Source: Rhizaria sp. SCN 62-66
Taxonomy: Eukaryota
Length of the DNA: 32,551 bases
Assembly: GCA_001724265.1 (NCBI GenBank)
Contig: MEDY01000094.1
Coordinates: 62,001-94,551, forward strand
Direction of reading: 5' to 3'
Shown piece by piece: positions 1 through 32,551 of the stretch (position 1 is the first letter of the stretch; each line of letters begins with the position of its first letter). The notes under the pieces are model-generated. The model worked only from the letters and a program-made list of their open reading frames with translations. It had not been told where the DNA came from and did no database searches. A program made the translations under genes and the position numbers.

Positions 1-3000
1 GCGAGGCCGCGATCTCGGACGCGGCGGCGCTCTCCTCTGCGGGCGCCAGCGCGGTAGCGGCCGAGATGAGCGCGCTGAGGCAGCCCACCAGCACGGCCAA
101 CGCGGGCGCCGCGGCAGAGGCTACGGCCGAGTCCGCGGCCGAGAGCGAGGGCAGCGCAGCCGCGACGGGCACAGGAGTCGCGGAGGTCGCGCTGTGAGCG
201 CGCAGTGCGTGGGGGGGCGGCGGCGGGGCGGCGCCGGAGAGAGTGCTGGTGTCGATGCCGACGAGCAGCGTCGACACCACGTGCGAGTGCGCGCCAGTCG
301 CACCGGCGCCGGCGCCGCTGCCGCTGTAGGCGACGCGCATGGGCTGGCCGCTGTGGCCGTGCGACTGCGAGTGCGCGTGCGACAGAGCAAGAGTGAGAGC
401 CAGACCCGACGACTGCTGCTGCTGCTGCTGGCCAGTCTGCTGCCCATGTCGCATCTGCTGTTGCTGTTGCTGCAGCTTGACTGTGGTGAAGGCCGACTGC
501 ACGAACGCCCTCGCGGCAGCGGGCGCGGGCAGCTCAGTCACGTACGCCAGCGCCATCGCCGCCGCTACGGCGCGCTTCTGCGCCTTGTACGCCAACACGC
601 CGGCGAGATCGTCAGTGTTGACGTCTGCGTCCGCGTTACCGGCGCCGTCGCCGTCGCCGTCGTCGTCGCTGTCGCTGTCCGAGGAAGGCGGCGCGCCGGG
701 CCCCGCCGCCGCGAGCGCGGCCGCCGAGGCCGCCGTGACGACGCACGCGCCCGGGAGCGCCCACGCCGGCGCCGGTCCGCCTGCTGCGGCCGCAGCGGCG
801 GCGGCCGCGGAGGCCGGATCGCACAGCGCTGACGCAACCGTGACTGCAGCTTCGGACGCGGCCAGCGCGAGCGGCAGCGCAAGGGCCCACAGCCGCTCGG
901 CGCTCGCCTCGTCCGCAGCAGCAGCAGCGGCGGCGGCGGCAGCGGCACTGGCGGAAGTGGAAGCACTGGCATGGTTCGGGTTGGCGTTGCCGTTGGTGTT
1001 TATTGTCGCGCCGCTCATGTCGGTGGTAAGGTCGCCGCCCCAGTCGCCCGAGGCCGCGGCCGCAGCGGCGCGCGAGTACTCGCCCAGCGAGGCGGGCAGG
1101 TCGCTGCCTTCGACGGCGGCAAGCCGGGCAGCGGCGGACGCGGCGGCCGCCTGGGCCGAGACCGCGGCGGCGGTGGCCGCGGCGAGGCGGCCGAGCGCGC
1201 CGGAGCCCGCGCTGCCGCAGCAGTCGTCGCCGTCAGGCGAGCCGTCGCCGTTGCCGCTGTTGTTACTGTTGTTGTTGTTGCTGCTGCTGAGCTCAAAGTG
1301 GGAGCGCGTATCACGGTGCAACAGCGACTGCGAGTGAACATGCGACTGCGGCTGTGCGGGCGAGACTGGGTCAGAGCCGAGCAGCGCTGCGAGCGTGTTG
1401 ACGGTCTCCACCGCGGCGGCCACGGTGCGCGGCAGCTGCCAAAGCAACAGGTTCGGCTCGTCGCCCCCGCAGTCAGCGCCCTTGCCGGCGGCACTCGGGG
1501 ACTGGCTGCCGTTCGCCACGGCAACGGGCGACGGCGAGTGCGACAGCCTGGGATCGTTGTCGCCTGATAGGGCGAATGAGGCCGATAAGTCGCGCACCAC
1601 GCCGGCGCAACCCAGCTCCCGGTCTCGGTTGCTGTCGCCGCCGACAACGCCGCTGGAGCCGAGGTTGCACTCGCAGTCGCCGACGCAGCAGCACCCGCTG
1701 CCCGCGCCGCCAGCATAACAGCCAGCTCCAGAGTCGGCACACGCAGCCGTAGCAGCTGCGGCAGCGGCGCCGCCGGGCGCAAGCGCCGCGACCGACGCGG
1801 CCGCCTCCGCCGCGGCCGTGGCCTCCGCCGCCGCGGCCGCAAGCGCTGCCCCCAGGGGCCTGAGCGCGGCGGCGTAGGCTGGCGCGGGCGGCAGCGCGCG
1901 CAGCGGCGCGTGCGTCTCCGCCGCGGCACCGGCCTCGGCGACGGCGTCGAGCGCGCAGAGCAGCAGCGGCAGCGACGCGAAAGCCATACGCACGCACGCG
2001 CGCGGGCGGGCGGGACGCGCGCGCGGCGCCGCGGCGGGCCGGTAGGGGCTCTGGGTCGGAGACAGGTAGGCAGAAGACTGCGAGGCGTGAAGCTGCGACT
2101 GCGGCTGCGGCTGCGAGTAGCCTCGGCCAGCAGCAGTGTTAAGCGCGTGATTGTTGCTATTGTTGACTCCAATTGCTACAGTCGACAGAGACCTCAGCAC
2201 GTCGGCAGACGCCTCATGTCCCGCATTCGCACTCGCGCCTGCAGCAGCAGCAGACGCAGCCGCCGTGATGTTGTTGCCGTTGCCTCTGTACGCGCTGTGC
2301 GGCGCCGCGTGGCCGACGTCCGCGGCCGAGGCGCCCGCGGCGTGGGCCAGCACCGCGCCGAAGCCCCACACGCACTCGCCGAGCGCGCTGCCGCCGCAGA
2401 GCGCCGCGTCCGTCGCGCTGTAGTCCGCGCACGCAGACGCAGCGCTACTGTTCCTGTGCCCGTATGCAGTCGTTGTAGCGCCGGTGAATGCGGAGCCGGT
2501 AAAGGCGGGGGTGGTGGGTGGGCAAGGCAAGAAGAGCGGCCGTGCGGCGAGCGCCGAGGCCGGGAGCGCGAGCAGGGGCCGGCTGGACGCGGCGCGGAGC
2601 TCCTGGGAGTAGTCGCTCCGGCCTTCTTCGTTGGGGTCAGCGCCACTCGCCGCATCAGCGCTCTCAGAACGGTCGCGGTCGCGCTCACGGTCTTGGGCGG
2701 CGTTGACCGCAGGCGCTGTTGAGCTGGAGTGAGAGCTGTGAGTGTGCAAGTTCCTGCTCGCGCTCGCACTGGGATGCGGAGTGCTACTGTCCGTGGCCGC
2801 CGCCACGGGGGGACCGTGGCCGGGCAGCAGCATCACGATGTTGTGCCGCACCCAGAGACGCGCGCGCACAACCACGTCCTCCGTGCCCGTGAGAACGCCC
2901 CCGGCCTCTGCGGCGGCGGCGGCGGCCGCGGCGACGGCGGCCGCGGCGGCAGGGTCGGCGGCCAGCGCGCGCGCGCGTGCGGCGGCGGAGGGCAGCGAGT

Positions 3001-3745
3001 CGAGCCATGCGAGCACCGGCACCGGCGCGGGGGCGCGGGGCCGGCACGCCGTGGCCAGCGCGGCGGTCGTGGCGGCGGCGCTCGCTGCAGCGGCCGCGGC
3101 GGCGTTGTCGTAGGGTACAAGAGCTGTGTTATCGTCGTCGTTGTTGTAACTGTAGTTGTTGATGTGGTTGCTAGCGGAAGACGTGGGGTCGGCCGTGAGC
3201 ACAGGAGCAGTCACGGCGCCGTTAGCGTCGTTGTACGCAGCCTCACAGACACCAGTATAGCCGTAAGTAGCATCCGCAGCAGCAGAAGGAGCGCCAGACG
3301 AGACAGCCGCGCTGGCAGCGGTGTGGCGACAGGGTGAAACAGCTCCGACTACGTGCGGCTGCGGTCTCGCGAGGACCTTAACGGAGAACGACAACGTAGG
3401 GTTACCAACATGCACAAGCTGTGAACTCTGTTGCTGCTGCTGTTGCGGATATAACTGCTGCTGTTGCTGCTGACGGCCATTGAAGCTCGTCGTGTTGTTG
3501 TTGACAAGGTTGCCGGCCAGGACGTCGTTGAGGGAGACTGGGTTGGCAGCCAGCGAAAGACGTGGGCGCAGAGACGCCTGGGCAAACGGCAGCGGAAGCG
3601 CGTTTTGCGTTGGGCCGAGCGCAGTAGTGTCAATCTGTGGACGTGGCGCGCCCCGTGCGGCGGAGGCAGCGGAGGCGACGGCAGCACCACGAGGCGCCCC
3701 TTGCTGAGAGGCGTTCGCAGCGGAACCGAACTATTGTCGGTTCAT
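1..3745 (-). CDS. Large Ala/Gln/Ser-rich hypothetical protein (>1240 aa, 3' end beyond the left edge), with an in-frame TAG at codon 5
   Basis: The minus frame with codons starting at 3745 reads ATG AAC CGA CAA TAG TTC GGT (MNRQ*FG); I found no stop from 3730 to the window edge. It has polyQ/polyA tracts like the other genes. It is probably missing from the ORF track because it has no stop inside the window. The next in-frame ATG is ~300 codons later (2833). No domain recognised. Confidence 0.7.
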
Positions 3746-4030
3746 GCCTTAGACTTTAAACAAAGGTTAACAGGTACAAAAAAGACAAAAATGAGTCCAA
3801 AACCTTCACTAGACGCGATTGATATCGTCTGACGCGATGAATACGGCGTAAAGGAGGCCGAGCTCAACTCGAAACTGCACATAAAGGAATCGAAATCTTG
3901 CCGAAAACGTCGTCAAATAGCTATGAAATTTTGATATTATATACAAACTAAAATGAGACTATCTGCCATAAAAGGATTTTCAAAAGAAATGTGATTATGG
4001 CGGACAAAGGTTTCTTAAGGTGATGGAATC

Positions 4031-4062
4031 CCACAGTCGCCCACGGTCACTTCGGGTCCGAC
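4031..4062 (+). promoter_or_regulatory. Candidate upstream element: CCACAGTCGC-CCACGGTCAC followed by GGTCCGAC
   Basis: GCCCACGGTCAC (4039-4050) recurs exactly on the minus strand at 21176-21187. The 10-mer core also occurs at 21561. Both copies lie in sense orientation upstream of a gene. Confidence 0.45.
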
Positions 4063-4084
4063 CACAAACCCTCCTCAGCTTCAC

Positions 4085-4473
4085 AGCGAACGCAAAACGG
4101 GCCCCCAGTCACTTGGGGCTCAAAGGGGCGCTGTTGTTTGAGTCCCGTGCTGCGTTTTCGCTCGCGTGTGTGGATTATTTCATGTTATACCCTGATTGCG
4201 TGGAATGATTTCTGTGTGTGTATTGTATTGTTTTACTGCAGACGCAAACTTTCATTTGAGAACGACAACCTAACCGAGAGGTTGGGGAGCAGCAGGTGGA
4301 CCTACTGACACACGCCACGAGTGCTGCGGCAGTGCTGTGGCGCGGCACTGCTGCGGCGCGCTGTGGGGTGCATGCGACCCACTTCTTGGTCGGAAAACTG
4401 CCTGATCGAACTTGGAGTGCGGCGGACTGCCCTTGTGTCGCCTGTCGACAGGGGTCCTGACAAAGCTCCGAGT
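4085..4473 (+). ncRNA. Candidate structured RNA or structured 5' leader (family unknown)
   Basis: By-eye folding gives a three-way junction (4085-4162), a 7-bp GAGA-tetraloop hairpin (4269-4286), a 17-bp contiguous helix (4321-4337/4343-4359, 4 G-U pairs) and an irregular hairpin (4410-4473). All three plus frames hit a stop shortly after 4241. Confidence 0.3.
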
Positions 4474-4850
4474 CGCCTCGACCTGCCCTCGCAAATCCTG
4501 TGCATGCCACACCGCAATCGTGCCGCGGACACATCCTACTGCTGTGTTCTTGTGTAGTACCGATGAACAACTCCGCCTTTGAGTTTTAATCTCTTTTGGG
4601 CGTTGTTATGCCCCTCTCAGGTCTCGTTTGCTGTGCGCGCCAAGGACACGTCAACGTTCCGCTTCCTGGCTCATCCCGACGATAACAAAACACTGCTAAA
4701 CATGCGTTAAACAAAGCCCAGTATCGATAATTTTGTAATATGTTGTACTAATGCATTTATTGAACTCACCGTCTTGTTTGAATTTCTTTATACGTTGATC
4801 TCACCTTACCCGACCTATTTTTGCGTGTCGCGCTCAGCTCGTTGGCACAG

Positions 4851-7625
4851 ATGAACGCAGGAGCGGCTGCCGAGGAGGCCCGCCTGCAGCGCGAGTGGTT
4901 CCCCGAGGCCGTGCCGGGCCTTTTCCGCGTCTCCAAGGCCGAGGCTGCTGCCGACCTTGACGTCATTCAGGCGTCTCTCATGCGCTTCCAGCAGCAACCC
5001 CAGCCTCCCTCTGCTGAGGCCCCCATTGACCGCGCCTCCAAGAAGTCTCGCCTCATCGAGAAGATCTTCCGTGATGCGTACGTTTCTTCTACAACTGCTC
5101 TTCATTTTGCTTTTCACTCACTCCATTTAATTTTTTCACTTGAGCACTTTCACTAACCTCTTGTCCAACTTGCCTCCCTCGTGATACTCGCCCCCCACAG
5201 CACCCCGCACCACCTGCAGCGCGAGGAGCACGCGAACCTCCGCGCCGTGCTCGACCAAGTGCGCGCCGACACGCTCTCCCTTAAGGACGCGATGTCGAAC
5301 GTGCGCCGCGACCACGCCCTGGCGATCCGCGAGCGCATCGCGCACGATCAGCACCTCCAGTCTTCGCGCGAGGACATGCTCGCCACGGTTGGCGCCACCG
5401 AGAGTGCGCGCGCGCTCTACGCCGACGCGCTGCTGACGCTGCGGCGGCGCCTGGACCTTGCGCACGACGACGCCGACGTGGCGCGGTCGCGGCTCGAGGA
5501 CGCGCGCACGTTCGCGGTGCGCATGCAGACGATGGAGCAGGAGCAGCTCGAGCAGAGGCTGCGCTTCGACGCCGTGTGCGACGAGAACGCCGCCATGCAG
5601 GACCTGCTGCGCGGCATCGTCGACGCCATGTACCGCGCCGACGCCAAGAAGCCCGTCAAGGCCAAGAAGAGCGCCGCCAAGAAGGACGGCGCTGCTGCTG
5701 AGGGCAATGCGAGCTCCAGCGCCATTGCCAGTGCTGATGTCGAGGACAAGAAGGACAGCGAGGACGCCAAGCCCGCCGACGCCGTGGACACTGCCACCAA
5801 GGCCGACGGCGACGCCGCCGCCAAGAGCGACTCTGCCGCCGCTGAGGATGGAGACGACGACGACGATGACGCCGAGGCCCCCGTGGACGCCATCCTGCGC
5901 GTGCTGTCGGCCGAGCAGGTCGCCATTCTCCGCGAAATCGCGCAATCCAAGGCCAAGGCCGCCGCGGCCAACGCCGTTGTCGCGGTCACGGTCACGGACG
6001 GCGACGCGGCCGACGCCGACGCCGCCAAGGCCGAGGGCGCGGAGAAGGACGGCGCCAGCGCGGAGATGAGCGACCTGGTCAGCGTCGGCCCGCTGCCGAC
6101 CGCCAACGCCGACGGCGCCGTCAAGGCCGAGGCGTCCTCGTCCTCGTCCTCCTCCTCTGACAGCGCCAGCGCGAGTGCTAGTGAGCAGAAGCCGCAGTCG
6201 CAGCTGGTGACGCTGCTGGGCCCCCCGTCGCAGACCCGCGGCAAGCGCGCCCGCGAGGACGGCGCCGCCGTAGCCAGCAACGACAACAACAACGACGACA
6301 ACAGTAAGGAGAACGGCGACGGCGCGGGCGACGTGTCTCTGCCGGCCGCCACGCGCCGCCGCTTCGCCTACGAGGCCGGGCTCGAGGCCACGGGCGACGA
6401 GGGACTCGAGCCTGCGGCCGCGGCCGCGCTGAGCGCCGAGACCCGCGCGGCCCGCAAGAGCGCGCTCGAGTCACACGCGCGCCTGCTCGACTTCGAGGGC
6501 GTTTTCGACTCGCACGTCTTCTTCTCGTTGCTGCGCCGCCAGGTACGAGCAAATGAAGCTTGACAATTGCGTGGCGCTTACTTTATGTTTATCCGATGAA
6601 ATGAATCCACTTGTCTTTTCACACTGTATCTTGTTCGCTCATCTCGTGCACGAACTTATCTCTCGCGTTTTGTTCTTCTTTAGGTGGACCACATCCTGGA
6701 GCTGCAGGCGACGCTGGGCAGCGAGGCCGTGCGCAGCGCCGAGCTCGCCGACGAGGTCGCCGTGGGCGCGCAGAAGATCGAGCTGCTCACCGCCGAGGCC
6801 GAGAAGGTCAACGGCGTCATCGCGCGTCTCCGCGACGTGTGTCTGCAGCAGGAGCTGGCCATCGTGTCGCACGAGTCGCGCACGCAGGCTGTGCTGCAGG
6901 AGCTCGACCTGGTGCGCCGCGAGAAGAGCCAGCTCGAGGCGCAGAAGGTCGCCGACGACATTAAGTACCGCTCGCTCGTCGACTGCCTGGCCGCGGCCGA
7001 TGTGCGCAGCGTCGAGGCTGAGAACGCCGTGCTCGACTCGCTCCACGAGCTCCGCGTGCTCCGCACCGGTAACGCCACGCTGCAGACCGCCTTCGACCGC
7101 CTCTCCCGTGAGCGCAACGAGCTGGCGCGCACCGTGGTCGAGCTGGAGGACCGCAGCGCGGCGTCGGCGGGCGCGGCGGGCGCAGCCGAGGCGGCCGCCG
7201 AGTCGACCGGCGCGGACGCGACTGCGCTGGCGCTGCGACTGCAGAAGCAGCTCGCAACGACGCGCGCGCTGACGAGCGAGCTTAAGGCGGCCGAGGACGC
7301 GCAGCGCCTGCAACAGAAGGAGATCAAAAAGCTGCAAAAGCAGCTCGCGGACATCATGGGCACGCGTATCGGCGAGCAGATCGAGGTGCTCGAGGTGCTG
7401 GAGCCCAAGGCCGCCGCTAAGGCCGCCGCGTTGACTGCGGCGAACGCTGCTGCGAGCACGACGGCCAGCACTTCGGCCGCCGTCGCCGCGGCCACCGCCA
7501 ACGCGGCCGCCGCCTCGGACTCGGCCGCTGCTGCCGCCGGTGCCGGTGGCGAGGAGGACGAGGCCGCGGCCGGCGCGGCGGGCAGCACGATGGGCGACGG
7601 CGAGGTGCGCGTCAAGAAGGAGTAA
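4851..7625 (+). CDS. Coiled-coil hypothetical protein, ~836 aa, 3 exons: join(4851..5077,5201..6542,6684..7625)
   Basis: Three ORF-track segments join in frame through GTACGT..CAG (5078-5200) and GTACGA..TAG (6543-6683). It has heptad-like E/R/L/A/Q-rich blocks separated by acidic/Ala-rich linkers and ends in TAA. An additional upstream exon cannot be excluded because an AG abuts the ATG. Confidence 0.8.
5078..5200 (+). other. Spliceosomal intron (123 nt)
   Basis: GTACGT donor, CACTAAC branch-point match at 5151-5157, CCACAG acceptor. Removal restores the frame (..RDA|TPHH..). Confidence 0.85.
6543..6683 (+). other. Spliceosomal intron (141 nt)
   Basis: CAG|GTACGA donor, T-rich tract, TTTAG acceptor, phase 0. 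Confidence 0.85.
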
Positions 7626-8380
7626 GCAATGCAATCCACATTGCGTCGTTTATTATCAAAGCTACTAAAGAAAGAAAAAACTATCTTGCTTGAGCTCGCT
7701 TTAAATCTTGCCTCTTCTTACTGCCGCTACCGCTCTATTCGTTACTGCTTTTGCTTTCTGTGTTCTGTCCTCTCAGTGCTTTGTGTTTCTATTCCACAAA
7801 CGACAACCTTGTTGTTGACAATGTATAGATATGCCGAAGAGTTACTTCCCCCGTTTTACCTTAGTTCATCTTGTTATTTCTTTTTAAAATGTACTGAAGA
7901 CGCGTCCTAGTACAACGCATACTTTGTCATCATTATGTACATAATGATGTTGCGCTGTGGTCATGTTTGGTTGTCGTTTCAACGAATGTATCGTTAAATC
8001 GTCGATAACTACAACAAGGGCAGCAAGAAATATCTCTTTCATTTTTCCGAATGATTGGTCAATGACAACAAATTTATGTTCCTAACAGTGGTTTTATACT
8101 GTTTTTTCCTTACTACCATCACTTTTTATGAAGTGACTGCGTGTGAGCACACATCGAAACAATCAACATTAAAAACAAACACAATACAAAAATCTAATAT
8201 CAAAAACATATTGTATACATTTGTGTTTACATTTTGTCTCATTGTTTGACCCTAGAAGAATAAAAAATGAACTAAGTATCTCAATTTGCTATCATCTACA
8301 CAACGACCTAAGACGACAGCAGCAACGTTAATTTATAACTCACAGAGCACGTGCATTATGCCTCGCCCTCGCACACGCAC

Positions 8381-9823
8381 TCAGTAGCGACAGAGCCATT
8401 GGAAGCGCTGCGTGGCCCTGAGCAGGTACTCGAGCACCTCCGGCTCGAGCCAGTCAAGCTTGCGCAGCTCCTCCTCCCTGGGCCCGCCCTCGCGGCAGAC
8501 CAGGTCGCGCAGCCGTGTGGCCGAGCATGGCGGCACGGGCGGGTACGGCGAGTGTGCCTGCGCGGGGTCAACAAGGCGGAAGCGGTGCGCGGGCCCTAGC
8601 GCGTCCTGCCGCGCGCGCGCCTGACGCACGTCGTCGATGAGCCGCGCGACAGAGCAACCGGGCCGCGCCACGGCCAGGAAGCTGCCGCGCGCGTACAGCC
8701 GCTGCCGCAGCGCCGTGTTGGCGCCGCAGACCTGGACAACGGCGACGTCGGGCCGCGGGGCCAGCGCGGCCGCGAACGACGGCGTCTCGGTCACGATGCG
8801 CAGAGCGATGTGGCGCAGCTTGTCGGCTGCGCGCTCCGAGGACACCCAGCCGTAGGGGCAGACGGCGGTGAGCGGGCATGCGCGCACTGCGAGCTCGCAC
8901 ATCTCAGCGCGCTTGTCGAGCTCCATGTGCTGCAGCGAGTTGGGCACCTTGGTCTTCATGTAGGCGTCGCTGGCGACGTTGAGGAAACGTGCGATGACGA
9001 CCTTGTCGCCGTCGGCCTCAATCGCCGCCTGCGCCGTGTCCAGCAGCGCCGTGTGCGCGCGGTGCACGGGCGCGAAGGCACCCGTCAGCACCAGCAACAC
9101 CAGCTGCGGCGGCGCTGTCGTCGCCGCGCCCAGCGCCAGCGACGCCGCCGACAGCGGGTCCCCGCAGCTGACGTCGCTGTCACTGCCGCCGCTCAGCGCC
9201 GCGCCCGCGCTGGCGGTGGCGGCGGAGAGCGCGGCCGTGAAGTGGTCGTCCGCGGCGGCGACGGCGGCGGCGACGGCGTCCTCGGGCAGCCCGGCGGCGC
9301 GGGCGGCGTCGGCGGCGGCGGCGTGGGCGCGCGCGCGGAGCTCCTCGCTCTCGGCCTCCCTGCGCTCAGCAATAACGGCGGTAACCTCCTCCAAGCTGGC
9401 GATAAGCTTGTCGACGCACACGCGGCCGTCGGCGTCGGTGTAGTAGATGGACCCCGTCTCGCCGCAGCGCTCCAGGCAGCCCGGCGGGAAGGCCTTGACG
9501 GCGGGCGGGGTCACCTCGCGCTCGCGGTGGTAGCGCGACGACGTCAGCGTCGCGATGCGCGGCAGCGGAGACGACATCGGCGGCACGCGCACGGCGGGGG
9601 ACTGCGGCGCCGCGGTGGTGGCCGAGGAGAAGACCGGGCGTGGGAGCGTGCTCATGCTCATGCTATTGTTGCTGCCGCTGCTGCCGCGGGTACGGGAGGC
9701 TGTTCCGGGCCGGGAAGACAAGGATGAGCCTGAGCGCGCGGTAATCGAACCAGAAGGCGTCTTAGAGCCATGGTGCAGCGTACGCGGGCTCACAATGTCG
9801 AGCGGGCGCGCAAAGCGGCTCAT
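8381..9823 (-). CDS. NMNAT/NadD-like nucleotidyltransferase (cytidylyltransferase-like, HxxH family) with long low-complexity N-terminus, 480 aa
   Basis: Motifs occur in NMNAT order: TGAFAPVHRAH (GxFxPx[T/H]xxH), SDAY, KRAEMCELA, VCGAN (cf. CGAD), AVARPG, SATRLR (cf. SSTxIR), LEPEVLEYL. Ends in TGA. Confidence 0.75.
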   Translation of the reverse strand: MSRFARPLDIVSPRTLHHGSKTPSGSITARSGSSLSSRPGTASRTRGSSGSNNSMSMSTLPRPVFSSATTAAPQSPAVRVPPMSSPLPRIATLTSSRYHREREVTPPAVKAFPPGCLERCGETGSIYYTDADGRVCVDKLIASLEEVTAVIAERREAESEELRARAHAAAADAARAAGLPEDAVAAAVAAADDHFTAALSAATASAGAALSGGSDSDVSCGDPLSAASLALGAATTAPPQLVLLVLTGAFAPVHRAHTALLDTAQAAIEADGDKVVIARFLNVASDAYMKTKVPNSLQHMELDKRAEMCELAVRACPLTAVCPYGWVSSERAADKLRHIALRIVTETPSFAAALAPRPDVAVVQVCGANTALRQRLYARGSFLAVARPGCSVARLIDDVRQARARQDALGPAHRFRLVDPAQAHSPYPPVPPCSATRLRDLVCREGGPREEELRKLDWLEPEVLEYLLRATQRFQWLCRY

Positions 9824-10180
9824 AGGAAGGACGAAAGCAGCGCCACTGAAGTGAGTAGTCTAGTTGCGGGAAGAGAGGCTGTGGGAAAGGAAACAAGAGG
9901 TTGAAGGGCCAAAGCTATAATGGTTAAATGAAAAAGATCGTTTGATATTAGAAATAAGGCGCAGCTTCCTAAGGCACCCTTAAACAACACCTCTAAAACA
10001 CCGCATAGGAATCGACAGAACGCGTTTGAAGGTCCTAACAGAGAGCTATAAAGGCACTAATTTGCATAAAATGAAATAAAGCGTTGAAACTCAATATATC
10101 ATAATATCATCTCATTTGACGCTTGTAATAGAGCGCTGCGGTACGAAACGCAAAAGAGAACAAAGCCCGATTTTTTAGGT

Positions 10181-10240
10181 CCACCGTCGCATTTTATTTT
10201 TTTCGTGGTGGTGGTCGCTTCAACGGCCTCTCGGTCCAAC
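10181..10240 (+). promoter_or_regulatory. Candidate upstream element: CCACCGTCGC ... CTCGGTCCAAC
   Basis: CTCGGTCCAAC (10230-10240) is identical to the minus-strand 11-mer at 21136-21146 upstream of PP4. It lies in the divergent spacer between the NMNAT-like gene and SERCA. Confidence 0.4.
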
Positions 10241-10687
10241 CGTCGGAGTTGCGACTTTGGAAAAGCAAACTGGTGGCCATGTAAAACTTGTGAGGGCGTG
10301 AATTGTTGTGCAATAGTGTGTCTCTGATAGGTTTTGCACTTTAACTTTAAAGATCCTCTATTGGTGCTCGGGATGTGCATGGATCCGAAGGGTCTCAATT
10401 AGTGCCGTTAACTTGCTGACACAGACTCCCGAATCTCTTCCTCTAAGTGCCTTACAAACTCGCTGAAACGCGCCAAACCTTCAGGAAATGCCTGCAATGC
10501 ATCGAAATAGCATTATTCTATTAACTCATTGTGCATTATGTGCGTGGCAACGCTTTAATGCCTGCTATTTCTCTCTATAGTCGATCTGACCTGAGACAAC
10601 TTTCCCTCACCACACTCCAATTCATCTGCTCATTTGCCCTCTAAACCTCTTTGACGACTCCCCTGTCTTTTTTGTCTCGTCTATAGA

Positions 10688-11611
10688 ATGGCATCGACCG
10701 CCTTCGCCCCCTGGGCCAAGGACTCGAAGTCCCTCTTTGCCGAGTTCGGCACCCGTTCGCTGACGAACGGCCTCACTTCAGAGCAGGTGGCGGAGAACCG
10801 CGCTAAGTACGGCGCGAACGTCATCCCTGCTGGCAAGACCACCTCTATTTTCGCCCTCATCCTGGACCAGTTCAAGGACCACCTTGTGCTGATTCTGCTC
10901 GGTGCCGCTGTTGTGTCGTTCATCCTCGCGCTGTTCGAGGAGGGCGAGGACCGCATCACGGCCTTCGTCGAGCCCGCTGTCATCCTTATCATTCTCGCCG
11001 CCAACGCCACCGTCGGCGTGGTCCAGGAAACCAACGCCGAGAAGGCCATCGAGAAGCTCAAGGAGTCCGAGGCCTCCGAGGCCGTTGTGATCCGCGACGG
11101 CAAGACCGTCACCGTCCACCCCTCCGACCTCGTGCCCGGCGACGTGATCGTGCTCAACGACGGCGACAAGGTCCCCGCCGACGCGCGCGTGCTGCAGCTC
11201 ATCTCGGCCGTGCTCTACATCGACGAGGCGTCACTTACGGGCGAGGCCGAGGCCGTGCACAAGACCATCGACCCCATCCGCCAGACCGACATCTCCGTCC
11301 AGAAGAAGACCAACATGGTCTTCTCCGGCACTCTGGTTGTTCGCGGCAAGGCCATCGCCGTCGTGTGCACTACCGGCGCCTCGACCGAGCTCGGCGTGAT
11401 CGCGTCTTCGCTCGAGGACAAGGACGACGACGACGACGAGGACGATAAGACCCCGCTGCAGAAGAAGCTCGACCGGTTCGGCGAGCAGCTCTCCAAGGTC
11501 ATCACCGTGCTCTGCATCCTCGTCTGGCTCATCAACATCGGCCACTTCACCGACCCCGTCCACGGCTCCGTCTTCCGCGGCGCCATCTACTACTTCAAGA
11601 TCGCCGTCGCG

Positions 11612-11645
<34 letters not shown>

Positions 11646-13846
11646 CCGTTGTCACCACCTGCCTCGCGCTCGGCACCTTCAAGATGGCCAAGAACGGCGC
11701 CATCGTCCGCTCGCTGCCCTCGGTCGAGACGCTCGGCTGCACCACCGTGATCTGCTCCGACAAGACGGGCACCATCACCACGAACAAGATGTCTGTGCAG
11801 CGCGTCGTCATCGTCACCGAGGCCGCCGTCGCCGCCGCCAAGCCTAAGACCACCGCGAGCCGCAAGTCCTCTGCCAAGTCCGGCTCTGCCGTCGCCGCCA
11901 AGGGCTCCAAGAAGGACAGCGAGATCGTCGATGACCTCGAGATTCACGAGTACGCCGTCACCGGCGACTCCTGGTCGCCCCTGGGCGAGGTCGTTGAGGC
12001 CGCCGACGACGACATCGAGCTCGTGTACCCGGGCGTCGACGTCCCTGCGCTTACCATCATGTCCAAGATCTCCACGCTGTGTAACGAGTCGAGCCTGACC
12101 CACGAGATCGACGCCGCGACCGGCGCCGACGTGTTCGGCAAAGCCGGCACGCCGACCGAGGCCGCACTGCTCGTCATGGCCGAGAAGATCGGCGTCCCCG
12201 ACGAGAAGGCTATGGAGAAGCGCGCCGCGCTGTCCGCCAGCGACCGCATTGACATGGCCAGCAAGTACTGGGCTAAGCTCTTCAAGCGCGTGACGCTGCT
12301 CGAGTTCGACCGCAACCGCAAGTCGATGTCGATGCTGATTGAGGACGTTAAGACCAAGAAGCAGTCGCTGCTCGTCAAGGGCGCGGCCGAGAAGGTCCTC
12401 GAGCGTTGCGACCACGTGCTTGTCGACGAGAACGTCGTGCCCATGACCCGCAAGCTCCGCTCCGCGCTCGAGGCGCACCTGGACGTGCTCAACGCTGACG
12501 GGCTCCGCTCACTCGCGCTGGCCTACCGTGAGGACGCCCCCAAGAACGCCGACTACACCGACATGGACAAGTACGCCGAGTACGAGTCGAAGCTCGTGTT
12601 CGTGGGCATGGCCGCGATGATGGACCCCCCGCGCGCGCCCGTCAAGGCCGCGCTGGCCGAGTGCAAGCAGGCCGGCATCCGCGTCATGATGATCACCGGC
12701 GACAACATCCGCACTGCTGAGTCCATTTGCCGCCGCATCGGGCTCTTCGGCGAGGACGAGGACATCGAGGGCAAGGCCTACACCGGCGACGACCTCAACC
12801 GCATGACCCCCGCCCAGCTCTCCGAGACCGTCAAGACTGCCAAGCTGTACGCGCGTGTCGAGCCCCGCCACAAGCTGGCGATCGTCGAGGCACTCAAGAA
12901 GCAGGGCGAGATTGTCGCCATGACCGGCGACGGCGTTAACGACGCGCCCGCGCTCAAGCGTGCCGACATCGGCGTCGCCATGGGCTCCGGCACCTCTGTC
13001 GCCAAGGAGAGCTCCGAGATGATTCTGCAAGACGACAACTTCGCCACCATCGTCATGGCCGTCCAGGAGGGCCGCGCCATCTACGCCAACACCAAGCAGT
13101 TCATCCGCTACCTCGTCAGCTCCAACATCGGCGAGGTTGCCTGCATCTTCGGCACTGCCGCGCTCGGCATCCCCGACGCGCTCATTCCTGTCCAGCTGCT
13201 CTGGGTCAACCTCGTCACCGACGGCCTGCCGGCCACGGCGCTCGGCTTCAACCCCGCGGACCCGGACGTGATGAAGAGCAAGCCCCGCGACAGCGAGGAG
13301 AACATCATCAACGCGTGGATGTTCTTCCGCTACCTCGTCATCGGCATCTACGTCGGCGTCGCCACCATCGGCGGCTTCATCTGGTGGTACCTCTACTCCC
13401 AGACCGGCCCCAAGATCACCTTCTGGCAGCTCACCCACTTCCACGAGTGCGCCAAGTCCCCGGTCAACTTCCTCGGCGTCGACTGCGGCATCTTCTCCCA
13501 CCCCGTGCCCTCGACCATCTCGCTCTCCATCCTCGTCCTCATCGAGATGTTCAATGCCTTTAACGCGCTGTCCGAGAACCAGTCGCTGCTCAAGGTGACC
13601 CCGCGCTCCAACCCCTGGGTGGTGGGCGCCGCCATGCTGTCTTTCTCGCTGCACCTCGTCATTGTCTACGTGCCCTTCTTCAACTCCATCTTCCGCATCG
13701 CGCCGCTCGGCAAGGCCGAGTGGTACGTCATCGCGGCCGCCTCGCTGCCCGTGTTTGTCGTCGACGAGATCCTCAAGCTCATCACGCGCATCTGGGGCCC
13801 CGGCAAGCCCTCGATCGATGTCACCCCCGCCCAGAAGAACAAGTAA
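10688..13846 (+). CDS. ATP2A: P-type IIA Ca2+-transporting ATPase (SERCA type), 1052 aa, no CDS introns
   Basis: Motifs [49 protein letters not shown]-type Ca2+ site residues are present in [17 protein letters not shown] and IEMFN. Confidence 0.97.
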
Positions 13847-14227
13847 GTAATAATATTAATAAGCGGGATATATCCTATGTAACACTCGCTCTTGTCGGTG
13901 CAGCAGTCATGTGTGGCTGCTGAGTCGCTCTTGTTATTATGGGGGGCATTTGGGAGCTCAACAGTTGCGCTGTGTGCTTGTTTAGGCGCGGCGCAGCGAG
14001 CTTGCAAACGCTTCAGCGCAGCTTCGTGCTTACACGTATTGCGGGAAGCTGACAACATATGTATTGATTCATTAAATCGTCTCGTAGGCGTGTGTAACGC
14101 CGAGAGCTGAGCAATACTATTATTTTAATAAAAAACATATTTCTTTCAACCTGTATTCTACCTCCGACAACGTGCTTTTCACTGCACTTGAGCTCAGCTT
14201 TTTTGGACTGCACACACCACGAACTGG

Positions 14228-14285
14228 TTTTCTCGCGCCCACCTCGAGCCTCGAGCGAGGTTCCAACTCGAGATGGCGCGCAAAA
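14228..14285. promoter_or_regulatory. Inverted pair of imperfect E2F-like sites flanking three CTCGAG palindromes, upstream of the cyclin
   Basis: TTTTCTCGCGCC (14228-14239) and GGCGCGCAAAA (14275-14285). Each is one change from TTTCGCGCC/GGCGCGAAA. Confidence 0.35.
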
Positions 14286-14555
14286 CTTTGATAATGTATT
14301 AAATCGTCTTAGCAGCTTTCTTAGGCGGAAATAAGTGTGTGTATAGCTAGATATTTTGGTTTTATTTAAATATGTTAACGTTGTTTCTTATCCAGACGTC
14401 GTTCTTTCTGCTTGCTATCCACTTTTAGAAAGCCGTCTTCACACCCACCCTCAGGTTGCACACTTAGAATATCCAACAGCACGTTCTCCAACTTCCCGTG
14501 CTCGGATCCTTGTATAACTTCCCAGCCCGGTAGAAACACTTCTTTCCCGGTAAAT

Positions 14556-17500
14556 ATGTCTCAGCCCATTCGCAACGGTATGTTTTCACCCTATTTTCAC
14601 AGTGATTTCGTTTTGGCGCCCACCAAACAATGTCCACGTCAACTCGCTTCTCACCTCAATCTCACCACAATCCTATGTTTTCCTTGTTGCACCAACAGAC
14701 TCCGCCCGCGTCTACGGCCCTTCTGAGCCTGCCCCGTCGGTTTCGTCTGCGCGTCCCGCGATTGACGCCTCCAACTCATCCTCGGACTCCCTCAAGGTGG
14801 CCGTCTTCGACGCCACCGACCCTGCTTTCGGCCTTTCCGCCGCTGCGGCCGCCGCCATGCGTGCCTCCGGCCGCCGCCGCGTCACCGCCGAGCCCCTTTC
14901 CGCCGCTCCCTTGGTGTCTGTTCCCGCGCCTGTGGACGACGCTGTTGACGCCCCCCACGCCACCAAGCGCTCGCGCCTCGCCTCAGCTGCCGCGACCTCG
15001 GCCGCGTCGCACGCCTCGGCCTCCGCAGCGGCCGCCAGCGGTGACAGTAGCAGCAGCGTTCCGCTCGAGTACCGCGACATTCTCTCGCAGCAGTCCGTCG
15101 CCGAATCCACCGCCCCCGCGCTCGCCGACGCCGCCAACGCCTCTGGCGCCGCGGCGGCAGCGGCGGCGACGACGGCCCCCGTCTCCGCCGCCGCCTCCCG
15201 CTCCCGCCACGGCCACGGTGACAGCGACGACAGCGAGGACGACGATGACGAGGAGGACGCGGTGCGGTACAGCGCGGATGACGCGCAGATCCGCACGGCG
15301 GCGTCGGCCGCGCTGCCCGCGCACTTCGGGCTCTCGGCGCTGCACACCGTCAGCAAGGAACTCTCCACCCTCAGCATCGACGACCACACGTTCACCCAGG
15401 CGCGCGCCGCCTTCGCGCGCCAGCAGCAGCAGCAGATCCAGCAACAGCAGCCCATGATGCCTTCGCCCGCCCCCGCGACCACCACTGTCTCTGTCTCAGT
15501 CTCAGTCTCTGTCGCTGCCAACAAAGCCGACGCCGAGGTCGCAGTCCCTTCGATCCTGGCCAGCTCCATGACCGACTCCGCCCCGGCCGTGGCCGACGCG
15601 GAGGCGACTGTGGCGCTGCCGCCGATCGCACACCCGCAGCTGCCCGTCGGCATGAAGACGCCCGCGCGCGCGTCGGGCGCGCTGCTCTCGAGCTACTACT
15701 CGGACCGCGACCTCCGCGCGGACTTCTCCAGCCTCCACAACGCCAGCAACAACAACAGCAATAGCGGCAACGCCAGCACGAGTAGCTTTGCGGTGGCGTT
15801 TGCCGCCCGCTCCGCCGCGCTGGCCGCCGCGCCCGCGGACGCCGTGGCCGAGTGCGACCTCTCGGCTCCCGCGCGCGAGCACGGCCGCGCCTTCCGCGCT
15901 TGGGTCGCGCTCTTCGCCGACGCGGCCGCCAACCCGCTGGCCACCTTCGCCCTCGCCAAGGAGTCCGCAGACGCCGTCGCGCTTGCCGAGGCCTGGGGCG
16001 CGGCCCGCAACAACAACAGTGAGTCCCTCTCTAGCACTGCGGTTGTGGGCGCGAACGCGGCGCCGCTGGTGGGTCTGATGCAGGGCATCGCGCAGCGCGT
16101 GGTGGTGTCGCTGGCGCGCGACCAGCGGGTCCGCGCGACACTGCTGCAAGACGCCACGGCCGTGCCTACGCTCATGAGCTACCTCAAGGCCGTCGCGCGC
16201 GGCGACGTCACCGCTGCGGCCCACGGTCACTCGCCGCAGCAGCAGCAGCAGCAGCAGCAGCAGGCGATGTACGTGTCGCCGATGCCGCTGCACAGCGGCA
16301 GCCCCCACGCGTCTCTCACTGCCCACGGCCACGGCACTGGCCCCGCTCACGGTCACGGGCCTGTGGTGCCGAGCTCGGCCTCGCGCAAGCGCCGCCTCTC
16401 CATCGGCCTCAGCCACAGCCAGTCGCAGACTCAGTCCCAGACTCTTTCACAATCGCACTCCCAGACGCTGAGCCAGGGCGCCAGCGGCTCCGTCGCCGGC
16501 ACGCCCGTCGCGGGCTCGCGCAACACCGCCAATGAAACCGCAGCTGCGGGGACCGTGGGCGCTCTGAACGCGCGCAACGTGACGCTGGTGCCGCAGCTGG
16601 CCGCCGCGGCGCTGTGGAACGTGGCGCCCGCGGGCAACGCGGCGCAGGGCCACGCGATCCTGCCGCTGTCTGCGATGCAGGCGCTGGACGGGAACCTGGG
16701 GTACGACATCACGGCCAGCGAGCAGCGCCGCGGCGAGGCGCCCTTGCTCGCGTGCCTCATGCTCGACGAGAACGGCCGCGGCTCCCTCGATCAGGTACGT
16801 GGCAACACAAATCACAACATATAAAAGTAATCACTGCTTTGCTTTCTTTTTCTTGCTTTCTATTTCTTCATTCTTTCTTAATCGCTTACATGTCTCTTAT
16901 GTTTTTTTATTTTTCTCATCTTAGGTTGACGCGATGCTGCTGCGCGAGCGCAACTACTCTGTCGAGGGCGACTACCTGGTGCACACCGACGGCATCACGC
17001 CGCGCATGCGCGCGATCCTGATCGACTGGCTGGCCGAGCTGGCGCACGAGTACCTCATTGGCCGCGAGGCCTTCCACCTCGCCGTGGCCAACTTCGACCG
17101 CTTCGTGGACCTGGCCGGCCGCGCCGCGTGGTACCGCCAGCACTGCGCCGCGCTGCTCGCGGCGGGCCACGCGCCCACCGACCTGCCCGCGCCGCCCGTG
17201 CCCTTCTGCGACCGCTCGTTTCTGGTGTCGGTTGACGAGGTGCCCACAGTCACGCGCGCGAACCTGCAGCTGGTGGGCATCTGCTGTCTGGCCATCACGG
17301 CCAAGGTCGACGAGATCTACCCGCCCAGCGTCGTCGACCTGGTTGCCGCGACCGACAACGCCTTCACGCGCGCGCAGATCCTCGTCATGGAGTCGAGCAT
17401 CCTGCGCACGCTGCAATGGTCCATCCACCCGCCGACCGTCTTCGCCTACGTGCGCCTCTACCTCCGCGCGCTCATCTCCTCCGCCGCGGCCGCCGCCCCA

Positions 17501-18505
17501 TCTGTGCCGGCCCACGTGGCCGCCCGCGCGCGCCGCGCCGCCGCCCGCCGCCGCCGCACCGCCGCGCGCGCCGCCGAGACGGCCGAGGACGCGACACGCC
17601 TGGCACAGGCCGCCGCCGAGGCCTCTGCCGCGGATGCCGCCGCGCGCGCCGAGGCCCGCGCGGCCGCCGAGGGCATGTCGCGCGCCGCCGCCGCGGGCCG
17701 CGAGGTCGAATTCGACGACGCGTGCTTTGCGAGCGACGCCGCCGACGACGACTTCGACATCGTGAGCTCGGGCGCGGGCCCCGCGGCGGCCGCTCTCGAC
17801 GCCGCCGTGCGCCGGCAGAACGCCATTGCGGCCGACGCCGCGGCCCGAGCCCGCGCGCGCGCCGCCGCGGCCGAGCTGGACGCCGCTGAGGCCGCGCGCG
17901 ACGTCGCCGAGGACCGCGAGGACGCGGTGGCCGCGGTCGACTTCCCCCAGTATTTGCTCTCCACCGTCGCGCCCGAGTGCGCGCTCCCCTCTGCACCGTC
18001 TACACACAACGGCAACGGCAACAGCAACGGTGAGAGCGACAGCGCCGCTGCGAACGCGACTGTGAACGTGAGAGTGAGCGCGCGCGCGGCACCGTTCCTG
18101 AGCGCGCACCGCTTCTCGCGCCTCATGGAGCTGCTCGACGTCGCGATCCTCGACTCCGAACACGTGCTGCTGCCCGCCTCGGCCATCTCGGCCGCCGCCG
18201 TCGCGCTCGTGTACCCCGAGGCGCGCCGCGTCATCCCCAACGTCTTCGATCGCGCTTCGCTGGCGCCGGCGCTCATCTACATTGCGCGCTTCGCGCACCT
18301 GCCCTTCCTGGGCGCCGGGCTGCCCGCGCTGCCCTTCTACAACCTGCGCTTCAGCGACGACGAGCGCCACACGCGTCAGTCGCACCACTCGGGCGCACTT
18401 GCAGTCGCCGAGGCCGCCGTCAGCCAGGAGATGTCTTTCAGCGCCGCGCTCACCCCCGCCATGGCCGCCGAGTGGAACGCCGTCTGGGGGCCCAGCATCG
18501 AGTAA
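14556..18505 (+). CDS. Cyclin (E-like within the A/E group), ~1232 aa, 3 exons: join(14556..14577,14699..16794,16925..18505)
   Basis: Cyclin box ITPRMRAILIDWLAE..FHLAVANFDRF, LQLVG..AKVDEIYPP..TD..ILVME..L.W.IHPPT, and C-terminal fold LLDVAILD..AISAAAV. Introns GTATGT..CAG and GTACGT..TAG keep the frame. Confidence 0.88.
14578..14698 (+). other. Spliceosomal intron (121 nt)
   Basis: G|GTATGT donor and CAACAG acceptor join MSQPIRN-D-SARVYG in frame. Confidence 0.75.
16795..16924 (+). other. Spliceosomal intron (130 nt)
   Basis: CAG|GTACGT donor, very T-rich body, CTTAG acceptor, phase 0. Confidence 0.88.
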
Positions 18506-19362
18506 GGGAAATGCTACAGAAGCTGAAGAATCAACCCTTGCATCACCGTGAGACTTTACAACAGTTATATAGCCAGCTCTGACATAAGAAAAGAAAAAGC
18601 ATCTAAATTATTTGTTCTGTTCCTCAATGTTTAACCCCCAACTAGGTTATTTATCGAATCCGCTCCCAAGCGTATGAATCCTACTGCTGCCGACTTCAAG
18701 TACTTATCTGTGCATATCTTACAAAGACAAAACATACGGCAGCAGACTTTCTTTTCAATACAATCCAAACTTAAATTCTTAAATCATGCAGTAACTATAA
18801 ACAACGACATGGATCGAAGAACTAAAGAACTGCTATAAAAAGGAATCAAAGACAAAGTCTATGTATGGGTCTGACAACGATGTACGGACATATGTAACGC
18901 ACACACACGAAAAAGCAAGAGCAAGGCTCAACACAGTGCTGTTGCTGTTACTCTGTAGTGGTCGTACTATTATATGAAAAACTTGCAACTGATGGAGATA
19001 GAAGGTCCATTGTTGTGTGCACGTACGTCGTAGGAACTGTGTGTCCTTGTTGTTGGTTGTTCATCATTCACTCACTTAAAGAAATGCTGAGAACATCATG
19101 ATGTTAATGATATGAATTAATACAGACTAAAAGGAAAAAAAATCTCCGTAAACAAACAATACACAAAAACAGTACAAATTCAATTGGAATATATAGTTGT
19201 GTAACAAAGCACGCAGACGGCCAACACAACGCTGGCCAATCTGTGGCCTCAGTCTCTCAATAGGCACCATGGTCAAATAAAGAGGCCTCTCGCCGCCGCC
19301 AGCTGCGTCACTGGCGTGTTGTCGCAATCTCGATGTGAGCGTTGTCGACCGCACGCAGTTGC

Positions 19363-19535
19363 CCACAGGAAGTCGTCTGGCGCGCGGGCCTCTGCCATTG
19401 ATTGATGGTCCCTGGCTACGAACAAGTCACTTCACAGAGAGTAGTCCGATGCGGGTCTCTACCATTGACTGATGGTCCGTGGCCATTGCGTAACGTCGAA
19501 ACACCTCACAAGAAGTAGTCAGGCGCGGGCCGCTT
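19363..19535 (-). repeat. Degenerate ~70-nt tandem repeat (about 2.4 units) spanning the PP4 stop codon and proximal 3' UTR
   Basis: GCGGGCCTCTGCCATTGATTGATGGTCCCTGGC (19384-19416) matches GCGGGTCTCTACCATTGACTGATGGTCCGTGGC (19451-19483) at 29/33. Each unit also carries a copy of the last PP4 codons (19363-19394 and 19432-19461 versus 19506-19535). Confidence 0.8.
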
Positions 19536-20462
19536 GGCGGGCACGCCGCGGACGTCCTGCGGCGCGGCGGCGAAGGTCTTGAACTCGGCGCCCAGGTCCT
19601 GGTCGAACTCGAGGATGGCGGCGATGTTGTCGCAGCGGTAGCAGTAGTTAGGCGCGGACCACACGGTGACGAGCTTCTGGTCAAACATGTACTTGTACCC
19701 GTCCATCATGAGCTGGTGCGCACGCGCGATGAGCTCGAGCCCGTTTGTGTGGAGGAACTTGTCCACGGGCCCCTTGGAGAAGAGGAAGCCCGCGCCGCGC
19801 GGCGAGAGCCCGAAGTCTTCGTCCAGCTCGTCGGGGTCGGACCACAGCAAGTCGCACATGGGCCCGTCGTGCGGGACCTCCTGCTTGCGGTCCAGCAGAC
19901 GGATCTCGTCGAGCGTGGTGATGGTCGGTGAGAGCCCGCCGTGGACGCAGAAGACCTTGTTCTCCACCAGCGCCGACAGCGCCAGGTAGTCGAAGATCTC
20001 GGTGCAGTAGCGCCACACGTTGACGGAGCCATACTTGCGCAGGCACTCGTCGTAGAAGCCGTAGACCTGGGTGATCTGGCGCGACTCGTGGTTGCCGCGA
20101 ATGAGCGTCATGCGGTCGGGGTAGCGGACCTTAAGCGCAAGAAGGAGCAGAAACGTCTCCACTGAGTAGTACCCGCGGTCCACGAAGTCGCCCAGGAAGA
20201 GGTAGTTGGTGTCGGGGCACTCGCCGCCCTGATCGAAGAGCTCGCGCAGGTCGTAGAACTGGCCGTGGATGTCGCCGCAGATCGTCACGGGCGCGTCCAC
20301 GCGCTGCACGTTCGACTCCTCGATCAGGATCTCCATCGCTTTCTGGCACAGCGCGCGCACCTCGGCCTCGGAGATGGTTTCGCAGCGCTTGAGCTGCGCG
20401 ATCTGCCGATCCAAGTCGGAGATCGACAGCGCAGACGCCGATGACGACGGGTGGGGAGGCAT
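19506..20462 (-). CDS. PPP4C: Serine/threonine protein phosphatase 4 catalytic subunit, 318 aa
   Basis: GDIHG, GDFVDRG, RGNHE and SAPNYCYRC motifs. PP4-type N-terminus [25 protein letters not shown], and C-terminal DYFL. First ATG at 20462 (the track start at 20501 is TTG). Confidence 0.95.
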
Positions 20463-21135
20463 CGTGTGTGCGTGTGAGGGGGGGGGGTGTTGTTGTGACA
20501 AACGTTGTTGCCGTTACTGTCGTTGCTGCTGTTCAGGGTCTGTGGACGACGTCGTCAGAGAGCACGAGCGAAGCAAGAGCTTGGATGTGAGACGCGTGAG
20601 ACGCGACGCGACACGGCGACGCTGGGGAGACTCGGAGGCGGGTGCGGGGCTGGGGGCGGTTGCACAGCGGAGTAACGCACGGTGCAAACGGGAAGCGGGC
20701 AGGGACGGGACTGGCAGCGCTGGGAGAACGGCGCGCGGGGCACAGGAGCGAGAAGTTCCTCGTGGTGTTCAGATTAGGATGTTTACGAAGACTTGCTATG
20801 CTCGGAGTCGCTGGGCGCCAGGGAACGGGGAGCTAAGAGTCTATGCGCGGGGGGATAGGTATGAAACAAAATCGGGTACGCGAACGGAAGATGCAAAAGA
20901 TGAGATAAGGCAGAACAAGAGTGCTACTGATGGATAGCGCAAAGGATAGGACAAATCGGACTATCTTGTGTGGGAGGGAATTTAAGCGCGACATGAACCA
21001 TCTTCCAACGTCAGTCAGATTGAAACAACGCATATGTAAAACAAAGAAGGCTTTTCTATAACATATTGAAATTACAGGACAACAAGATTCGACTACCAGT
21101 CCTAAAACGTGATTTGAAGGGGGCAATTTCTGCGA

Positions 21136-21187
21136 GTTGGACCGAGCGAGAGCGCGAGCTCGACTTGGTCGGTCGGTGACCGTGGGC
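21136..21187 (-). promoter_or_regulatory. Candidate upstream element for PP4: GCCCACGGTCAC ... CTCGGTCCAAC
   Basis: Both motifs are on the minus strand, matching 4039-4050 and 10230-10240 exactly. Confidence 0.45.
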
Positions 21188-21560
21188 AGCTGGGCGATCT
21201 AGCCACAAAAAGATTTCGGAATTACGCGGCACAGGAAACGACTAGGAAAACGTTATTTATTCGGCTTAAAAATTATACTAACCGAAATTCGCAATGTTTC
21301 TCTGTAACAACACTTTATTAACATTTTGAAATCGATGAAATGTAATGCAGAAATCGAAATGCCTTTGAAGCGCTCGGCTGGACCTGAATTGCGAGACGGC
21401 AAGATCAAGCGCAATCTGACTTCAGAAGCGATAATAAAACAAAAGAGAATGCATAGCAGTACGTTTTCATCTTGATGCAGTTAGCAATTGCAACCCACAG
21501 CGTGTGGGGGACTCTATGCGGGTCTTTTGTGTTACGCGGAATACCGGATCAATCAGCCGG

Positions 21561-21587
21561 CCACGGTCACCACACTGACCGGTCCGC
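21561..21587 (+). promoter_or_regulatory. Candidate upstream element for ELAV: CCACGGTCAC ... GGTCCGC
   Basis: Exact 10-mer copy, oriented away from the PP4 copy in the same divergent spacer. Confidence 0.45.
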
Positions 21588-22251
21588 AAAGTTAGGTCGC
21601 CTTCTGCCAGGGCCGGGCGAGTTAATGGGATCAAAATATAGCGTTGTGTGATTGATATGTGTGCAGTTTGAGGAATGATACCTGTGTGCCGGGTCCGTAA
21701 GTATGGACCTGTTCGTGCCTGCGTGCACCTGAGCGAACTCTGGAGCAGGAACTGAGCTGGCGCAGGATGGAGAGGTCACACCACCCAGCACGCCTAACTG
21801 CTCGCAGGCGACGAGATATGCCCACGTGCGCGCGCTGTAAATGCATCTTGAGGGATATTCGAGAGGCCTGGGCGATGTGAGCTCTGCAGCGGACGTCTTG
21901 GCGGGATCCCTGACCCTTAGGCCGCAGGACAACCGCCTTAGAAGGGATTCAGATCTTGTTAATCCGCTCCTCATCGGCTACCGACACTCTCAGTTCGCAC
22001 CGAATCGGGACGAAGTTGCGACCGCGAATTCCTCTGCGCTGGAGCGGTCAGTACAGCTCCGCGTAGGAGAAGAATGTTGTCGAATAATTCTGCTTCATCC
22101 ATTTTTAAATTCTGTCCCGCATCTCGATGCACATGTCGCGCTGCGGTGTGTTTGCTTTGTGCTCCGAGGAGCTCGAGAGATTGCTCCGTCGGATAACCTT
22201 ATCTCACCTGTTCATCATCTTTCTGCTGCCCCTTATAGACGACTTCCAACG

Positions 22252-24026
22252 ATGAGTGAGGCCGTCGTGCCGGTCACCGCTATTGCGCCGCCCGCACATA
22301 GTACGTCTCTGCTTCCGCCTCCTTTCCGCTCTGATATCAATATGGTCTTCCGGTTCGCTGATTCGGGCAGCCGCAAGCTCGTCTCTTCCCCGCGCCTTTC
22401 CTGCACCGCACCCGCCTCTTGCCACGTCTGTTCACTTTGTTTCCCCGCTTGATTACCCTCTTTTACGTATTTTCCCCCTACTCCCGTCCAGTCTCCGGTG
22501 GTGATGTGGACTTGAAGTGTACGTGATTGTGCTTGCCCCGTGCTCATTCTTCGCCTCTGCCACTGCCAACTTCCTTGTCCTTGTCTCCCGCGCCCGTATC
22601 TCTATTTCGCTCACTTCCTCTTTTTGCATATTATTTCTCCCTCTTTTTGTGTTGTGTTTTTTTCTTTGTGCTTCCCCACAGCCTGGCAGCAGAGTGCCCA
22701 GGCCGCTCCCGCTGACTCTAACCTGATCGTCAACTACCTGCCCCCGAACATGACCGACGACGAGCTCCTCGCCATGTTCTCCGCCTTCGGCACCGTGCTG
22801 CACCACAAGATCGTCAAGGATCTCGAGTCCAACCGCTCCATGGGCTACGGCTTCATCCAGTTCGACTCGGCCGCCTCCGCCTCGGCTGCCCAGGCCGCGC
22901 TCAACGGCCAGCGCATGGGCGACAAGAGCCTCAAGGTCTCTCTCGCGCGCCCCTCGTCGCAGGACATCAAGCGCTCGAACCTGTACGTCGTCTCGCTGCC
23001 GCTGACGTGGCAGAAGGAGGACCTGGTCAACCTCTTCTCGCAGTACGGCACGGTGATCGAGGCGCGCATCCTGCTCGACCCCGCCACGCAGCAGTCGCGC
23101 GGCGTCGGCTTCTGCCGCCTCGACTCGCACCGCGCGGCGCTCAACGCCATCAGCAACCTTAACGGCACCACGCCGCCCGGCGCGCAGACCAAGATCACCA
23201 TCAAGCTGGCTGACAACCCCAACTACACGCGCAAGGCGCACCACCACAGCGGCGGCGGCCACGGCGGCCGCGGCGGCATGGACCACCACGGCCACGGTCA
23301 CGGTCACGGCCACCACGGCGGCCACAGCGCGCACGGGGGCCACCACGGCGGCCACAGCGGCCACCACGGCGGGCACATGGGCGGCCACGGCGGGAACCGT
23401 CATCACGGCGGCCACGGCGGCGACCGCGCCCACCACGGCGGCGGCCACCAGTACGCGATGCAGCAGCAGCAGCAACAGGCCCAGGCCCAGCAGCAGGCGC
23501 AGCAGCAGGCCCAGGCCGCGGCCGCCGCTCTCAACGGCGGCTACGGCGGCTACGGCAAGCACGACGTCAATGCCGCCGCCGCCGCCTACCTCAGCATGGG
23601 ACAGGTATGTCGTCTCATTGCGCAAATCAAACGACCAATGCTTTGCTTGTTAGATTTACAGACCTGTGTGAGATGTATGAGAATGTTGTGTGAAACGGAT
23701 ATAATCCAAAATTATGACAAATCTCTCACGTATCTATTTATTTTTTTGTTCACTTGTTTTTGCACGTTGCTTGCCGCAGGTCTACGGCCAGCACCCCGGC
23801 GCGGCCAACGCGTTCCTGCCGTCATTCGTGATGCAGGGTGGGCAGTATCCGCCGCAGGCCGGCATGGCGCTGCCGCCCGGGCTCGACACGGCCGCCACAT
23901 ACCGCGCCGCCGCCGTCGCCGCGCAGCAGGCGCAGGCGCAGGCCGCCGCCGCCGCCGCCGCCGCTGCCGCTGCCGCGGGCTCCAAGGGCGACCAGCAGAG
24001 CCAGGGCGACGACGGCAGCCAGGACC

Positions 24027-24059
<33 letters not shown>

Positions 24060-24394
24060 ACGCCGCGGTCGTGGCCGCGTACGCCGCGCACCAGCAGGCC
24101 GCCGCCGCCAGCGCGGCCCCACAGCAGCAGCAGCAGCAGCAGCAGCAGTTTCAGGGCGTGTGCCTGTTCGTATACCACCTGCCGCTGGACGCGACGGACG
24201 AGACGCTGTTCCAGATCTTCTCGCCCTACGCGACCGTGTGCTCGACCAAGGTGATGAAGGACCTCCGCTCGGGTCGCTCCAAGGGCTTCGGCTTCGTCAA
24301 CGTGCTCACCGAGCAGGACGGCGAGAACGCGATCCAGCACCTCAACGGCTTCAAGCTGGGCGCCAAGTACATCAAGATCTCGTTCAAGAAGTAA
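22252..24394 (+). CDS. elav: ELAV/Hu-family RNA-binding protein (3 RRMs), ~537 aa, 4 exons: join(22252..22300,22492..22518,22682..23604,23780..24394)
   Basis: RRM1 SNLIVNYLPPNMT..SMGYGF..KVSLARPSS, RRM2 IKRSNLYV..SRGVGF..NGTTPPG..ITIKLADNP, a hinge, then RRM3 CLFVYHL..SKGFGFVN..LNGFKLG..ISFK. This order and these signatures are typical of HuR/ELAV. Three GT-AG introns keep the frame. Confidence 0.9.
22301..22491 (+). other. Spliceosomal intron (191 nt)
   Basis: GTACGT donor, pyrimidine tract, TCCAG acceptor, phase 1. Confidence 0.7.
22519..22681 (+). other. Spliceosomal intron (163 nt)
   Basis: GTACGT donor, T-rich tract, CCACAG acceptor, phase 1. Confidence 0.75.
23605..23779 (+). other. 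Spliceosomal intron (175 nt)
   Basis: CAG|GTATGT donor and CGCAG acceptor link the hinge to the RRM3 exon in frame. Confidence 0.9.
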
Positions 24395-27300
24395 GGGGAA
24401 CGAGATGGAACGTCCTCAGGTATTGTGGTGTGCCAAAAATATGATGATTTCTCGAAGTTAAGATGGAAATGCTTAAAGGAATTGAGTGAAAGGAAACAAC
24501 TTGGAATGAATGGTGTTCTGATCTTTTGTTAAGTTAAGTTTCAGTTTATCCACACAAACTAAAACCAAGCTGAGAATGAATGAAGTCAATAACGGGACTA
24601 AAACTGGAAAGCTAAAGAATGTTCAGTATTGGAATCAAGCAAAACAAGCAAACAAACAAAAAAAACGAGATCTTTCTTCCGAGTTCTCGTTCTGGTTCTT
24701 ATTTTGCAGCCTCAGCGACATCGTTGTTTTGTTCTATAGCTTCAAAGTGACATCTGTGTAGGGCTCTTTTTTACACTTCGCTGTCTCAATCAGTCACACT
24801 CATTTGCCGGCTTGATTGACTGCGTTTGCTCATCACTGCGGCTATAACGACAACAACAACGACTGTCGCTGCTGTTCTGTTCTTTTTTTATCTTTGCTTT
24901 GCTTTGCTTTGCTTGATGTCTGTGTCTCTTTCGTTGTGTTACGAGCGCGTTCGCTAGAGTGTACAGTACTATTGCTCAAGTCTGACTTGACTCTATTCCC
25001 CTAATCTAGCTCCCGCTCCAACTCTGGCTCTCATTACTGAGGGCCTTAAGCTGTAAACGAGACTGTGGCTATGAACAGACGTGTGTATTGACGTTGCTTT
25101 GTTTTTCAGGCGCTCAGAGAGAGATGATAGCGCAGTCGTTGCGCTGTTTTCTGCTCTCTTTAGACCGCTCGACTCACAACAACATTTGTTGCACACAACA
25201 ACATGACTCTGTATTTGCTACACTGTGATGTTTGCACTCTCTGACTCTGTTCGTGACCCACGGTCTCTCGGCCAACAACGTCTCCTTCTCTTTCACTCTC
25301 TTCTCTTGCTCTCTCGCCCTCGTCCTCGTTGATCTCTCTGTTTCTCTTTCTGTCTTGTCTGCAGCAACGCTCTCTAGCTCTTCTATTGCTTTTGCTTTGC
25401 TTTCTCTCTTTCTCTCTCTAGCTCTTGCTCTTGCTTTCTTGCTTTCTGTTCGTCTCGTTTCTTTCTTTATATCTTCCTCTTTTTCATCGTTCTCTCTTGC
25501 TATCTCGCCCTTACCGTCTTTATCTCCTGTGCCTGTGTTGATGCTGCTGCTGCCGACGCTGCCGTTGATGTCGCTGCTGCCCGCTCCTCGCTCGCTCGTC
25601 TTCTTCATTTCCGTAGCCAACCAACCAACATCTCTCCGTGCTTACGTGCTTACGTGTGCGTCACCAGTCTCTCTAAAGCCGATTATTCTCAACTACTACT
25701 ACTACTACTACTAAGAGTTGGCACAGAGTCGCAATTCTTAATCCTCGTCTGTATGTCGTCATCGTTGGTGTCAACAACACCTACCTCATCGTCACAAAGT
25801 GTTATGCGTTAAACCAATCAATTCAATCCCTCCTTCTCTCTCTCACCGATCCATCCATCAATACTATCAGTATCGTTCAATCACCAGTCAAGCCAGTCTA
25901 TCAATCTATCTCTATCGATCAATCAATCATTCAACCTAAACTGTAGTCATATTCGTAGTATAGCCTGTTTTGTTGTTGCTGTCGTCATCGCCGTCATCAT
26001 TGTAGTTGTTGTGTCCTTATTGCTTTTTTTTCTTCTTGTAGTTGCTGTTATTGTTCTTGTGTCTAATTATGTCTGAACCGCGGTCACATGTGACACCTGT
26101 AGAGTGTGAGTGCATCGCTCCTACGGTCGTTGTCGCTGTTACTGTCGTAGCTGCACTTGTATCAGTCGTGTACGTTATATCGTACTACCAAAAGAAGAAA
26201 CAGAATCGTTGAGAACTGACTCTGTCCCGAACGAATAATGACAGTGTTCGTGTGTGAGTGTTTGGCGTCGCATCTGTGTGTTTCTGTTGTCGACAGTGTG
26301 AAGTGGTTTCAGAGTCTGCTGATGTTGATATGCAGCCGCTCACAATCACTTCATATTGTCCAGAGTTTCACCACAGTCGTATCGACACCTGTCTGCGCTC
26401 TCGCACTCGTTCTCACTCTCTTTTTTGTACACGGCTTTTACACAGCGCGCTCTCTCCCTCACTGTTGTTACTGAGCAGTATATGTGTGCGTGTGTGTTTG
26501 TGTGTATGTTTGAGTTTGTGTGAGTATGTTAGTCGAAGTAATACGCCTTTTCTTAGTTTATGGAAGCAGCAGCATGGCTCGCGCGTCTGGCGACGCCTCG
26601 CGGCTGTCGCCGACCAGACCATACAGCAGCTGCATATAACTTTACAGTTACTCCGACTAAAACACGTACAACACAGCTGATGACGCGCACAAACGTGTGT
26701 TCCCCTCTCGTGGCAGTACTCATAAGTCTCAAACAATGACACAAACGCGACTCAATGCAAGATCATTAGCTTACTGATGCAACGCAGCGTAGCGCAGCGC
26801 AATTTGAGCACAATGGAAACGCAACACTTTTCATATCTCGCCGCCTCAGTCATGTTCACAACCTAGTATCTTTTGCGTTGCGCCGTCACAGCCTCTGCCA
26901 CAGCTACGGCCACACTCGTCCGCATTCGCACTCGCGGTCTTTTTACAGATTCATGTTTGCTTTTTTCATTAACTTTTCCTCTTTCTTCTGACAACTTCTT
27001 CGTTCGCAATCTTCCCCTTTCGCCCGCCCTCTTGTTCTTAAACTGGCCTATTTTGCTCTCTGTCTTCTTGCTCGACTTCGTCGATCTATGTGTTTCTGTT
27101 TTGCTTTGTGTTTTATTTTTTATTGATTGCTTCGCGTTTGTGTTGTTGCCGACAATGTTTTCGTTAGTAGTCCATACTTACTCGCTGCAATTTACTTTCT
27201 GTGTCTGCGTGTGCATCTTTGAGTGAGTCTTATTCCGTTGGTTTGCGTGATTCTCAACTTTTGTTGTTACGCTGCGACATATCACTTATTCCGTATGCGC

Positions 27301-28030
27301 ACACTTGCACTTGCACTTCATTTGTAATGCGAAACTCAAACTATTTTTACTAGTTCATCTGTGTTTCATTGATAACATCCCTGAAAACTTTGCTCTCTTC
27401 TCGCTCGCTATCCACAGAAACAATAGCTGTAACACAACAAACAACCGAATCCCAACTGAATTGTCGCGAACTCTCTGTGTTGATGTTGTTGTCGTTGATA
27501 ATAATGATGTTGTGTTTGTCGCACTTCTTACTTGTTTGCTTCTTCTCGTGTGCGTTGTTGTTGTTGTTTTTCTGCTCGTTTTTTCCCGTGCGTCTCATTT
27601 CATTTGTAAGCTTATATTGTGTCACCACGCGTTTCTCTGTGGCTACTGATGTCGTCTGTTGCCATTGTCGCTGTTCATGTTGCTGTCGACATTGCTGCAG
27701 TTGTTGCTCCTCAGTGCTACTTGCTATTTGACTCCTAACGCGTGCTGCTGTTGGTCTCTCTATTCGCTCTTTCTTTCTTTGTCATCGTCGTCGTCGTCAT
27801 TCTCCCGCTAGCGCTTCTGTTGTTGTCGCTGTACTTCGTCCTATTATCTTCCCCCGTTTCTCGTCCGCTGTTCAACTATCTCCCGCTGTGTCTCTAAACC
27901 TTCCCTGTCTGTTAGTAGTATAATTTGTCGACTCTCTCCCCCCAAACTCTCTCCTTCACGTTCTTTTGTGTTGTCTGTTTGTTTGTTTTTTTGACATTTG
28001 CACGCGCGCATGCTCTGGAGTGACTTTTAT
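24395..28030 (+). other. Long T-rich non-coding tract, probable extended 3' UTR of the ELAV gene
   Basis: About 3.6 kb with plus-strand T/pyrimidine skew (TTGC, TTG, CT and TG runs) and no GC-rich coding segment. The end point is uncertain. Confidence 0.5.
25692..25712. repeat. (ACT)7 microsatellite
   Basis: Read directly from the sequence. Confidence 0.9.
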
Positions 28031-28542
28031 GTTCACGGTCACTTTTAGTCTCATCATCGCTGTCTCCGCCTCTGTCACTGTCAATGTCGTTGTCATTGCT
28101 GCGGTCGTGACTGATATTGGCGTTCTTCTCATTACTTTTTTTTAATCACGTAACAGATTGTGTGTACTCGCTTCGATCTCGCTCGCTTTGCTGCCGCTGC
28201 AGTGCGTGACAACAGTGCGCACCTAAGTCACATGGCCTGCAGCTCCGTCCACACGGCTATGTTGCGTGACGACGGCGGTGCCGTGTGGGAGAGACTTTCG
28301 GATCAAATATTATGCGTGGTTTGCGTGTTACCTGACTTATTGTTTTGATATACACAAACATTGCTAAAAAATACTCCCGGATTAGGCTCACCTGCTTGTT
28401 TAGCTGACACATTCCTCGAAATGTCACTTAGTCTACAGCAACAACTACGCGTGTGGTAGGTTGTGGAGGCGTAGGGACTGCCTTTTGAAGGCCAGCTTAA
28501 ACTCGCTCTATCGACATATATTCATCGTCAAATCTGTATCTC

Positions 28543-28717
28543 GTATGTTTTTCCTGTAAGACTTTCTTGTTTTTCTGTTCTTTTTAATTGCAACAATGAT
28601 TCTTGTTACATGTCAATCATATAATGTCCGTTTCTATTGGCAATTGGGTCTGTTCATTGTGAATCTCTGCCTCGCGCAACTCACACTTCTGCCCAGCCCC
28701 ACTATGACCCGTTGCAG
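28543..28717 (+). other. Probable 5'-UTR intron (175 nt) of the Frizzled-CRD gene
   Basis: GTATGT donor, T-rich body, TTGCAG acceptor. Length is within the range of the CDS introns. Confidence 0.45.
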
Positions 28718-28816
28718 CTTCTGCTAGCACTACTGCTGCTTTTTATCAACTTTTAACAATGTACTTTTGTTCTCTTCTTCCTGCCCCGCCCCATCCTGCG
28801 CGCGCAAAGCCGTGCA

Positions 28817-29839
28817 ATGCGCTGGTCGCTGATGCTCGCAGCCGCCCTTGCGGTATCTCTCTCGCACCTCCCCACGGCGCTCGGCGTCGCCACCTGCGTC
28901 GCCCCACCCACCACGCTGACCAACTGCCAGAAGTACGTCACCTACGACATCATCGACACGCTCAACACCACGGCTGCGGACGCCGATGCCGTCGCCACCG
29001 CGGTTCCGCTACCCAACTGCATGTACTTCGGCCTGCTTGAGTACCAGTGCCAGAAGAACTTCCCCCGCTGCGTCCCGGGCGTCGACGCCAGCACGTCCGC
29101 CACCGAGCTCCTGCTCTGCAAGTCCGTCTGCGAGGCCGGGCGCACGTGGTCGTTCCAGGGCGCAACGTGCTCGGCGACGCTGTTCAACATGGACGCCGAG
29201 TGCGGCAACACTGCCGCCTTCTACGACGGCGCGCCGCCAGACTGCACTAAGGTTGTCATCAGCGAGATCTCCAACAGCACGCCCGCAGCGTGGAAGTGGG
29301 CGCTTGTCGGCATTGCGTGCGCGATCGGTGTGGCGATCCTGGTCTACATGATCGTCAAATGCTGCCAGAGGTCGCGCGTGTCCCCCGAGCTCACCGACGA
29401 CGACATCGAGCGCCCGTTCGAGCACGAGACGGCTTACAAGAAGAAGATGGAGAAGCGCGCGCAGGGCGAAGCGAAGCAGCGCGAGGAAGAAGCGCGCCGC
29501 CGCCGGATGGAGGCCAAGCGCAACGATATCAAGAACTACAAGGAGGCCCACAGTCTGGAGAACAGCGAGAACAAAACCACCACTGCGGGCAACGGCACCG
29601 ACACGAACGAGGACGGCACGGCCTCGGCGCGCGCGAGCAGCCGCCGCCGCCCGCGCTCCAGCGGCCACAGCCAGAACCGCGCTCACAACCACGGCCACGG
29701 CCACGGCCACGAAGACAACCACGGCGACAGCGGCCACGGCGGCAGTGGCCACGGTCAGGGCCAGGAGGAGCACGAGGACGGCGCTGGCGCTGGCGCCGGG
29801 ACCAGCGTCGAGATGACTGTGCCCAACCCCCCCGTTTAA
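28817..29839 (+). CDS. Single-pass membrane protein with a Frizzled-type cysteine-rich domain, 340 aa
   Basis: Signal peptide, then a 10-Cys ectodomain with YQCQKNFPRC and LCKSVCE (Fz-CRD pattern), a TM helix WALVGIACAIGVAILVYMIV followed by KCC, a charged helix and a His/Gly-rich tail. Confidence 0.75.
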   Translation: MRWSLMLAAALAVSLSHLPTALGVATCVAPPTTLTNCQKYVTYDIIDTLNTTAADADAVATAVPLPNCMYFGLLEYQCQKNFPRCVPGVDASTSATELLLCKSVCEAGRTWSFQGATCSATLFNMDAECGNTAAFYDGAPPDCTKVVISEISNSTPAAWKWALVGIACAIGVAILVYMIVKCCQRSRVSPELTDDDIERPFEHETAYKKKMEKRAQGEAKQREEEARRRRMEAKRNDIKNYKEAHSLENSENKTTTAGNGTDTNEDGTASARASSRRRPRSSGHSQNRAHNHGHGHGHEDNHGDSGHGGSGHGQGQEEHEDGAGAGAGTSVEMTVPNPPV

Positions 29840-31046
29840 ACACCCGAGTCTGTTCGTTCCTTATCTCTGTTTTGCTCCGTGATGGTGACGCAATTACGAG
29901 TGTTGTTATGCTTGCGCTTTGCTGCACTAGACAATTATTGTTGTTGTTGTAACTTGCTTCTCTGTGCTTGAGAACTGTTTTCGATCAAATTATGTGTGTG
30001 TATGTGTATGATTAATTCTGCAACCTAAATTCTTTTTGTATGTCAAGATATAGCGCGACAGTCACTCAGGCAGTCAGTGTTTTTAAGTGTGGAAGTGTGA
30101 GTGTGATGAGACCGAGACAGCAACAACAGCAGCAGTATCTTCTTGTTCTTGAAGATATGATTGCTCGCAACCTTGTTGCTGTTTATAGATACTTTTTGCT
30201 CTGCGCATGATCACAAGTCAAATTAGAGAAGATCTGTTTGTTAGCTTCACTGGTGACGACAGTAGCGTTGATACTGCTGTCTTCATCACTCTGATCTAGT
30301 ATAGCTTTTACTCGCGCTGTTCGGTTGCTATGACGGAGATTGTAGTTGTGTTAACTACTTTTCCAAATAGTTTTGATTATTTGTGTATGTAATACTTTAG
30401 CGATATTATTTTTAATAAGCTCCTGGCAGTCTTTATCTTGTTTTTTGGTGCCACTCACATGCACTACTGCCATCTCAATACATTTGTATGTACTTCATTC
30501 CACACTCGGCAAAATTACGATATAACACTGTACACGTTTCATCTAATAAGCACTGCAAGCCTCTCACCAAGAGGTCTTGATTTCATGTCGCAGGAGCTCA
30601 GATAAGTACCCGGAAGCAAATTTGTGGTCGAAGTGTTGAAACTGCTGCGTTTGCCTAGGCTGGCCACACGATCGAGACGACAAATGGGTTCACTTCGCAC
30701 CTGATTCTCTCGCTACTTTCATCATGAAAGAGAATAGAGTTGCTGATTTGGGATGTTCTGTGGCGTAAATATAACTATATATTTGAAAAACCGTCAGAAA
30801 ATGCGACATATGTCTCCCCACATCTTGCCTAAACTCCAGCGACGTCGCTCACTAATTCACCTTGTGCTTTCTGTTTCCTTGTGCTCCGTACCTTCGCTCC
30901 CAGCCTCTTTAAGCTTCACATTGGAGCCCAGCACGTCCTTTTCTTTGTGATTATCCGCTGCTGCCGCTGCCGCTACAGCTGCTGCTCTTCCTTCCGTGAA
31001 GACGAAGAATTCCTCAACGACGACTAGAACAAGGACGACAACGACG

Positions 31047-32219
31047 ATGCCCTCCTTTTCGCTCTCCCCGAGCGTCCGCGTGTTCGCCACGGCCCTCATC
31101 CTTGCGCTCTCTTGCGCCACGAGCTTTGTCTCCGCCGTGTCTGACGACGCGTGCGTGCTCACGACCAAGTCCGCGACCTACAACCTGGCCGCACTGTCGG
31201 GCGAGGCTGTGGCCAACCGCGCCAGCGACCGCGACCCGAGGCGCACGGAGTTCCTCTACGCCTGGTCTGTGTGCCACGACGTCGCTATCAGCACCCTGCC
31301 CAACGTCAACAAATTCTCGAAAAGTAGTGCGACGCTGTGCAAGGACAAGACGGGTGCCGCCTTCCAGGTGACGGGCGTGAAGACCGAAGGGGACACCGAC
31401 AACCAGACCTGCAAGGTATTGGGAACCAAGGCGGAGATGGCGCTGTCGCAGCTCGTCGACGGCACGGCCACGGGTGTCACCGTCAAGTACTCCGGTGGTG
31501 AGAGCTGCGGCGGGGCTGCGGGCGGCAATACCTTCTCTGTTCACTACCACTGCAACCAGTTCGTGAACTCCGACCTCGCCATCGGCACTGTGCTTGAGAA
31601 GACCACATGCGACTATCACGTCAACGTGCAGTCTGTCTATGGCTGCCCCACGCAGTGCTACTCCGCCGCCGGCACGGCCGCAGGCAAGGAGCCCGAGGTC
31701 TGCGGCGGCCACGGCATCTGCTCCGTGGACCCCGTGCTCGACGCCGCGCGCTGCTACTGCAACGACGGCTACCGCGGCCCTTACTGCACTTGTACGTGAA
31801 CAAACACTCATACGTTGTCAATGAAACGATGTCATTGCGCATGTCTAATCCGATTAAAACCTTATTACTTTTCAACTTGCTTCTTGTTTATCTCACTCTC
31901 GAGCTCTGCTATTGTGTTTTCTCTTTGCTTTCCGTCTCTTTCTGACCTCATCTGACGTACAGCGCGCGTTGAGGCGCTGACGAGCGCGACCCCGGTGCTG
32001 ATGGGCCTTGTCGTCACCCTGCTGCTGATGCTCATGGGCGCGATCGCGCTGCTGGTGCAGCGTACGCGCAAGCTCACATCGCCGCAGCACCTCGACTACG
32101 CGCACATGGACGACGACGGCACGCTCGCAGTGCCCGCGGGCATCAACTCGACCGAGCCCGCCGCGCCGGCACCCAAGGCCCCCCGCGGGATGGGCAGCTC
32201 CATCAGCATCGACCTCTAA
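31047..32219 (+). CDS. Type I membrane protein with mannose-6-phosphate receptor homology (MRH) domain and EGF-like domain, ~333 aa: join(31047..31791,31963..32219)
   Basis: Signal peptide; MRH pattern C..YNLAAL..YAWSVC..C..FQ..CKVLG..VKYSGGESC..C..E..CDY..SVYGCP; EGF-like CGGHGIC..CYCNDGYRGPYC; TM helix; tail with YAHM (YxxPhi). Confidence 0.82.
31792..31962 (+). other. Spliceosomal intron (171 nt)
   Basis: GTACGT donor, CTGAC branch-like sites, TACAG acceptor. Joins the EGF exon to the TM exon in frame. Confidence 0.85.
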
Positions 32220-32485
32220 GTTGTGCACTGTGTGAGAGCAACAGACCCCGGCAGAAAAGAACAACAAATATTGAAATATGTATGATGGAGATTACATGTT
32301 TTGATTATGACTATAGAGTATTATGTATCAGTAAAAAACTAAAATAATAAAAATAACGACGACAATTCATAAGAACCAATTGATTATTTCGTCAAGTTTA
32401 ACCGAGCCACACCTCGTCTCATTGACGTTGCAGAGATCTCTTCCAAAAGCAATACCCCTGATGTAGAGGTTTATGGAAAAACGTG

Positions 32486-32505
32486 TTTTCCGCGATTTTC
32501 GCGCC
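32486..32505. promoter_or_regulatory. Tandem E2F-like sites TTTTCCGCGA-TTTTCGCGCC
   Basis: TTTCGCGC matches the TTTSSCGC consensus. Any target gene would lie beyond the window. Confidence 0.3.
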
Positions 32506-32551
32506 TTGGTGCGCACTTTTCTATTTCACTACGAGCGAAATAGTCCATCGT

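Follow-up and report, generated by a model that had tools for sequence, protein, structure and literature searches.

The minus strand of the 32,551-bp window analysed here (the whole stretch G000:C94:62001-94551, from a 34.9-Mb assembly of 714 contigs) carries a gene whose fifth codon is TAG, which raises the question of whether UAG is a sense codon in this genome and, if so, for which amino acid. Positions 3745-3725 read ATG AAC CGA CAA TAG TTC GGT, with the TAG at 3731..3733, and the frame is then open to the window edge, as the preliminary description had stated. The part of the gene inside the window (1..3745, minus strand) spans 1,248 codons and is of low complexity, rich in Ala, Gln and Ser. 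With the TAG read through, the full gene comprises 1,685 codons, continues beyond the window, contains a second in-frame TAG at codon 1419 (outside the window, locus L011) and terminates in a TAA with an AT-rich tail behind it; no Pfam match was obtained for its protein in the parts scanned. Re-reading the eight complete genes of the window gave the same counts as before, namely six ending in TAA (7625, 13846, 18505, 24394, 29839 and 32219), two in TGA (8381 and 19506) and none in TAG.

We asked whether the coding signal includes the TAG. A codon model scored the 30 codons from the ATG at 3743..3745 onwards at +17.7 and the 30 triplets upstream of it at -15.2, so that the coding signal begins at this ATG; the next in-frame Met is codon 305, in line with the earlier estimate of about 300 codons. 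Upstream of the ATG no coding-like frame was detected, the one sizeable frame there scoring as non-coding, and a non-coding leader on the minus strand (3746..3862) is represented, without gaps, in the same RNA-library contig that spans the TAG (X10 record 6, see below). A divergent plus-strand neighbour begins near 4851, and the roughly 1.1 kb between it and the window gene (3746-4850) contain short inverted repeats around 4095-4135 and 4330-4370.

The window is contained in sequencing runs from bioreactor, wastewater and sludge samples, and four of 13 such runs (X3, X4, X6 and X10) were compared with window positions 1-7800 in the form of contigs, which reveal neither strand nor rare variants. 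The contig from X3 (study P2, record 13) covers 2993-4862 with no differences, and that from X10, a poly(A) RNA library that may contain DNA (study P3, record 6), covers 3640-3862 with no differences or gaps and runs unspliced across the TAG, the depth in X10 being zero in bins 3901-4680. In X4 (P3), record 20 matches 3171-4810 with one difference whose position in that span is not given, and in X6 the TAG site is not covered. Based on the unchanged X3 and X10 contigs, the TAG at 3733-3731 is real and no assembly error, and the model switch at the ATG together with the non-coding upstream frame indicates that it most likely lies inside a translated frame. Neither the CAG-to-TAG error that the preliminary description had held equally possible nor its other suggestion, a null allele, found support. 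X4 also contains a related organism, visible at window 4850-5084, about 5260-5300 and 7307-7400. It differs at 31 of 235 bases, chiefly in third codon positions, and this relative would reveal directly which codons exchange with TAG.

Whatever the code of the genome, this particular TAG could in principle be a splice acceptor or the end of a four-codon upstream frame. It is only the fifth codon of the frame, no homolog is available to anchor the start of the protein, and TAG does serve as a splice acceptor in this genome, several in-frame TAGs elsewhere having turned out to be acceptors, as the earlier caveat had anticipated. That caveat does not fit 3731-3733, where the RNA-library contig (with the reservation on DNA noted above) crosses the triplet unspliced, no upstream coding exon exists, the 12 preceding bases are rich in purines and the same gene has another TAG in mid-frame. 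We regard a purely local explanation of this kind as improbable.

Stop-codon usage was then assessed beyond the window. A Markov model was run on a blind sample of 672,551 bases (15 contig pieces, about 2% of the genome, including the window and the stretches around the eRF1 and tRNA genes described below), in which stops with coding sequence upstream comprised 67 TAA, 56 TGA and 22 TAG. Coding sequence flanked the stop on both sides in nine cases for TAG, in one for TAA (in a 5' leader before an ATG) and in none for TGA, even though TAG is the least frequent of these triplets in the sample (TGA is 2.4 times as frequent), and internal TAGs thus exceed chance. Among terminal-like stops without a donor motif (45 TAA, 30 TGA, 8 TAG), the eight TAGs resolved into three that read on as coding, three that seem spurious and two doubtful ends, one of which was a weak frame on re-reading. 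A second method, applied to the 15 blind pieces and 57 further loci, some of them picked for containing TAG, delimited 268 coding segments (195,856 codons) with 70 TAGs, of which 38 lie at least 40 codons from both ends; internal TAGs were present in 12 of the 15 blind pieces. The first stop after these segments, where no donor motif was nearby, was TAA 55 times, TGA 42 times and TAG once, and this lone TAG end (1 of 98) falls in a repeat region where the frame reads on; where a donor motif was present, the counts were 34, 34 and 3. A looser scan that took each codon as sense returned 35 internal cases for TAG, 14 for TAA and 16 for TGA, the TAA and TGA cases being mostly leaders, introns and wrong frames, with one or two TGA cases unexplained. 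TAA and TGA triplets in four kinase matches (L130, L158, L159 and L165) likewise fall within intron-like inserts. We conclude that UAA and UGA remain terminators. At L081:8351-8857 (plus strand), a TGA without Pfam match has coding-like sequence on both sides and may represent selenocysteine, a short 3' tail or a broken gene.

When 150 candidates were scanned against Pfam (80 of 99 TAG, 35 of 62 TAA and 35 of 143 TGA candidates), the codon lay inside a Pfam-matched stretch in 3 of the 80 TAG candidates and in 0 of the 70 TAA or TGA candidates, most internal TAGs being located in low-complexity regions without database homologs. UAG occurs about once per 5,000 codons and would account for around half a percent of Glu codons (GAA and GAG make up 8,568 of 217,296 codons), in a genome with a strong preference for G/C-rich codons (TTA 351 and ATA 121 in 155,456 codons).

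One eRF1 and one Pelota gene were found in the search for release factors. The eRF1 gene itself has an in-frame TAG in domain 1, at residue 107, and the same TAG recurs in contig L183, which was assembled separately, is identical over 1,626 bases and may come from a related sample. Two motifs of domain 1 are altered, GTS to GSS and GTASNIKS to SKASNIKS, and not one of 120 homologs carries the substitutions T32S and G57S (human residue numbers, derived from the offset of the motif). P0004, the nearest relative at 84% identity, keeps GTS and G57, and T58K is common to P0004 and the present eRF1 only; when the metagenome was scanned with the P0004 eRF1, DNA from this relative did not turn up. Thr32 forms a bond with the G of UAG and has been replaced by Gly in Iotanema (PMC5304391), whereas the GTS motif is intact in standard-code relatives of Iotanema (PMC9161772). 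T32A is lethal in yeast (PMC4381064), which would make the milder replacement by Ser plausible, and GTS-loop variants are enriched for UAG readthrough, T32S not being among those reported in the available text of PMC12440015.

A pattern search also identified a tRNA gene with a CUA anticodon (L064:1489-1561, minus strand, contig G000:C84), which is intact and, by DNA search, single, compared with eight hits for tRNA-Glu(CUC). C84 is a nuclear contig, and the neighbourhood of the tRNA gene on it consists of ordinary coding genes. The gene scores 58 bits against the Rfam tRNA model, and a direct check of pairing found all four stems fully paired; minimum-energy folding, which gave no cloverleaf (z -1.5), was set aside in favour of this check. 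A UUA anticodon was absent from the 17 matches to the pattern, which describes short-armed, intron-free tRNAs; the accompanying Rfam search covered 63 of 506 candidates. The CUA tRNA has the acceptor sequence UCCCACG with U1-A72 and G73, a GUCU D arm with U13-G22 and a four-base variable loop, and over its 73 bases it shares 47 positions with the organism's own tRNA-Glu(CUC), 40 with Glu(UUC), 36 with Gln(CUG) and 32 with Gln(UUG). In metazoan data, the Glu signature is UCCCW.R plus GUCU, the Gln signature is GGYYCCA plus GUGU, and U1-A72 is given for Asp and Glu only (PMC9023262); by its sequence the CUA tRNA fits this eukaryotic Glu signature, defined on metazoans, and not that of Gln. The bacterial Glu determinants U11-A24, U13-G22:A46 and a missing base 47 (PMC9976931) are all present, but so are U1-A72, G73 and U35, which belong to the bacterial Gln determinants in the same source, whose available text gives no eukaryotic data. 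Because these determinants are bacterial and some are shared with Gln, charging of the CUA tRNA with Glu can only be inferred. The tRNA further shows A37-A38 in place of the A37-C38 of the organism's Glu tRNAs, and a T run directly behind the gene, features that would be expected of a transcribed gene tuned to a codon starting with U. Judged by the tRNA, a pyrrolysine system was rejected, since the 'Pyl' label assigned by ARAGORN follows the anticodon alone and the CUA tRNA has U1-A72 on a Glu body instead of G1-C72.

Next, we sought to clarify which amino acid UAG specifies. In-frame TAGs lie inside eRF1, five kinase domains, a UBE2J-type ubiquitin-conjugating enzyme and a ubiquitin-like domain, and family searches returned TAG-bearing matches among kinases, the ubiquitin-like domain and DEAD-box proteins. 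Triplets that proved to be splice acceptors were dropped before scoring (the kinase matches L156, L163 and L164 and the DEAD-box match L185), as were two TAGs of L157, one located in an intron and one an acceptor; no usable internal TAG came from the DEAD (43 matches) or ABC (20 matches) searches. A weight matrix for acceptors, derived from 262 junctions that had been called automatically, did not tell known acceptors apart from internal TAGs and was not used further. Eight TAG sites were scored, with two more at match edges left out, and across all 20 residues the Pfam profiles ranked Glu first (0 bits), followed by Gln (-3.9), Lys (-5.3), Asn (-5.8), Asp (-6.4), Ser (-10.1), Tyr (-17.5), Val (-17.8), Leu (-20.6) and Trp (-22.9). 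The best-conserved columns are acidic. Of 120 eRF1 homologs, 109 have E in the TAG column, 10 have D, one has V and none has Q, the single Val being that of P0004, which suggests that the column is relaxed in this lineage, given the 84% identity of that relative. The UBE2J-type column holds D in 89, E in 23, N in 13, S in 12 and Q in one of 150 homologs (retrieved with a query read with E at the TAG, one residue of 142). A TAG in the kinase hinge faces E in 32, D in 6 and Q in none of 41 of the organism's own kinases, and two paralogs carry D three columns beyond it. At the hinge column RAF has Gln and KSR has Ser, both being the best PDB matches of that kinase, and in the ubiquitin-like paralog the TAG faces a CAG (Gln) of the organism's own ubiquitin. 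Taken alone, this protein evidence says a polar residue, putatively Glu first and Gln second.

The sequence around the TAGs has another bias. The flanks of 45 TAG sites are Gln-like over Glu-like (naive-Bayes Q -8, E -34, with His best), five of these sites being Gln-rich and two acidic by context. Our reading is that CAG-to-TAG transitions would supply most TAGs in unconstrained regions: in strict polyQ context TAG (2) is no commoner than the non-synonymous neighbours CGG (4) and GAG (4), which fits tolerated CAG-to-TAG changes better than a synonymous codon. With the genome-wide evidence, the residue at the codon-5 TAG of the window gene is most likely Glu, so that the N-terminus MNRQQFG of the preliminary description, supported in its suggestion that UAG is sense, would become MNRQEFG on account of the Glu body of the CUA tRNA and the acidic columns.

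Several TAG-bearing loci have features of their own. L162 and L163 (G000:C49 and C9) encode paralogous kinases with SEL1-like repeats, each with an internal TAG in the repeats but in different columns, and L162 carries another TAG in its kinase domain. The ubiquitin-like domain that carries an in-frame TAG (L172:178-900, G000:C681) is joined to a C-terminal region which we take to resemble the autocleaving chaperone domains of viral tail proteins, and the gene is possibly mobile or captured. The organism's ubiquitin is unusually divergent (L171, G000:C3:11100-14300; L174, L175 and L177), presumably differing from standard ubiquitin by, among other things, an Ala-Asn that replaces Thr-Gly in the first loop, a Gln at 46 and an extra Met-Ser at the start, and polyubiquitin junctions, a cercozoan marker, are absent from the ubiquitin stretches read. 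An open frame at L169:3261-3794 (minus strand, G000:C94) with an in-frame TAG presumably resembles a RAD51-paralog N-terminus followed by a P-loop; it has no homolog in three sequence libraries.

The proposal that UAG is a rare sense codon is thus borne out by the sequencing runs, stop usage, the CUA tRNA and eRF1 domain 1, and we consider it likely that nuclear UAG is read mainly as Glu, with UAA and UGA ending genes, through a CUA tRNA-Glu and an altered eRF1. A copy of a tRNA-Glu gene would have changed its anticodon from CUC to CUA by one base while retaining the Glu acceptor and D arms; GluRS would charge the product, whose anticodon should pair with UAG and not with UAA. Loss of the Thr of the GTS loop (T32S, with G57S beside it) may weaken the hold of eRF1 on the G of UAG, judging from the structure cited in PMC5304391, and the CUA tRNA would then outcompete eRF1 at UAG, gene ends would have shifted to UAA and UGA, and UAG could have re-entered coding sequence, the codon-5 TAG of the window gene being one such putative Glu codon. 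The TAGs, the tRNA gene, the eRF1 changes and the stop usage are observed directly, and from them we infer the charging, Glu incorporation and loss of UAG recognition that this scheme involves. The counter-evidence includes the small number of scored sites in recognised domains (eight), where the lead of Glu over Gln is 3.9 bits, and one or two gene ends that might use TAG.

How would the same data look under other codes? If the standard code applied, each TAG would have to be an error, a splice acceptor or a nonsense allele, with the CUA tRNA as a stray gene. Acceptor TAGs do exist (the four loci named above and one of the two in L157), and the internal ones are mostly in low-complexity sequence without homologs, few of the candidates lying inside a Pfam-matched stretch. 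Against this, a domain-1 stop in the sole eRF1 found would leave little of an essential protein; TAA and TGA should also occur among nonsense alleles, which is not what the strict counts (9/1/0 for TAG/TAA/TGA) and the Pfam scan returned; TAG is almost missing from gene ends; and the tRNA and eRF1 changes point in the same direction. We judge the standard code highly improbable. UAG might instead be sense but encode Gln, or a mixture of Glu and Gln, if GlnRS charges the CUA tRNA despite its Glu-like body, as the bacterial GlnRS identity elements in this tRNA would allow (PMC9976931). The second rank of Gln in the Pfam scores, the hinge residue of RAF, the CAG facing TAG in the ubiquitin-like paralog, and the TAGs within polyQ runs with their Gln-like flanks are in keeping with this assignment, which is countered by the Glu signature of the tRNA and its proximity to the organism's own tRNA-Glu, by the rarity of Gln in the three best columns (0/120, 1/150 and 0/41) and by the polyQ counts; overall, Gln or such a mixture is unlikely.

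A further reading, compatible with UAG = Glu and in fact a refinement of it, is an ambiguous code in which the Glu tRNA competes with a partly blind eRF1, so that most internal UAGs are read through and a few genes are still ended by UAG. The scarcity of TAG (38 sites in 195,856 codons, against the thousands of GAA and GAG codons), the single CUA tRNA gene opposite its eight tRNA-Glu(CUC) counterparts, the hydroxyl that T32S retains and the one or two possible TAG gene ends would all suit such ambiguity, whereas full-length eRF1 requires readthrough of its own UAG, homology anchors no TAG gene end, and the rarity of TAG also follows from the preference for G/C-rich codons. We view this refinement as possible without favouring it. 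With still less confidence, we speculate that the genome of a GC-rich cercozoan has been caught at an early stage of a code change, in which UAG has gone from gene ends and is re-entering as Glu and the T32S eRF1 may still stop at it in part. If UAG does terminate partly, the UAG in eRF1 could form a feedback loop, more release factor leading to less full-length product. If an early stage is indeed at hand, the P0004 relative with its GTS motif would allow a comparison of before and after, and the organism would represent a half-way state towards codes with UAG = Glu and another meaning for UAA.

The identity of the organism was addressed with a SERCA Ca-ATPase gene of the window (10688..13846, plus strand, ending in TAA), chosen as a phylogenetic marker. 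Its best named match is Spongospora. In a FastTree phylogeny of 57 sequences and 972 columns, from which two fused records were excluded, it groups with five environmental proteins (support 1.0), these nest in a clade with Paulinella (0.97), and that clade nests with Spongospora, Leptophrys, Elphidium and Nonionella (1.0). This one-gene tree places the organism in Rhizaria and probably in Cercozoa. Rosculus vilicus was ruled out as the organism by its GC content of 37.7% (PMC10770858). Rfam recognises four group I introns in a 4.4-kb, AT-rich, divergent 18S gene (L066:1501-5945, G000:C706), which may belong to another organism. Close to the first intron, an insert seems to encode what we take to be a His-Cys-box-like protein.

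Nuclear codes in which UAA and UAG change together are the rule almost without exception, and the few exceptions read UAG as Leu, Gln or Ser; PMC11687900 lists, as UAG-only codes, Leu in exLh and phyllopharyngean MAGs, Gln in Iotanema, Protocruzia and two ciliates, and Ser in Scotinosphaera. A nuclear code with UAG = Glu and with UAA and UGA as stops was not found in the literature searched, and neither was a second case of a code change in Rhizaria, subscription papers and supplements being largely outside the scope of that search. Iotanema spirale (UAG = Gln, with UAA and UGA as stops; PMC5304391) is similar to the present organism in that UAG alone is reassigned and is a minor codon, and in that eRF1 is altered at Thr32 with a relative that keeps GTS (Euthynema there, PMC9161772; P0004 here). 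It differs by T32G, Gln and its place in Fornicata, as opposed to T32S, most likely Glu, and Rhizaria, and by its CUA tRNA, which the available text of PMC5304391 only predicts and of which the gene was found here. The Gln type in general (Iotanema, Hartmannula, Trochilia) is set apart by the acidic best columns and the Glu-like tRNA described above. The exLh lineage (Sainouroidea, UAG = Leu; PMC5304391) is likewise a rhizarian nuclear genome with UAG alone as sense, but its eRF1 retains GTS and has L69A, whereas GTS is changed here, and Leu lies 20.6 bits below Glu at our eight sites, with a short-armed, Glu-like tRNA whose variable loop has four bases. In contrast to the first two cases, the present genome supplies both the tRNA and the release factor, so that gating of UAG by Thr32 becomes testable on a natural variant.

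Codes that share Glu have other differences. In Oligohymenophorea sp. PL0344 (UAA = Lys, UAG = Glu; PMC10553269) the CUA tRNAs are also nearest to tRNA-Glu, but UAA is sense as well, UAG is abundant and the tRNA has ten copies, whereas the present organism uses UAA as its main stop and UAG only rarely, and one tRNA copy was found. Peritrich ciliates and Blastocrithidia (UAA and UAG = Glu; PMC11687900, PMC12153298) read UAG as Glu together with UAA; here TAA ends genes and is not internal, and no UUA-anticodon tRNA came out of the pattern search. Phyllopharyngean ciliates (UAG = Leu or Gln) and Scotinosphaera (UAG = Ser; PMC11687900) are UAG-only and genome-inferred, some with CUA tRNAs, but assign another residue and have UAG in 78-91% of genes, as against a small minority here. 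With UAG as rare as it is here, a minority of genes, including that for eRF1, are cut short unnoticed by standard annotation, and code screens with few aligned TAGs could overlook such cases. Unlike most ciliate cases, the change sits in a genome with GC-rich genes. Compared with these systems, the organism's code most likely belongs to the UAG-only nuclear class and is new by its residue; if true, a code that reads UAG as Glu but retains UAA and UGA as stops would add another exception to the joint fate of UAA and UAG and be a second, independent change in Rhizaria.
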